64,000 nt of DNA from an uncultured Chloroflexia bacterium (GTDB lineage Bacteria > Chloroflexota > Limnocylindria > QHBO01). Below are positions 1-64,000 of this stretch, piece after piece. Made by a program: the position numbers and the translations under genes. Location: positions 256,001-320,000 of the forward strand of contig CAWFCQ010000007.1 in assembly GCA_963814375.1 (NCBI GenBank), read 5' to 3'. The notes below the pieces were generated by a model. It did no database searches. It had not been told where the DNA came from and saw nothing but the letters and a program-made list of their open reading frames with translations. Numbering within the stretch: position 1 is the stretch's first letter; each line of letters begins with the position of its first letter.

Positions 1-89
1 GCGGTCGGACGTCAGCGGCCAGTCGGTCGAGTGCGACGAGCGGAGTGCGGCCCACCGCGGCGGTCACATCGGGCAGCATGCCCGGCCGG

Positions 90-989
90 TCAGCCAGCGG
101 AGGGCTCCGCCTGCGGCTGTGGCGCGGGCGCATCGGTCTCGCGCTCCTCGACGGGCCGAATCAGCGGTGAGCCCCATCCTCGGCGATGGCGAATGATGAG
201 CCAGGCGGCGGCCACGACGAAGGCCAGGATGCCGACCCACATCGCGGTCGGGATGCCAAGGATCGTCCAGTTGTTGACGCGGTAGGTCTCGAGCAGCGTG
301 CGCACGCCGCCGTACCACATGAGATACATGAGGACGATGTCCCCGGCGAAGAGACGCGGACCGAAGCGCTTGATGATGAACAGAAGCAGCAGCATGCCGA
401 TGAAGTTGAGGACCATCTCGTAGGCGAAGAGCGGCACGAACTGCGTCGTCTCGACCGGGAACGTCACCGCGTCCCACGGAGTGCCCGTCCGGTTCTCGGC
501 CGCGATCGTGATGCCCCACGGCAGGCACGGCGGGAAGCCGTCACCGCACTGCGAGATGGGCGGACCGTACAGCTCCTGGTTCACGTAGTTGCCAAGCCTG
601 CCGATGACCTGGCCGAGCAACAGCGCCGGCGCGAAGATGTCCATCCAGCGCGCGGTGTTGAGGCCCTTGCTACGCGTGTAGATGAAGATCCCCAGGGCGC
701 CACCCGCCACGCCTCCGGGGATGCCGAGGCCGCCGTTCCAGATCTGCGGGATCAGGACCGGGTTCGCGACGTAGTACTCCGACATGTGGATGACGTGGTA
801 GAGCCGCGCTCCGATGATCGCGAAGACGATGACGAGCAGCAGCATCGACCAGCCATCGTCGGGATCCTCGTTCAGCCAGCGCGCGACGCGGGTGCCGAGC
901 ATGCCGGCCACCAGGACGGCGGCGGCGATGATGATCCCGTACCAATGCAGCTGGACGGGACCGATCTCGAGTGCAACTGGGTCGATCAC
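90..989 (-). CDS. lgt: Prolipoprotein diacylglyceryl transferase
   Basis: IDPVALEIGP..HWYG N-terminus, GARLYHV, GRLGNYVNQELYG motif, LFAYE, multiple TM segments. Confidence 0.95.
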   Translation of the reverse strand: MIDPVALEIGPVQLHWYGIIIAAAVLVAGMLGTRVARWLNEDPDDGWSMLLLVIVFAIIGARLYHVIHMSEYYVANPVLIPQIWNGGLGIPGGVAGGALGIFIYTRSKGLNTARWMDIFAPALLLGQVIGRLGNYVNQELYGPPISQCGDGFPPCLPWGITIAAENRTGTPWDAVTFPVETTQFVPLFAYEMVLNFIGMLLLLFIIKRFGPRLFAGDIVLMYLMWYGGVRTLLETYRVNNWTILGIPTAMWVGILAFVVAAAWLIIRHRRGWGSPLIRPVEERETDAPAPQPQAEPSAG

Positions 990-998
990 CCGGCGATT

Positions 999-2279
999 CT
1001 AGCCGCGATCGGCCGATTGCTCCGGAGGGACCGCAGAGCCGGGTTGGTCCGCATGGGGGAATCGGTCGAGCGTCCAGAGCGACGGGAAGAGGCGGGTCCA
1101 GGTCGCCGCCACCACCAGCGTCGCCGCGCCGCCGATGACGACAGATCGCACCACCCCGAACCAGGCCGCGGTGACGCCGGACTCGAACTCGCCGAGCTCG
1201 TTTGATGCGCCGATGAAGACCGAGTTGACGGCACTGACGCGACCTCGGATCGCATCGGGCGTCTCGAGCTGGACGAGGAGGTGCCGGATGTAGACGCTGA
1301 TCATGTCGGCGGCGCCCATGACCACGAGCGCGATGAGGCTCAGCACCACGCTGGTGGAGACCCCGAATACGATCGTCGCGACGCCGAAGGTCGCGACGCC
1401 GCCGAACATCCACCGTCCGACGTGGCGGTGGATCGGGCGAATCGCGACCACGGCGGCCAGGACGGCGGCGCCGACGGCCGGTGCGGCACGCATCACCCCG
1501 AGCCCGACCGGCCCAACCCCCAGGATGTCGCCGGCGTAGATCGGGAGCAGCGCCTCCGCGCCACCGAAGAGGACGGCGAACAGGTCGAGGGAGATCGATC
1601 CCAGCACCACCGGCCGCGATCGGACGAAGGTGACACCCGAGAGCAGCGTCTCCCACGAGATCGGCTCGCGACCGGACTCATCGCGTCCCCCACCGCGCAG
1701 GCCGGCCAGGAGCACCACCGCGACGACGAGCAGCGCCAGCGCCAGGGCGTAGGCGACCTGGACGCCGAGCACGACCAGCGCGCCGCCGAGCGCGGGCCCC
1801 GCGATGGTGGCCACCTGTCCCAGCGACGAGTTGACGGCCACCGCGCGCGGAAAGAGCTCGATCGGCGCGAGATTCGGCAGCAGAGCCTGTCCGGTGGGCT
1901 GGTTGAAGGCTCGAGCGATCCCGAACAACACCATCACGCCGAAGACCGGCGCGGTGTCGGTGATGCCGGCGAGGGAGATCCCGAGCAGCGCCGCCGAGCA
2001 GCCGGTGAGCAGGAGGTAGGTCGCCAGCTGGACCCGACGCCGGTCATACGTGTCGGCGACGTGGCCGGCGGGCAGGATCAGCAGGATGAAGGGCAGGAAC
2101 TGCGAGAGCGCCAACAGCCCGAGGTCGAACGGGTCGCCGGTCGCGACGAAGATCTGCCAGCCCACCGCGACCGTCTGGACCTGCGTGGCGACCGCGGCGA
2201 TGAACCGCGCCGACAGGTAGCGGCGCAGATCGGGATGGCGGAAAACCGCACCGCGGTCGCCGCCTTCGGCAGATGACAT
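999..2279 (-). CDS. MFS transporter (MFS_3/EntS-like)
   Basis: About 12 hydrophobic segments, GHVADTYDRRR motif A, QLETPDAIRGRV; start trimmed to ATG at 2279. Confidence 0.85.
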   Translation of the reverse strand: MSSAEGGDRGAVFRHPDLRRYLSARFIAAVATQVQTVAVGWQIFVATGDPFDLGLLALSQFLPFILLILPAGHVADTYDRRRVQLATYLLLTGCSAALLGISLAGITDTAPVFGVMVLFGIARAFNQPTGQALLPNLAPIELFPRAVAVNSSLGQVATIAGPALGGALVVLGVQVAYALALALLVVAVVLLAGLRGGGRDESGREPISWETLLSGVTFVRSRPVVLGSISLDLFAVLFGGAEALLPIYAGDILGVGPVGLGVMRAAPAVGAAVLAAVVAIRPIHRHVGRWMFGGVATFGVATIVFGVSTSVVLSLIALVVMGAADMISVYIRHLLVQLETPDAIRGRVSAVNSVFIGASNELGEFESGVTAAWFGVVRSVVIGGAATLVVAATWTRLFPSLWTLDRFPHADQPGSAVPPEQSADRG

Positions 2280-2400
2280 CGAGCGCGGAGCGTAGCGGAG
2301 GATCCCTCGCCGCATTCTGCCCGCAGTCCCGCGGCGGATACTGGCGGTGGCACGCTCCAATCGCGCTACATTTCCGCAGCAGACGTGACGGAAGGGACCG

Positions 2401-3732
2401 ATGACCGAGCCGCAGCACCCCGATTCCAAGTCCGTACTGCCGCTGTGGCAGCTCGTGACCCTGTCCGTCTACTGGTTCGGGATCGTCATCATCTGGGGCG
2501 GGCTGAACAAGATCATCCTGCCGGCGATGATCGAGGACCAGCCCGGCGGGTCCGAGAACCTCGGCATCCTGCTCGCGATCCTGGTAACGGTCGGGGTGAT
2601 CGCGCCGATCGTCATTCAGCCGACGGTCGGGATGATCAGCGACTACACGGTGACGCGCTGGGGCCGGCGCAAGCCGTACATCTTCGTCGGCGCCCTGCTG
2701 GATGTCGTATTCCTGCTCGGGATCGCCACCAGCCAGACGTACCTGGCGCTGGTCGCCTTCTACTTCCTGCTCCAGCTCAGCTCGAACTTCGCCCAGGGCC
2801 CGTTCCAGGGCTACGTGCCCGACCTCGTGCCGAAGCGGCAGGTCGGCCTGGCGAGCGGGCTGATGGGCACGATGATCGTGCTCGGGACGATCGCCGGCGT
2901 CGGGATCGCGACCTTCGGCGTCAACAGCGGCAACCTCTTCGTCGCCACCGTCGCATTGGGCGTGGTCGAGGTCGTGACGATGATCGTCCTGGTCACGACG
3001 GTCCGCGAGGGCACGGCCGCGCCCCGGCGCACCCAGTCGTGGCTCGGTGTCGCTCGCTCGGCATGGGCGACCGACATCCTGCACGAGTCGAGCGTGCTGT
3101 GGCTGCTGCTCGTCCGCCTGCTCTTCCTGGGCGCCTACGCCGCCACCTCGCTGGCCCTTCCCTACTTTCAGCGAGCGCACGGAATGACCGAGTCCGAGGC
3201 GAGCACCACGGTCTTCATCGGCACAGCGATCGTCGGCGTGATGACCGCGATCGCGGCCATCCCCGGTGCCAAGATCTCCGACCGGGTGGGGCGAAAGCCG
3301 GTCATCTGGGCCGCGGCGGTCATCGCGGGGATCGGCCTCCTCGGCGTGGGCCTGGCGCCGACGCCCACGATCGCGATCGCCGCGTTCGTGCCGTTCGGCA
3401 TCGGGATGGGCGCCTTCTTGTCGGTTGACTGGGCGCTGATGACCGATGTCATCCCAAAGCACACTTCGGGCCGCTACATGGGCATCCTCAACGCCGGCAC
3501 CGCCATGGCCGAGCCGGTCTTCCTGATCGTCGCTGGGCCGCTCGCGCTGGACCTCATGGGGCGCATCTTCGGCGAGCCCTTTGGTGCCCGCTCGACGATG
3601 ATCGTCGCGGTGCTCTTCCTCGTCGGCGCCGGGCTGGCGCTCTTCCGCGTGGATGCGCGTCGACGCGAGCGCGAGGACCTCGAGATCCAGCCCGGACACG
3701 AGCCTGCCGTGACCACCACGGCATCGGCCTGA
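2401..3732 (+). CDS. MFS transporter (SLC45/sugar-porter-like)
   Basis: GMISDYTVTRWGRRKPYI and ISDRVGRK motifs, about 12 TMs. Confidence 0.85.
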   Translation: MTEPQHPDSKSVLPLWQLVTLSVYWFGIVIIWGGLNKIILPAMIEDQPGGSENLGILLAILVTVGVIAPIVIQPTVGMISDYTVTRWGRRKPYIFVGALLDVVFLLGIATSQTYLALVAFYFLLQLSSNFAQGPFQGYVPDLVPKRQVGLASGLMGTMIVLGTIAGVGIATFGVNSGNLFVATVALGVVEVVTMIVLVTTVREGTAAPRRTQSWLGVARSAWATDILHESSVLWLLLVRLLFLGAYAATSLALPYFQRAHGMTESEASTTVFIGTAIVGVMTAIAAIPGAKISDRVGRKPVIWAAAVIAGIGLLGVGLAPTPTIAIAAFVPFGIGMGAFLSVDWALMTDVIPKHTSGRYMGILNAGTAMAEPVFLIVAGPLALDLMGRIFGEPFGARSTMIVAVLFLVGAGLALFRVDARRREREDLEIQPGHEPAVTTTASA

Positions 3733-4463
3733 TGGCAGTCGGCGAGCGCGCCCGACGCACCGGGCCGCGCGAGCTGAGTGTCGAGGTGACCCCGCGCTAT
3801 CGGCTCATGTGGGGGTTCGTTCGCCTCGTCGTCAGGGGTCTCTTCGACGTCCGCGTCAGCGGGCTGGAGCACTGGCCGCCGCCACCCTTCCAGATCGTGG
3901 CCAACCATCACAACGGGTTCGATCCGCTGCTCGTGATCGCCACGGTCCCGGTGGAGCCGCGGATCACGTGGTTCGGGCCACGAGAGGCGGACTTCGGCCA
4001 CGGCTTCAAGAACCGGGTCATGGCCTTCTTCGGCGGGATGATCCCCTACAACCCGGAGAAGACGACGCTCACCAGCGCGGTGCGCGCCGTCCGGCGCGTC
4101 TTCGAGGCCGATGGCGTGCTGGGGATCTTCGCCGAGGGGCGGATCGGCTTCCGGGAGAACGAGCTGCTGCCGTTCGAGGAGGGTGCCGCCGCCTTCGCGG
4201 CCATGTCGGAGGTGCCGGTCGTGCCCTGCGCCGTGGTCGGCAGCACCGATCTGTGGTTCCGGCGCCGCATCGAGGTGCGGTTCGGCAAGCCCATCGCCAC
4301 CGACGGCGCGCGGGGTCGCGAGGGCCGGGCGGACCTCGAGCGGCGCATCCGTCTCGGCGTCGAGGCGCTGCTGCCCGCCGATGAGCCCAGGCTGCCGCGC
4401 CGGCGACCGCTTGCTTTCCTGACCGACGTGCTCAACGGAGCCGATGACATCGCTCGGCGCTAG
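3732..4463 (+). CDS. Lysophospholipid/1-acyl-glycerol-3-phosphate acyltransferase (PlsC family)
   Basis: NHHNGFD (NHxxxxD) and IFAEG motifs, VPVVP. Confidence 0.85.
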   Translation: MAVGERARRTGPRELSVEVTPRYRLMWGFVRLVVRGLFDVRVSGLEHWPPPPFQIVANHHNGFDPLLVIATVPVEPRITWFGPREADFGHGFKNRVMAFFGGMIPYNPEKTTLTSAVRAVRRVFEADGVLGIFAEGRIGFRENELLPFEEGAAAFAAMSEVPVVPCAVVGSTDLWFRRRIEVRFGKPIATDGARGREGRADLERRIRLGVEALLPADEPRLPRRRPLAFLTDVLNGADDIARR

Positions 4464-4475
4464 CATCGGGCAGGC

Positions 4476-4748
4476 ATGCTTCCCGTCATCTGGACGCTCT
4501 TCGTGGTGCTCGCCGTCGGCGGGTTCCTCATGATCGCCGCCTACTGGCTCGACGTGCAGGAGCGTCCCGACCTGGGTGTCCGCAGCCGAATCGGCTGGTC
4601 CGCGGCGGTCCTCGTCTTCCCGATCTCGATCCCCGCCTACGCCTTCGCCGGGGGGCCCGGCTGGCCCCTGGCGCTACGGATCGGCAGCATCGTCCCGGCG
4701 CTTGCGGTGATCCTGTTCGCCGGCTTCGTCAGCGGCGCATTCTCCTAG
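4476..4748 (+). CDS. Small 3-TM membrane protein, hypothetical
   Basis: 90-aa hydrophobic ORF directly downstream of the acyltransferase. Confidence 0.6.
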   Translation: MLPVIWTLFVVLAVGGFLMIAAYWLDVQERPDLGVRSRIGWSAAVLVFPISIPAYAFAGGPGWPLALRIGSIVPALAVILFAGFVSGAFS

Positions 4749-5341
4749 TTCACCGCCGGCGGGTCTCGGCGGTCTCGACGGAAGGCGATGAATGAGACGC
4801 CGATGAGGGCAAGCACTCCGAGTCCTCCAGTGACCACCGGGCCCGGCACGTCGAAACCTGACTCCGAGCCCGCCGGGCTCGCGATCGGCTCGACGGGCAA
4901 AAGCGCCAACACCTCGTCCGCGCCGTCAGCGCCGAGCTGGTCCATGCGAATGTTCCCGTTGCACAACCAGGTGGTCAGTGCGGCGTCGCCGGGTGCCGCG
5001 GCCGCACTCACGAACCACCGCTCGCCGACGCCGAACGTGAACCCGCACGATGCACCACCACCGTCATCCAGGGCCTCGACATGGACCACATCACTGGATA
5101 TCGGCGCAGATGCTCGCTCGACATCGAATGCGTACCGCACCATCGGGGCGCCGGGGCCGAACGGCCCATCTCCCACCTCTTCCGCGTTGACCACCGTCCC
5201 TATGAACGCGAGCTCGGCCGCCTCGATGATCTGGGCCGGTCCGCCGGGATCCATGCAGCTGCAGGCCCTGGCAATGGAAAGAGGCACTGCGCTGAGGCCG
5301 ATTGCCAGCACCAGGGCGGCAAGCACACGGGCGATGATCAT
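4745..5341 (-). CDS. Secreted, membrane-anchored TIMP/NTR-like protein (CSC motif)
   Basis: Signal peptide ending ARA-CSC, FIGTVV, ASCGFTFxxGERW, distal Cys, C-terminal TM plus basic tail. Confidence 0.65.
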   Translation of the reverse strand: MIIARVLAALVLAIGLSAVPLSIARACSCMDPGGPAQIIEAAELAFIGTVVNAEEVGDGPFGPGAPMVRYAFDVERASAPISSDVVHVEALDDGGGASCGFTFGVGERWFVSAAAAPGDAALTTWLCNGNIRMDQLGADGADEVLALLPVEPIASPAGSESGFDVPGPVVTGGLGVLALIGVSFIAFRRDRRDPPAVN

Positions 5342-5940
5342 GGAGTCCGCTCGCGGCCGAAGGCCCAGACGGACATGAAGACGAGGAGCCCGACGCCGAG
5401 GACGATCGGCGCGAGCTGACCGACCAAGGCGAGGAGTCCGTCACTCGCGGCGGGCGCGTCGGCAGGGGCGACCATTAGCGAGACCACCGCGTCGACCTCC
5501 GGGTCCACCCCATCGATCACCCTATTCGGCATGCAGCCGTTCGTCGCGAGCATGCCCCCCTCGAGTGTCGCCACCACCAGCCAGCGCTGGTCGGCGGTGA
5601 ACGTCATCCCGCAGTTCGCACCGTCATCCTGCGCGGCGGCGACGTTGAGCGTGGCTGGGGTCTCTGCGTCCCGCGACCGCTCCACCTGCCAGGCGTAGAC
5701 CACCGGCTCCCCGAGCACGTCGGGCCGTCCCACGCCTTTGGCATCCTCGGCCGGGAGTGGCGCGGGTTCGGTCCCCACCTCGACGAGGGTCCCCACGAAC
5801 GCGGCGTCCGCCGCCGCGACTGCCTCCGCCAGCGGCATCTCCGCGCAGCTGCATGCCGCAACACGCTCGATCGGGACAGCAAGCAGAACGAGCGCGAGGG
5901 AAAGGCCGGCGACCGCGCGGACCACGAGTCGGCCGATCAT
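5338..5940 (-). CDS. Secreted, membrane-anchored TIMP/NTR-like protein, paralog of the adjacent gene
   Basis: Signal peptide ending VAA-CSC, FVGTLV, ANCGMTFxxDQRW, NGC, C-terminal TM; ATGA overlap with the next gene. Confidence 0.65.
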   Translation of the reverse strand: MIGRLVVRAVAGLSLALVLLAVPIERVAACSCAEMPLAEAVAAADAAFVGTLVEVGTEPAPLPAEDAKGVGRPDVLGEPVVYAWQVERSRDAETPATLNVAAAQDDGANCGMTFTADQRWLVVATLEGGMLATNGCMPNRVIDGVDPEVDAVVSLMVAPADAPAASDGLLALVGQLAPIVLGVGLLVFMSVWAFGRERTP

Positions 5941-6035
5941 CTGCAAGGGTTTGCGTCGCGATTGATCGGCATGCCGCCGGGACGCCGCGGAGGCCTCCAA
6001 GGTTGCATCGGCCACATTCCCCTAACATCCGCGCA

Positions 6036-7472
6036 ATGACCAGTCAGACCGAAACCGCCCGCCTCACGGATGCGGCGATCTCCCATCTTCGCGCCAACGA
6101 GGCCGATCACCTCGCTCAGCTCGACGAGTTCCTGTCGATCGAGAGCGTCAGCGCCGACCACGAGCGTGCCTCCGAGGTTCGGCGCACGGCGGAGTGGATC
6201 GTCGACGAGATGACCCGCATCGGGATCGAGGATGCGACGCTTCACGAGACGTCCCACCACCCGATCGTGACCGGCGAGTGGATGAAGGCCGGTGAAAACG
6301 CTCCGACCGTGCTGGTCTATTGCCATTACGACGTGCAGCCCACGGACCCGCTCGACGAGTGGATCCGGCCGCCATTCGAGCCGAGGCACGAGGACGGGCG
6401 CATCTTCGCCCGCGGTGCCGGCGACGACAAGGGCCAGCTCTTCATGCACCTCAAGGTGGCCGAGTCGTGGCTGGCGACCGCCGGGCGCCTGCCTCTCAAC
6501 CTGCGCTTCTTCTTCGAGGGCGACGAGGAGGTCGGCTCAGAGCCGATCGAGGCGTTCATCGACGAGCATGCCGAGCTGCTGCGCGCCGACGTCTGCGTCG
6601 TCTCCGACGGCGACACGTTCGACGACGACGGCACCCCCGCCATCGGCTATGGGCTGCGCGGAATCGCCTACTGGGAGGTGCGCGTCCAGGGCCCCCGCCA
6701 CGACGTGCACTCCGGGCAGTACGGCGGCGGCATCGACAACCCGGCCAACGTGCTCGTTCGGATGCTGGCCTCTCTGACCGACGACGACGGGCGCTTCGCC
6801 GTCCCGGGCTTCTACGACCGTGTCCGCGACCTGACCGAGGACGAGCACGCGGCATACGCCAGCCTGCCGTTCGACGAGCGGGCGTGGACGGACGAGACCG
6901 GCGTGCCGGCACCGATGGAGGGGGAGCGCGGCCACACGTTGCTCGAGCGGCTTTCTGCGCGGCCGACGTTCGATATCAACGGCATCTGGGGCGGCTACAC
7001 GGGCGAGGGCGCCAAGACGATCATTCCCGCCTGGGCTTCGGCCAAGATCTCGACCCGCCTGGTCCCCGACCAGGACTACCGCGAGGTCGAGCAGCTGGTG
7101 AAGTCCCATTTCGAATCGATCGCTCCGCCGACCGTCAGCGTCGAGGTTCGGATCATCCATGGCGGCGCGCCGGCCATCACACCTCTCGACCATCCGGGCA
7201 TCGGCCCGGCGTCGCGGGCGCTCGAGCTCGGATTCGGCAAGCCTCCGCTCTTCCAGCGCTCGGGTGGATCGGTGCCGGTGGTCGCTGCGCTCGACGCCCA
7301 CCTCGGGCTCACGACGCTGATGGTCGGGTTCGCCAACCCGACCGGCAACTTCCACGCGCCGAACGAGTGGATGAGCCTCAGCAATATTCGCGACGGCATG
7401 GCCTCGCTGGTCCACCTCTGGTCCGAGCTGGGAGCGATGAGCTCGGCCGAGCTCCGCGGCGAGGACGCCTGA
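6036..7472 (+). CDS. M20 family dipeptidase
   Basis: YCHYDVQP, ARGAGDDKGQ, EGDEE and HAPNE motifs. Confidence 0.92.
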   Translation: MTSQTETARLTDAAISHLRANEADHLAQLDEFLSIESVSADHERASEVRRTAEWIVDEMTRIGIEDATLHETSHHPIVTGEWMKAGENAPTVLVYCHYDVQPTDPLDEWIRPPFEPRHEDGRIFARGAGDDKGQLFMHLKVAESWLATAGRLPLNLRFFFEGDEEVGSEPIEAFIDEHAELLRADVCVVSDGDTFDDDGTPAIGYGLRGIAYWEVRVQGPRHDVHSGQYGGGIDNPANVLVRMLASLTDDDGRFAVPGFYDRVRDLTEDEHAAYASLPFDERAWTDETGVPAPMEGERGHTLLERLSARPTFDINGIWGGYTGEGAKTIIPAWASAKISTRLVPDQDYREVEQLVKSHFESIAPPTVSVEVRIIHGGAPAITPLDHPGIGPASRALELGFGKPPLFQRSGGSVPVVAALDAHLGLTTLMVGFANPTGNFHAPNEWMSLSNIRDGMASLVHLWSELGAMSSAELRGEDA

Positions 7473-7482
7473 CCGAATCGGA

Positions 7483-8145
7483 ATGGCCCCCCGCGCGACC
7501 CCTCCACCCGCACACGATCCGGACGACCCGTGGCTCGCGCTGGGCGCGGCTTCGCGCCTCGTCGGGGTCGGCCCGGACACGATGCGGCGCTGGGCGGACA
7601 CCGGAACGGTGACGAGCTACCAGACCCCGGGCGGCCATCGGCGCTTCCTGCGCTCGAGCCTCGAGGCCATGATCAACGCCCCGCGCAGGCAGCGGTATGG
7701 CGTCGAGCAGCTGCCGAGCTCGACGCAGACCATGGCCGGCGAGCTGCATCGGCGCATGGAGCGAACCGGCTACGCCGGTCAGCCGTGGCAGGCCAGGCTG
7801 TCTGCCCAGCAGCGCGACGAGTTTCGTCGATGGGGTCAGCGCACCTTCACGCTGGTGATCGACTATGTCGCGGCCTCGAAGCGTGCCGAGCGCCAGCTGC
7901 TGCTCGAGGAGGCGGAGAAGATGGGCAGCCTGTATGGCGCGGAGGCATCGCGAGCCGGCCTCTCGCTGGCCGAGACGGTCGAGGCGTTTCTCTTCTTCCG
8001 CTCGCCGGTGCTCGACGCGATCGTCGGTCACCTGCGGCGCCGCTCGGCCGATGTCGCGGATGTGACCGCCGCCTTCCACGAGGCGAACGCCGCGATCGAC
8101 CAGGTGCTGACCGCCCTCGTCAGCTCCCACCGAGACAGTCGCTAG
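7483..8145 (+). CDS. MerR/excisionase-type HTH protein with C-terminal helical sensor domain
   Basis: WLALGAASRLVGVGPDTMRRWADTG...TPGGHRRF. Confidence 0.8.
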   Translation: MAPRATPPPAHDPDDPWLALGAASRLVGVGPDTMRRWADTGTVTSYQTPGGHRRFLRSSLEAMINAPRRQRYGVEQLPSSTQTMAGELHRRMERTGYAGQPWQARLSAQQRDEFRRWGQRTFTLVIDYVAASKRAERQLLLEEAEKMGSLYGAEASRAGLSLAETVEAFLFFRSPVLDAIVGHLRRRSADVADVTAAFHEANAAIDQVLTALVSSHRDSR

Positions 8146-8148
8146 GGA

Positions 8149-9261
8149 TTACTCGACGATGTACAGCTCTGTGCTGGTGGTGTTGAGACGCTCGCCGCCC
8201 GACTCGGTGCAGATGACGATGTCCTCGATGCGCGCGCCCCACGTGTCGCGGATGTATATCCCCGGCTCGATGCTGAAGGCGTTGCCCGCGACCAGCGGCT
8301 CCGGATTCGAGGCGACGATGTACGGCTCCTCGTGGGTCTCGAGGCCGATGCCGTGACCGGTGCGATGCAGGAAGGCTTCGCCGTACCCGGCCTCGCTGAT
8401 GATGTCGCGCGCCACCGCATCGAGGTCGGCGGCCGTGATCCCCGGTCGCACCGCTTCGCACGCCGCGGTCTGGGCATCTCGCAGGACCGCGTACAGCGCG
8501 GAGAAGTCGGGCGGCGGCTCGCCGACGAAGGCCGTTCGCGACGTGTCGCTGGCATAGCCGGCCCGAGATCCGCCGATGTCGAGGACGAGGGCATCCCCGG
8601 CATCGATCGTGCGGTCGCCGGGCTCGTGATGCGGACTGGCGGCGTTTGGACCGGAGGCGACGATCGCGAAGCCCGCATCGTCATGTCCGGCATCGAGCAG
8701 CAGCTCGCGAATCCGCCGGCCGACTTGCGCCTCGGTCCGCCCCGTGAAGCTCTCGGCGGTGATCGCCAGCATCGCCTCGTCGGCGGCAGCCGCAGCGGCG
8801 CGGAGCCGCTCGATCTCCTCCGGAGACTTCACGCTCCGAAGCTGCGCCATCGTCGGGCCGGCCGGGATCATCTCGGCGGGGTCCAGCGCGGCCCGCAGCC
8901 GGAGCGCGAACCGCGCCCACATCTGATCCTGCACGGCCACGCGCAGGACCGAGCCGACCAGCGCCTGGACGACGCGGATCGGGTCCTCGGTCTCGTCCCA
9001 GGCGATGATCTCGAGCTCGCGCGCCATCTCGCCCAGCGCATGGCGGGCCAGCGGCTCCTCGAGCCGCGGCAGCACGATCGCCGGCGCACCGTCGGACGGA
9101 ATGACAAGGCACGTGAGCCGCTCGAGCGCCGGGGCGTGATAGCCGAGCAGGTAGGCGTAGTCGGGAGAGGGCGTGATCAGCAGAGCGTCGACCCCTCGCT
9201 CGCCCGCGGCGGCGGCGGCGGCGCGCAGTCTCCCGAGGTGGACCGATGGCGGGAAGCTCAT
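8149..9261 (-). CDS. Xaa-Pro aminopeptidase/dipeptidase (M24B)
   Basis: DIGG, SDTSRT, HRTGHGIGLETHEEP, SIEPGIY, RIED. Confidence 0.92.
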   Translation of the reverse strand: MSFPPSVHLGRLRAAAAAAGERGVDALLITPSPDYAYLLGYHAPALERLTCLVIPSDGAPAIVLPRLEEPLARHALGEMARELEIIAWDETEDPIRVVQALVGSVLRVAVQDQMWARFALRLRAALDPAEMIPAGPTMAQLRSVKSPEEIERLRAAAAAADEAMLAITAESFTGRTEAQVGRRIRELLLDAGHDDAGFAIVASGPNAASPHHEPGDRTIDAGDALVLDIGGSRAGYASDTSRTAFVGEPPPDFSALYAVLRDAQTAACEAVRPGITAADLDAVARDIISEAGYGEAFLHRTGHGIGLETHEEPYIVASNPEPLVAGNAFSIEPGIYIRDTWGARIEDIVICTESGGERLNTTSTELYIVE

Positions 9262-9383
9262 CGGTTGGAGCCTAGTCCATCGGTTCGAGGCGCGCAGCAG
9301 CGAAGGAGCCATCGCCGCCGCTCGCGGGCGCGGGTACACTGCTCGCTGCGATTCGTCCTACGTCGTCATACACGGAGCAACCG

Positions 9384-12300
9384 TTGCGATCGAGCCGATT
9401 GACGGGTCGACTGGCGATCGTCGCCCTCGCGATCCTCATGGTCTGCAGCACCCTCGCGCTGCCCCGCGAGACGGTGGCCGCCGATCCTGCCGCGCAGGCC
9501 GCAGCCGAGCTGGCCGCGGAGCACGGCGGCGCCGCGTCCGATTACACCCTCGTCTACGAGCGCGACGCTGCGGTTCGCGGCAGCGACGAAACGCTGTGGG
9601 TCGGCAAGCTGGCTGACGCGAATGGCAACCTGTTCACCGTCTACCGCGATGCGGGCGGGCGCATGGGCGACACCGCGCTCTTCGACGATCGCGTGCGCCA
9701 TCAGAGCGAATCGCTTCCACCCCTGACCGCCAAGGCCGATGACGCCCTTCGCTCGCGTATCGCCGGCTCTGAGGCGGACGAATCGGTTCCGGTCGCGGTA
9801 TGGATGACCGCGGACGCGAGCGCCGCCGTGGCCGCCGTGGCGGCCGCCCATCCCGAGGTTCAGTGGATCGAGGGCAGCCCGGTCGTGCCCGATCTCGAGA
9901 CGGCCCGGGCGCTGCGCGGCGAGCTGTACGAGGCGCGCGCTTCGGTCTATCGGGCCGCCGCGGATGCGCTGCGGCCCGAGATCGAACGGCTCGGAGGAAC
10001 CGTGGCGTACGCGAGCCCGTCGGCACCGATCGCCTTTGTAGACCTCCCCGCCGGCGCGACCGATGAGCTGGCCGCGCTCCCGGGCATCGAGACGCTCGGC
10101 CTCGAGCGCACGTGGACGCCGGTGATGTCGACGGCTGGACCGACGGTGGACGCGAACTGGACCTCCGGCAGCGGGGACCAGGGAAGCGGCGTGCGCGTCG
10201 CCGTTGTCGAGTATCACAACGTCCGCGAGACCGGGAACCTGGCCGGGAAGGTCGTCGCGGCGCACAGCGCCACCGGCACGCTCGCGTATACCGGCGGCGG
10301 GACCTTCGATCATCCGACCTGGGTTGCGGGCGCCATCGCGGGCAGCGGCTCGTATCCCGGCGTCGCGCCAGGCTCGCGGATCGTCAGCGCCGGGACTGGT
10401 GGAGGGGCGGCCGGGCTGACCCGCGACCGCCGGGTCATCGCCACGACCGACTGGGCAATCTCGCCCAGCGGCGGCGACGCCGACATCGTGAGCCTGAGCC
10501 TCATCCAGGACACGACCACGGGGGCGGAGGAGGCGCGTCGCTACTTCGACTCGGTCGTCGACGAGGACCTGCGCCTCGTGGTGGCCGCTTCGGGCAACCT
10601 CTCCGCCGCCGGGACATGGAGCGTCGGCTCCCCCGGGACCGGCTGGAACGTTCTGACCGTCGGCGGGAACGACGACCGCAACACCGCGAGCCGCCACGAC
10701 GACCGAATCTGGTACGTGCCCGGCAGCAACGGAAGCTCGTACGTCGACCCGCCCGGAACGAGCTGGAATGCGCATGGCGACTTCAACAAGCCGAACCTGT
10801 CCGCGCCGGCGGTCGGCGTGCGCACCTCGAACGGGCTCGCCGCCACCGGCACCAGCGTGGCGACGCCGATCGTGAGCGGCATCGCGGCGCAGCTGCTGGC
10901 GCGCGTGCCCGGGCTCGCCGCCTGGCCGGAAGCGACGCGCGCCATCCTCATGGCCGGGGCCATCTACCACTTCCGCATGCCGAACGGCGGCTACAGCGCC
11001 GACCACGAGGGAACCGGCTCAGCATCGGCGCTCTGGTCGAACCGCCTCCTCGTTGCCGGTGACGGGACGTACGGCGGATATCGGCTCGGCTCGATGGGCG
11101 GGACGTTCAGCCAGGCCATCCAGGTCCGGAGCGGCCAACGGGTGCGCGTGGCGGTGAGCTGGAACAGCCGGACCAGCGGTTCGAGCAACCTCGCCAAGAC
11201 GGACACCCTGGCGTCCGACCTCGACCTTCGTCTACGCCTCCCGAACGGATCGGTCGTCGGATCGTTCACCTTCGACAACACGTACGAGGTGGTCGACATC
11301 GTCTCGCCGACTTCCGGGACGGCGACGATCGAGGTGGTCGGCACTCGCGTCGCCAGCGGCGGCGAGCGCTATGGGCTGGCGTGGGCCAAGATCGGCGGCG
11401 ACATCGCCCCGCCCCGCGTCGTCTATCGGGCGCCCGAGTCCGGGGAGCCGTTCGCAGCCTCCACGGTCCACCCGACCATCACATTCTCCGAACAGGTCAC
11501 CGGGATCACACCCGCCAACGTGAGCCTGACGTCACTCAGCGGGGGCCCGCAGATTCCGGCAGTGCTTGCCTACTCGTCTGCATCTCGCCGGGTGACCGTC
11601 ACGCCAAACAACCCCTTGCCGCCCGGCCAGTACCGCCTCGCGCTCTCGAGCGGCATTCGTGACCTCGCGACCAACGCGCTGGGCGCGCAGAGCTGGACCT
11701 TCCGAGTGATTACCAGCGCGGGCCCCTGGTCGACCGTCCTCTCGCCGGCTCGTCGGGTCAGCTTCGCCGCCGGAACGCACACCGGCTATCGATTCGGTGC
11801 CGATGGCGACGTCGTGGGGAGCCGCACCCTCACGCTTGGGGCGGCCTCGGGAGCCAACGCCGACAGGCGCGCGCTGATCGCCGAGCAGCCGGGCCGTTGG
11901 CTGCGCATCACGAACGGCGCCTGGGCCGGCTACTGGATTCGCGAGTCGACGCGGGCGCGCATCGGGGGGTCGGTCGCGAGCCAGGCGCTGGCCGCCACTA
12001 CCCGGGTGACCTTCACCTCAGGAACGCACACGGGCTATCGCTTCAACTCCGCCGGCGGGATCGTGCGCAGGCTGACCGTGACGCTGGCGAGCACGTCCGG
12101 CGCGAACACCTCGGCGCGCGCCGTGATCAACGGCGTTTACTACCACTACATGACGAACGGGCTGTGGGCGGGCTACTGGATGCCGGAAACGGCGAGCTCC
12201 TACGTCGCCGGCGTGCGCGACCACCGCGACCTCGATGGCGCAATCGTCCGCTTCTCTGCCGGATCCCACAGCGGCCGAAGGTTCGCCACGAGCGGAGCGA

Positions 12301-12452
12301 TCCTCGCAACTCGGACGGGCTCCCTATCCAGCGCGTCCTCAGCACCGGCGATCGCGTGGGCGGTGGTGAACGGCGCGCCACGTTTCCTCATCGGATCCGG
12401 GTACTGGTCCGGCACCTGGGTAACGGAATCCTCTGCAGTCCGATCTCCCTGA
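9384..12452 (+). CDS. Secreted S8 family serine peptidase with Ig-like (Big_5-like) domain and three C-terminal repeats
   Basis: Signal peptide; HPTWVAG, AASGN, KPNLSAP, TGTSVATP; PPC-like DLDL segment; TFSEQV Ig-like domain. Confidence 0.85.
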   Translation: MRSSRLTGRLAIVALAILMVCSTLALPRETVAADPAAQAAAELAAEHGGAASDYTLVYERDAAVRGSDETLWVGKLADANGNLFTVYRDAGGRMGDTALFDDRVRHQSESLPPLTAKADDALRSRIAGSEADESVPVAVWMTADASAAVAAVAAAHPEVQWIEGSPVVPDLETARALRGELYEARASVYRAAADALRPEIERLGGTVAYASPSAPIAFVDLPAGATDELAALPGIETLGLERTWTPVMSTAGPTVDANWTSGSGDQGSGVRVAVVEYHNVRETGNLAGKVVAAHSATGTLAYTGGGTFDHPTWVAGAIAGSGSYPGVAPGSRIVSAGTGGGAAGLTRDRRVIATTDWAISPSGGDADIVSLSLIQDTTTGAEEARRYFDSVVDEDLRLVVAASGNLSAAGTWSVGSPGTGWNVLTVGGNDDRNTASRHDDRIWYVPGSNGSSYVDPPGTSWNAHGDFNKPNLSAPAVGVRTSNGLAATGTSVATPIVSGIAAQLLARVPGLAAWPEATRAILMAGAIYHFRMPNGGYSADHEGTGSASALWSNRLLVAGDGTYGGYRLGSMGGTFSQAIQVRSGQRVRVAVSWNSRTSGSSNLAKTDTLASDLDLRLRLPNGSVVGSFTFDNTYEVVDIVSPTSGTATIEVVGTRVASGGERYGLAWAKIGGDIAPPRVVYRAPESGEPFAASTVHPTITFSEQVTGITPANVSLTSLSGGPQIPAVLAYSSASRRVTVTPNNPLPPGQYRLALSSGIRDLATNALGAQSWTFRVITSAGPWSTVLSPARRVSFAAGTHTGYRFGADGDVVGSRTLTLGAASGANADRRALIAEQPGRWLRITNGAWAGYWIRESTRARIGGSVASQALAATTRVTFTSGTHTGYRFNSAGGIVRRLTVTLASTSGANTSARAVINGVYYHYMTNGLWAGYWMPETASSYVAGVRDHRDLDGAIVRFSAGSHSGRRFATSGAILATRTGSLSSASSAPAIAWAVVNGAPRFLIGSGYWSGTWVTESSAVRSP

Positions 12453-12456
12453 GCCG

Positions 12457-13122
12457 ATGAGGGCGAGTCGATCCGCTGTCATCGGCGTGGCGCTTCTGCT
12501 CGCGGCCTGCTCGCTGCCGTCTCCGGACGAATCAGCCACGAGCGGAGAAACCGGCGACCCATCGGCGACCGGGAGCGGAGCCACTTCCCTGCCAGAGGCA
12601 GGTCAGCCGTACTCGGGCGCCGAGATCCTCGACGCCATGCGGGACTCGCGGCGACCGGGCGGCGTGCCGGATGAGCTCGAGACCGACGCCGTCGCATCGG
12701 CCATCGCCGATGCCATCTGGACGTTCGACGGGCAGCCATGGTCGGCGATGGCCATCGGCGCATCCTGCGGCGCGCCGAGCTGCTCGGTGGAGGTGGTGGG
12801 GACTCGGGACGACGCCAGCGGCGAGGATGTCTGGACCTTCGAGGCCGTCCCCGACGAGGAGGACGTCGAGCTCATCGCCAGCGACCTCACCGCGACGCCC
12901 GACGACGTCGTCACGGAGCTCGATCGCGTTGCGCGGCAGCTGGTGCCGATCGGCACGCTCGATGACCTGGCGCTTGCATCGACCCGATGGCTCGCGCCGC
13001 CGGACAACGGCGCCTTCGTGCTCGCCTACCGATCCGGGAACGAGGAACTCTCGTGCGCGGTGGACATCGCGCTGGATCCCATCGCGCCTCGCATCGTCTC
13101 GAGCGAAGCGACCGACTGCTGA
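12457..13122 (+). CDS. Hypothetical lipoprotein
   Basis: LLAAC lipobox; 4 nt after the S8 gene. Confidence 0.7.
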   Translation: MRASRSAVIGVALLLAACSLPSPDESATSGETGDPSATGSGATSLPEAGQPYSGAEILDAMRDSRRPGGVPDELETDAVASAIADAIWTFDGQPWSAMAIGASCGAPSCSVEVVGTRDDASGEDVWTFEAVPDEEDVELIASDLTATPDDVVTELDRVARQLVPIGTLDDLALASTRWLAPPDNGAFVLAYRSGNEELSCAVDIALDPIAPRIVSSEATDC

Positions 13123-13541
13123 GGCGGCCCGGGGCTGACCTCGAGCCGGAGCTCGCGGGATTCGCCGGCTTCGACCGACCAGGCTCGTAGGCGGGTCTCG
13201 CGGATTCCTCCGGCGAGCGTGGCGATCAGCTGGGGCACCGGGTAGCGAGCCTCGCGACGATCGGTCGCCGAAGGGACCGCATCGGTGACGGGGTGCGAGT
13301 GGAAGGTGGCGACCAGCTCGTCGCCGGCGGCCTCGATCTCGTGGAGGTGCCGGACGAGGTCCTCGGGGTGGAGATCGAAGCGATACGGACTCCGCACCGC
13401 GTTGCGTGCTGGATGGAAGGTCCGCCCGATCCCGCCGCGCCCCGAGACCAACCCGCAGGCCTCGTTCGGAAGCTCGCCGAGCGCGTGATCGAGCGCCGCG
13501 GTCACAACCGTATCGAGGAGACGGAAAGGGTCGTCGCTCAC
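13026..13541 (-). CDS. JAMM/MPN+ (M67, Mec-like) metallopeptidase
   Basis: PNEACGL and FHSHPVTDAVPSATD JAMM motif; GTG start overlaps the stop of the moeZ-like gene; 3' end overlaps the convergent gene. Confidence 0.8.
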   Translation of the reverse strand: MSDDPFRLLDTVVTAALDHALGELPNEACGLVSGRGGIGRTFHPARNAVRSPYRFDLHPEDLVRHLHEIEAAGDELVATFHSHPVTDAVPSATDRREARYPVPQLIATLAGGIRETRLRAWSVEAGESRELRLEVSPGPPQQSVASLETMRGAMGSSAMSTAHESSSFPDR

Positions 13542-14620
13542 TGCGTACCGACCAAGGATCCACATGCGGGGCACGCCGGGTCGCGCTCGGCGCTCACCTC
13601 GTCGAAGGTCATCGCCCGCGCGTCGACGAGCAGCTGCCGACCGACGAGCGTGCCCTCGATCCCGAGAAGCAGCTTGAGGACCTCGGTCGCCTGGAGCGTG
13701 CCGATCAGGCCCGGAAGCACGCCCATCACGCCGGCCACATCGCAGGCGGGCACGAGCTCGTCGGGCGGCTGCTGCGGGTGCAGGCAGCGATAGCACGGAC
13801 CGACGAACGGGACGATCGTCGTCAGCTGGCCTTCCCAGCGGTAGACGGACGCATGCACCAGCGGCGTGCGGCGCCGGACCGCCGCGTCGTTGAGCGCGTA
13901 CCGCGCATCGAGATTGTCCGTGCCGTCGACGACGACGTCCCAGCCGGCGATCAGCCGATCGGCGCTGGCGGCGTCGAGGCGCTCCGCCGACGAGAGGACC
14001 CGCGTCGCGGGGTTCAGCCCGGCGAGTGCCTGCGCGGCGGAGTCGACCTTGCGCATCCCGACGCGATCCGCGTGGTGCAGCACCTGGCGGTGAAGGTTCG
14101 ACTCCTCGACCAGGTCGTCGTCGATGATGCCGATCGTCCCGACGCCGGCAGCAGCAAGGTAGATCGCGACCGGCGACCCGAGGCCGCCCGCGCCGACCAC
14201 GAGCACCTTCGCGTCAAGGAGGCGCTGCTGACCCTCCACGCCGACCTCGGGCAGGAGGATCTGGCGCGCGTATCGCCGCTCGTCGGCGGGGTCGAGCACG
14301 GGCGCCGGCTCCTCCCATGCGCCGCCCTGCGCCCTCCAATCGGTGAGCATCGCGTCGAGGTTCGCGATGGCGGTAAAGCCCTGAGCGGCCAGGTACTCCG
14401 CGACGCGCGATGAGCGGGCGCCGAAGCGGCAGTAGAGCAGCAGCGGCGCGTCGTGCGCGGGGAGATCGGCCAGCCGCGTGGGAATCTCCGCCAGGGGAAT
14501 GTGAGCGGCGCCGGCAATGTGGCCGGCCTGCCACTCGACCGGCTCACGAACGTCGATCACGGTGACGCCCGCGTCGCGCATGCTTATCGCCTCCGCCACG
14601 CCGACCTGTCGGAAGGTCAC
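13538..14620 (-). CDS. moeB: Rhodanese-ThiF/MoeB fusion (MoeZ/MoeB-like adenylyltransferase-sulfurtransferase)
   Basis: N-terminal IDVREPVEWQAGHI..YCRFGARS rhodanese; RYARQI, GAGGLGS, SNLHRQ, CYRC, CPAC. Confidence 0.88.
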   Translation of the reverse strand: MTFRQVGVAEAISMRDAGVTVIDVREPVEWQAGHIAGAAHIPLAEIPTRLADLPAHDAPLLLYCRFGARSSRVAEYLAAQGFTAIANLDAMLTDWRAQGGAWEEPAPVLDPADERRYARQILLPEVGVEGQQRLLDAKVLVVGAGGLGSPVAIYLAAAGVGTIGIIDDDLVEESNLHRQVLHHADRVGMRKVDSAAQALAGLNPATRVLSSAERLDAASADRLIAGWDVVVDGTDNLDARYALNDAAVRRRTPLVHASVYRWEGQLTTIVPFVGPCYRCLHPQQPPDELVPACDVAGVMGVLPGLIGTLQATEVLKLLLGIEGTLVGRQLLVDARAMTFDEVSAERDPACPACGSLVGTQ

Positions 14621-15048
14621 GGCGCCGACCCTCCGGTGGTCGCTCCCAGCACCTCCGCCTCCTCCGGCCACTGTGCCGCCCCGCCGATGAGGGCGCCCTG
14701 GAGCACCTTGTAGACGAGGAGGGCGCACTTGAGGCGCGCCGGGCCGATCGGGACGCCGAGGCCCGCGACCACGGATCGTGGATCGAGCTCCCTCAGCTCT
14801 TCGAGGCTCCGACCCCGGAGCTCGTCGGTCATGATCGAGGCCGATGCCTGGCTGATGGCACACCCGCGCCCGTCGAATGCGACGTCAGCCACTCGCCGGC
14901 CCGTGTCGTCGAGCCGAAGCGTCAACGACATCTCGTCGCCGCAGGTCGGGTTCGCATCGGCGAATCGGAGGTCGGATGGCTCGAGGACGCCGCGGTTGTG
15001 CGGCTCGCGGTAGTGCTCGAGGATGAAGTCGCGGTAGAGGTTGTCCAT
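14617..15048 (-). CDS. sufU: SUF-system NifU-family scaffold/sulfur acceptor
   Basis: LYRDFILEHY..PHNRG, NPTCGD, GCAISQASAS, RLKCALL. Confidence 0.9.
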   Translation of the reverse strand: MDNLYRDFILEHYREPHNRGVLEPSDLRFADANPTCGDEMSLTLRLDDTGRRVADVAFDGRGCAISQASASIMTDELRGRSLEELRELDPRSVVAGLGVPIGPARLKCALLVYKVLQGALIGGAAQWPEEAEVLGATTGGSAP

Positions 15049-15054
15049 CGGCGC

Positions 15055-16311
15055 TCAGGCGGTGCCGAACAGCCGCTGGGCGGCGAGCACACCGGCTACG
15101 AGGCGGTCGACGTCTTCCGTGTCGTTGTAGACGCCGAAGCTTGCGCGCGTCGTGGCCGGCAGGTCGTAGCGCAGCATCACCGGCTGCGCGCAGTGATGAC
15201 CGGCGCGGACCGCGATTCCCTGGCTGTCGAGGACGGTGGCGACGTCGTGCGGGTGGATGCCCTCGACCGTGAAGCTGATCACGCCAGCGTGCTCGTGGGT
15301 CGAGGCGGGGCCCAGCAGGCCCACGCCGGGCAGGTTGCCGAGGGCCGTCCAGGCGTGCTCGAAGAGGCGTCGCTCGTGGTCCGTCACGGCGTCCATGCCG
15401 ATACCCTCGAGGAAGGCCACGGCAGCACCCAACCCGACCGCCTCGGCGATGGCCGGCGTGCCCGCCTCGAACTTCCACGGAACCTCGTTCCACTCTGCCC
15501 CGTCGAGCGTGACCCGCGTGATCATGCTGCCGCCCGTCAGGAACGGTGGCATCGCGTCCAGCAGCTCGCGGCGACCCCACAACGCGCCGATGCCGGACGG
15601 GCCGAGCATCTTGTGGCCGGAGAGGGCGGCGAAGTCGACGTCGAGCTCGGCGACATTCACCGGCAGATGGGGAACGCTCTGCGCCGCGTCGAGTACGACG
15701 AGTGCTCCTGCCGCGTGAGCGAGCCGTGTGATCTCGCGCACCGGGTTGATCGTGCCGAGCGCGTTGCTGACGTGCGTCAGCGCGACCAGCCGCGGCCCAC
15801 GCGCGATGCGCTTGCGCAGGTCGTCCATCTCGAGCCGGCCGTCATCGGTGAGCCGGACGTACTCGATCCGTGCGCCCGTCGCGCGCGCCAGCTCCTGCCA
15901 TGGGACGAGGTTGGCGTGGTGCTCCATCTCGGTGGTGAGAACCAGGTCGCCGGCACGAAGATTCGCGCGACCCCAGCTGTATGCGACGAGGTTGAGCGCC
16001 TCGGTGGCGTTGCGAACGAAGACGATCTCACGTGCCGATGGCGCGCCGATGAAACGCGCGAGCGCGGTGCGCGCGCCCTCGTACCGAGCGTCGGCGTCGA
16101 CGCTCAGCTCGTAGATGCCGCGATGGACGTTGGCGTAATGGTGAGCGTAGGTATCGGCCAGCGCGTCGATCACGACCCGTGGCTTCTGCGAGGAGGACGC
16201 CGAGTCGAGGTAGGCAAGCCGGTTCCCCGACGCCGTCGGGCGGTCGAAAACAGGGAACTGGTCCCGGAGGGCGGCGCCGTCGAGGAGCGCTGGAGCCTGG
16301 CCGACCGCCAT
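15055..16311 (-). CDS. sufS: Cysteine desulfurase, SufS family
   Basis: YLDSASSSQKP, SGHKMLGP, FEAGTP, RAGHHCAQP. Confidence 0.95.
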   Translation of the reverse strand: MAVGQAPALLDGAALRDQFPVFDRPTASGNRLAYLDSASSSQKPRVVIDALADTYAHHYANVHRGIYELSVDADARYEGARTALARFIGAPSAREIVFVRNATEALNLVAYSWGRANLRAGDLVLTTEMEHHANLVPWQELARATGARIEYVRLTDDGRLEMDDLRKRIARGPRLVALTHVSNALGTINPVREITRLAHAAGALVVLDAAQSVPHLPVNVAELDVDFAALSGHKMLGPSGIGALWGRRELLDAMPPFLTGGSMITRVTLDGAEWNEVPWKFEAGTPAIAEAVGLGAAVAFLEGIGMDAVTDHERRLFEHAWTALGNLPGVGLLGPASTHEHAGVISFTVEGIHPHDVATVLDSQGIAVRAGHHCAQPVMLRYDLPATTRASFGVYNDTEDVDRLVAGVLAAQRLFGTA

Positions 16312-16324
16312 CTGCCGAGGGCGC

Positions 16325-17185
16325 CTAGTGCTGGCCGACCGGTTCCGGAGCTGAGGCCTCGTCGCCGATTCCGGCCGGCAGGCCGACCTGCTCTCGAACC
16401 CAGTCGTAGCCGTTCGCCTCCAGGCGATGCGAGAGCTCCTCGCCGCCCGACATCACCACCCGGCCGTCGAGGAGGACATGGACGAACTGCGGCTTCACGT
16501 AGTTCAGCATGCGCTGGTAGTGCGTGATCATCAGCACACCCATCTCGGGCGATAGGGTGGCGTTGATCCCGTCGGCGACGTTCCTGAGCGCGTCGATGTC
16601 GAGGCCGGAGTCGGTCTCGTCGAGGATCGCCATCGAGGGGCTGAGCACAGCCATCTGGAGCATCTCGAGGCGCTTCTTCTCGCCGCCGGAGAACCCGTCG
16701 TTGACATAGCGGGCGGCGAACCCGGGATCCATGTGGAGGAGCGCCATCTTCTCCTCCATCAGCTTGCGGAACTTCGCCAGCGGGATGCCGGTGTACTTGA
16801 TCGAGGTCTCGCCGGTCTCGTCGGCGGCCTTCGGATGATGGACGGCGTTGTAGATGTTGCGCAGGAAGCTGGCGACCGTCACGCCCGGAATCGCGCTCGG
16901 GTACTGGAACGCCAGGAACAGGCCCAGCCGGGCGCGCTTGTCGGGCGACATGCCCAGCGCGGTGGGACCGGCGAGCAGGTCGTGACCGGCCCAGGTGATG
17001 CTGCCGGCATCCACGATGTAGTCGGGATGACCCATGAGCGCGTAGGCGAGGCTGGTCTTGCCGGAGCCGTTCGGGCCCATCAGCGCATGGACCTCACCCT
17101 GACGCACCGTCAGGTCCAGGCCCTTGAGGATCTTCTTGGCTCCGATGCTCACCTCGAGCCCGGAGATGATGAGTTCGTCGGTCAT
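16325..17185 (-). CDS. sufC: Fe-S cluster assembly ATPase
   Basis: GPNGSGKT, LAFQYP, GFSGGEKKR, LDETDSGLDIDAL. Confidence 0.95.
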   Translation of the reverse strand: MTDELIISGLEVSIGAKKILKGLDLTVRQGEVHALMGPNGSGKTSLAYALMGHPDYIVDAGSITWAGHDLLAGPTALGMSPDKRARLGLFLAFQYPSAIPGVTVASFLRNIYNAVHHPKAADETGETSIKYTGIPLAKFRKLMEEKMALLHMDPGFAARYVNDGFSGGEKKRLEMLQMAVLSPSMAILDETDSGLDIDALRNVADGINATLSPEMGVLMITHYQRMLNYVKPQFVHVLLDGRVVMSGGEELSHRLEANGYDWVREQVGLPAGIGDEASAPEPVGQH

Positions 17186-17676
17186 GCGTTCCTTGCTTCC
17201 TGAGCTGGCTGCGTCGCGCCCTGCGCGGCACGTCGGCGGCGCACGGCGGGCGGATAGGGTGGGCCTCCGGCGGTCTCCACCACCTCGGCCAGGTTGGTGG
17301 TCCCGAGCGAGAGGGAGAGCGACTCGTAGACGCGCTGGAAGACCTCGTGCACGCTGCATGGCTCGGGCCGGTCGCAATGCTCGAGGTCGCCGACACCGGC
17401 GCACGGCATCTCGAGCAGCGGTCCCTCGAGGGCACGGACCGCATCGGTCATCGCGATCTCGGCCGCCGGGCGGCCGAGGCGGTAGCCGCCGGCCTGGCCA
17501 CGGGTGGAGGCGACGAGCCCGGCCCGGCGCAGGTCCGCGACGAGATGCTCCAGGTAGGCATGCGGCAGCTTCTCGCGGCGCGCGATCTCGGCGAGCGACA
17601 GCGGACCGTCGACATCGGTCCTGGCCAGCGTGATGAGAACGCGGATGCCGTACTCGGTGCGCGTGCTGATCTTCAT
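17182..17676 (-). CDS. Rrf2 family regulator (IscR-like, three Cys)
   Basis: [33 protein letters not shown]-x8-C-x5-C. Confidence 0.9.
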   Translation of the reverse strand: MKISTRTEYGIRVLITLARTDVDGPLSLAEIARREKLPHAYLEHLVADLRRAGLVASTRGQAGGYRLGRPAAEIAMTDAVRALEGPLLEMPCAGVGDLEHCDRPEPCSVHEVFQRVYESLSLSLGTTNLAEVVETAGGPPYPPAVRRRRAAQGATQPAQEARNA

Positions 17677-18017
17677 GAACCCGGCTCCAGCGAAACCCGG
17701 ACCTCATCGCCCTCGACGACGGTCTCGTATGCGGTCACCGGCCGCACGGGCGGGAGGGCCAGAACACGCCCGCTGAACAGGTCGAAGCGGCCGCCGTGCC
17801 TGGGGCACTCGACCGCCGTGTCGTCGAGCTCCCCCTCGCCGAGCGTACCGCCATCGTGGGTGCAGACATTGTCGATGGCGCCCCACTCGCCGTCCTCGGT
17901 GAGGCCGATGCACAGCGAGCGTCCGTCGAGCTCCACCACGCGGACCGTGCCCGGCTCGACGTCCCCCACCCGGGCAACGGTGACGAATCCTGTCGCCGTC
18001 TGCTCGAGCGCCGTCAT
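17673..18017 (-). CDS. Rieske-type ferredoxin
   Basis: CTH...[11 protein letters not shown] Rieske motif; ATG at 18017 overlaps the sufD stop. Confidence 0.88.
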
Positions 18018-19258
18018 GCCGCGAGGTCCCCCGTCGCACCGATGCGTTCCGCGAGCGCGCCGAGCACCTCTGCCCGGATCGTCTCGTCCTCGACCTTGGA
18101 CACGACCTGCTCGAAGAAGCCGCGCACGATCATCCGCTCCGCGGCGTCCGGGTCGAGCCCGCGCGACTGGGCGTAGAAGAGCTGGGTCGGGTCGATGGCG
18201 CCCGCAGTCGCACCATGCCCGCAGCGCAGGATGTCGTTCGCCTCGATCTCGAGCACCGGGATCGGCTCGGCTCCGGCATCCGGGCTGAGGAGCAGGTTGC
18301 GGCACTCCTGGTAGCTGCTCGTCTGTCGGGTGCCCTTGCGAACGTTCGTCACGCCGTAGAAGGAGGCGTGAGCGCGGTCGTAGAGGGCGGAGAGGTAGAG
18401 CAGGTCGCTGGTCGTGTGGTCGGCGGCCAGGTCCTGGATGGTGTTGATGTCGATCTTCTGGTCGTCGCCGGCGGCGAGGATGCCGAGCACCTTCGATGTG
18501 CCGCCTGGACCGGCCATCTGGACGTCGAGCCCAACCTTCGTGACGCCCGAGCCGACCTCGGCGTTCAGCGTCGTGACGCTGGCATCCTGGCCGACCACGA
18601 CGCGCTGGGCGCCGACGTTCCAGACGCCGTCGCCGAGCCGCTGGAGGTTCGCATAGCGCACCTCCGCGCCGCGCTCGGTCCGAATATCGACGATCCCGCC
18701 GAACCAGCCGGCCACGCCATCCGGCGAGGACACCTCTTCGAGGAGCGTGATCGCGCTCCCCTCGTCCGCAACGATGAGCGAGAGTGGTAGGTACGTCGCA
18801 CCGGCGTCGCGCAGCGTCGTGCGCGCCACGAGCGTGCCGTCGACCGAGACGCCCCTTGGGACGTAGCAGAAGAGCCCGCCCGTCCACGCGGCCTGCGCGA
18901 GCGCCCAGAAGTGGGCATGGGAGGCTTGGCCGTCACTGGGATCCAGGAGGCGGCGCACGAGGTCGGGGTGCTCCCGGATGGCCGTGCGCAGGTCGCTGAG
19001 GATCACGCCATCGGGTAGTCCTCCCGGAACGATGACCTCGAGCTGGGGAGCGTCCGTGAGGAGCTCACCGTCGCGCGGCAGCCCGGCGAGATCGGTCCGG
19101 CGCCATTCCTCCTCCTGCCCGGTGGGCGGCGGCGTCGCCTCGGCGCGCGCCCACCACTCGGCGCGGAGGTTCCTCAGCCAGTCGGGATCGTCAAGGTGAT
19201 CGCTGATCCGCCCGATCGCGTCGGCGTCGAGCCCGGCGGCGGTGGTGGCCGTCGTCAA
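18014..19258 (-). CDS. sufD: Fe-S cluster assembly protein SufD
   Basis: [36 protein letters not shown]; TTG start overlaps the restored sufB stop (TTGA). Confidence 0.85.
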
Positions 19259-20665
19259 CCGACGGCGCCTTCCATCTGGAGCTGGATGAGGCGGTTCATC
19301 TCGACCGCGTACTCCATCGGCAGCTCCTTCACGATCGGCTCGATGAAGCCGTTCACGATCATCGCCGCTCGCCTCCGCCTCGGACAGGCCGCGGCTCATG
19401 AGGTAGAAGAGCTGCTCCGAGCCGACCTTGCTGACGGTCGCCTCGTGGCCGATGGTGACATCCTCCTCGTCGATCTCCATGTACGGGTACGTGTCGGACC
19501 GCGCCTCCTCGTCGAGGATGAGGGCGTCGCAGCGCACGGTCGACTTCGACTTCTCGCAGCCGGGGTAGACCTTGATCAGGCCACGGTACGAGGTGCGGCC
19601 GGTCCCCTTGCTGATCGACTTGGACGTGATGAGCGAGGTCGTGTTCGGAGCGGCGTGGATGATCTTCCCGCCTGCGTCCTGGTGCTGCTCGTCACCCGCG
19701 AAGGCGATGCTCAGCACCTCCCCGTGGGCGCGCTCGCCGACCAGGTAGATGGACGGATACTTCATCGTCACCTTGGAACCGAGGTTGCCGTCGACCCACT
19801 CCATCACCGCATCCTCGTGCGCGACAGCGCGCTTGGTGACGAGGTTGTAGACGTTGTGGCTCCAGTTCTGGATGGTCGTGTAGCGCACCCGGGCGCCCTT
19901 CTTGACGACGATCTCCACCACGGCGCTGTGGAGTGACGCAGTCGAGTAGGTCGGCGCGGTGCACCCTTCGACGTAGTGAACCGACGAGCCCTCGTCGGCG
20001 ATGATGAGCGTCCGCTCGAACTGGCCCATGTTCTCGGTGTTGATCCGGAAGTAGGCCTGCAGCGGCAGCTCGACATGGACGCCCTTCGGCACGTAGATGA
20101 AGCTTCCGCCGCTCCAGACGGCCGTGTTGAGCGCCGCGAGCTTGTTGTCGTTGGCGGGGATGACCGTGCCGAAATGCTCGCGGAACAGCTCGGGGTGAGT
20201 CTTGAGTGCCTCATCGGTCCCGAGGAAGATCACGCCCTGCTTCTCGAGATCCTCGCGGATGTTGTGGTACACGACTTCGGAGTCGTATTGGCCACCGACG
20301 CCGGCGAGGTACTTCTTCTCCGCCTCGGGGATGCCGAGCTTGTCGTACGTGCGACGGATGTAGTCGGGCACATCGTCCCAGGACTGCATGGCCTTGTCGG
20401 TCCCGGTGACGTAGTAGTAGATGTCCTGGAAGTCGATCCCGTCCAGGTCCGCGCCCCACTTCGGCATCGGGCGCGCCTCGAAGTGCCGAAATGCCTTGAG
20501 GCGCATCTTTGTCATCCACTCCGGCTCGCCCTTGATGCGGCTGATCTCGGCGACGATCTCGGAGTTGATGCCCTTCGGAAACGTGGTCCGGGGCTGCTCG
20601 GGATCGTTCCAGCCATACCGGTAGCCGCCGGGAACCTGGGTCAGGGCGGGGTTGGGGAGGGCCAT
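19255..20665 (-). CDS. sufB: Fe-S cluster assembly protein SufB (apparent +1 frameshift near 19366)
   Basis: [38 protein letters not shown]; the canonical end [35 protein letters not shown] lies in a shifted frame. Confidence 0.92.
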
Positions 20666-20693
20666 TGTTCCTCGATTCTTGCTCGCGTCGGTG

Positions 20694-20718
20694 AATCCCG
20701 ACTGGATTGGTCGGGAAT
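20694..20718. promoter_or_regulatory. Rrf2/IscR-type operator palindrome upstream of sufB
   Basis: AATCCCGAC-tggattg-GTCGGGAAT 25-bp inverted repeat between the promoter and sufB; resembles IscR type-1/CymR boxes. Confidence 0.7.
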
Positions 20719-20725
20719 CGCGCTC

Positions 20726-20754
20726 ATTGTCGCGCCTAGTAGCGGGGTGGTCAA
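20726..20754 (-). promoter_or_regulatory. Housekeeping-sigma promoter of the suf operon
   Basis: TTGACC-17 nt-GACAAT on the minus strand. Confidence 0.65.
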
Positions 20755-20784
20755 ACTCTCCGACGGCGGGTGTAGAGTCGCGAG

Positions 20785-21357
20785 GTGACCGTCGCGGGCG
20801 CAACGGCGCCTCATCCGGTGCCCGATCGAGGTCGCCTCGCGTGGGCGCTGGCGCTCGGCGCGCTCGTTGCGCTGTCGCTGGGGGTCTATGGAGCGGTTCA
20901 CGATCCGACCGGGCGCAGCCTCGTCACGCTCTTCTTCACGGCCACCATCAACGCCAAGGTGTGGCTGGCCACGTTCGCGGCCGTGCTCGCTTTGGTCCAG
21001 GTCCTGTCGGCGGCGCGCCTCTACGGCAAGCTCGGGCGCGGGAGCGCGCCGCGCTGGCTGGGCCGGCTGCACCGGGCAACCGGGGCGCTCGCGTTTCTGC
21101 TCACCATCCCGGTGGCGTACCACTGCCTCTGGGCTCTCGGGTTCGAGGCGGCCGTGGATCTTCGGGCAGTGGCGCACGGGCTCCTGGGCTGCCTCTTCTT
21201 CGGAGCGCTGGCGGCCAAGGTGCTGCTCGTGCGCTCGCCGGGCCTGCCCGGTTGGGCGCTCCCGATGGCGGGCGGCCTGGTGTTCACCAGCCTCATCGGC
21301 GTGTGGCTGACGAGCTCGTTCTGGTTCTTCACCAGCGTTTCCTTCCCGGGAGTCTGA
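20785..21357 (+). CDS. Membrane protein, DUF6529-like (His-containing TMs, possibly heme-binding)
   Basis: AKVWLAT, LHRATG, PVAYHCL, AHGLLGC..GALAAKV. Confidence 0.65.
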
Positions 21358-21363
21358 GGCGAC

Positions 21364-21483
21364 ATGTCACGCAGGACCTACAACCGGATCATCGGCATCG
21401 TCCTGGCGGCGGGCGCAGCGCTGTTCGTTCTCCTTCTGGCTGGCGTCGGGTCGAGCCTGATCAGCCGGCCGCCGACGCCATGA
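21364..21483 (+). CDS. 39-aa single-TM small protein (not in the ORF track)
   Basis: GAGG RBS then MSRRTYNRIIGIVLAAGAALFVLLLAGVGSSLISRPPTP*. Confidence 0.5.
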   Translation: MSRRTYNRIIGIVLAAGAALFVLLLAGVGSSLISRPPTP

Positions 21484-22654
21484 GGCCATCCAGGCGATCG
21501 AGCTCGGCGGCGCGCGGCCGCCGCTCGACGAAGTCACGCGCCTCCTCGACGCGGATGGCCGCGTTGACGATCGCCACCTGCGCGATGCGTCCTTCGACGA
21601 AGTAGGCAACCGCGAACCGATCGGCCGCGGGATCGCCGAGGATGCGCGTCTCGTCCCACGCCGGAGCCAGCCCGACCACGTCGATCTGTCGCCCCGCCAC
21701 CTCGCTGAAGACCCACGGCGCCCGCACCGGCACCGGCGGCTCGCCGAGCATTGCCCGGGCGGCACGCTCCCCCGCCTCGCGCGCCGCGTGCCAGTGCTCG
21801 ACCCGCTGCTCGCCGAGGCGCGCCACGTCGCCGGCGGCCCATACCGAGCCATGGGTGCTGCGCTGCGCCGCGTCGACCACGATGCCATCGTCGACCCTGA
21901 GGCCCGCGGCCTCCGCGACCGAGGTCCGGGGCACGACACCGATCCCGGCGAGGCAGAAGGCATGCTCGAGCCCTTCATCGCCGATCCACGCTCGGTCCGC
22001 CCCGAGCCGGGTGACGGCGACGCCGGTGCGGATCCTGACGCCCGCGTCGACCAGCCGCTCACGCGCCCACGTGTCGAGATCGTCGCCGAGCGATCCGCCC
22101 CAGAGGCGGTCGGTCATCTCGATGACCGTCGGGCGCAGACCGAGGGCCGCCAGGCCGGAGGCGACCTCGACGCCGATGAAGCCGCCCCCGACGATCGTCA
22201 CCGGCGCGTCGCGGCCGGCGGCGATGGCCATCGCGCGGAGACGTCGGGCCTCGGGCAGGGTGCGCAGCAGAAGCGCGTGCTCCCCACCGGGCATCCGAAG
22301 GGCCCGCGGCTCGGCCCCGGTCGCGAGCAGGCAGCGCTCGAAGGCGACGCGAGTGCCATCGACGAGCAGTGCCGAGCCACCGCTAGGATCCAGCTCGAGG
22401 ACCTCGGTTCCGAGCCGGAGCTCGACCGCGCGCCGCTCGTACCACGAGGCGGGCTCCGCCATCACCAGGTCGTCGGGGAGCTCGTCGCGAAGCAGCTCCT
22501 TGCTCAGCGGCGGCCGGTTGTAGGGCAGAGTCGGCTCCGACGAGACGATGAGGATCCGACCGTTGTATCCCAGCTTGCGGAGCGTGCGCGCGCAACGAAC
22601 CGACGCCACGCCGCCGCCGACGAGGAGGGTGCCGACACGCTCGACCCTGTCCAC
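21461..22654 (-). CDS. FAD-dependent NAD(P)H oxidoreductase (ferredoxin reductase-like)
   Basis: GGGVAS, PYNRPPLSK, LATGA, GGGFIGVE, WAAGD, RVEHW. Confidence 0.88.
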   Translation of the reverse strand: MDRVERVGTLLVGGGVASVRCARTLRKLGYNGRILIVSSEPTLPYNRPPLSKELLRDELPDDLVMAEPASWYERRAVELRLGTEVLELDPSGGSALLVDGTRVAFERCLLATGAEPRALRMPGGEHALLLRTLPEARRLRAMAIAAGRDAPVTIVGGGFIGVEVASGLAALGLRPTVIEMTDRLWGGSLGDDLDTWARERLVDAGVRIRTGVAVTRLGADRAWIGDEGLEHAFCLAGIGVVPRTSVAEAAGLRVDDGIVVDAAQRSTHGSVWAAGDVARLGEQRVEHWHAAREAGERAARAMLGEPPVPVRAPWVFSEVAGRQIDVVGLAPAWDETRILGDPAADRFAVAYFVEGRIAQVAIVNAAIRVEEARDFVERRPRAAELDRLDGLMASAAG

Positions 22655-22689
22655 GCGAGCATGCTACCGGCGCCGGTAGACTCCGCTCG

Positions 22690-23637
22690 ATGTCGCCACC
22701 CGTCGACGCCGGGGAACCGCAGCCCAACGCGACGCGTGGGCTCGTCCTGCGTGCCCGGTCCGGCTTCTACACGATCGCCACGACGGAAGGTGACCTCGTG
22801 GAGGCACGGATACGGGGCCGCGTGAAGCGCGAGCGACAGACCTCGGACCTCGCCGTCATCGGCGATCGCGTCCTCCTCGAGCGGCTCCCCGACGGGACCG
22901 GGGCCATCTCCGAGGTCGAGCCGCGGCGTCGGCGCTTCAGCCGACGCCAGCCCGGACCTCGAGGCGCCTGGCGGGAGGACATCCTCGTCGCCAATCCCGA
23001 TCTCGTGGCCGTCGTCTTCTCATGTGATCGGCCACCGCCCAACCCTCGGCTCGTCGACCGCTTCCTCGTCAACGCCGAGTACAACGAGGTCCCGGCGCTG
23101 CTGGTCGCCAACAAGGTCGACCTCGTCGGCGCGGAGGCGGCGCGCAGCCAGTTCGGGACCTACGAGGCCATCGGATACGACGTCGTGTACGCCAGCGCGA
23201 AGGCAGCCATCGGTCTCGATCAGCTGCGAGAGCGGCTCGCTGGCAGGCTCTCCATCGTCGCCGGACCGTCGGGGGTGGGAAAGTCGACGCTGCTCAACGC
23301 GATCCAGCCGGGACTCCAGATCACGACCGCCGAGGTCTCGGAGGCGCTGCACAAGGGACGCCACACGACGACGCTGGCCGAGCTTCACCCACTCGACGGC
23401 CCCGATGGCGGCTACGTGGCGGACACGCCGGGCATCCGTGAGCTCGGGCTGTGGGAGATCCCATCCACCGAGCTGGCGTCGTGCTTCCCCGAGTTCCGCG
23501 ACCACCTCGGTGCGTGCGCCTTCAACGATTGCTCGCACCTGCACGAGCCGCGCTGCGGGCTCCGAGCGGCGGTCGCGGCCGGGCTCGTCAGCGAGGACCG
23601 CTACGACTCGTACCGGCGGATGCTCGCCGGCGGGTGA
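22690..23637 (+). CDS. rsgA: Ribosome small subunit-dependent GTPase A
   Basis: NKVD, GPSGVGKST, GRHTTT, DTPG, CAFNDCSHLHEPRC zinc finger. Confidence 0.95.
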   Translation: MSPPVDAGEPQPNATRGLVLRARSGFYTIATTEGDLVEARIRGRVKRERQTSDLAVIGDRVLLERLPDGTGAISEVEPRRRRFSRRQPGPRGAWREDILVANPDLVAVVFSCDRPPPNPRLVDRFLVNAEYNEVPALLVANKVDLVGAEAARSQFGTYEAIGYDVVYASAKAAIGLDQLRERLAGRLSIVAGPSGVGKSTLLNAIQPGLQITTAEVSEALHKGRHTTTLAELHPLDGPDGGYVADTPGIRELGLWEIPSTELASCFPEFRDHLGACAFNDCSHLHEPRCGLRAAVAAGLVSEDRYDSYRRMLAGG

Positions 23638-23656
23638 CCTCTACAATCCGCCCACC

Positions 23657-24343
23657 ATGGAGATCGCGCCGGCCGTTCACCAGGTGCGGATGCTCGGTGC
23701 CGACGCCTTCCTCATCGCCGAGGAGCGTCTGACGCTGATCGATGCCGGCATGGTCGGCTCGCGGCTGATGCTCGAGCGCTACCTGCGCCGCATCGGCCGT
23801 CGGATGGACGAGCTGGAGCGGATCATCTGCACGCACGGCCACCCCGATCACATCGGCGGGCTGCGCGAGCTCGTCCGCGACCGCGGCGACGTGGCGGTCC
23901 TCATCCATCCCGACGACCTCGCCGGGCTGAGGCTTCCGCTCCGGGACGCCCTCGCGCGCACCGATGATCGTGCGGTACGACGGGGGCGGCTCATCCAGTA
24001 CCTGACCCGCGCTCCGTCCGATCCAACACCCATCGTCGACGGCGAGCTGATCCCGGTGCTCGGAGGGCTGCGCGTGGTCCACACGCCCGGCCACACGCCG
24101 GGAAGCGTCTGCCTCTACGCCGAGCAATCGCGCATCCTCTTCACCGGTGACGTGCTCCAGGTCGAGCGCGGCCACCTCGCCTTCGCCAGCGCCTTCTTCA
24201 GCCACGACCATGCCGGCGCGCGCGCGTCGGTCGAGCGCCTCGCCATGCTGGACGTCGAGAAGATCGCGTTCTCCCACTACCCGCCGTGGACCGTGGACGC
24301 GACAGCCGCGCTGCGCGACCTGGCGGCGGCCGCCGCATCGTGA
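23657..24343 (+). CDS. MBL-fold metallo-hydrolase
   Basis: THGHPDHIGG, HTPGHTPGS, FTGD. Confidence 0.88.
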   Translation: MEIAPAVHQVRMLGADAFLIAEERLTLIDAGMVGSRLMLERYLRRIGRRMDELERIICTHGHPDHIGGLRELVRDRGDVAVLIHPDDLAGLRLPLRDALARTDDRAVRRGRLIQYLTRAPSDPTPIVDGELIPVLGGLRVVHTPGHTPGSVCLYAEQSRILFTGDVLQVERGHLAFASAFFSHDHAGARASVERLAMLDVEKIAFSHYPPWTVDATAALRDLAAAAAS

Positions 24344-24371
24344 CCGCTGGTCGACGCGGCCGCGCTCTGAC

Positions 24372-25766
24372 TCACCGCGTCGCGATGATGGCGTAGGTCA
24401 CCGCGAAGGTCGCCTCCGCGAAGAGCGCGACGCGATCAAGGTCGACGTTGCCGATGTCATCGCAGGCGAGGTGATAGCACGCGTCCGGCGCCGGCCCGCC
24501 CCCACCGGCTCCGGGCTGGGCAGCCGAGCCGGTCTCGCTGGCGCCGGCGAAGAGGCCGCCGGTCGGGATGCCGGCGGCGGCAAAGCCGAAGTGATCCGAC
24601 GACCCGCCGAGGTCGACCGACTCGAACTCCTCCCCGCGCTCGGTGAGCCAAGCCTCGTAGCTCGAGGTGATCGCTGCCGAGCCCTCGGGCGCGCTCGGCT
24701 CGTCGTACACGAGGGTCGCCCCGTCGAGCGATCCTGCCATGTCGATGTTGAGGTAGGCGGCGGGGTCGTCCTCCAGCGACTCGACGTAGGCGCGCGATCC
24801 GATCGTGCCGAGCTCCTCGGCTCCCCACAGTCCGATGCGGACCGCCGAACCGTCCGGGACGCCGCCCTCGGAGAGGCCGCGCGCGATCTCGAGCATCGCC
24901 GCGACGCCGCTGCCGTTGTCATTCAACCCGGGCCCATCCAGCACCGAGTCGAGATGGGCGCCGAGCATGACCACATCCTCGCCGTCTCCCAGCTGGGCCA
25001 CGACGTTGCGAAGCGTCGCCGGCGCACGCTCGGTCTCGATGACCAGTCGGACCGGCTCGTCACCCATGGCCCCCAGCGCCTCCACCGCCTCGCCGGTGAC
25101 GCTGACGACCGGGAGCTCGATGCCTTCCGGCTCGATGAGCGTGGGGCGGAAGATCTCCCCGGGTCCGCGGTCCGGATAGCCGACGAGCAGCGCCGCGGCG
25201 CCGGCCTGTGCTGCGTTGAGGGCCTGCTGACGCCTGAAGCAGCCACCCTGGACCGTGAGCGCGATCTCGCCATCCTCGACCGCCGAGAAGTGCTCGGGCT
25301 CGCACCCGCTCTCGTCGAGCAATCGGACCCGTCCGGTGACGTCGCCGCCAGGCGAGTAGATGAGGGCGTGCAGCTCGTCCGGTGCGAGGAAGGCGCGCTC
25401 GCCGACCTCGAGCCGGCCGCCGGGGAGCTCACGGAACCCGGTAAACGACACCTCGGGGGTTGACACCTCGAAGCCGAGATCGCGCAGCGCATCGGCCGCG
25501 TAGTCCACCGATGCCTCATACCCGGCGGTCCCGGCGAATCGGATCCCCTCGTTAGCGTCCGCGATGGCCTGGAGCGCCTCGAGGTGCTCACGGAGCCGGT
25601 CGACGTCGGCGACGAAAGACGGAGACGCGGGAAGGCTCGCATCGACGTTGCTGGCAGCTGGTGCGTCCGGGCTCGCGGGTGAGGTCGAGGGTGCCTGGAT
25701 CCCGCAGGCGGCGAGGAGCAGCGCGAAGAGCGCCGGGGCGACGCGCCGTGATCGGTTCATCTGCAC
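24372..25766 (-). CDS. M28 family aminopeptidase lipoprotein with PA domain
   Basis: LLAAC lipobox, GAHLDSV..GPGLNDNGSG, WGAEELG, YLNIDM, SSDH, CYH..CD. Confidence 0.9.
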   Translation of the reverse strand: MQMNRSRRVAPALFALLLAACGIQAPSTSPASPDAPAASNVDASLPASPSFVADVDRLREHLEALQAIADANEGIRFAGTAGYEASVDYAADALRDLGFEVSTPEVSFTGFRELPGGRLEVGERAFLAPDELHALIYSPGGDVTGRVRLLDESGCEPEHFSAVEDGEIALTVQGGCFRRQQALNAAQAGAAALLVGYPDRGPGEIFRPTLIEPEGIELPVVSVTGEAVEALGAMGDEPVRLVIETERAPATLRNVVAQLGDGEDVVMLGAHLDSVLDGPGLNDNGSGVAAMLEIARGLSEGGVPDGSAVRIGLWGAEELGTIGSRAYVESLEDDPAAYLNIDMAGSLDGATLVYDEPSAPEGSAAITSSYEAWLTERGEEFESVDLGGSSDHFGFAAAGIPTGGLFAGASETGSAAQPGAGGGGPAPDACYHLACDDIGNVDLDRVALFAEATFAVTYAIIATR

Positions 25767-25794
25767 ACCGATACCCCGCCGAGCGGCGGACGGT

Positions 25795-27420
25795 TCATGT
25801 CCGGGACAGCGCTCCGCGGTACAGGTCGAGCAGCCGCGTGCTCAGTCCAGGCCCCGACGAGACCAGCTCACGGAACTCGTCGGCCTCGAGGGCCAGGAGG
25901 CGCGTCTCGCCGACGGCGGTCACCGATGCGGTGCGAGGCGAGTGACGGAGCAGCCCGATCTCACCGAAGAGGTCACCAGGGCCGAGATCGCGCAGGTGAA
26001 GGCCGGCCGGCCCCTGCGTGACCCGGACCGTCCCCTCCTCGATGAGATAGAACCGATCCGACGCGTCCCCCTCGCGCACCACGACCGTGCCGGCAACGGC
26101 CTCCATCGGCCGCAGCTGGCGAGCGGCCGTCTCGAGCCGGGCAGCGGGCAGCCCGGCGAAGATGGGGTGCTCGAGGAGGCGGGCACGCGCCGGATCGAGG
26201 GGCTCCGGCTCACCGCGGCCACCGGACAGGGCGAGCGCCGCGAGAACGCCACCCACCGAGACGACCGCGCAGCCGATCAGCACCTGGGCCACGCCGATCG
26301 CGCCGGCGAGCACCGGGACGATCAACGAGCCGAGGCTGTAGAGGATGGCGGAGGTGGTCTGCAGAACACCCATCGCGCGGCCGCGAAGGGCGTCGGGCAC
26401 GATCCGCTGGATGAGCGTGGTGTTGACCACGTCGAGCAGGAGGAGACCGGCAACCGCGATCGCCATCGCCACCATCGCCGCCGGCAGATTTCCGGCGAAC
26501 GCCAGCCAGGCGAGCCCGATGCCTCCCACGATCCCGCCGATGAGCAGCGGCACGCTGAGGCGGCGGGCCAGCAGCGCCCCGCCGGCGATGCCCGCCACCA
26601 CACCCCCGACGCCCGTCGCCGCGTTGAGGTACCCAGTGCCGGCCTCCCCCGCATCCAGGACGTCGAGGGCGATCACGACCGTCAGCACGCCCAGCCCGCC
26701 GCCCACCAGGCTGGTCGCCGAGTCGAGGACGAACGGGCCCGACAGCGGACCGACCAGCGATCGCCAACCGGGCGGCGCGGGAGCTTCGACAGCGTCGCCG
26801 GCCAATTCCTCGCCTGGCGCTGTCGAGGACGACGGGACCTTCAGTCGCCAGAGCACCACGGCGACGACACCGAACGACACGGCGTTGAGCAGGAATGCCC
26901 CGGCGAGATAGCCGGTGGCGAGGAGGATGCCGGCCAAAGCGGGACCGACGATGAAGGCGACGTTGTCGAGCGTGGCCCATGCGCTGTTGGCCGGCCCGAG
27001 GTCGCGCTCGTCGACCAGCATCGGCAGCAACGAGGCGATCGCCGGCCCGAAGAAGGTCGAGAAGCAGGCGGCCAGGATCGAGAGCGCCACGATCACGATG
27101 GTCGGCGCGCCCGCGACGACCGCCGCGGCCAGGGCGAGCATGATCACGCCACGCGCGACATCGGTGACGAGAAGGACCATGCGACGGTCGTATCGGTCAG
27201 CGACGATCCCCGCCGGCACGGACAGCAGGACGTACGGGAGGATGCGGGCGGCACCCACGATCCCGAGCAGGACCGGTGAGCTGCTCTCGGCGTAGACGAC
27301 CACGAGGACGGCGACGAGGTAGAGCCAATCGCCGATGCCGGAGATGAACTCGCCGATCAGCAGGCGCGCCAGCGCGCCGTTGCGGCGGAAGAGGTCGATG
27401 TAGGTCCCGAAGAGGCTCAC
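25795..27420 (-). CDS. MFS transporter fused to a C-terminal cNMP-binding domain
   Basis: GIVADRYDRR motif A, about 12 TMs, then GDLFGEIGLL..SPRTASV cNMP phosphate-binding cassette; GTG start overlaps the S8 stop. Confidence 0.88.
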   Translation of the reverse strand: MSLFGTYIDLFRRNGALARLLIGEFISGIGDWLYLVAVLVVVYAESSSPVLLGIVGAARILPYVLLSVPAGIVADRYDRRMVLLVTDVARGVIMLALAAAVVAGAPTIVIVALSILAACFSTFFGPAIASLLPMLVDERDLGPANSAWATLDNVAFIVGPALAGILLATGYLAGAFLLNAVSFGVVAVVLWRLKVPSSSTAPGEELAGDAVEAPAPPGWRSLVGPLSGPFVLDSATSLVGGGLGVLTVVIALDVLDAGEAGTGYLNAATGVGGVVAGIAGGALLARRLSVPLLIGGIVGGIGLAWLAFAGNLPAAMVAMAIAVAGLLLLDVVNTTLIQRIVPDALRGRAMGVLQTTSAILYSLGSLIVPVLAGAIGVAQVLIGCAVVSVGGVLAALALSGGRGEPEPLDPARARLLEHPIFAGLPAARLETAARQLRPMEAVAGTVVVREGDASDRFYLIEEGTVRVTQGPAGLHLRDLGPGDLFGEIGLLRHSPRTASVTAVGETRLLALEADEFRELVSSGPGLSTRLLDLYRGALSRT

Positions 27421-28265
27421 TCCGCCGAGCCGGCCCGGTGGCGCCACGGATGTCGGCGGCCCGGATTGTCGGCCACGCTGGTCAGCACCGCCTTGACCTC
27501 GAACGGGCTGAGGCCGGGATGCTTCGAGAGGATCAGGGCCACCAGGCCCGCGATGTGCGGCGCCGCGAAGCTATTGCCCGTGGCCACCGTCGAGCCGCCA
27601 TCCTTCCAGGCGATCGGGACGTCCACCCCCCAGGCGCCGAACTCGACCGGAGGGGACGGGTTGTAGTAGATCCGCCACGGATCGGGCTCGGGATGGGCGG
27701 CAACCGAGAAGACCGATGAGAAGAGCGATGGATAGCTCGGCGCCGGCACGTTGTTCGCGGCGCTGACCAGGGCCATCGACTGGAAGTAGGCGCGATCGGC
27801 CAGATCGTGGAAGACCGGATACAGCGACTCGCTCTTCGAGGAGAGACTTAGGTTGCAGACCTCGAGCCCCTGCTCGATCGCCCACTCCAGCCCCGCCGCG
27901 AAGGCCGTCCCCTTGCCGCGCAGGTCGGCGCCGAGGACGCGGATCGAGACCAGCTCGACCTCCGGCGCCATCGACAGGATGATGCCGCCGCACGCCGTGC
28001 CGTGGCCGAACATGTCGACGCCCTCGTCGGGAACGACGACGGGCCCATCGTCGGTCATCTCGACGGTGACGTTCTGGACGACGCGGCCGGCGAGACGTGG
28101 GTGGTCGTTCTCGAGCCCCGAGTCGATGATCCCGACCCGCACCCCGGCCCCCGTCGCGCCGCCCCAGGCCCAGTCGCGCGTGAGGCCGCGCAGGCGAAGC
28201 CGCCGACGCAGCTCGCGACGGGGATTGGCGAACGGCTCAGACCATGCCGGCAGCTCCGGCGTCAT
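27417..28265 (-). CDS. Cytoplasmic S8 family serine peptidase (no signal peptide, minimal catalytic domain)
   Basis: IIDSG, HGTACGG, SAANN and GNSFAAPH catalytic motifs. Confidence 0.9.
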   Translation of the reverse strand: MTPELPAWSEPFANPRRELRRRLRLRGLTRDWAWGGATGAGVRVGIIDSGLENDHPRLAGRVVQNVTVEMTDDGPVVVPDEGVDMFGHGTACGGIILSMAPEVELVSIRVLGADLRGKGTAFAAGLEWAIEQGLEVCNLSLSSKSESLYPVFHDLADRAYFQSMALVSAANNVPAPSYPSLFSSVFSVAAHPEPDPWRIYYNPSPPVEFGAWGVDVPIAWKDGGSTVATGNSFAAPHIAGLVALILSKHPGLSPFEVKAVLTSVADNPGRRHPWRHRAGSAE

Positions 28266-29041
28266 CGGCGCATGGAGCTGCGCTGGCCACGCTCAGCATG
28301 ACCGGCGACGACCTCGAGAATATCGGCCACCAGGTCGAGCTCCCGGTCGCTGAGCCCGCGGAGCCGCGCGACCTGGTCGACGAGCCGCCAGAAGGGCGCA
28401 TCCTCGTCAGCGTCGAGGCCCGCCGTCGCCGTCGAGACCGCCGCCTCGACCTCGGCATCGGTCAGCTCGCCGCCGAGCTCGCGAAGCACGGTGCCGATCA
28501 GCCGCGTCGTGTCGCGTTGCACCTTGGCCGCCCCGATGGCAACCGTTGCCTGGCCGGCGAAGACGCCGAGCAGCTCCATGTCTCGCAGCGAGAAGGTGGC
28601 CGATGAATGCTTGTCGAGGACCTGGAGGACGCCGACCACGGCGTCCTCGCCGGTCAGTGGCGCAGCGGCGATCGAGCGCGGGACATAGCCCGTCTGCTCG
28701 GCGGCGTCGCGATTGAAACGTGGATCGCTGGCGACGTCCGAGAGGGCGAGTGCCTGACCGGTGGAATACACGAAGCCAACGATGCCCTGCGTGGGCGGCA
28801 CAGAGAGGCCGATCGCGCCCGCGCCCTTCTCACCGGCGGCGACGCGAAAAACGAGCCGGTCCGGATCCGGCTCGAAAAGAGCGATGGAGGCGGCCTCGGC
28901 ATCGAAGAGGCGCACCGTGGCGTCGACGATGCTCTGGAGAAGCCTCGTCTCGATGTCGCCCTGGAGCCGCCGACCGACGGCGGAACGCCGCGACGCCGCA
29001 ACGAGTGCGGCGATCGCGGCATCCACCGGAGGGTCTGCCAC
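28262..29041 (-). CDS. Stand-alone GAF domain protein
   Basis: AEAASIAL, GIVGFV..TGQ, DPRFN, RSIAAAPL, GVLQVLDK, FSLRDMELL. Confidence 0.88.
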   Translation of the reverse strand: MADPPVDAAIAALVAASRRSAVGRRLQGDIETRLLQSIVDATVRLFDAEAASIALFEPDPDRLVFRVAAGEKGAGAIGLSVPPTQGIVGFVYSTGQALALSDVASDPRFNRDAAEQTGYVPRSIAAAPLTGEDAVVGVLQVLDKHSSATFSLRDMELLGVFAGQATVAIGAAKVQRDTTRLIGTVLRELGGELTDAEVEAAVSTATAGLDADEDAPFWRLVDQVARLRGLSDRELDLVADILEVVAGHAERGQRSSMRR

Positions 29042-29057
29042 CGGCGTGGCTACCGGT

Positions 29058-29502
29058 TCAGCGCTTCAGGGTCCCGTGACCCTCGGTGTCGTCTTCCTCG
29101 GCGCGGCGGCTCAGCCCGCCGATGTGGCCCTCAACGTCGTCCTCGTCGGCACGCTTGAGGACGCCGTGGCCCTCCGTGTCGTCCCTCAGCGCGCTTGAGC
29201 ACGCCGTGACCCTCGACGTCGTCTTCGTCGGCACGCTTGAGGACGCCGTGGCCCTCCGTGTCGTCCTCGTCAGCGCGCTTGAGCACGCCGTGACCCTCTG
29301 TGTCGTCCTCATCGGCGCGCTTGAGCACGCCGTGACCCTCGGTGTCGTCGTCAGTCGCGCGGAAGCCCGACTGACCGCCTTCCTGGATTCTCTCGTCGTC
29401 CATCATGTGACCCTCCACTGAATCGTCATCGTGTGCCTCCCCGCCGAGCGAACCCGGTCGGGAGAAGCCCTCCATCGGCGGACGCCGCCGGTAGTTGTCC
29501 AT
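29058..29502 (-). CDS. Acidic tandem-repeat (poly)peptide precursor, about 7x ADEDDTEGHGVLKR; apparent net 2-nt deletion near 29185
   Basis: GGAGG RBS upstream of ATG 29502; ORFs 29131-29502 and 29058-29312 join into one repeat protein ending GTLKR*; variation between repeats is mainly at synonymous positions. Confidence 0.8.
29061..29360 (-). repeat. 42-nt coding tandem repeat (7 units)
   Basis: Recurring gcgcttgagcacgccgtgaccctc..gtcgtc units about every 42 nt (one 40-nt and one 48-nt unit). Confidence 0.9.
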
Positions 29503-29562
29503 GCGATCCTTCGCCTCCTAGCTGGCAGCGTACTCGCATCCAATGTCACGAATCCTAGGCCC

Positions 29563-29578
29563 GGTGATGACTTTCGCA
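29563..29578. promoter_or_regulatory. Candidate CRP/FNR-type binding site upstream of the repeat-peptide gene
   Basis: GGTGA-tgactt-TCGCA, 8/10 match to TGTGA-N6-TCACA, between crp and the precursor gene. Confidence 0.4.
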
Positions 29579-29622
29579 GCATCGCTGACCGGACAGATCC
29601 GATGTCGGTTACGCGACAGTGT

Positions 29623-30318
29623 TCACCGCGCTCCGTGCCGCTCGAGCTCCGCGAGATCGTGGATCACGAGCGTGTCACGTTCGATGCTGATGAGTCCGTC
29701 GTCGACCAAACCGCTCAGAAGCTTGTTCACGCTCTGGCGCGTTCCGCCGATCATGGCGGCCAGGTCGGACTGAGTGTAGGGCCAGTCGAGCTCGACCCGG
29801 CCGGTGGCCTGCGGCGAGGCGTCCCGAGCCACGCGCACGAGGCGCATCGAGAGGCGGCCCGCAAGGTCCAGGAAGTGCAGCTCCTCGACGTGACCGGTGA
29901 GGCGCCGCAGCTCCTCTGCCAGGGCGTGGAGGAGGGCGGTCACGAGATGCGGATCATCCCTGAGCAGGTTGAGGAACGGCTCGCGCGGCAGGGCCAACGT
30001 CTCGGTCGGCTCGATCGCCGTAGCCGTGGTTGACCTGGGCGAGCTGTCGAGCAGCGCGAGCTCGCCGAAGAAGTCCCCCGGCTTGAGGCTGGCGATGATC
30101 GCCTCCTCGCCCTCCGTCGACGGCAGGACGATCTTGACGCCGCCGGCCGCCACCACCTGGAGCGAATCGCCGATGTCACCCTGGTGGAAGATCACCTCGT
30201 TGCGCCGGAAGCGCCGCCTGCGCATCTGCGCCGCGATCGCGCGGAGGGCCTCGTCGGTGACGTGCGCAAAGAGGGCGCACCGCCGAAGGCTGTCGACCGC
30301 CAGGGATTCGTCCAGCAC
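29623..30318 (-). CDS. Crp/Fnr family transcriptional regulator
   Basis: IFHQGD, PGDFFGELALLDSSPRSTTA, TQSDLAAMIGGTRQSVNK HTH. Confidence 0.92.
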   Translation of the reverse strand: MLDESLAVDSLRRCALFAHVTDEALRAIAAQMRRRRFRRNEVIFHQGDIGDSLQVVAAGGVKIVLPSTEGEEAIIASLKPGDFFGELALLDSSPRSTTATAIEPTETLALPREPFLNLLRDDPHLVTALLHALAEELRRLTGHVEELHFLDLAGRLSMRLVRVARDASPQATGRVELDWPYTQSDLAAMIGGTRQSVNKLLSGLVDDGLISIERDTLVIHDLAELERHGAR

Positions 30319-30571
30319 GCGTGATCCTCAGACTCGGGCGAATGAGCAGGGCAGTGCGGACACTCTCGTGGTGTGCCTCTCCGCCGTCAAGGGGTCACCA
30401 ACGCGTTTTCCCCAGGTGTCATGCGGCCGACACGAGGAGCGCCGCGGACGGACATCACGCCCATCGGGACGTTGACGACCCGGCTGTCGCCCGCTTGCTC
30501 ACGAGGACGGGCACAGCGGCGGGAGGATGGCACCAGGCAAACGAGCCCACAACGCTCGAAGGAGGAATCCG

Positions 30572-30847
30572 ATGCTCGGCCCGAACCACCACACATTCCA
30601 CCTGGCGAATGAGGCATATGACAAGCGGGTCCAGCATGCGGCTCGGATCCAGGCGATCAAGCAGGATCGCGAGGACGGCACGCAGCCGGTCAACCTCGAG
30701 GGCCATCGCTTCATCACCGCTCGGCGACTGGCCGCCGCTGGCATTGCCGGCTTCGTCCTCACCGCCGCGATCGCTGCCGGAGGGGCCGGCATCGCCGCCG
30801 CCTCGCCGAACCACGCTTCCGGTGGAGGCGCGATCCAGATTCGCTGA
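30572..30847 (+). CDS. Small hypothetical protein with C-terminal hydrophobic segment
   Basis: Strong AAGGAGG RBS before ATG 30572; 91 aa. Confidence 0.65.
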   Translation: MLGPNHHTFHLANEAYDKRVQHAARIQAIKQDREDGTQPVNLEGHRFITARRLAAAGIAGFVLTAAIAAGGAGIAAASPNHASGGGAIQIR

Positions 30848-30945
30848 CACCCCCAAACACGACGATCAACCACCGACGCCGGGACCTACCCCTCGGCGTC
30901 GGTTCCGCGTTCGGCGGCCTTTGCTAGAATCACGCCCCGTCACCG

Positions 30946-31021
30946 GCGGGAGTAGCTCAGCTGGCAGAGCGCGACCTTCCCAAGGTTGAGGCCGCGGGTT
31001 CGATCCCCGTCTCCCGCTCCA
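30946..31021 (+). tRNA. tRNA-Gly (CCC)
   Basis: GCGGGAG acceptor stem, TT-CCC-AA loop, GGTTCGATCC T-arm, encoded CCA; TGcTAGAAT extended -10 upstream. Confidence 0.96.
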
Positions 31022-31070
31022 AACCATCCGCGCCGTCATACACGCCCGACACCTCAGGAGCGATGCACCG

Positions 31071-31445
31071 ATGCAGCACGGCGACTTCACCCATATCGAG
31101 ATCCCCGCCGACGACCCCGCCCGAGCGAAGGGGTTCTACGGCGACGTGTTCGGATGGAACTTCCCGCCCGAGATCCCGGGATTCGAGGGTTACCACATGT
31201 TCAGCACGCCGGTGGGCCAGGACGGCTTCGGTGGAGCGATCGGCAAGCGTGGTGAGCTGGCGCCGGACAAGGTCCGGACCTACATCCACGTCGACTCTAT
31301 CGAGGCCACGCTCCCGAAGATCTCCGAGCTCGGCGGCGCGGTCGTCGAGCCCAGGCGCGAGGTGCCGGGCCAGGGTTGGTACGCCGTCTTCACCGATACC
31401 GAGGGCAACGAGCTCGCTCTGTGGGAGACCGGCGACCAGGGCTGA
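31071..31445 (+). CDS. VOC/glyoxalase family protein
   Basis: HIEIPADD..RAKGFYGDVFGW, FTDTEGNELALWE. Confidence 0.88.
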   Translation: MQHGDFTHIEIPADDPARAKGFYGDVFGWNFPPEIPGFEGYHMFSTPVGQDGFGGAIGKRGELAPDKVRTYIHVDSIEATLPKISELGGAVVEPRREVPGQGWYAVFTDTEGNELALWETGDQG

Positions 31446-31471
31446 TCGCCCGCGCCCGTATCCTCTCCCGC

Positions 31472-32569
31472 ATGCGGCACCGCCTCGCGCTCGTCACCGG
31501 GGCGGCCGTTCTGCTCGCCGCCTGCTCGTCGGCGCCGCCCACGACGCCCTCCGCGTCAGCGACACCACCCGGGCCTACGACCACGACATCGCCGAGCGCC
31601 GAGGCAGAGGTCAGCGCCACCGCCAGCCCGTCGGCCGATCCGGTGCCGCTGGCCTGGGACGCGCTCGAGGTCGGCGTCGGACCAGCGGCGCGCGAGGACC
31701 ACACCTGGACCGTGGGTGACGACGGCCAGACCGCGTACCTGTTCGGAGGCCGGGATGGCGCGCAGGCATACGCCGATCTCTGGGCCTTCGATCTCGGCAG
31801 CGACACCTGGAGCCAGCTCCAGCCGGGCGCAGGGCCCGCTGCCCGCTTCGGCCACGAGGCGGCATGGGTCACCGGAGTCGGGCTCGTGGTGTTCGCCGGC
31901 CAGGCGGGCACCACGTTCTTCAACGATCTGTGGGCATTCGATCCGGAAGCGGGCAGCTGGCGTCAGCTTCCGTCGGGCCCCACGAGGCCGGTGGCGCGGT
32001 ACGGGACGTGTGCGGCGGTCGGGCCGGATGGCCGGCTGTGGATCAGTCACGGGTTCACCTCGGACGGGACGCGTTTCGCCGACACGTGGGCATATGACTT
32101 CGACACGGGCGGCTGGATCGAGGAGACCCCCGAGGGTGAGCGGCCCGTCGAGCGCTGCCTGCATGGCTGCTGGTGGACCGATGACGCGGCGCTGACCCTG
32201 TACGCCGGCCAGACGACGGGCGTCACCGCGCTTGGCGATCGCTGGTCGCTCGGCACCGAGGGCTGGTCGAGCATCGGGGGTGCGCTTCCGCCGGAGCGCA
32301 ACCTGTACGCCCGAACCAGGACCGGCGACGCGACGCTGGTCTTCGGAGGGCAGGCGCTGGATGGCACCTACCTCGGCGATCTCTGGCTGCTCGCGGACAA
32401 CTCACCCGATGCGGGACCGCTCACAGCGAGCGGCGGGCCGTCGCGCGCCGGCGCCGAGCTCGTCACCGACGAGGATTCCGGCCGCGTCCTCCTCTTCGGA
32501 GGGCGAGACGCCGATGGAGCGCATGGCGACCTGTGGGCCCTGACCGGCTCCGAGATCGCCGGCGGCTGA
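31472..32569 (+). CDS. Kelch-repeat beta-propeller lipoprotein
   Basis: LLAAC lipobox; repeated AR..H, LFGG and DLWAFD motifs. Confidence 0.82.
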   Translation: MRHRLALVTGAAVLLAACSSAPPTTPSASATPPGPTTTTSPSAEAEVSATASPSADPVPLAWDALEVGVGPAAREDHTWTVGDDGQTAYLFGGRDGAQAYADLWAFDLGSDTWSQLQPGAGPAARFGHEAAWVTGVGLVVFAGQAGTTFFNDLWAFDPEAGSWRQLPSGPTRPVARYGTCAAVGPDGRLWISHGFTSDGTRFADTWAYDFDTGGWIEETPEGERPVERCLHGCWWTDDAALTLYAGQTTGVTALGDRWSLGTEGWSSIGGALPPERNLYARTRTGDATLVFGGQALDGTYLGDLWLLADNSPDAGPLTASGGPSRAGAELVTDEDSGRVLLFGGRDADGAHGDLWALTGSEIAGG

Positions 32570-32599
32570 GGTGGCCCGTCACGTGCTGAGCACGCACGG

Positions 32600-33148
32600 A
32601 TGAGCACCCCCTCCACGGAAGCCGCGTGGTCGGTCCGGCCCGAGCAGCCGATCGATCTCGACCAGATCCACGAGCTCCATCGGACCGCCTTCAACGGCCC
32701 TGCCGAGGCTGACCTCGTCGACGCCATCCGCCGCGGACCAAACTTCATGCCCGAGCTGTCGCTTGTGGCCGTCGCGCCTGACGCGAGCGTCCTGGGCCAC
32801 GTGCTCATCAGCCGGATCGCTTTCGCACCGGCCGATGCGGATGCGGAGAGGACCGATGCGCTCGCTCTGGCGCCGCTGGCCGTCCTTCCGCCGTACTGGG
32901 GCCGCGGCATCGGCTCTGCGCTCGTGCGCCTGGCCCTTGGCGTCGCCGATGAGAGGGCGGAGCCGCTCGTCGCCGTTATCGGCGCGCCCTCGTACTACGC
33001 CCGATTCGGGTTCCTGCCGGCGGCCGAGCACGGTGTTGGCGGCCAGTACGGCGATGCGGGCGATGCCTTCCAGGTCCGGCTCCTCCCGGGCCATTCGGCG
33101 CCAGGTGAGGGGTCGCTCATCTACCCGTCGATGTTCGAGGGCCTCTAG
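32600..33148 (+). CDS. GNAT N-acetyltransferase (YhbS-like)
   Basis: LAPLAVLPPYWGRGIGSALV, YYARFGF. Confidence 0.88.
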   Translation: MSTPSTEAAWSVRPEQPIDLDQIHELHRTAFNGPAEADLVDAIRRGPNFMPELSLVAVAPDASVLGHVLISRIAFAPADADAERTDALALAPLAVLPPYWGRGIGSALVRLALGVADERAEPLVAVIGAPSYYARFGFLPAAEHGVGGQYGDAGDAFQVRLLPGHSAPGEGSLIYPSMFEGL

Positions 33149-33762
33149 TCATCGTCATCGGAGCGACCGGAGCCGCTCCCGCTCGATCCGCTGCCGCCCG
33201 AGTCATCACCGCCGCCCGGGCCGCTGTTGTCGTCACCGCCTCCGCCAGGCCCGCTGTTGTCCGACTCGCTCGGCTCCGGCGTCTCGATCCCGTCATCGTC
33301 ATCGGATGCCGAGGGCGTGGCGGAGGGTGACCCGGTGGGAGTTGGCGACGGCGATGCGGATTCGGAAGGGCTCGGCGATGGCGTCGCGGATTCGGAGGGG
33401 CTCGGTGAGGGCGACGGAGTGACCACGGTGGGCGGACTCGGCGTGGTTCCCACATTGCCGTTGCGGGCGAGGTCGGCGAGCTGACCCAGGGCGAGGGCCC
33501 CCACGACCGCCACCGCGACAACCGCCGTGGCGGCCATCGCCCGGGCCGGCGCGTGCCACGCAACCCAACCGGCGGTGAGGGACGCCCACCACCCGAGCGC
33601 GGGAGTGGGTTCCGCATCGATCGCCGCATGGATGCGGCCGGCGAGATCGAGCGGGGGCGCATCGGCTCGTTCGGCGCTGTACCGCTCCAGCCGCCCTGCG
33701 ACCTCGTCGAGGGAAGCTTCGGCGCGGTCGAGCTCATCCGGCCCGAACGGGTGTCGGGTCAT
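33145..33762 (-). CDS. Putative anti-sigma factor (single TM, S/P-rich linker, DNSGPG acidic tail)
   Basis: ATGA overlap with the ECF sigma gene; one TM; low-complexity extracellular tail. Confidence 0.65.
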   Translation of the reverse strand: MTRHPFGPDELDRAEASLDEVAGRLERYSAERADAPPLDLAGRIHAAIDAEPTPALGWWASLTAGWVAWHAPARAMAATAVVAVAVVGALALGQLADLARNGNVGTTPSPPTVVTPSPSPSPSESATPSPSPSESASPSPTPTGSPSATPSASDDDDGIETPEPSESDNSGPGGGGDDNSGPGGGDDSGGSGSSGSGSGRSDDDD

Positions 33763-34304
33763 TGGCTCGCACTCCGCGTTCCGAGGACCGGGCGCAGACG
33801 CTCCAGGCCCCGTCGCAGGTGGGTCTTGACGGTGTTGATCGGCCGTCCCGTGGCTTCCGCGACCTCCGCGAGCGAGAGCTCGCCGAAGAATCGCAGCGCG
33901 ACCACCTCCCGATAGGGATCAGGGAGTGCGGCGACCGCGTCGCGCACCTCGTCACGCTGTTCGGCGGCCTCGGCGGCGCGGCTCGGATCGACGGTCGGGT
34001 CGGCAGTCATCGGCTCGGCCACCGCGTCCAGGTCGGCCGTCGGCCGGCGCTGAGCGATGCGGCGGTAGGCCTGGCGCGTGGCGATCCGCAGAAGCCACGC
34101 ACGTATTGGACCCTCGCCGCGGTAGCTGCCGATTGACCGAAATGCCGCCACGAATGCCTCCTGCGTCACGTCTTCGGCATCGTGCGAGCGGCCGAGGATC
34201 CGGTAGCAGGCGCGATAGACAGCAGAGGTCTCGAGGTCCACGAGCTGGCTGAACGCGTCCCGATCACCTGACCGAACGGCATCGACGAGAGCGCGGTCGT
34301 CCAC
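33759..34304 (-). CDS. ECF RNA polymerase sigma factor
   Basis: DAEDVTQEAF, WLLRIA, LPDPYREVVALRFF, TVKTHLRRG. Confidence 0.92.
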   Translation of the reverse strand: MDDRALVDAVRSGDRDAFSQLVDLETSAVYRACYRILGRSHDAEDVTQEAFVAAFRSIGSYRGEGPIRAWLLRIATRQAYRRIAQRRPTADLDAVAEPMTADPTVDPSRAAEAAEQRDEVRDAVAALPDPYREVVALRFFGELSLAEVAEATGRPINTVKTHLRRGLERLRPVLGTRSASQ

Positions 34305-34352
34305 GCCCTCATCGTGCCACGATGTCCCCCACATCCGGGCCGACACCTCGAT

Positions 34353-34928
34353 TCAGTCGTCGTGGCCGGAGTTGTCATCGTCGTCGTCGCCGTTGCCGGG
34401 ACCCGAGTTGTCGTCGTCATCGTCGTCGTCGCCGTTGCCGGGACCCGAGTTGTCGTCGTCATCGTCGTCGTCGCCGTTGCCGGGACCCGAGTTGTCGTCA
34501 CCGTCGTCGCCGTCGTCATCGGCGGAAGCGGTCGGGTCAGAGCTGGCGGACGCGCTGGCGGAGGCGGAGGCCGATGCGCTGGCGGAGGCGGAGGCCGATG
34601 CGCTGGCGGCCGGGCTGGCCGGACCATCGTCGTTCCCGGTGTTGTTCCCGCCGTTGTCATCGGCGGAAGCGGTCGGGTCAGGGCTGGCCGACGCGCTGGC
34701 GGAGGCGCTCGCCGACGGTGACGGCGAGGCCGAGATGCTTGCGCCGAACGTCTCGAGTCCGGCGGTGGCCGATGGCGACGCATCCGTGTTCGTCCCGGTC
34801 TCGCCGTCGCGGTCGTTGCCCGTCGCCAGCACGACGCCGGCCATGAGCAGGAGGGCGCCCACGGCGAGGATGAGGCCGCGGAACGTGGTGTTGATGTTCA
34901 CGATGGTCGAGCTCCCACTGGTGTTCAT
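34353..34928 (-). CDS. Secreted low-complexity protein with (AS)n tract and DDDDDDDNSGPGNG repeats
   Basis: Signal-like hydrophobic N-terminus, Ala-Ser run, three 14-aa Asp-rich repeats. Confidence 0.65.
   Translation of the reverse strand: MNTSGSSTIVNINTTFRGLILAVGALLLMAGVVLATGNDRDGETGTNTDASPSATAGLETFGASISASPSPSASASASASASPDPTASADDNGGNNTGNDDGPASPAASASASASASASASASASASASSDPTASADDDGDDGDDNSGPGNGDDDDDDDNSGPGNGDDDDDDDNSGPGNGDDDDDNSGHDD
34375..34500 (-). repeat. 42-nt coding tandem repeat x3
   Basis: acccgagttg recurs at 34401, 34443 and 34485. Confidence 0.85.
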
Positions 34929-35033
34929 TCGCCGCGAGAGGAGCGGCGCTCACCTGTTCTGAGCCATCGCGTCCGGCAAAGGTTTCACCTGCGTGCGCCA
35001 TCGGCCGCCCGTCCGGGGTTCGTCCCGATTAGC

Positions 35034-36413
35034 ATGGGTCATCGCGTCCGCTGTCCAGGGGAGCTCCATCTCGTGGCCCGACCTCGTGCTCGAACTCGCG
35101 CAATCTCGCACGCGGGCAAGCGTCGCCTCGGATCCGTCGTTTTTCTCACGGCGCTGACGCTGGCCGCGATCGGGGCCGCACCCAGAGCGGCCGCGGGTGC
35201 CACGGATCGGCTGCCGGACCTGCGCATGACGCCGGTCAAGGACATCCGCATCGTCGTCGAGGGCGGCCACCGTCGCCTGCGGTTCACGGCCATGATGGCC
35301 AACGTCGGCCAAGGCCACTTCGAGGTCCGCGGCAGTCGCAGCGGCGCCTCGGATCCGACAATGTCCATCAGCCAGGTGCTCTACAACAGCGCCGGCGGCT
35401 CCCGAACCATCGCCACGAACGCCTGGGGCCAATATGCCGGCGACGGCCACGACCACTGGCACGTGCAGCAGATGATGAGCTACGGGCTATGGCCGGTCGG
35501 CAGCGGAACGTCGATCTCCCGTGGCGCGAAGGTCGGCTTCTGCTTCCTCGACACCAATGCCTGGAATCTCTCGCTGCCCGGCGCTCGACAGTCGTCGTAC
35601 TACCGGGAGTCCTGGTGTGGCACACAGGCATCGACGACCAACCGCGTCGGGATCAGCCTCGGCTGGGCTGACAGCTACCCGTGGAGCTTCGCCTACCAGT
35701 GGGTCGACATCACCGGGCTCCCGGCCGGCGAGTACTACCTGCGCTCAATCGTGGATGAGTCGGACTACTTCGTGGAGACGAGCGATTCGAACAATTGCGC
35801 GTGGAATCGGATTCGCATCCCGGCGTCGGGCTCGAGCGTGACCTTGATCGGCAGCGGATCGAGCTGCATTGGCCCGACCAGCGCGGTCGCATTTCCCGGC
35901 CAGATCAGGTACGCAACCCCGCGTCGCGTGACCTTCGCTGCCGGCGAGCACGTCGGTCACCGCTTCAACACATCGGGCGTCACCACGAGCCGGTTCCCGG
36001 CCACGCTGGCCCGCGCCTCGAGCGCGTACGCGACGTTCTCCTCGACGATTCCGGGCAGGGCGGGCCGGTGGTTCTACATCAGCAACGGGCTCTGGGCCGG
36101 CTCGTGGATGCAGGAGTCGGCGAGGGTGGTCGGCGCGCCTCTACCGGCCAACGCGGACGCATTCCCGAACACCGATCCGACGGCGTCGACCGCACGCGTC
36201 GAGCTCGCGGCAGGGAACCAGTATGGCTATCAGTTCACCGCGGCCGGCGCAACGATCGCGGCGAAATGGGCCAAGCTGGGAGCGCCTTCCGGAGCGCGCG
36301 TCGACCAACGGGGCTTCCTGCCCGGCAGATCCGGCCGATGGGTCCACGTCATCAACGGCACCTGGGCGGACTACTGGTTCCTCGAGTCCGCGACCGCTGT
36401 CTTCAACCCCTAG
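35034..36413 (+). CDS. Secreted lysyl oxidase-like protein with two C-terminal repeats
   Basis: LPDL, RLRF..ANVG, GHDHWH copper motif, KVGFCFLD, GISLGWADSY, QWVDITGLPAGEY, ETSDSNN. Confidence 0.82.
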   Translation: MGHRVRCPGELHLVARPRARTRAISHAGKRRLGSVVFLTALTLAAIGAAPRAAAGATDRLPDLRMTPVKDIRIVVEGGHRRLRFTAMMANVGQGHFEVRGSRSGASDPTMSISQVLYNSAGGSRTIATNAWGQYAGDGHDHWHVQQMMSYGLWPVGSGTSISRGAKVGFCFLDTNAWNLSLPGARQSSYYRESWCGTQASTTNRVGISLGWADSYPWSFAYQWVDITGLPAGEYYLRSIVDESDYFVETSDSNNCAWNRIRIPASGSSVTLIGSGSSCIGPTSAVAFPGQIRYATPRRVTFAAGEHVGHRFNTSGVTTSRFPATLARASSAYATFSSTIPGRAGRWFYISNGLWAGSWMQESARVVGAPLPANADAFPNTDPTASTARVELAAGNQYGYQFTAAGATIAAKWAKLGAPSGARVDQRGFLPGRSGRWVHVINGTWADYWFLESATAVFNP

Positions 36414-36747
36414 CCATCGCCGGCGGCCCCCGTGCGATTCATCGACACCGACCACATGTGGGACACCGGCACCTCGCCGAAGGTGCGCCTCTAGGCATCG
36501 CGGTTTCGGGTGACCCTCGGCCCGCGGTTGAAACGTCCGCATTCACACCAGAGGGGCACTAGCGGCGGAACTCGGCGGCGAACCGTCCGGATTCACACCA
36601 GGTGACCACCGGCCCCCTGTGAGTGACCGTTCGGCACCTTCGGAAGCCACATAACGGCCACGTCATGTGAATTTGGTCGCGCCATCGGCCGCGCTCAGGC
36701 CGCCAGCGTCTCTCCCTCGTGGCCCAGCCAGGGAGTCCGCGGCGGTG

Positions 36748-37197
36748 CTAGTGGTCCTCCTCGAGGGTCGCCATCACCGACAGCTCGACGTTGCCCGCGA
36801 GCGCCCGCGAGATCGGGCAGCCGTCCTTTGCGGCCGCCGCCGCCGCCTCGAAAGCCGCCTCGTCGATACCGGGCACGGTGCCGACCACGTCGAGCTCAGA
36901 CCGTGTCACTGTCCAGCTGTCGCCAACCTTGTCGAATGTGACGGTGGCGGAGACGTGGACGTGGTCCGGCGGCGTACCCGCCCGGGCAAGGCCGTTCGAG
37001 AGCGCCATCGAGAAGCACGACGCATGGGCTGCTGCAAGAAGCTCCTCGGGCGAGGTCTGCCCGCGAGGCCCCTCGGTGCGCGTGGACCAGGAGATCGGCA
37101 GATCGGTGAACAGCTCGCTCGTCCCGGCGGTGACCGTCCCGGAGCCTTCGAGAAGCGAGCCGGAATAGGTCACGGTGGCGGTTCGGCTGGCGGACAT
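36748..37197 (-). CDS. osmC: OsmC family peroxiredoxin
   Basis: TSPEELLAAAHASCFSMALS, AKDGCPISRAL. Confidence 0.9.
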   Translation of the reverse strand: MSASRTATVTYSGSLLEGSGTVTAGTSELFTDLPISWSTRTEGPRGQTSPEELLAAAHASCFSMALSNGLARAGTPPDHVHVSATVTFDKVGDSWTVTRSELDVVGTVPGIDEAAFEAAAAAAKDGCPISRALAGNVELSVMATLEEDH

Positions 37198-37253
37198 GGA
37201 AGCAGTCTCCTTCGATGGACTCGGGCGAGCCACCAGCCTAGTACGATGCGGCC

Positions 37254-38237
37254 GTGTTCGAGCTGCGTCGGGACCCGGTCACCGGGTGGTGGTCGGCGAT
37301 CGTGGCCGACCGGGCCTTCGAGCGCTCGGCCTTCGAGATCCCGGCACAGCCGGTGGAGGGTACGCACTGCCGCCACTGTGACGAGGCGCCGGAGCGCGAG
37401 CCGGACCACCTCGTCAGACGGGTGGCACTGCGTTCGCAGGCGTTCCATCGAATCGATTCGTCGAAGGCGACCGCCACGCAGCTCGCCATCAGCGAGGTCG
37501 AGCGCGCCACCGGTGCCTGGGAGATCCTGGTCGGACCGCGAGACCATCACGAGCGCCTGGCCGATGCCAGCCCGCAGCTCGCCGGCGCTCTTCTTCGCGC
37601 CGCCCGCGACGCCATGCGAGCGCTGGCCGCGGGGCCACGCACAACCGATGCCGAGGGAAGGCCGGAGCCGCTCTACATTCAGCTCGTCCAGAGCTACGGG
37701 ATGCAGGCCGGCTCCCGCAGCTCACACCTCAACCTCGAGATGTACGCCATCCCGCAGGTGCCGCACTGGGTGGCCGAGGAGATCGGTGGTGGCGCCCGAC
37801 AGATGATCAAGACCCGCCGCTGCGTGTGGTGCGCCCTGGCCGAGGCCGAGGAGGAGAACGAGGAGCGGCTCGTCCTCGCCGACCACCATGCCATCGTCTT
37901 CACGCCCGCCGCCAGCCGATCGGCATTCGAGATGATGGTCGTCCCGCGTCAGCACGCGGCGGACTTCACGGCGCTCGACGACGACGCCATCACCGATACG
38001 ACCGCCACGCTCCAGCGAGCCCTCCACGCGCTCGACGTCCTCGGCGACCCGCCCTACAACCTCTTCCTGCACACCGCGCCGGCCGGTGAGCGGCTCGACC
38101 AGACGTTCCACTGGCACTGGGAGATCCATCCCCGGCTGCGGACGATTGCCGGTCTCGAGCGCGCCACCGCCCTCGCCGTCAACCCGGCGGCGCCCGAGTA
38201 CGCGGCCGACGTCCTGCGCCAGCACCTGCATCGGTAA
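37254..38237 (+). CDS. GalT-like (HIT superfamily) protein with degenerate active-site motif
   Basis: ELRRDPVTGWW, CVWC, PPYNLFLHTAP, HWHWEIHPRL..AGLE; HPHSQ replaced by HLNLE. Confidence 0.75.
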   Translation: MFELRRDPVTGWWSAIVADRAFERSAFEIPAQPVEGTHCRHCDEAPEREPDHLVRRVALRSQAFHRIDSSKATATQLAISEVERATGAWEILVGPRDHHERLADASPQLAGALLRAARDAMRALAAGPRTTDAEGRPEPLYIQLVQSYGMQAGSRSSHLNLEMYAIPQVPHWVAEEIGGGARQMIKTRRCVWCALAEAEEENEERLVLADHHAIVFTPAASRSAFEMMVVPRQHAADFTALDDDAITDTTATLQRALHALDVLGDPPYNLFLHTAPAGERLDQTFHWHWEIHPRLRTIAGLERATALAVNPAAPEYAADVLRQHLHR

Positions 38238-38299
38238 CAGATGCGGATCGCGGTGCGTCACGGGCCAACCAGACGGGGACGATCTGTGCGGAGGACGAG

Positions 38300-38884
38300 G
38301 TGCAGTCGATGGCAGTGCCCGGCAGGATCCCGTGGGGCGATCCCGCGGTGACCCGTGATGCCGGCGAGGACCGGGAAACCGCGTTCGCCCAGCTCTTCGA
38401 GGAGTTCTCCGCCCCGATTTACAACTACGTCCTGCGCATGGTCGCCGATGCGGATCGTGCCGCCGACATCACCCAGGAGACCTTCATCAAGGCGTACCGC
38501 AAGCTCGACACGGTGACCGAGGCCACCTCGACCCGCTCATGGCTGTATCGGATCGCGACGAACACCGCCATCGACGACATGCGCCGCCGCCGCAACGTGA
38601 CCACGATGAGCGACGATCAGCCCGTCTTCGCCAACCGGCCCGACGATCGGCCCGGCCCGGAGGCGCAGGTCATGGCATCCACGCTCGACGAGCGCGTCCA
38701 GCGCGCGCTCTCGACCCTGCGCCCGAACCACCGCGAGTGCCTCCTGCTCAGCGACCTCGAGGACATGAGCGCCCAGCAGATCGGCGAGGTGATGGGCCTC
38801 TCGTACGGGGCCGTGCGGACGCTGCTGTGCCGCGCTCGAGGTGAGATGAGGCGGGCGCTGGCGGCGGAGGGCTTTGCCCGATGA
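38300..38884 (+). CDS. ECF RNA polymerase sigma factor
   Basis: AADITQETFIKAY, WLYRIATNTAID, AVRTLLCRAR. Confidence 0.9.
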   Translation: MQSMAVPGRIPWGDPAVTRDAGEDRETAFAQLFEEFSAPIYNYVLRMVADADRAADITQETFIKAYRKLDTVTEATSTRSWLYRIATNTAIDDMRRRRNVTTMSDDQPVFANRPDDRPGPEAQVMASTLDERVQRALSTLRPNHRECLLLSDLEDMSAQQIGEVMGLSYGAVRTLLCRARGEMRRALAAEGFAR

Positions 38885-40600
38885 GCAGGGATCGGAGCAT
38901 GGATCGCCACGAGCAATTCGAGGAGCTCATCAGCGCCTCGCTGTCGGGAGATCTGACCCTAGACGAGCGCCGCCGGCTGGACGCGCACCTTGACACCTGC
39001 GACACGTGCCGCGCCACGCTGGCCGCCTTCGCCGATCAGCGCCGGATGGTGGCCGGGCTTCGTCACGTCCCGGTTCCGCATGATCTCGATGCCCGCGTCC
39101 GCGCCGGCGTGGAGCGTGCGGCGGTCCCCTGGTGGCGCCGTCCGCGGACGATCCTGCTCGGTGCGACCGGCGGGCTCGCGGTCGTGGCCGGGGCGTTGCT
39201 GGCACTTGTTCTGCTCGACACACCCGCGGACGAGCCACAGGTCGGGGAGGCGACGCCATCGGTGACGCCGAGCTTCGTGTCCGTTCCCAGCGAGACGCCC
39301 ATCCCGACCCTTCCCCCGTCCTCCCCGGGGCCATCGTCGGCCGCCACACCGACGCCTCAGCCAAGCGAGCCCGCATCACCGCCCGCGACACCCGCACCCA
39401 CACCCACACCGGTCAGCCCGGAACCAGCCGTCTTCGTTGCCGTGACCGGCGACTTCGACAGCCAGGCGATGACGGTTCGCGACGGGACAACCGGTGCCAC
39501 GGTCGGCGAGCTCGAGACGCCGTCCGGCGAGCCAATCGCGGCCGAGCTCTCTCCCGACGGCCAGTGGCTGGCCTACATCACCACCGTCGGGCTGAGCGGC
39601 ATGAACGAGGTGCGGGCGACCCGGATCGCGGATGAATCGGAGAGCGAGGCACAGGAGACCATCGTCCTCGGTCGCTCGGTGGCAGGCAGCCCGTTCCTGG
39701 AGCGGCTGTTCTGGTCGGCGGACAGCAGGTATCTCGCGTTCAGCCTGGCGGATACCTCGGGGGGCGGCGTCGATGCCTGGCTGCTCGACACCTCGCAGGA
39801 CCTGCCCGGTCGCAAGCTGACGAATACCGGAACAACGTACGCGGGGAGCTTCACGCGGGACGGCCACCTCTGGGTCAGCTCGGCCGGCGAGACGCCCACC
39901 GGGTACCTCCTCCCAGCTTCGGTCGTCGAGACCGGGCGAGGAGATCGACGCGGAGGAGCTCGCCAACGTGGCCGACGACGCGGCCGACGTCTTCCAGCCA
40001 CTGATCAGCCCGAACGGCGCGTTCCTCATCTACTGGACCGGCCGCATGGAGCGCGTCGGCGACGAGTGGCTCTTCAGTGAGGGCGGCGCACCGTGGCTGG
40101 CTGAGAATCGGGATGACGGCCAGGGCGGATACGAGTTCGCCTCGGCGCGGTACCTCTTCGGGGACCTGACGATCGACCGTGACGCGTTCGCGTCGGCGGC
40201 GATCACGTGGGGCGGAGACAGCGACGCATACGCGGTGTGGGACGCCGCCTGGACGGGGGTCCCGCAGTCGTCGAGTGGCGACTACCCAGATCCTGTGCGG
40301 GTGTACTTCGGCCATGCCACCGACCCGCGTGGCCTGACACAGGACCACGCCATCGATGCGGCGGACATCCCGCCCGACGGCTTCGTGGTCGACGTCAAGG
40401 TCGCGCCGACCGGCCGACATCTCGTCATCACAGCCGGTCAGCCGCGACCAGGGGACCTTGCCCCGCCGAGCGCCGATCTGCTCCTCATCGAGCGCAACAC
40501 CGGGACCGTCCCTGACGGGGTGACGGTCATCGGTAACGCCGCCGAGGGATGGTTCGGGCCGGCCGCCTTCCCCGCCCCTGACGAGGCCGCCGCGCCGTAG
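38881..40600 (+). CDS. zf-HC2 anti-sigma factor with TolB/beta-propeller-like extracellular domain (apparent +1 frameshift near 39935)
   Basis: HLDTCDTC ZAS motif, TM, P/T linker, SPDGQWLAY; continues in ORF 39968-40600. Confidence 0.78.
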
Positions 40601-40624
40601 CGCATCGGTATACTCGCGGGCGAG

Positions 40625-42127
<1,503 letters not shown>

Positions 42128-42131
<4 letters not shown>

Positions 42132-43465
42132 CCGACGGTCGCTTCGGACGCCTCTCCGATGCGCCCGCCTCGTTCACCCTGATCGGCGCGAGGATCGTCG
42201 ACCCATCGGAGGGGACCGATGCGATCCGCGACCTTTTCGTCCGGGACGGTGTGATCGTCGAGCAGGCGCCCGTTGGCGGCGAGGTCATCGACGCCAGCGG
42301 GCTCGTGGTGGCACCCGGCTTCTGCGATCTGCACTCCCACCTCCGCGAACCCGGCGACTCCGCGGCCGAGACGATCGAGACCGGCGCACGGGCGGCGGCG
42401 CGAGGCGGCTTCACCACCACCTGCGCCATGCCGAACACGCACCCTCCCATCGACGGAGCTGATGGCGTGCGCCGTGTGTCGGCTGCCGCGGGCGGGGCCG
42501 CGTGCCGGATCCGAGTCATCGGGGCGGCCACCATCGGACGCGAGGGTTCGAAATTGGCCGACCTCGATGGCATGTCCAACGCCGGGGCGATCGGTTTCTC
42601 TGACGATGGCGCCGCCGTCCCGAACGAGGTGGCGCTTGAGGTCGCCCGGCGGGTTGCGGCGCTCGAGGCCACCCTCTTCGAGCACGCAGAGGATGCCGAG
42701 ATCACGGCCGGTGGCGTGATGCGCGAGGGCCTGGTTGCCACCCGCCTCGGCCTGCCGGGTTGGCCGGCGGAGGCCGAGCGGACCGTCGTCGAGCGCGACC
42801 TTGCGCTCGCCGACGAGACGGGGGCTCGGATCCACCTTACCCATCTCTCGACGGCCGGGGCGATCGAGGCGGTCCGGGAAGCGAAGGCGCGCGGCGTGGC
42901 TGTGACCTGCGACGTCACCCCGCACCACCTTGCCCTGACCGATGCGTGGGTCGCCGGGTCGCGGCAATTCGCCTGGGAGGACCCGGTCCTCGACGATGCG
43001 CTCGCCTACGACGGGGCGTGCCGGGTCAATCCGCCACTCGGCCCCCGCGATGACGCGCTCGCGCTGCTTGCCGCCGTCGCCGACGGCACCGTCGACGCCG
43101 TGGCGACCGACCACGCCCCGCATCCTCCCGAGCGGAAGCTCGTCCCATTCGAGGAAGCGGCGCCGGGCCTCATCGGTCTCGAGACGGCGCTCTCGCTCGG
43201 GCTGGCAGCGGTCGAGGCCGGGCGTCTGACGCTTTCAGCCCTGATCGCCGCGCTCTCGACGGGGCCGGCGCGGATCATTGGCGAGGAGCGCGGCCTCGCC
43301 ACCGGCGCATTGGCGGACCTGGTGGCCTTCGATCCGACCGATCGCTGGCGAGTGGAGACGGAGTCGCTGGCATCGGCGTCGGCGAACACCCCGCTGCTCG
43401 GCATGGAGCTGCCCGGCGTCGTGCGGCTGACGGTCGCCGGTGGCCGCGTGACGTATCGGTCCTGA
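42128..43465 (+). CDS. pyrC: Dihydroorotase (type I)
   Basis: DLHSHLREPG, MPNT, VTPHHL, VNPPL, ATDHAPH. Confidence 0.93.
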
Positions 43466-43531
43466 GCGACCTCCGGCGCGATATGGGACCATTCGGCCGC
43501 CACTCGCCGCCAAGATCAGACGAGGCATGGC

Positions 43532-43846
43532 TTGTCGATTCGTTACAACGAGGATCTCGACCCCAACGAAGGGCCGGGATTCGGGTGCTTCGTCACCCAG
43601 GCGATCCTGTTCGCCGTTCTCCTGCTCCTCATCCCGGTCGGCCTCTTCACATTCCACTGGCCCGTTCCGGTGCTCATCGGCTTGCTCATCCTGGCCATGA
43701 TCCTTCTCTTCTTCGTGAGCATGACGAGCGTCTTCCTGCTGCGCGTCTTCTTCGCCGATCGGCGGCGCGGACGCGGGCGGCAGACCGGCGTGGCGAAGCC
43801 GCAGACTCGGGTCATCACCACCGAAACGGAGGACAACGATGAGTGA
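43532..43846 (+). CDS. Small 2-TM membrane protein, hypothetical
   Basis: Two hydrophobic segments; precedes the 108-aa gene. Confidence 0.55.
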   Translation: MSIRYNEDLDPNEGPGFGCFVTQAILFAVLLLLIPVGLFTFHWPVPVLIGLLILAMILLFFVSMTSVFLLRVFFADRRRGRGRQTGVAKPQTRVITTETEDNDE

Positions 43847-43855
43847 GGCACGCCG

Positions 43856-44182
43856 ATGCCGCTGATGGTGACCTTCTTCAACGTCCGCAAGGGCCGCGAC
43901 ACGCTCTTCAAGCGTGGCATGCGCCACATGTTTCCTCGCCAGGCGCGCCAGACGGAGGAGAAGTACGGCATCCGCTTCGTGGGCTGGTTCAACGTCACCG
44001 AGGGCTCGACCTGGAACAACGTCCTCATCCTCGACCTGCCGAACTACGCGGTGCTCGACCAGCTGTACGCGGACCCGAGCATGCGCGGCTTCGGGCATCG
44101 GGTGGCCGAATCGATCTTCGACTCCAAGCACACGATCTTCCTGCGCGAGCGGATGGGCCCGGACTTCGTGTTCAAGCCATGA
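43856..44182 (+). CDS. Hypothetical 108-aa protein, possible dimeric alpha-beta barrel (NIPSNAP/GYD-like)
   Basis: GAGG RBS, high-GC3 codon use, alternating beta/alpha pattern (GIRFVGWF, VLILDLPNY). Confidence 0.65.
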   Translation: MPLMVTFFNVRKGRDTLFKRGMRHMFPRQARQTEEKYGIRFVGWFNVTEGSTWNNVLILDLPNYAVLDQLYADPSMRGFGHRVAESIFDSKHTIFLRERMGPDFVFKP

Positions 44183-45012
44183 CCGAAGGGTCGCCCAGCT
44201 CCCCACGGATCGTTGCGTTGCGCGAGCTGGCCGCCGAGGCCGAGCTCGAGCGACGCGACTTCGTGTACGAGGCGACCGAGCAGCTCCGCCGATTCGTCGA
44301 TTCCAACCGCGAGCGCCTGCTCGAGATCGGCCCGATCAAGCTCGTCGATGACGAGCAGGACTACCTGCTCTACCACCCGATCGACGAGACGTGGACCACG
44401 CGCCTCACCTACCAGGACCCGGCCGACAACGAGTGGTACGACGAGGAGCAGCTGGTCGGGTCGATCGCCGAGCTGGTCGAGCTCTACAACCCGGCCGACA
44501 TCTTCTCCTGGATCATGGAAGCCGCGCGCGATGCTCCCGCCCACCTCGTCGCAGCCGATGAGCTGGCCCGCGAGGAGGAGCTGATCGAGCCGGTGGCCGA
44601 CGACTGGCAGGCCGACCTGCCCTCGACGCAGCAGGAGACGCTGGCCGCGCAGCGCCTCTGGCAGCTGGCCGATGCGTACCGCACGCAGCTGGCCACCGCC
44701 CAGGCCCAGCACCTGCGCGAGTTCGCCGCGAACGCCGAGGAGGTCCTGCGCCGCACCGGTGAGCTGCTGCTGCTCGACGAGCCGGAGGACGTGCTGGTGC
44801 TGCGGGCCGACGGCCGCTTCGAGACCTCCATCGACCTCTCCGATCGGCCTGACGAGGTGGTCGCGGCCGTCGAGCCGCAACGCGCCGGCCTGACGGTGAC
44901 CGAGGCCCGAACCATCGCCTCCTTCTACGACCCCGCGGACGTGCTGCACTGGGTGACCGAGGCGCTCGCCGAGCGCTACCCCACGGTCGACTTCAGCGCC
45001 GTCTACGAATGA
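44179..45012 (+). CDS. Acidic hypothetical protein with internal two-fold duplication
   Basis: ATGA overlaps on both sides; repeated LRxF...GxxxLxD...YxPADxxxWxxEA. Confidence 0.7.
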   Translation: MTEGSPSSPRIVALRELAAEAELERRDFVYEATEQLRRFVDSNRERLLEIGPIKLVDDEQDYLLYHPIDETWTTRLTYQDPADNEWYDEEQLVGSIAELVELYNPADIFSWIMEAARDAPAHLVAADELAREEELIEPVADDWQADLPSTQQETLAAQRLWQLADAYRTQLATAQAQHLREFAANAEEVLRRTGELLLLDEPEDVLVLRADGRFETSIDLSDRPDEVVAAVEPQRAGLTVTEARTIASFYDPADVLHWVTEALAERYPTVDFSAVYE

Positions 45013-45602
45013 CCGATGCGGACCTGCGCGCCGCCCCCGTCGAGGAGCTGTTCGAACGCTCCGGCGCCCTGCTCGAGGGCCACTTCCTCCTGAAGTCCGG
45101 GCGGCACGCCGGGCGTTACCTCGAGAAGTTCCTCGTCCTCCAGCATCCACGCTATGGGGTGGAGCTCTGCCGGCGCTTTGCGGAGGCCCTCGCCCCGTAC
45201 CAGCCGAGCCTCGTGGTCGGCCCGACGACGGGCGGCGTGCTCCTCTCGTTCGAGACGGCGCGCCAGCTCGGAGGATCGGTGCGCGCGGCCTTCGCCGAGC
45301 CGATCGCATCTGGCGGGCGGGCGCTGCGGCGTGGCTGGGAGGTCGCGGCCGACGAGCGGGTCGTGCTGGTGGACGACATCCTCACCACCGGCGCCTCTCT
45401 GCTCGAGACGGTTGAGGCCGTGCGCGCCGCCGGCGTCGAGCCGCTGGCGGCGGCGGTCATGGTCGACCGCTCGACGGCCCCCGTCGACCTGGGTGGCGTA
45501 CGGCTGCATGCGCTCGGCCGGATCGAGATCCCGTCATGGAATGCCGGCGAGTGTCCGCTCTGCGCGGACGGGATGCCACTCCACAAGCCCGGAAGTAGCT
45601 AG
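45009..45602 (+). CDS. pyrE: Orotate phosphoribosyltransferase
   Basis: GALLEGHFLLKSGRH, VLVDDILTTGAS, CPLC..KPGS. Confidence 0.92.
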   Translation: MTDADLRAAPVEELFERSGALLEGHFLLKSGRHAGRYLEKFLVLQHPRYGVELCRRFAEALAPYQPSLVVGPTTGGVLLSFETARQLGGSVRAAFAEPIASGGRALRRGWEVAADERVVLVDDILTTGASLLETVEAVRAAGVEPLAAAVMVDRSTAPVDLGGVRLHALGRIEIPSWNAGECPLCADGMPLHKPGSS

Positions 45603-46936
45603 CCCTTGGCCCCGCCGGTGAAGTTCCACGATGCGAGGTGCAGCGACGGCACCACGTACGCCCCCAGGCCGAAGGTCGCGCCACCGACCAGGGTGAGATC
45701 GGACCCCACGCCCTTGACCGCGCCCGGCGCCAGCGCCTCGAGGTATGACTGGGTGAAGCGCAGGTTCGTGACCGGTCGCACGATCCTGCCGTCCTCGACA
45801 AGCCACACGCCGTTGCGCGTCAGGCCGGTGACCACCATCGTTCGCGGGTCGAGGATGCGCGTGTACCACAGGTCCGTCACCAGCAGGCCACGCTCCATCG
45901 CGCCGACCAGCGCGTCGGGCGTCGATGTGCCCGGGTCGAGCACGAGGTTGGCCGGCAGCGCGCCGAATGGGCCGGCCCCGGCGACCGCGTTGCCCGTCGA
46001 CTCGGCACCAAGCGCCTTGGCGGTCCGGCGATCGTTGACCAGCCCGGCTGTGACGCCATCGGTGATGAGCGGCAACCGCCGCTTGGGGGTGCCTTCGGCA
46101 TCGAAGCCGATGCCTACGCCCATCGGGTGGCCCACGTCATCGGCGACCGAGAGCGTCTCGTCGAACTGCGCCTCGCCGACGCGCGCGAACGATCGGCCCT
46201 CCTCGACCGCGCGGCCGTTGAAGCCGTAGATCGCCAGGAATCCGAGGACGTTGACGACGCACGACGGCGACATCACCACCTCGTAGCGGCCGGGCTCGAG
46301 GTCGGTTGCCGCAGCCGAGTCACGAGCGCGCTTCGTCGCGAGCACGCCGACGGCTCCTCCATCGAGGTCCGAGAGCCGGACCGATGCGGCCCGATCGGCT
46401 CCGTCCGAGCTGCCGGTGCGCGCGATCCCGTCGATCTGAGCCTGCGTGCTCCGGCCGCTGGCACGCTGGCCGGCAGAGTTCGCGAAGACGGTCTCGAGGC
46501 CCTCGGTCGAGCAGAACCCGGCAGTCTCGAGCCCGTCCGCGGCGTGAACGAACGACGCGATGCGCTCCGCCCGCTCGTCGGGCGCCGCGGATGCCGTGCC
46601 GTCGTCCCAGTGGTCGACCTTCGGCGTTTCGGCAACCGGTGCGAGACCCGGCCAGCCGGGATCGACCGGCTGAAGGCGAGCGGCTTCGAGGGTCGAGCGG
46701 ACGAGGCGCGCGAGCGCGTCGTCATCGGTCCGGTTGTCGGTTGCCTCGGCGACGCGACCGTCGAGGGCAACCCGCAGGTGAACCTCGCGCGCGGCGTCGG
46801 CCACGTTCTGGTGGATGAAGCTGGTTGCGAAGCGGGTCAGCGCCTCGGTGCCCTGCGTGACGGTGACCTCGGCCTCGGCCTCGTTTCCCGCGAGGCTGAG
46901 CACGCGCTCGGCGGTTGATAGGAGACGGTCGTTCAT
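45599..46936 (-). CDS. TldD/PmbA family protein (PmbA/TldE-like subunit)
   Basis: TRFATSFIHQNV, LEPGRYEVV, FDAEG, GLLVTDLWYTR, TGLTRNG. Confidence 0.85.
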   Translation of the reverse strand: MNDRLLSTAERVLSLAGNEAEAEVTVTQGTEALTRFATSFIHQNVADAAREVHLRVALDGRVAEATDNRTDDDALARLVRSTLEAARLQPVDPGWPGLAPVAETPKVDHWDDGTASAAPDERAERIASFVHAADGLETAGFCSTEGLETVFANSAGQRASGRSTQAQIDGIARTGSSDGADRAASVRLSDLDGGAVGVLATKRARDSAAATDLEPGRYEVVMSPSCVVNVLGFLAIYGFNGRAVEEGRSFARVGEAQFDETLSVADDVGHPMGVGIGFDAEGTPKRRLPLITDGVTAGLVNDRRTAKALGAESTGNAVAGAGPFGALPANLVLDPGTSTPDALVGAMERGLLVTDLWYTRILDPRTMVVTGLTRNGVWLVEDGRIVRPVTNLRFTQSYLEALAPGAVKGVGSDLTLVGGATFGLGAYVVPSLHLASWNFTGGAKG

Positions 46937-48375
46937 CCTCGCACCCCCACTCGCACGCCTCGGAAGCGGCACGGCACGGCCGGGTGGCCGGTGTGGCCGA
47001 TCTGGCCGGGCTGCCCCTTTCCGCAGTTCGGCGTGCCCCAGAACGTCCGCTCCGACTCGTTGCCGAGCATGTCGAGGCTTCCCCAGAAGCTCGGGCCGAT
47101 TCCGGTGTAGGTCGGATTGCGCAGCATCCGGCCGCGCTTGCCGTTCTTGATCTCCCAGCCGATCTCGCAGCCGAACTGGAAGTTGAGCCGCTTGTCGTCG
47201 ATCGACCACGACCGGTTCGTGTCGATGAGGAGGCCGTCATCGGTGGCGGCGATCATGTCGTCGAGGCTGCTGTCGCCCGCCAGCAGGCCGACGTTCGTCA
47301 TGCGCACCATCGGCAGTCGGTTGTAGCCGTCGCCGCGAACCGCCCCGCCTGACTCGGGCAGCCCGGCGAGGGCGGCCGAGTCCCGTCCGGAGAGGACGCC
47401 GACCCAGGTCCCGTCACGCACGATGTCGACCGGGTGGGCCGGGGTGCCCTCGTCGTCGTAGCCAAAGCTGCCGAGGGCGCCGGGCAGCGTCGCATCGGCG
47501 GTGATGTTCATGAGCTCGCTGCCGAACTTGAGCGATCCGATCTGCGCCAGGTCGAGCCACGAGGTGCCGGCGAAGGCGGCCTCCCAGCCGAGGATGCGGT
47601 CGAGCTCGACGGCGTGGCCCACCGACTCGTGGATCTGGAGGGCCATCTGCTCCGAGCCGATGATGAGGTCGATCGCGTCATGGCTCGGGCACTCGGGCGC
47701 CGTCAGCAGCTCGCGCGCCTCCTCGGCGACCCGGGCTGCGTTTCCGGCCAGGTCGAGCTCGCGCACGAGCTCCCAGCCACGCGTTCCGTACTGCCCACGG
47801 ATGCCCGGATAGCTGCGCCGCTGCGTCTCGGACTCACCGTTCGCCGTCGCATCCATCTGCGCGCCGCACTCGACGATGTGCTGGTCGATCCGATGACCCT
47901 CGCTGCTGGCCAGCCACTTCGTGGTCTCCCAGATGTCGTAGCTGGCGAGCGCGATGTCGGCGCCGTGATCCTTCATCGTCCGCGTCGCACCGACGAGCAG
48001 GTCGCCCTTCTCGGCGAGTGGGACCGCGAACGGATCCTCGGCAACCTCGTTGGACCAGCTGTCCTGACGCACCTCGACCGGGGTGAGCTCGAGGTCCTTG
48101 CCCGGGACCGATGCGCTGGCGCGCGCGATGGCGGCAGCCTGCGCTCCCGCGGAGCGGGCCGCCTCATCGGTGAGGTCGGCCACCGCGTAGAAGCCCCAGC
48201 CGGAGCCGATGAGTGCGCGCACTCCCAGCCCGACGGACCCCTCCTGGGTGAGCCCCTCGACCTCGCCGTTGCGGGCGATCATCGATTCGTGGCGGCGGTC
48301 CATGACCCGCGCATCGGCGTAGCGGGCTCCCGCCGCGATGGCCGCATCGACGGCGGCCTCGGCGTAATCGAACAT
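46933..48375 (-). CDS. tldD: TldD family metalloprotease
   Basis: LQIHESVGHAVELDR (HExxxH), YDDEG, VRMTN, CGKGQP. Confidence 0.9.
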   Translation of the reverse strand: MFDYAEAAVDAAIAAGARYADARVMDRRHESMIARNGEVEGLTQEGSVGLGVRALIGSGWGFYAVADLTDEAARSAGAQAAAIARASASVPGKDLELTPVEVRQDSWSNEVAEDPFAVPLAEKGDLLVGATRTMKDHGADIALASYDIWETTKWLASSEGHRIDQHIVECGAQMDATANGESETQRRSYPGIRGQYGTRGWELVRELDLAGNAARVAEEARELLTAPECPSHDAIDLIIGSEQMALQIHESVGHAVELDRILGWEAAFAGTSWLDLAQIGSLKFGSELMNITADATLPGALGSFGYDDEGTPAHPVDIVRDGTWVGVLSGRDSAALAGLPESGGAVRGDGYNRLPMVRMTNVGLLAGDSSLDDMIAATDDGLLIDTNRSWSIDDKRLNFQFGCEIGWEIKNGKRGRMLRNPTYTGIGPSFWGSLDMLGNESERTFWGTPNCGKGQPGQIGHTGHPAVPCRFRGVRVGVRG

Positions 48376-48413
48376 GACGAGAAGGTTAGCGCCGCTAAGG
48401 GGTTTGCGCGTGG

Positions 48414-49325
48414 TCAGTCCGTTCGCCCTGGGCCGGCCGCAATCCCGCCTCCGGGCCGATGGGCCGCGTCGGCACGCTCGACCGGCTCCTGCCAGGTCAC
48501 CTCGGTGATGCGGGCCGGCGGGAACTCGCCATCGGCAGGGACGATCCCCTCTTCGGCCTCGAGCGGGATCCCGATCGGCGCCACGAGGTATCGGCCCGCC
48601 AGTCGTCGCGCCTCGCGATCGAGGACGAACCCGGCCTTGGCACGATGGAAGGTGACGGTGACATCCGCGGCGACCACCGGGGTCGAGCGGGAGCCGCCGG
48701 TCTGGTCGATCCGCGTGGGCGCATCGACCGCGACGACCGACACCGCTCGACCGCCGGCGACGCCGTGGGTGCGCGTGGCGTTGACGAGATCCACGGCCGT
48801 CGAGATCGGCTCGCGCAGGGCCCCGGCGGCGCCCGATCCGAGCAGCGCATCGACCAGGACCGTGGCCTCGGCGATGCGATCGCGCAGTCGCAGCAGGAGC
48901 TCCGGCGACGGTGCGACGAAGAGCTCGAGTGATCCGGCAGCGGCCATGGCCTGGAGCACATTCCAGTTGTGGGTTGACGCCGGGCCGGCGGAGCGGCTGG
49001 CATCGGCGACGAGGATGGCAAGGACGCGGCGCCCTGCCGCGGCGAGGCGGCGCGCGACGACGAAGCCGTCCCCGCCGTTGTTGCCCGGCCCGCACAGCAC
49101 GACCGTCAGCGGCGGTCGCACGAGCGGACCACCGGGGCCGCGCGCCGCCTCGGCCAGGCGGGCCAGCTCGGCGTGCACGACCTCGGCGACCGCCGCGCCG
49201 GCGGCCTCCATCAGCGCATCCTCGGCCAATCCCAGCTTCTGGGCGGCCTCGTCGATGCGCGCCATCTCATCGGCGCCGATGAGGACGGGGACGCCGCGCT
49301 CGGCTCGCGCGGCCGGATCGGTCAC
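48414..49325 (-). CDS. nnrE: NAD(P)H-hydrate epimerase (YjeF-N, stand-alone)
   Basis: LMEAAG, CGPGNNGGDG, VDALLGSG, AVDAPT, TVTFHRAK. Confidence 0.85.
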   Translation of the reverse strand: MTDPAARAERGVPVLIGADEMARIDEAAQKLGLAEDALMEAAGAAVAEVVHAELARLAEAARGPGGPLVRPPLTVVLCGPGNNGGDGFVVARRLAAAGRRVLAILVADASRSAGPASTHNWNVLQAMAAAGSLELFVAPSPELLLRLRDRIAEATVLVDALLGSGAAGALREPISTAVDLVNATRTHGVAGGRAVSVVAVDAPTRIDQTGGSRSTPVVAADVTVTFHRAKAGFVLDREARRLAGRYLVAPIGIPLEAEEGIVPADGEFPPARITEVTWQEPVERADAAHRPGGGIAAGPGRTD

Positions 49326-49331
49326 CGAGGG

Positions 49332-49810
49332 TCAGAGGCCCTTCAGGTAGGCGACGATCGAGTCGATCTGCTGCGGGCTGAACTGGTCACCGAAGGCGGG
49401 CATGCCGCCGCGGTCGAGGCCCTCGGTCTCCGGCGTCGTACCGTCGATCCACAGCTGCGCCCAGGTGTCGGGATACTCCGCGCCGAGGTCCTGGAGGTTC
49501 TCGCTGACCGGCCCCTCCGCCACGCCGAGCAGGCTCGGGAAGTCGCCCGATCCCGCCAGGTCAGGCCCATGGCAGGCGGTGCAGGCCGGCTGCGCCTGCG
49601 AGATCAGACGCCTCGCCGACCGCCGGATCCGGGCCCTGCGCTTGCTCCGGGCGCCGAGGCGCTGGCGCCCGGGACCGCGAATGGCGGGTTTTCACCCGAC
49701 AGGTTCGAGGCCAGGTACACGCCGCCGACCAGGAAGATGAAGACGGTGATGCCGATCGCCCACGGCGGCAGGCCGGAGCTGCGGGTCTCGATCGGCGTGT
49801 GGACGGTCAT
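49332..49810 (-). CDS. Membrane-anchored monoheme cytochrome c (apparent frameshift near 49610-49635)
   Basis: N-terminal TM (49604-49810 frame) joined to CTACHG ... GMPAF..FSPQQIDSIVAYL (49332 frame). Confidence 0.75.
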
Positions 49811-49813
49811 CGC

Positions 49814-51303
49814 TCAGTGACCGGTCGCAGCTGCTGTCGAGCCCGGGATCGCGTATTCGGCCGGTTCGGCGCTCGTGTACATCATGAACAGGTTGACGAG
49901 GAGGGCGAGCCCGGCCAGCGCCACGAGCCCGAAGCCCTGCCAGCGCACCGGCGTAGAAGATCGTCAGGGCCGCGTCGATCTCGTCGGGCGCCGCGGCCTC
50001 CGCGCGCAGCGATCCCGCGGCGATGCCGCTGCCCATGAGCGCAAGCCCGGAGATCGTCGTGCCCGCGAAGGCAAGCCACAGCTGGGCGGCGGAGAGCAGC
50101 CCTCCGCCCCAGGCTCGCCGCATGATGCGTGGGATGGCGTGCTCGGCCATCGCGAACGCCGCGAGCGTGAACGCCCCGAAGGTCGCCCAGATCCAGGCCC
50201 CGGTCGACCAGTCGGTTCCTCCTACGAGCGCCTTCACGCTGAGCAACGAGCCCACGGAGTCGACCAGCGTGCTGCCGAGCAGGAACGCGAGCGCAACCGC
50301 CGCCAGCGAAGCCGCGCCGGTGCCGAGGACGAGCGTCCATCGGCCCTGCATCGTCGCGCCGAGGTTGCCGATCGTCAGCAACGCGGGGACGAGCAGCAGC
50401 ATGGTCGCCACCGATCCCGCGACCGTGACGATGAACGGCACGCTCGGATCAGCGAGCACGGCGAGAGCCGAGAGAGGGGCGAGCGCCAGCCATGTGAGCC
50501 ATGCCAGCATCGCAACGCCTCCCGAGGCCAGCGGCTGCCCGACGGCGCGCGGTACGACGTAGTGCAGCGTGGCGTATGCCATGCCGAGCAGCCAGATCGC
50601 GAGAACCGCGCGCTCGATGGCGGCCGACGCCAGTGCCAGCGGCAGGTCGTCGAGGCCGAAGAAGAAATCGAACATGCCGATGCCCGCGTCGAGGCTGAGC
50701 AGCCCCAGCAGGCCGAGCAGGGCGATTCCGCCGAACCAGAGGCTGATGTACGCGGTCCGCAGCGCCGGCGCCACGGTGGCGAGAATCCCCGCGGTGACGA
50801 TGAAGGCCCCCGTTGCGAGCCCTCCGTCGATAAGCCATGGGAAGGCGGTCAGCGGCGCGTTCGGGCCGAGCTCGAAGACGTACAAGCGAGGCCAGCCCGC
50901 CGAACAGCGACATGTTCCAGACCAGGACGCTGAACCAGACCAGCGGCTCCGCCACCAGCCGTCGGCCGACGAGGCGCGGCGTCATGAACGCGAGTGCCGC
51001 GAACCCCGCGTTGCTGAGCCAGCCGTAGACCGATGCGTTGACGAAGGCGACGTCGACACGGTGCACGTTGAACTCGAGGCCGAGGCCAAAGAAGCCGAGC
51101 GGCATCGTGAGGTCGATCGGGTAGATACGCAGGCCGATGGCGAGGACGCCGAGGCCACCCGCGACTGCCAGCCATAGCGCCGCGGCGACGAAGAATCCGG
51201 CTGCTGCGCTGTCCGGACCGCTCGGGACCAAGCTGCGGCGCCGCTTCGGCGGCTGGTCGTACGGGCGCAGCTTCTTCGGGTTGACCGGGGGCTTCACCGT
51301 CAT
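49814..51303 (-). CDS. cbb3-type oxidase subunit I (CcoN)-like membrane protein lacking canonical His ligands; two apparent frameshifts (near 50885 and 49936)
   Basis: TPRLVGRRL, YISLWF, YVVPRAVGQPL and GTDW positional landmarks of CcoN; about 12-13 TMs. Confidence 0.65.
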
Positions 51304-51506
51304 CGGGCGCGTCGACCCTTTCTGCGGGGCTCGCTCGGCAGGCGGAGTAGGCCGCCGCATTGTACCGAACCGTCCCACGCGATCCACGTCGAAGGTCGTA
51401 GGCCCTTCCGGCGCGAGAGCCGATGCCGCCGTCGCAGCTCGCCGGCATCCTCAGGCTGCACACCGGGTCGCATGGGCGGCACTGCACCAAACCGAGGAAC
51501 TCTCAG

Positions 51507-51971
51507 ATGACAACGATGACCACCACCCAGGCGACAGCCGGCATCGGCTTCGATCGCGATGTCGTTTCGCGCGTCGCGGCGGTCGTCGCCGCGCTGATCT
51601 TCGCTACCGCCGGCCTCGTGCTGATCGCCATGGGCATGGCGTTCCCGATCGCCGTCAGCGTCGTCGAGCAGCAGGCGCTCCGCGTCGATCCGGCCGACCT
51701 CGCCTTCGCCTCCCGCCTGGGCGGCGTCTGGTATCTCTTCATCGGCGCCTCGGCCGCAAACTTCGCCGCGGCGCTCGCGATCCTCGATCGGGGTGCGCTG
51801 GCGAAGCGGATCGCGATCGTCGTGTCGGGAACGACCCTTGCGCTCGTCCTGGCGGCGGGCATCGGGATCGCGCTCGATGGCAGCAACCAGGCCGCGCAGA
51901 GCGTCATCGGCGGCCTGTCGGCAGCCTTCGCGGTCGCCCTCGCTGCATCGATCGCCGTCAAGCGCAGCTAG
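51507..51971 (+). CDS. 4-TM membrane protein, hypothetical
   Basis: GAGGA RBS, four hydrophobic segments. Confidence 0.65.
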   Translation: MTTMTTTQATAGIGFDRDVVSRVAAVVAALIFATAGLVLIAMGMAFPIAVSVVEQQALRVDPADLAFASRLGGVWYLFIGASAANFAAALAILDRGALAKRIAIVVSGTTLALVLAAGIGIALDGSNQAAQSVIGGLSAAFAVALAASIAVKRS

Positions 51972-52140
51972 CCCCAAACGGGTCCACGGCGATCCGTATC
52001 CGATAGATCGGACACGTCTACACAGGAAGCGGGGTTCGCGTGAAGTTCTGACCGATACGTCGGACAGTCCTTCGCACGATTACCCAGTCTTGTGAAGATC
52101 TGACCGATCTATCGGGCGCCGCGCCCATCGCGGGGAAGCA

Positions 52141-52170
52141 CGAAAGCCGCCTGGCGGGAGGCGGCTTTCG
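52141..52170. terminator. Intrinsic terminator hairpin after tRNA-fMet
   Basis: CGAAAGCCGCCT-ggcggg-AGGCGGCTTTCG perfect 12-bp stem. Confidence 0.75.
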
Positions 52171-52183
52171 CATCGGAAATGCG

Positions 52184-52258
<75 letters not shown>

Positions 52259-52306
52259 GCGGCCAATGGTAGTGGCGACCCGGGGTCCGGTCAAACGCTC
52301 GGCGGC

Positions 52307-52630
52307 CTAGCGGCGCCGGAAGATGCGCCAGATCACGAACAGCGCGAAGACCCCGACGAGCTGGCCGCCGAGGATGACCCGATTCAGGTCGAGCGCCGGC
52401 TCCCAGCTGGCGTTGCCGTCGCGAATGACGTACATCCCTGCAGGCTTCGCGGTGAGGCCGAAGCCCCCGCCGCCGGCGCCTTCGTTGTCGTTTCCGCCGC
52501 CGCCCCCGCCGCGAACCTTGGCGGCCGGGAGGAAGAGCGCGCCATCGCGCTCGATCGGCTCGCCGAAGACCTGCTTCGGCTTCATCCCTTCGAGGGTGCT
52601 GGTCAGGGTTTCCTGGAGCGTATTCGTCAT
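52307..52630 (-). CDS. YtfJ/GerW-like protein
   Basis: VFGEPIERDG, GGGGGG..GGGGGFG..PAG.YVI motif, C-terminal TM. Confidence 0.75.
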   Translation of the reverse strand: MTNTLQETLTSTLEGMKPKQVFGEPIERDGALFLPAAKVRGGGGGGNDNEGAGGGGFGLTAKPAGMYVIRDGNASWEPALDLNRVILGGQLVGVFALFVIWRIFRRR

Positions 52631-52918
52631 CGTCGATCTCCTTGATGCGGAGATCGATTATCGGCCCCGGGCGCGGCGGCGGTCGAACCCGGCCGGCGGC
52701 GGATGCCTCGACCCATCGCGACGACTTCACACGAAGGCGCTTTCAGGCTGCGTTCCCGCGATGAATCGCGGACGGACACGCTTGAGGCGCACCCGCAAGT
52801 GCCGGTCGTGCGTGGGAGGCAGCGATCGATCGCGAGAACCGCACTCGGGGTGGCGCTCAGGCGCAACGGCCGCGATGATTCGCGATCTCACCGGATCAAC
52901 GCCAGAGCGGACGAGGAG

Positions 52919-53302
52919 ATGTACACGAAGCTCTTCCCGATCATCGCCACCACTGACGTCGCAAGGTCGGTCGAGTTCTACCGAGGCCTCCTGGGCGGGA
53001 CGGTGACCTACGAATTTCCGGGGCCGAACGGATCGCCGGCGTATGTCGGGCTAACCGTCGGCGACTCGTCGCTCGGGATCGGGCTGACCGATGCGCCGGT
53101 CGTTGTTCCCCGTCCGCGGCCCATCGCGCTGTGGGTCTACGCAGACGACTGCGATGCGGCGGTCGCCGACCTTCGAGCGGCGGGTGTGCCGGTCATAGAG
53201 GAGCCGACGACGCAGCCGTGGGGAGAGCGAGTGGCCAGGGTCCTCGACCCGGACGGCAACGAGGTCATCATCGGCGCGATCGTCACCGCCGACGAGGAAT
53301 GA
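52919..53302 (+). CDS. VOC/glyoxalase family protein
   Basis: GAGGAG RBS; RSVEFYRGLLG, QPWGERVARVLDPDGNEV. Confidence 0.85.
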   Translation: MYTKLFPIIATTDVARSVEFYRGLLGGTVTYEFPGPNGSPAYVGLTVGDSSLGIGLTDAPVVVPRPRPIALWVYADDCDAAVADLRAAGVPVIEEPTTQPWGERVARVLDPDGNEVIIGAIVTADEE

Positions 53303-54529
53303 TCAGGTGGGCCGGTGCGCGCCGGGCTCCATCTCGACGACGGCGTGGTGGATGCCGTGGAGATCGAGCAGGCCGAGGTAGGGGTCGGGGTCGAACGCCT
53401 CCGGACCGAGGACGCCTGCGCCGGACCAGGCTCCGGTGGCGAGCAGCTCCATCGCGATCGTGGGGTTGAACCCGGTTTGCCAGCCAACGACCTGGAGCCC
53501 CGTGGTGCGCCAGATCTCCTCCGCATCGGCCATCTGGTAGGCGAAGGTCTCGCGGGGCTTGCCATCCTTGGTGCCGAGCACCCAGGTGCCGACCACCGCG
53601 CGTCCGCGGAACTTGTCCCCGAGCGTGATCGGGTCGGGCGTGATGGCGGCCAGGACGTCCCGCGGCGCAACCTCGACGCCCTTCACGGAGACGCGATCGG
53701 TCCGATCCATGCCGAGCGCGTGGATCGTCTTGAGCTTGTCGATGAAGTCGGCGCCGAGCGCGTACTTGAAGGTCGCGCGTCGCGTCTCGATCCAGCGAGG
53801 CACGAGGAGCACCTCCTCGTGCTCGACGTTGACGCATTCGACCGGACCGATGCCATCCGGGAACGGGAACGACTCCGGCGCGCTGAAGGGCTCGGTGGTG
53901 TGCCAGGCGCCATCGGCCCACACGATCGGCGGATTGAGGCACTCCTCGATGGTGGTCCAGATGCTGAAGACCGGCGCGAAGGCGAAGCCGGGGATCTCGA
54001 GGTCGCCGCCGTCGCGAACGTGGACCTCGTGGACCTCGTCGAACGAATGCTTGGCGGCGTGGGCGGCGAAGACGTCGGTCAGGCCAGGGTCCATCCCCAT
54101 GCCGACGAGGGCGAGCTTGCCACGCGCCTCCCAGGCTTCGGCCTTGGCGAACTGCTCGTCGCCGAGCTTCAGGCCGGGCTCGCTGAATGGACGCTCGGGG
54201 TGCCTCTTCGAGAGGCTCATCGCCATGTCCATGTAGTGGACGTTCGCCTCCAGCGCACCGGTGAAGATCGGCATCACGAACTGCGGATCGACCGCGTTCA
54301 TGACGAGGTCGACCCGGTGAGCGAGGGCCGCCTCGGTCACGTTGGCGGGATCGCGGGCGTCGAGCTGGATGGCAGGAAAGCGATCGGCGTCGTCGAGAGC
54401 ATCGGCGAGCGTGCGTGCGCGATCGAGGTCGTAGTCGGCCAGGATCATGGCCTCGCACCAATCGGCCGTGGCGGAGATGCGGGCGATCGCCTCTCCGACC
54501 GTTCCCACGCCGATCAACAGGACTCGCAT
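53303..54529 (-). CDS. Saccharopine dehydrogenase-like (carboxynorspermidine synthase-related) oxidoreductase
   Basis: IGVGTVG Rossmann motif, YMDMAMS, GMDPGLTD, TTIEEC, VEHEE, GVLGPEAFDP. Confidence 0.85.
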   Translation of the reverse strand: MRVLLIGVGTVGEAIARISATADWCEAMILADYDLDRARTLADALDDADRFPAIQLDARDPANVTEAALAHRVDLVMNAVDPQFVMPIFTGALEANVHYMDMAMSLSKRHPERPFSEPGLKLGDEQFAKAEAWEARGKLALVGMGMDPGLTDVFAAHAAKHSFDEVHEVHVRDGGDLEIPGFAFAPVFSIWTTIEECLNPPIVWADGAWHTTEPFSAPESFPFPDGIGPVECVNVEHEEVLLVPRWIETRRATFKYALGADFIDKLKTIHALGMDRTDRVSVKGVEVAPRDVLAAITPDPITLGDKFRGRAVVGTWVLGTKDGKPRETFAYQMADAEEIWRTTGLQVVGWQTGFNPTIAMELLATGAWSGAGVLGPEAFDPDPYLGLLDLHGIHHAVVEMEPGAHRPT

Positions 54530-54681
54530 AGCCCTCCCGCTTTCTGGACGTTCTCTACCGAATCGGTGGCCGATGGCCGGCGCATCTGCTGGCTCCGTGG
54601 CGATGGCCGGATGATATTACCGATCCGCGCAGATTCTGGCCCCATCAGGGCTCCGTCCGACGACCGCGATGGGCCGCCGCG

Positions 54682-55368
54682 TCAAGGCAGCGCCGGTTCA
54701 GCCACCCTGATCGGCTCCTTCTCCCGACCCTCCGGCCCGGGCCGCCATCGGAGCCACAGCTCGGCGGCCGCGACGTGCAGCAGCCATCCGAGCCAGAACG
54801 CCAGCGCTAGGCCCTCGCGGAAGCTGAGCAGCCCGAAGCCCTCGAACAGGCCGACCCAGATCCGGATCGTCCCCACCGCCACCCCGACCGCGAACGCGCG
54901 AATCATCCAGCGCCGATGCGTGCGGATGTCCTTGCGCCGGATGGCGCGGTATGCCGTGACCAGGCACGCCACGAACCAGGCACCGAACACGACTGCAGCA
55001 ACCGCCTCGATTGGGCCCCCGAACGCGAAGAAGAGGCCAAACGTGAAGCCGAGGACGCCGGACACGAGCCCCGCTGTGAGGGCCACGCGACCGATGCGGC
55101 GGTGCCACCCGATGTGGCGGTTCCGGAAGCCCCGCCACAGCTGTATGGGTGCGAGGACGAGATAGATGACTCCGGGCACGATATGCCCATAGGCCAGCCA
55201 CGGGTAGCGCGCGTACCGGTGATCGAACTCGACGGGAGCCGGCAGCGTTCCCGATGAGATGGCCGGCACGTCGTTCGTGAGCCGAATGCCAACGAAGACG
55301 AAGACGATCAGGATCAGGAAGATCGCGATCCCCATCGCGACGCGCGGTCGAGCGAGCCGATTCCCCAC
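54682..55368 (-). CDS. DUF2306-like membrane protein
   Basis: HIVPG, WHRRIGR, HRRWMIRAFA motifs. Confidence 0.8.
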   Translation of the reverse strand: MGNRLARPRVAMGIAIFLILIVFVFVGIRLTNDVPAISSGTLPAPVEFDHRYARYPWLAYGHIVPGVIYLVLAPIQLWRGFRNRHIGWHRRIGRVALTAGLVSGVLGFTFGLFFAFGGPIEAVAAVVFGAWFVACLVTAYRAIRRKDIRTHRRWMIRAFAVGVAVGTIRIWVGLFEGFGLLSFREGLALAFWLGWLLHVAAAELWLRWRPGPEGREKEPIRVAEPALP

Positions 55369-55377
55369 CCGCCGAGT

Positions 55378-56102
<725 letters not shown>

Positions 56103-56106
<4 letters not shown>

Positions 56107-57134
56107 CGGTCAGGCTCCCGGCGCTCGTGCGTGTCGGGCCAGATGCTGATGTGGTCAGACTCGAGATGTACGCGCACCTTGCCCTCGAGCCCCAGTGCCT
56201 CGACGTGCGCCCGTGGCAGCTGGAGGCGGCCGGCGCGATCGAGGACGGCGAACTCCTCGGCGATGATCTCGTGCTCGCCCTCGTCCGAGAGCTTGCTGCG
56301 CCGCAGCGTCTCCGACGAGGTACGCCCGTCGCGGATGGCGACCGTGCGCTGCACCTGCTCGGAGACGAGCGGATCGTGGGTGACGATGACGACGGTGGTG
56401 CCGAGCTCGCCGTTGAGCCCGCGCATGAGGTCGAAGATCTCGGCGCTGGTGGCGGTGTCCAGCTCGCCGGTCGGCTCGTCGGCGAGGAGCACCTCCGGCG
56501 CGTTGGCCAACGCCACGGCGATCGCGACGCGCTGCTGCTCGCCGCCGCTGAGCCGCTCGGGCCGATGGTCGGCACGGTCCTCGAGGCCAACCATGCGCAG
56601 CAGCTCCAGTGCGCGGGTGCGATTGCCCGAACCGTCGAGGATCATCGGCATCTCGACGTTCTCGACCGCGGAGAGGTACGGCAGCAGGTTCTTGGCCGTC
56701 TGCTGCCAGACGAAGCCGATCGTGCGGCGGCGGTAGCGGGTGCGCTCGCTGCGGCCCATGCCGGTCAGATCGTGGCCGGCCACCGTCGCGCGACCCGCCG
56801 ACGGCACGTCGAGCCCGCCGAGGATGTTGAGGAGCGTCGACTTGCCGGATCCCGACGCGCCGACGATGGCGATCATCTCGCCCGGATCGACCAGCAGGTC
56901 CAGGCCCTGGAGCGCGACGACTTCGAGATCGGCGACCTTGAAGATCTTGACGAGGTTGTCGCACACGATGAGCGCGCCCTCGCCGAAGCGTCGCCGAGCG
57001 GCGACCTCCGGCTGCGGCAGCTCCGCCGGCTCGGCCCAGGCTGCGGCACTCGGCGCCGGAGCCTCGCGTGGAAGGTCGACGATCTCGCTGTGGGGATCGG
57101 TGGTCTGGTCGCGCACGGGCATATCTTTGCCCAT
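56103..57134 (-). CDS. ABC transporter ATP-binding protein with C-terminal AbrB-like tail
   Basis: GASGSGKS, LSGGEQQRVA, ADEPTGELD, VLDRAGRLQLP. Confidence 0.9.
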
Positions 57135-59938
57135 CACTCGATCCCCTCGCGAATCGCGCGGGCCGGGTCGGCTCGGCGCTGCATCCAGGCCGCGAGGGCG
57201 ACGCCGACCGCGACGATGGCCAGAAGGATGGCCGTGAGCAGGAGGAGCTGATCGAAGTCGATCGTGAGCACTGGGTCGCCCGCGCTGCCGGTGAACACCC
57301 CGAGGCCAAGGCCGGGAAGCACGACCCAGCCCACGGCCACCCCGAGCAGCAGGCCGGCCACGATCGCGACCAGCACCGGCGGCGCGTGCTCGATGATCGC
57401 CAAGAGCGTCACCTGCCGCCGCCCCAGCCCCATGGTCCGCAGGTGGGCGGTCTCGCCCGCGCGCGCCGCACCCGCCAGGCCCAGCGAGGTGATGACCGCC
57501 AGGGCGGCGTACGCCACCGCGACGCCCAGTGACAGCGCGAAGCCGGTGCCGATGGCGTTCACGAGTGGTCGATCGCGGAGCTCGGCGAGCTGCTCGGCCT
57601 GCGACTGTACCGAGGCGGTGGAGCCAACCTCGCTCACCGCGCTGCGGATATCGTCGACGGAGTCGGCCGGCGCCCGGACGAAGAGGCTCGTGGTCGTCAG
57701 CTGGCGATCGGGGAGGGCGGCCGCAAGATGCGCTCGCGGCACGATGATGAACGCCTGCTCGGCCGTCAGCGACGCCACCTGATCGGTGAGGCCCACCACT
57801 TCGAAGGTCGCAAAGCGCGCCTCGATCGTCAGCTCGAAGCGGTCGCCTTCGCGGAACGAGCTCGTGCTCGCGCGCGCCAGCGCCCGCGACACGATGGCCG
57901 GGATCGGTGCCTCGCTGGTGCCCGGGCGAGCGTCGCCGATGGGCGCGGTGAACTGCCCGGGGAAGTGCGTCTCGACCGGCGTGCCGGCGGTGACAGCCTC
58001 GTACTCGGGCGCGTCGATCGCCCCCAGCCTTACCCTGCCGCCGCCGGCGATCCCGACCGATGCATCGGTGAGATGGGCACCGGCGACCTCGTCCACCCCG
58101 GCGATGCCGCTGAGATCGATCTCCGCGAAGTGACGGTCGCCGCCGGTCACGCGGTGGGCAGCGCCGGTGACCTGCCATGACTCGGCGACCTGGCCATCGT
58201 CGATGGTCGCGAGCATCGTGGAGGAGAAGGCGCCGATCGCCACGGTCAGGAGCAGGACGATCAGTGGCAGGTGGCCCGCGCCAGCCTGTCGCTCGGCCCG
58301 CCGGAGCCCGAGAGCCGGAACCATGCCACGTCCGGAGGCGGCGACCCAGCCGGCCGCTCGGACCGGGTAGGGGTAGAGACGCACCGTCACGATGCCGACC
58401 GCCAGCCCCACCAGCGCCGGTACCGCGGCGAGGAACGGGTCGACGCCGGCCAGTGCCCCCGCGGCTGACCCACCCGCCAGACCCCGTTGGCGCAGGAGCA
58501 CCACGCCGCCGATGGCAAGCCCCACGACCAGCCCCTCGAAGGCCAGGCGCCGCGGGCTTGCTCCCATCCCGGCGGGCGACTCGCGGCCGATGCGCCGCAG
58601 CGGACGAAGCGCGAGCGGCATGACGGCCACGACCAGGACGATGATGGCGCCAAGGGCCACGATGCCGGCCGCGACCGCGGACATCGGCGTGTCGCGCGCC
58701 TCAACGGCCGCGGTCGCAAGGAGCAGGGCGGCCGCGGCAGGTGCCACCGCCAGGAGCAGGCCCTCGACGATGTGCGAGCCGACGAGCTGTCTCCCCGATC
58801 CCCCGCGCCCACGGAGGAGGACCAGCGATCCACGCCGTCGCTGCACGGCCAGCAGGGCCAGGACGGCGATCGCGACGACGGCAACAGCGGCGGGGCCCAT
58901 GAGCGCGGTGACGAGGACCGCTTCCGACGCGCGGAACTCGGCCTGGAATCGGTTCATGAGATCCAGGAGGCCGGTGCGCAGAGTCGTGGTTTCGGGATCC
59001 TCCACGGTCGCGAACGATGCGTAATTCGCCTCCATGCGCTGGAGGTCGATGACCAGCCTGTCGACCATGCCCGCATCGAGGCGCTCCGGATCGGGGTAGT
59101 AGCGGAAGGAGTAGCGAAGCGGCGTCCCGAGCTCGTTGGTCGCCGGATAGGCATCGGGCGAGGCGAGGGCGGTGCCGTAGACCATGACGATGTTGATGCC
59201 GACCGGCACCAGGTTGGGCTCGTGAAGGCCGCGGTCGCCGACCCAGAAGTCACCGTCAGGATCGGTCACCTCGATGAGGCCCACGACCTCGGCTGCGACG
59301 GCCTCCGGGAAGCCGAATGCGCCGACCAGCGGATCGTCCTGCGAGGGGAAAACGTGCATCACGTCCCCGATCTCGACCGCCAGCTCCTCCGCCGTGACCG
59401 TCGAGAGCGCGACTTCGAAGAGCAATCCCTGGCGGTCCTCGGGGACCGGTACCGATCCCGGCGGCAGGTCCGGCGCGGGCACGCGCCGCGTTTCTCCGGT
59501 CGGCATGCGACCGTCGACGAGCCGAACCTCGTCGCCGAGATCCCCCTGGAACTGGAGCGTGATGAATCCGGGGCGGTTCGCAGGACGGTCCAGGACCGAG
59601 TAGACGACGCTCTCCGCGAGCATCGAATCGCCAGAAATGATGCGTCGGACACTCTCCGGCAGGCCGGCCTCGATCTCGCTCTCGACTGCCGCAATCGGCT
59701 CCATCGCCTCTCCTGGCGCGGCAACGATGCTGTCGATCCGCCCGAGCTGGAGGTTGCGCTCGACCACGCTGGCCTCCCCGACCTCGTAGCGGAGGCCGGC
59801 ATCCGCGGCGGTGTTGAAGAGACGGGGCGCGGCAGCCGCGAGCAGGGCGGTGACGAAGACCAGCGCGATGATCAGCAGGCCGGGCAGCCGATCCTGCCTC
59901 AGGCGTGAGACGAGCAGTCGGATGGCGGCCACGCTCAC
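57134..59938 (-). CDS. FtsX-like ABC transporter permease
   Basis: Large extracellular domain, LLRGRGGS and LRTMGL FtsX motifs; GTG start overlaps the upstream stop. Confidence 0.82.
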   Translation of the reverse strand: MSVAAIRLLVSRLRQDRLPGLLIIALVFVTALLAAAAPRLFNTAADAGLRYEVGEASVVERNLQLGRIDSIVAAPGEAMEPIAAVESEIEAGLPESVRRIISGDSMLAESVVYSVLDRPANRPGFITLQFQGDLGDEVRLVDGRMPTGETRRVPAPDLPPGSVPVPEDRQGLLFEVALSTVTAEELAVEIGDVMHVFPSQDDPLVGAFGFPEAVAAEVVGLIEVTDPDGDFWVGDRGLHEPNLVPVGINIVMVYGTALASPDAYPATNELGTPLRYSFRYYPDPERLDAGMVDRLVIDLQRMEANYASFATVEDPETTTLRTGLLDLMNRFQAEFRASEAVLVTALMGPAAVAVVAIAVLALLAVQRRRGSLVLLRGRGGSGRQLVGSHIVEGLLLAVAPAAAALLLATAAVEARDTPMSAVAAGIVALGAIIVLVVAVMPLALRPLRRIGRESPAGMGASPRRLAFEGLVVGLAIGGVVLLRQRGLAGGSAAGALAGVDPFLAAVPALVGLAVGIVTVRLYPYPVRAAGWVAASGRGMVPALGLRRAERQAGAGHLPLIVLLLTVAIGAFSSTMLATIDDGQVAESWQVTGAAHRVTGGDRHFAEIDLSGIAGVDEVAGAHLTDASVGIAGGGRVRLGAIDAPEYEAVTAGTPVETHFPGQFTAPIGDARPGTSEAPIPAIVSRALARASTSSFREGDRFELTIEARFATFEVVGLTDQVASLTAEQAFIIVPRAHLAAALPDRQLTTTSLFVRAPADSVDDIRSAVSEVGSTASVQSQAEQLAELRDRPLVNAIGTGFALSLGVAVAYAALAVITSLGLAGAARAGETAHLRTMGLGRRQVTLLAIIEHAPPVLVAIVAGLLLGVAVGWVVLPGLGLGVFTGSAGDPVLTIDFDQLLLLTAILLAIVAVGVALAAWMQRRADPARAIREGIE

Positions 59939-62900
59939 TCCCCTCCCGCACGGAGGACGCCGCTGACCCGCACGCGCCCGAGCAGCCGGCCGATGACCAC
60001 GACGGTCACGACCAGCGCGACCAGCGCAGCGAGGTAGAGCACCCCGTAGACGCCCCATGGGAAGACGACGTCGACGGGCGGGACCGCCAGGGTCGCCTCC
60101 TGCGTGAGCGTCACGAAGGGCAGCACGACCCACGCCAGCACCAGGCCCAGGCCGGTGCCGGCCAGCAGCCCGATCAGGAGCAGGAAGGCATTCTCGATCG
60201 TGAGCCACGCCGAAAGCTGACGGTGCGAGAGGCCGATGGCCTGGAGCAACGCGAACTCACCCAACCGCTCCCTGGCCGAAACGGTGGCGCTGACGACGAA
60301 GCCGATCGCCGCGAAGATGATTGCCGCAAGAGCGCCGATGACGAGCGCGCCGATGACGCCGAGGGCGACCGGGTCGCCGATGAGATCGCGGTGCAGGTCG
60401 TCGCGCGCCACGGCCGCAGCCACCGAGTACGGCTCGGCACGGATGGTCTCGGCCACCGACGGCCCGGCACCCTCGGCGGTCGCGAGCCACCACTCGTCGG
60501 CCCCGAGGGCAGAGCCGCTCGCCTCATCGGCCGTTGCCAGCGCACCGATGTCGGCGATGACGAACGGTTCGGCGGGATCGACGGTCGGGAAGCCGCGCAG
60601 TGAGCCGACGATCGTGAACTGCCGGCGCTGAGTGAGCTGGCCGAGCTCGACCGTGTCACCGATCGCTGCACCCGTGGCTGCGAGGTAGCCCTCCGATGCG
60701 AGAACCGGCACTGGCCCGGCATCTTCGGCGGCGGGCGCACCCACCGCGAACTCGATCTCGCTCGGATCGGCCGGCCCGAATCCCGGGAGTGCGTCCTCGG
60801 CGTCGAAGGTCATGGGTGGGATGGTTCCAAGGTCGACCGGCAGCGCCTCGCCGTCCGCGGCGAGCAGCTCGAGCCCGTCGAGCGTCACGCTTCCGACGCC
60901 GAGCGACTCCGCCGGCAGCTCGACCGCCAGCTCAACACCGATGATCGCGGCCGGGAACGCCGGCACCAGCGCCTGTCCCGCCAGGGCGTCGGAGGTCACC
61001 GGGATCTCGACCGACTGCGCGCCGAGGCCCACCGCCATTCGCGGGCCGGTGACCCGGTGGATGATGCCGTCGGCGTCGCGCATCACGATGGCCGGCGTGA
61101 TGCCGCGGAAGCCGGGAGAGAAGGTGACGCTCTCCTCGTTGGACGATCAGCGGCTCGATGGCAGTGGTCACTTCCAGGGCCACGGCCACGGTGCCCTCGT
61201 CCAGTGGGGTCCCTGTCGCAGGAACCTCGGCGGTGAGGCGAGCCAGCAGGTCGTCGATCGGCTCGTCGGCGAGGTCGGGCCGGAACTCGATGGCAGCCGC
61301 CGCATCGGCGCTGTCGATGGCGAGGATCGTCCCGCTCTGTGCCTGCGCGAGGTCGAAGTGATCGACCGCGACCGGGATCGCCTCCTCTACGTCATCGACG
61401 GTCCGATAGGACTGCCCGATCGCCCAGCTCGGCAGATCGGCGAATCTCGCGACCTCGACCCGCACGTCGGACCCGGTTCGATACGCCGCCTGGTCGGCCT
61501 GGGACTGCGTCCAGGTGCTGGCGTAGGCGCCGGCAAACGTCCCGAGCGCGGCCGCGAGCATGAGGAGCAGCGCGGAGCGGGTGTAGCGCAGCGGCCGTCG
61601 CGACAGCTGCCGTGCGCCCAGCGGTCCGACCAGACCGCGCTGCCCGACGAGCAGTCGTTCACCAAGCTCAGCGGCGAGTGGCACGATGCGGAGCGCGAGA
61701 ATCGAGCCGGCGAGAAGCGCGATCGCGGGTGCGGCGACGAGCAGCGGGTCGAGACCGATCGTTCCGCGCACCGTCTGCGTCAGGGGCGCGCCGTACTGGC
61801 GAAGCTGCCACAGACCGATGCCGGCCAGGACGACGAGCGCCAGGTCCAGGCCGAGACGCTGTGCGAGCGAGCGGTTGCCCTGCCGGGAGATCGACTGCCG
61901 CACGACGGCGAGCCCGCGTCCCGCGCCAAGCGCCGGCAGCACCAGCCCCAGAGTCGCGGCCAGGCCGGCGCCGATGGCAACCAGCACCACGGTGCTGTCG
62001 ATGCGGGGCTCGATCGTGATGCCGGCTTCTGCCAGCGGTCCGCTGAAGTTGAGCATTCCGAGGATCGCGACGGCCAGCCACGGCGCAAGGAGGACGGCGG
62101 GGACCACGAGCAGCATCGCCTCGAGGAACGACATCAGCGCGATGTGGCGCACACCCGCTCCGCGCGACCTGAGCAGCGCCGTCTCGACCCGCCGCTGCTC
62201 GACCATCAGGCCGGCAACGAGCAGCAGCGCGTAGGCGGCCAGCACGGCGAACTGGATGGTGATCACCACGACCCCGCTGCGGCTGACGAGCAGCGAGCGA
62301 CCAGCCGCCTCGAGGATCTCGTCGAGCTCGGTCCCAACCTGGAAGAAGGCTCGGTCGCCGAGGGTCTCCTCCAGACGGCGCTCGAGCGCCGCGACATCGC
62401 TGCGCATCCACCTGACGTCGTCGAGGGCCAGCTGGTCGAAGTCGGGGAGGGCTCGGAGCTCGAGGTCGATGTCGCCGGACACCGTCCGTCCCAGCAGGTC
62501 CTCGCGGCCAACCACCAGCGGTCCGAAGGTCACGAAGGAGCCTCCCTCGCTGGCTCCCTCGAGCTCGAGCGGATCGGCTCGCCAGTACGGGTCGGTGGGA
62601 TCGGTCGGCTGCCAGATGCCGGTGACCAGGACCGAGACCTCGCTGCCTTCGTCACGCCGGCTCGCGACGGCCAGCTCGCTCCCGACCTCGAGCCCCAGCG
62701 CGTCGGCCGTGGAGCGCGACACCGCCACCGCCATCGGTTCTTCGCCTTCGTCCGGCCAGGCGCCGTCGAGGAGCGTGGCGTGCTCCTCGATGCCCTCGTA
62801 GGCGCCGAAGATGACGAGCGACGTGACCTCCTCGGAGTCCTCGCCGCCGGGAAGCTCGTATGTCTCTGAGCGGGCGACGGTGATCAGCTCGCCACCGGTC

Positions 62901-63181
62901 CAGCCCAGGATGCGCCCGATCTGGCGCTCGAGCTTGGGCTCGACCTCGGGAAGCTCATCTGCGGAGGCGCGGATCTGGACGCTGATGCTCGTGGAGGTGC
63001 CGGGCTCGTCGGCCAGGATCCGATGCAGCCCAGTCAGCGCCACCGCGTCGCCGTAGAGCACGCCGACGGCCACGAGCGTCGTGGCGCACACGATCACGAG
63101 CCACACCGCGGCCACGATCAGCCAGTCGGCGAAGCTTCGCTGCCAGACAACGCGAAGCGGGGCCACCAGGCCCTCGAGCAT
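59935..63181 (-). CDS. FtsX-like ABC transporter permease (apparent +1 frameshift near 61141)
   Basis: ETALLRSRGA and EFALLQAIGL FtsX motifs split across ORFs 60932-63298 and 59935-61086. Confidence 0.8.
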
Positions 63182-63337
63182 CCGAGCCTCCCGATTCCCC
63201 TTTGTCGTAGGTAGCGCCGGTGACGTTAATCGGTTCACCGGCCGACGGCTCCTGCCAAGGTCAGAGGGGCGGCCGCATTGTGACGGGTTGTCGCTCAATC
63301 GTCCCCGCGCGGGGGTTCTATGCTGCCACCGGATCGC

Positions 63338-63409
63338 GGGCCGTTAGCTCAGTGGCAGAGCAGGGGACTTTTAATCCTCGTGTCGTGGGTTCGAATCCCA
63401 CACGGCCCT
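63338..63409 (+). tRNA. tRNA-Lys (TTT), CCA not encoded
   Basis: GGGCCGT/ACGGCCC acceptor stem, CT-TTT-AA loop, GGTTCGAATCC. Confidence 0.9.
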
Positions 63410-63599
63410 CTCTGACAACACAGCCCGGCGGAAGAACGGGGCGGCCGGGGCCGTCCACTCGAGCCCGGTCATGCCCATCTGGCGGGTGATGCTCATCCGC
63501 TCGACCAGCATTCCGACGATCTCCGCCCGGCCCCGGGCTGGCTGCAGCCAGTGCCTCCGGCATCGACAGCAACCGCGTCGGCGCCTCGTCGAAGGCCAC

Positions 63600-63791
63600 C
63601 AGCTCCGCGCGACTCGTGATGCGCCAGGTCGCGTGGGAGGCAGGCGATCTTCTCCCGACCGGCAAATCCTCCAGCAGCCGGGTCAGTGGAACCAGCGTGA
63701 GGAAGTCGCGCACCGCCGGATTGTCCTCGTCGATGGGCACCTCGATCGCGGTCGATCCGGCCGAGAACCGCACGATGGTCTCAGCAGGCAC
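63600..63791 (-). pseudogene. Degraded cyclophilin-like-fold gene fragment
   Basis: IVRFSAG...DNPAVRDFLTLVPLT..LED start typical of cyclophilin-like proteins, then the similarity is lost. Confidence 0.45.
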
Positions 63792-63793
63792 GG

Positions 63794-64000
63794 CTACGCA
63801 TCCTCACGTGCAAGCGAGGTCGACAGGTCACGGTACGCGTTCGCATCGTCTTGAAGGTCCTTCGCCTTCTGCTCGGCGATGGCAATCGCATCGGCCCCTC
63901 CCATGAATCGGCGTGGCGGCTGCTGCTGGCTGGCGATCGTGATGAGAGCCTGCGCCAGCTTGGCCGGGTCGCCGGCCTGCCGGCGGTTCATGTCCTCGTA
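63794..64000 (-). CDS. SDR family oxidoreductase, C-terminal part (runs off the window)
   Basis: QAGDPAKLAQALI..PPRRF.GGADA...LSTSLA typical SDR tail. Confidence 0.7.
   Translation of the reverse strand, partial: YEDMNRRQAGDPAKLAQALITIASQQQPPRRFMGGADAIAIAEQKAKDLQDDANAYRDLSTSLAREDA

Follow-up and report, generated by a model that had tools for sequence, protein, structure and literature searches.

A conserved gene set in Ca. Limnocylindria combining a Crp-family regulator, a GAF protein, a cytoplasmic subtilase and an EGH-repeat protein

Introduction

In the secretory pathway, proteases of the Kex2/furin type, which have acidic S1 and S2 pockets and a P-domain, cleave precursors such as yeast alpha-factor and the fungal KEP proteins on the C-terminal side of dibasic pairs, and so release many copies of short units. 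In cyanobactin biosynthesis, a ribosomal precursor, PatE, carries several cassettes, with hypervariable stretches bordered by short conserved recognition sequences, and is served by the dedicated S8-family proteases PatA and PatG. QhpE is a small cytoplasmic subtilisin-like leader peptidase that acts in the maturation of quinohemoprotein amine dehydrogenase.

The locus analysed here comes from a soil bacterium of the Chloroflexota class Limnocylindria, an uncultured group found widely in soils and fresh water. It joins a Crp-family regulator, a GAF protein, a cytoplasmic subtilase and a protein of EGH-motif repeats in a conserved gene set that has apparently not been described so far. An earlier note had read the repeats as units delimited by KR pairs and released by a kexin-type protease; comparison across genomes supports the gene set, and moves the probable site of cutting to a different motif.

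Results

Within the window, which is the whole stretch of 64,000 nucleotides that was analysed, six genes lie together on the minus strand, each with the domains that the earlier note had assigned to it. The Crp/Fnr-family regulator (231 aa; 29623..30318) matches the Pfam families cNMP_binding (1.3e-25) and HTH_Crp_2 (1.5e-14). It is followed by the repeat-protein gene (29058..29502), encoding a conserved N-terminal region and then units with D-D-[T/V]-E-G-H ends, and by a GAF protein (259 aa; 28262..29041; Pfam GAF, 3e-18) with its GAF domain at residues 33-169 and a helical region at the C-terminus. The subtilase, hereafter S8 (282 aa; 27417..28265; Pfam Peptidase_S8, 5.8e-26), precedes an EntS-like transporter (25795..27447; Pfam MFS_1/MFS_3) fused to a C-terminal cNMP_binding domain, and lastly an M28/PA aminopeptidase with a lipoprotein-like N-terminus (24372..25766). 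The spacing is also as claimed, with an ATGA overlap between the GAF and S8 genes, a possible GTGA overlap between S8 and MFS if the in-frame GTG at 27420 is used, and gaps of 16 nt between the repeat and GAF genes and 28 nt between MFS and M28. Pfam and NCBIfam found no RiPP-modifying enzyme among the six genes, in agreement with the note; with no modifying enzyme other than the protease, these genes do not constitute a RiPP cluster.

The repeat gene starts at an ATG at 29502, with AGGAGG upstream, and Tandem Repeats Finder returned a period of 42 in 6.8 copies (score 310), or a period of 84 (score 362). The repeat itself is therefore as the note described, but the single intact frame of about 148 aa and seven units is absent from this assembly: the ORF from 29502 stops at 29131, after 123 aa, leaving the tail out of frame. 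The reading frame shifts at a run of GGG (29183-29185), dividing the gene between ORF 29131-29502 and the frame of ORF 29058-29312. The fifth unit, in the stretch 'gctgagggac', is one base over a 39-nt unit or two bases under a 42-nt unit, so that the last three units sit in the frame of ORF 29058-29312, and seven units with an N-terminal VEGH pseudo-unit are obtained only with read-through. This may be a sequencing error or a real mutation, as none of the public contigs compared bridges the site; soil metatranscriptome contigs cover 28942-29420, with 17 of the 47 pieces compared at 99% or more. Nine same-genus relatives give full-length profile matches, eight without internal stops and one (G123, unpublished) with a single TAG. 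Every unit has one His beside four or five carboxylates, and in this genome every unit carries KR or RR. As judged by eye, neither the repeat protein nor S8 has a signal peptide.

Conservation was assessed in a class sample of 201 Ca. Limnocylindria genomes, 50 of which have a match to the repeat-protein profile and 80 an S8 ortholog. In one genus (g1), the two occur in the same 12 of 18 genomes. Among the 49 other genomes with a repeat-profile match, 47 have S8, in 45 cases no more than about 2.2 kb from the match and on one contig with it, and the two without close linkage are contig-end cases. All 32 genomes with S8 and without a repeat-profile match were examined. An ORF with at least two [T/V/A]-[E/Q/A]-G-H motifs is present in 37/52 class loci, and other class loci have a small one-motif ORF placed convergently, directly after S8; these single-motif matches include chance hits, and no motif-bearing ORF was recognised in L057, L062, L072, L081, L083 or the short L084. 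The GAF gene adjoins S8 in 71/71 S8-holding loci of the 72 examined across Chloroflexota, the contig of the remaining one (L038) ending within the GAF gene, with S8 out of range. Crp adjoins in 45/52 class loci, and an MFS-cNMP ortholog in 35/52, on varying sides and in varying orientations. The M28 gene adjoins in only two (L034 and L035), and in 0/20 loci of other classes, contrary to its proposed place in the system. Neighbour scoring at class loci covered Crp, GAF, S8, MFS and M28, with other neighbours inspected in part, and within that scope no conserved modifying enzyme was noted in the 52 loci. The conserved core in Ca. Limnocylindria consists of Crp, the repeat protein, GAF and S8, often with MFS-cNMP adjacent, and this comparative evidence supports their forming a functional set.

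S8 is a subtilase by its Pfam match (PF00082; 91.9 bits against a gathering cut-off of 21.8), by a catalytic triad in subtilase order (D48, H88, S232) and by an oxyanion Asn (N172), all four residues being invariant in 40 orthologs. As the domain fills residues 39-267 of 282, there is no space for a prodomain, and comparison supports the view of a prodomain-less, apparently cytoplasmic and catalytically intact enzyme. The AF2 model (pLDDT 88.8) has a BPN'-like fold, with a TM of about 0.7 to subtilisin BPN', and the closest solved structures are BPN'-type. At the residues that define kexin pockets, the positions aligned to BPN' E156 and G166 hold Val173 and Ser177; since these S1 positions are without an acidic residue, S8 is not kexin-like. 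Nor is it otherwise a kexin/furin convertase, being 282 aa with a single Pfam domain, beside dibasic sites that are not conserved.

The profile search for the repeat protein recovered 243 homologs at E<=1e-3, and motif statistics were drawn from 739 sites in 149 proteins. The only conserved part of these proteins is acidic-[T/V]-E-G-H, with T at 487, V at 235 and A at 17 of the P4 positions, D in 612/739 at P5 and 609/739 at P6, and D or E in 698/739 at P7. P1' is variable, as are the linkers, of which 249/590 have a dibasic pair, while 52/149 proteins have none in any linker. The preset check on KR/RR conservation among homologous precursors thus came out against KR-delimited units and kexin-type cutting, and leaves untouched the proposed processing of the repeat protein by S8. 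From these comparisons, the repeat protein is most likely the substrate of S8, and the D-D-[T/V]-E-G-H motifs, rather than the KR pairs, are most likely the cut sites, although the motif could instead be a binding site.

The substrate assignment is consistent with changes in the protease that accompany changes in the motif. The S8 cleft residues Ser142, K144 and R116 covary with motif type. At the position aligned to BPN' G127, in the S1 wall, Ser is found in all 51 class loci holding S8. In other Chloroflexota classes, where GAF and S8 are adjacent in 20/20 loci, this residue tracks the motif, being Ser in 6/6 loci with EGH ORFs and Gly in 5/5 loci of Tyr/Phe type; genome G275 has both paralogs, each by its own locus type. 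These subsite assignments use sequence alignment to BPN' and subsite maps, without a docked model. The covariation at S1 amounts to about one independent evolutionary switch, with the S8s of Tyr/Phe type and the unassigned ones falling in a single nested clade (95/91 support). Leader-core precursor-like ORFs stand beside GAF-S8 in L098, L099 (three genes in tandem), L100, L107 and L114, with D-V-[E/Q]-G-[Y/F] at the leader-core junction, before Trp/Tyr-rich or Cys-rich tails. In L101, the neighbours of the pair include an MFS_3 gene, a gene for an iron redox enzyme and two for radical SAM proteins.

Cyclic-nucleotide GAFs have an NKFDE-type motif, and a ligand pocket as in the PDE2/5/6/10, CyaB or Lcd1 GAFs. 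The solved folds nearest to the GAF model (AF2, pLDDT 84) include the PDE10A, PDE2A, Lcd1-cAMP, PDE6 and CyaB2 GAFs, alongside heme-binding and other GAFs. Across 40 orthologs, its residues D143, K144, F150 and D154 vary little or not at all, giving a D-K-x5-F-x3-D pattern that we take to resemble the NKFDE-type motif. FGE...R[ST]A, presumably a cyclic-nucleotide cassette, is found in Crp as well as in the C-domain of MFS, and 24 matches to class III cyclase domains were counted in the genome. All three sensor modules are candidate cyclic-nucleotide readers, as the earlier note had suggested.

The regulator belongs to the Crp/Fnr family, with both domains above cut-offs and a conserved palindromic 5-N6-5 candidate operator beside its gene. 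This Crp-box-like palindrome, TGTCG-N6-CGACA, lies at 29603..29618, 101 nt upstream of the repeat-gene ATG, and is the window's one site against 0.17 expected. Its half-sites are invariant in 8/8 aligned same-genus intergenic regions (alignment A4), and exact copies are present in 23/72 loci, mostly immediately 5' of the motif-bearing small ORFs, wherever these are placed. A copy with one mismatch, TGTCATGCGGCCGACA, at 30417..30432 (contig 286417), which precedes the start of crp by about 99 nt, suggests autoregulation, a weak case because the site is single. Three one-mismatch boxes also stand upstream of a second EGH-motif gene of this genome, unlinked to the locus; this gene and the repeat gene together account for 6/7 [DE][TV]EGH matches in high-GC3 ORFs across the whole genome.

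Discussion

The reading that we prefer, with a probability of roughly 0.5, is that a Crp-controlled, GAF-partnered cytoplasmic subtilase cuts after the His of each motif. The regulator would bind TGTCG-N6-CGACA and drive an operon of repeat gene, GAF, S8 and MFS, with the small disordered repeat protein acting as an array of recognition sites for the prodomain-less subtilase. S8 would read [D/E]-D-D-[T/V]-E-G-H, the His occupying S1, the Gly S2 and the Thr/Val S4, while the basic cleft residues K144 and R116 would contact the acidic P5-P7. A cut after His at every site would give several short peptides per repeat-protein molecule, here units of 13 to 16 residues with ...DD[T/V]EGH ends and, from the C-terminus, a short basic piece. 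The GAF protein, being translationally coupled, would be the partner of the protease, probably as a cyclic-nucleotide-responsive regulator or substrate adaptor, and export of the peptides in this genus probably falls to the cNMP-gated MFS whose gene lies downstream. Against this reading stand the frameshifted repeat gene of the window, the 17/52 class loci from which MFS is missing and the varying position of MFS elsewhere, the loci in which no motif-bearing ORF was recognised, and the near-single origin of the S1 covariation; MFS transporters are also unusual exporters for peptides of 13 to 16 residues.

It is unlikely, though it deserves to be weighed, that the repeat protein is instead a regulator or decoy, whose multivalent pseudo-substrate or binding motifs titrate or scaffold GAF-S8, the real targets being other motif proteins, with no export. 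The same motif does occur in an unrelated single-pass membrane protein, the product of the unlinked EGH-motif gene of this genome (L159:3175-3831) with its box-like sites upstream, and a related gene sits convergently after S8 in L055, L056, L058 and L061. The linkers are also low-complexity and extremely variable, like spacers, and MFS is not universal. Yet MFS-cNMP is frequently linked, the motif lies at the junction of leader-core-like precursors in other classes, which fits productive processing, and the linkers are homogenised within one protein while differing between species, as expected if the units matter.

Rather improbable is a true RiPP system, in which enzymes encoded elsewhere modify the units before or after their removal, with S8 merely a leader or spacer peptidase. 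Related GAF-S8 pairs do have as neighbours genes for radical SAM and iron redox enzymes (L101), or NHLP-like or aromatic-rich precursors, and the best NCBIfam match of S8, below cut-off, is the leader peptidase QhpE. Against this, the partly inspected neighbours of the 52 class loci revealed no conserved modifying enzyme, and residue conservation is limited to the presumed recognition motif.

Still less credible is an Asp/His-rich metal binder or buffer that the protease merely turns over. The His and nearby carboxylates of each unit would suit such a role, as would the EntS/MFS_3 type of the transporter, a type known for the export of metal chelators, but a metal site needs neither the invariant Gly nor the strict T/V at P4, motif variants in other classes have Tyr/Phe and no His, and the regulator is Crp-type, with no conserved metal-responsive regulator or metal transporter nearby. 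Finally, the kexin/furin-like reading, in which S8 cuts after KR and a surface M28 aminopeptidase trims the exported peptides, drew on the KR or RR of every unit here and on M28 following MFS so closely, and is largely refuted by the poorly conserved linker pairs, the non-acidic S1 positions, the BPN'-type fold neighbours and the rarity of adjacent M28.

Cutting after His would make this module, a sensor-coupled cytoplasmic subtilase and a substrate family with an unusually sharp six-residue signature, a new site-specific protease and a possible tool. It would also reveal a new bacterial means of making numerous short peptides from a single gene with no need of modifying enzymes, and would connect cyclic-nucleotide signalling with the production and export of peptides. 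The sharpness of the signature allows a precise and cheap prediction, of both the cut site and a one-residue specificity switch. Related loci in other classes point to more undescribed precursor families served by the same protease clade. A bolder extension, which is possible but doubtful, is that linear peptides, short, unmodified and species-specific, are produced in the cytoplasm of an abundant, uncultured lineage of soil bacteria, from a poly-site precursor cut after the His of D-D-[T/V]-E-G-H by a cyclic-nucleotide-gated subtilase, and are exported by a cNMP-gated MFS as signals or metal ligands, while the clade, its S1 wall retuned by one switch from Ser to Gly (BPN' 127), is a leader peptidase for several undescribed precursor families elsewhere in Chloroflexota.

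Each of the known systems resembles this locus in part. The Kex2/furin precursors share its many copies of short units and their release by an S8 protease, whereas here the dibasic pairs are unconserved, the S1 positions are Val/Ser, signal peptide and P-domain are absent, and the conserved element is D-D-[T/V]-E-G-H. With PatE and PatA/PatG, the locus has in common the multiple cassettes of one ribosomal precursor, the short conserved sequences flanking hypervariable stretches, and a dedicated S8-family protease. It differs in its recognition motif and phylum, and in having no heterocyclase, macrocyclase insert or DUF domain; the PatA/PatG family model (TIGR03895) gives S8 15.2 bits against a cut-off of 421, and the GAF partner, Crp regulator and cNMP-gated MFS are not known as parts of cyanobactin clusters. 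The precursor-like ORFs beside GAF-S8 in other classes recall NHLP/Nif11 precursors in their helical leader, junction motif and Trp/Tyr- or Cys-rich tail, but that of L114 matches NHLP leaders below cut-offs (23.1 against 40; 17.4 against 50.9), their junction reads D-V-[E/Q]-G-[Y/F] instead of Gly-Gly, and the Limnocylindria repeat proteins are without such a leader. QhpE is likewise a minimal, prodomain-less cytoplasmic subtilase for a dedicated small precursor, and its equivalog model (NF049966) matches S8 over nearly the whole profile at 110.9 bits. This is below the cut-off of 165, the cluster shows no qhp partner genes, and where QhpE meets a single leader, the substrate of S8 would be an array of sites.

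A frameshifted repeat gene within a co-oriented module

Six genes lie on contig 7 of a 2.5 Mb genome (8 contigs, 89% complete), all co-oriented on the minus strand. They encode a Crp regulator with cNMP_binding and HTH_Crp_2 domains (29623-30318), a repeat protein (29058-29502), a GAF protein (28262-29041), a Peptidase_S8 of 282 aa (27417-28265), an MFS_1/MFS_3 transporter with a C-terminal cNMP-binding domain (25795-27447), and an M28/PA aminopeptidase with a lipoprotein-like N-terminus (24372-25766). The S8 domain spans residues 39-267, meaning the protease has no prodomain, and no signal peptide was seen in it by eye. The module's upstream edge is marked by a plus-strand tRNA-Gly gene (anticodon CCC; 30946-31021), which lies approximately 630 nt past the start of crp. 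The GAF coding region contains a GC-rich, terminator-like hairpin and T run (28852-28874, minus strand), in line with the number expected by chance (one found, 1.4 expected).

The repeat itself is far above chance expectation (Tandem Repeats Finder: period 42, 6.8 copies, score 310), and an AGGAGG sequence precedes the ATG at 29502. An earlier note on this DNA had described the gene set, spacing and repeat largely correctly, including the gene overlaps and gaps in the window, but had treated the repeat ORF as intact. Instead, a frameshift occurs in the fifth unit, at the stretch gctgagggac (GGG at 29183-29185). Hence the ORF starting at 29502 terminates at 29131 (123 aa), which leaves the final three units in the frame of a second ORF (29058-29312). 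Full-length profile matches were found in nine relatives from the same genus, eight of which lacked internal stops, with a single TAG in the other, an unpublished genome (G123). No public sequencing run contained more than 0.38 of the sampled words; among the contigs compared from these runs, none spanned 29166-29185, and no indel was reported. Contigs from a soil metatranscriptome match 28942-29420 at high identity, which represents presence in an RNA library rather than proven transcription.

The motif is the conserved element of the repeat proteins

Searching Pfam and NCBIfam with the repeat protein returned no match beyond a sub-cut-off MORN. Among proteins of 67-216 aa, it has 243 homologs at E<=1e-3, all unannotated, and the related records were titled as Ca. 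Limnocylindria or Chloroflexota MAGs. The same titles applied to nearly all of the 42 loci from a related-locus search, which returned the close family alone because its patterns were N-terminal only. Six loci titled as Steroidobacteraceae, Acidimicrobiales, Binatia or Angelobacter MAGs (L125, L134, L136, L141, L144 and L149) carry a Limnocylindria-type repeat gene, at 53-62% identity; the most likely reason is mis-binning of contigs, as opposed to a broader range of hosts.

Close relatives have the N-terminal region in common and vary in unit number, while across the family only the D-D-[T/V]-E-G-H motif is kept. This was quantified over 739 EGH-defined sites in 149 proteins, having dropped ORFs with N runs and two membrane-type proteins. 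Counting from a presumed cut after the His, P7 is Asp or Glu at 698 sites, P6 is Asp at 609, P5 is Asp at 612, P4 is Thr at 487, Val at 235 and Ala at 17, and P1' is variable. The linkers between motifs range from 9 to 67 residues, and turn into quite different low-complexity repeats from species to species; most tails following the final motif are short (4-7 residues) and basic. A literature search, at search-result level, gave unrelated papers only for the motif strings (DVEGH, DTEGH, DDTEGH, DDVEGH, EGH motif or repeat), and nothing relevant on a Limnocylindria subtilisin or precursor, on GAF, subtilisin-like or Crp proteins in Chloroflexota, or on multicore precursors, such that no description of the module was found at that level.

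The motif also occurs elsewhere in the same genome, where six of the seven [DE][TV]EGH matches in high-GC3 ORFs were in two genes, one being the repeat gene. The second is unlinked to the module and lies on the minus strand of contig 6 (G000:C6:156674-157330; L159:3175-3831). Its 218 aa product matches no Pfam family, and combines an N-terminal part containing D-T-E-G-H three times with a single membrane helix (residues 99-124) and a tail of GSAWTADERAGL-like repeats. Upstream of the gene, at 90-180 nt, are three TGTCG-N6-CGACA boxes with one mismatch each. The gene's homologs are convergent with, and 3' of, the S8 gene at four loci (L055, L056, L058 and L061), thereby providing a third type of protein in which the motif is linked to the protease. 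This membrane-type protein would also fit a regulatory, non-export reading of the system.

Distribution of the module across Ca. Limnocylindria

The class was represented by 201 genomes, including the window's own; the tallies take in the unpublished genomes G123, G087 and G096, although no claim depends on these alone. A repeat-protein profile match was present in 50 genomes, and an S8 ortholog (E<=1e-60) in 80. The two co-occur: the S8 gene was found in 47 of the 49 other genomes with a profile match, and in 45 of these 47 the match lay within ~2.2 kb of it on the same contig, with the remaining two at contig ends. Of the 18 genomes in genus g1, the same 12 contain repeat gene and S8, while neither is present in the remaining six.

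Neighbouring genes were scored by tblastn in 52 class loci, comprising 20 anchored on the repeat protein and all 32 from genomes with S8 but no profile match. The GAF gene was present in every locus, S8 in 51 (the exception being a contig end), crp in 45, and the MFS-cNMP transporter in 35. In the window's genus, the transporter gene follows S8; at other loci it mostly precedes crp, and is divergent in some of them. By contrast, M28 was found in only two of the 52 loci, and is therefore a local neighbour, not the system component it had been taken for. In two loci, GAF and S8 read as one continuous ORF (L067:3975-5645, 557 aa; L053:4880-6949, 690 aa), which may be a natural fusion, or else an assembly frameshift or artefact.

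In 37 of the 52 loci, there were ORFs containing at least two [T/V/A]-[E/Q/A]-G-H motifs. This is the firm count, as single-motif matches to the regular expression include evident chance matches. Most other loci have a small ORF with one or two motifs, convergent and immediately 3' of S8, and the ORF and motif search found no motif-bearing ORF in L057, L062, L072, L081, L083 or the short L084.

Regulation and sensing

A TGTCG-N6-CGACA palindrome, matched exactly once in the window (0.17 expected), lies at 29603-29618, 101 nt 5' of the ATG of the repeat gene. Both half-sites are unchanged across all eight same-genus regions compared, and a one-mismatch version is found ~99 nt upstream of crp. 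Exact palindromes were present in 23 of the 72 loci from this and other classes, mostly just upstream of motif-bearing ORFs, whatever their location, including 5' of a Tyr-type precursor in L107. Genome-wide, the exact palindrome is not enriched (three found vs 2.4 expected), and a promoter scan found no sigma-70-like sites.

Three observations point to cyclic nucleotides as probable ligands of the sensor modules. Firstly, both Crp and the C-terminal domain of the transporter contain FGE...R[ST]A cassettes, which we take to be cyclic-nucleotide-binding motifs. Secondly, cAMP- and cGMP-binding GAFs are among the nearest folds to the GAF model (pLDDT 84), and the protein has a D-K-x5-F-x3-D pattern, presumably comparable with the NKFDE motif. 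Thirdly, the genome has 24 class III nucleotidyl cyclase domain matches, 23 above cut-off, and is unusually cyclase-rich for its small size.

GAF-S8 pairs in other Chloroflexota classes

In a phylum-wide sample of 401 genomes (including the unpublished G331), 45 encoded orthologs of the S8 protease, at 47-56% identity, and a GAF gene adjoined S8 in all 20 loci fetched from other classes. EGH ORFs are present at six of these loci (L104, and L109-L113); a search with the small protein of L111 found 24 relatives, the only one with a taxon label being labelled Ca. Dormiibacterota. For Actinomycetota, an atlas search yielded nothing beyond leads to clusters of 87 aa proteins, at a score of 0.89. 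Five others have leader-core precursor-like ORFs, in which D-V-[E/Q]-G-[Y/F] sits exactly at the leader-core junction, followed by a Trp/Tyr-rich or Cys-rich tail. Four of these loci (L098:6813-7121; L099:7205-8256, minus strand, with three ORFs in tandem; L100:7234-7960; and L107:4973-5236) have such genes beside GAF-S8, with a common helical leader (...FVEKLAxFRSTL...), a D-V-Q-G-Y/F junction and Trp/Tyr-rich tails, and no matching Pfam or NCBIfam family. The fifth, L114, has an NHLP-like precursor (below cut-off; 9494-9784, minus strand), in which G-D-V-E-G-Y is followed by a Cys-rich tail, ~3 kb from a GAF-S8 pair of the Gly142 type described below. Hence, as it occupies precursor-like junctions in other classes, the motif behaves as a processing site of this protease clade. 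At another locus (L101:7207-11385), GAF-S8 is accompanied by an MFS_3 transporter, a Haem_oxygenas_2 iron redox enzyme and two radical SAM genes, whose best match, below cut-off, is a YydG-type epimerase; this group is likely a modified-peptide cluster.

The substrate cleft covaries with the motif

The protease residues D48, H88, S232 and N172 were invariant across 40 orthologs. Alignment to BPN' placed Val173 at E156, the invariant Ser177 at G166, Ser142 at G127, Lys144 at P129, Arg116 at S101 and Lys118 at Q103, all of which we take to be substrate subsite positions.

The columns separating enzymes at His-type loci from those at Tyr/Phe-type loci map to the substrate cleft. All 51 S8-bearing class loci, and all six outside loci with EGH ORFs, encode Ser at position 142, whereas all five Tyr/Phe-type loci and all nine unassigned loci encode Gly. 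Position 144 is Lys or Arg in His-type loci, except for Ser in L111 and L113, and Thr in the remainder, except for Arg in L115. Genome G275 has both paralogous GAF-S8 modules, in two distinct kinds of locus. The Ser142-type module, in L104, adjoins the gene of an EGH protein that has five motifs and His-rich linkers (HTHHGAPKH); no partner ORF was recognised beside the Gly142-type module, in L103.

As a single nested clade (support 95/91) unites the Tyr/Phe-type and unassigned enzymes, the covariation amounts to about one independent switch, and is therefore suggestive, rather than statistical proof, of a link between position 142 and motif type. It argues for the His or Tyr occupying S1, and thus for a cut after that residue. 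A cut before the Glu, creating an ATCUN site (free N-terminus-X-X-His), was set aside, as the covariation of the S1 wall with His or Tyr/Phe places this residue at P1. Predicting the complex of S8, GAF and repeat-protein residues 1-62 was uninformative either way (score 0.01 vs a mark of 0.32).

Discussion

The reading best supported by these sequence comparisons is that, under Crp control, a GAF-partnered cytoplasmic subtilase would cleave the repeat protein after the His of D-D-[T/V]-E-G-H; the MFS transporter might then export the products. This retains the outline of the earlier interpretation, in which a multi-unit precursor was the substrate of a dedicated S8 protease and control was of a cyclic-nucleotide type, although neither its cutting rule nor its role for M28 survives. 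The proposed kexin-like cutting after KR conflicts with both partners. Dibasic pairs are present in just 249 of 590 linkers, and absent from those of 52 of the 149 proteins, while the protease has no acidic S1 pocket, and therefore the analogy with kexin fails. Instead, the nearest solved sequences and folds are those of subtilisin BPN' and its kin, and the Thr or Val at P4 and Gly at P2 fit the subsite preferences of subtilisin.
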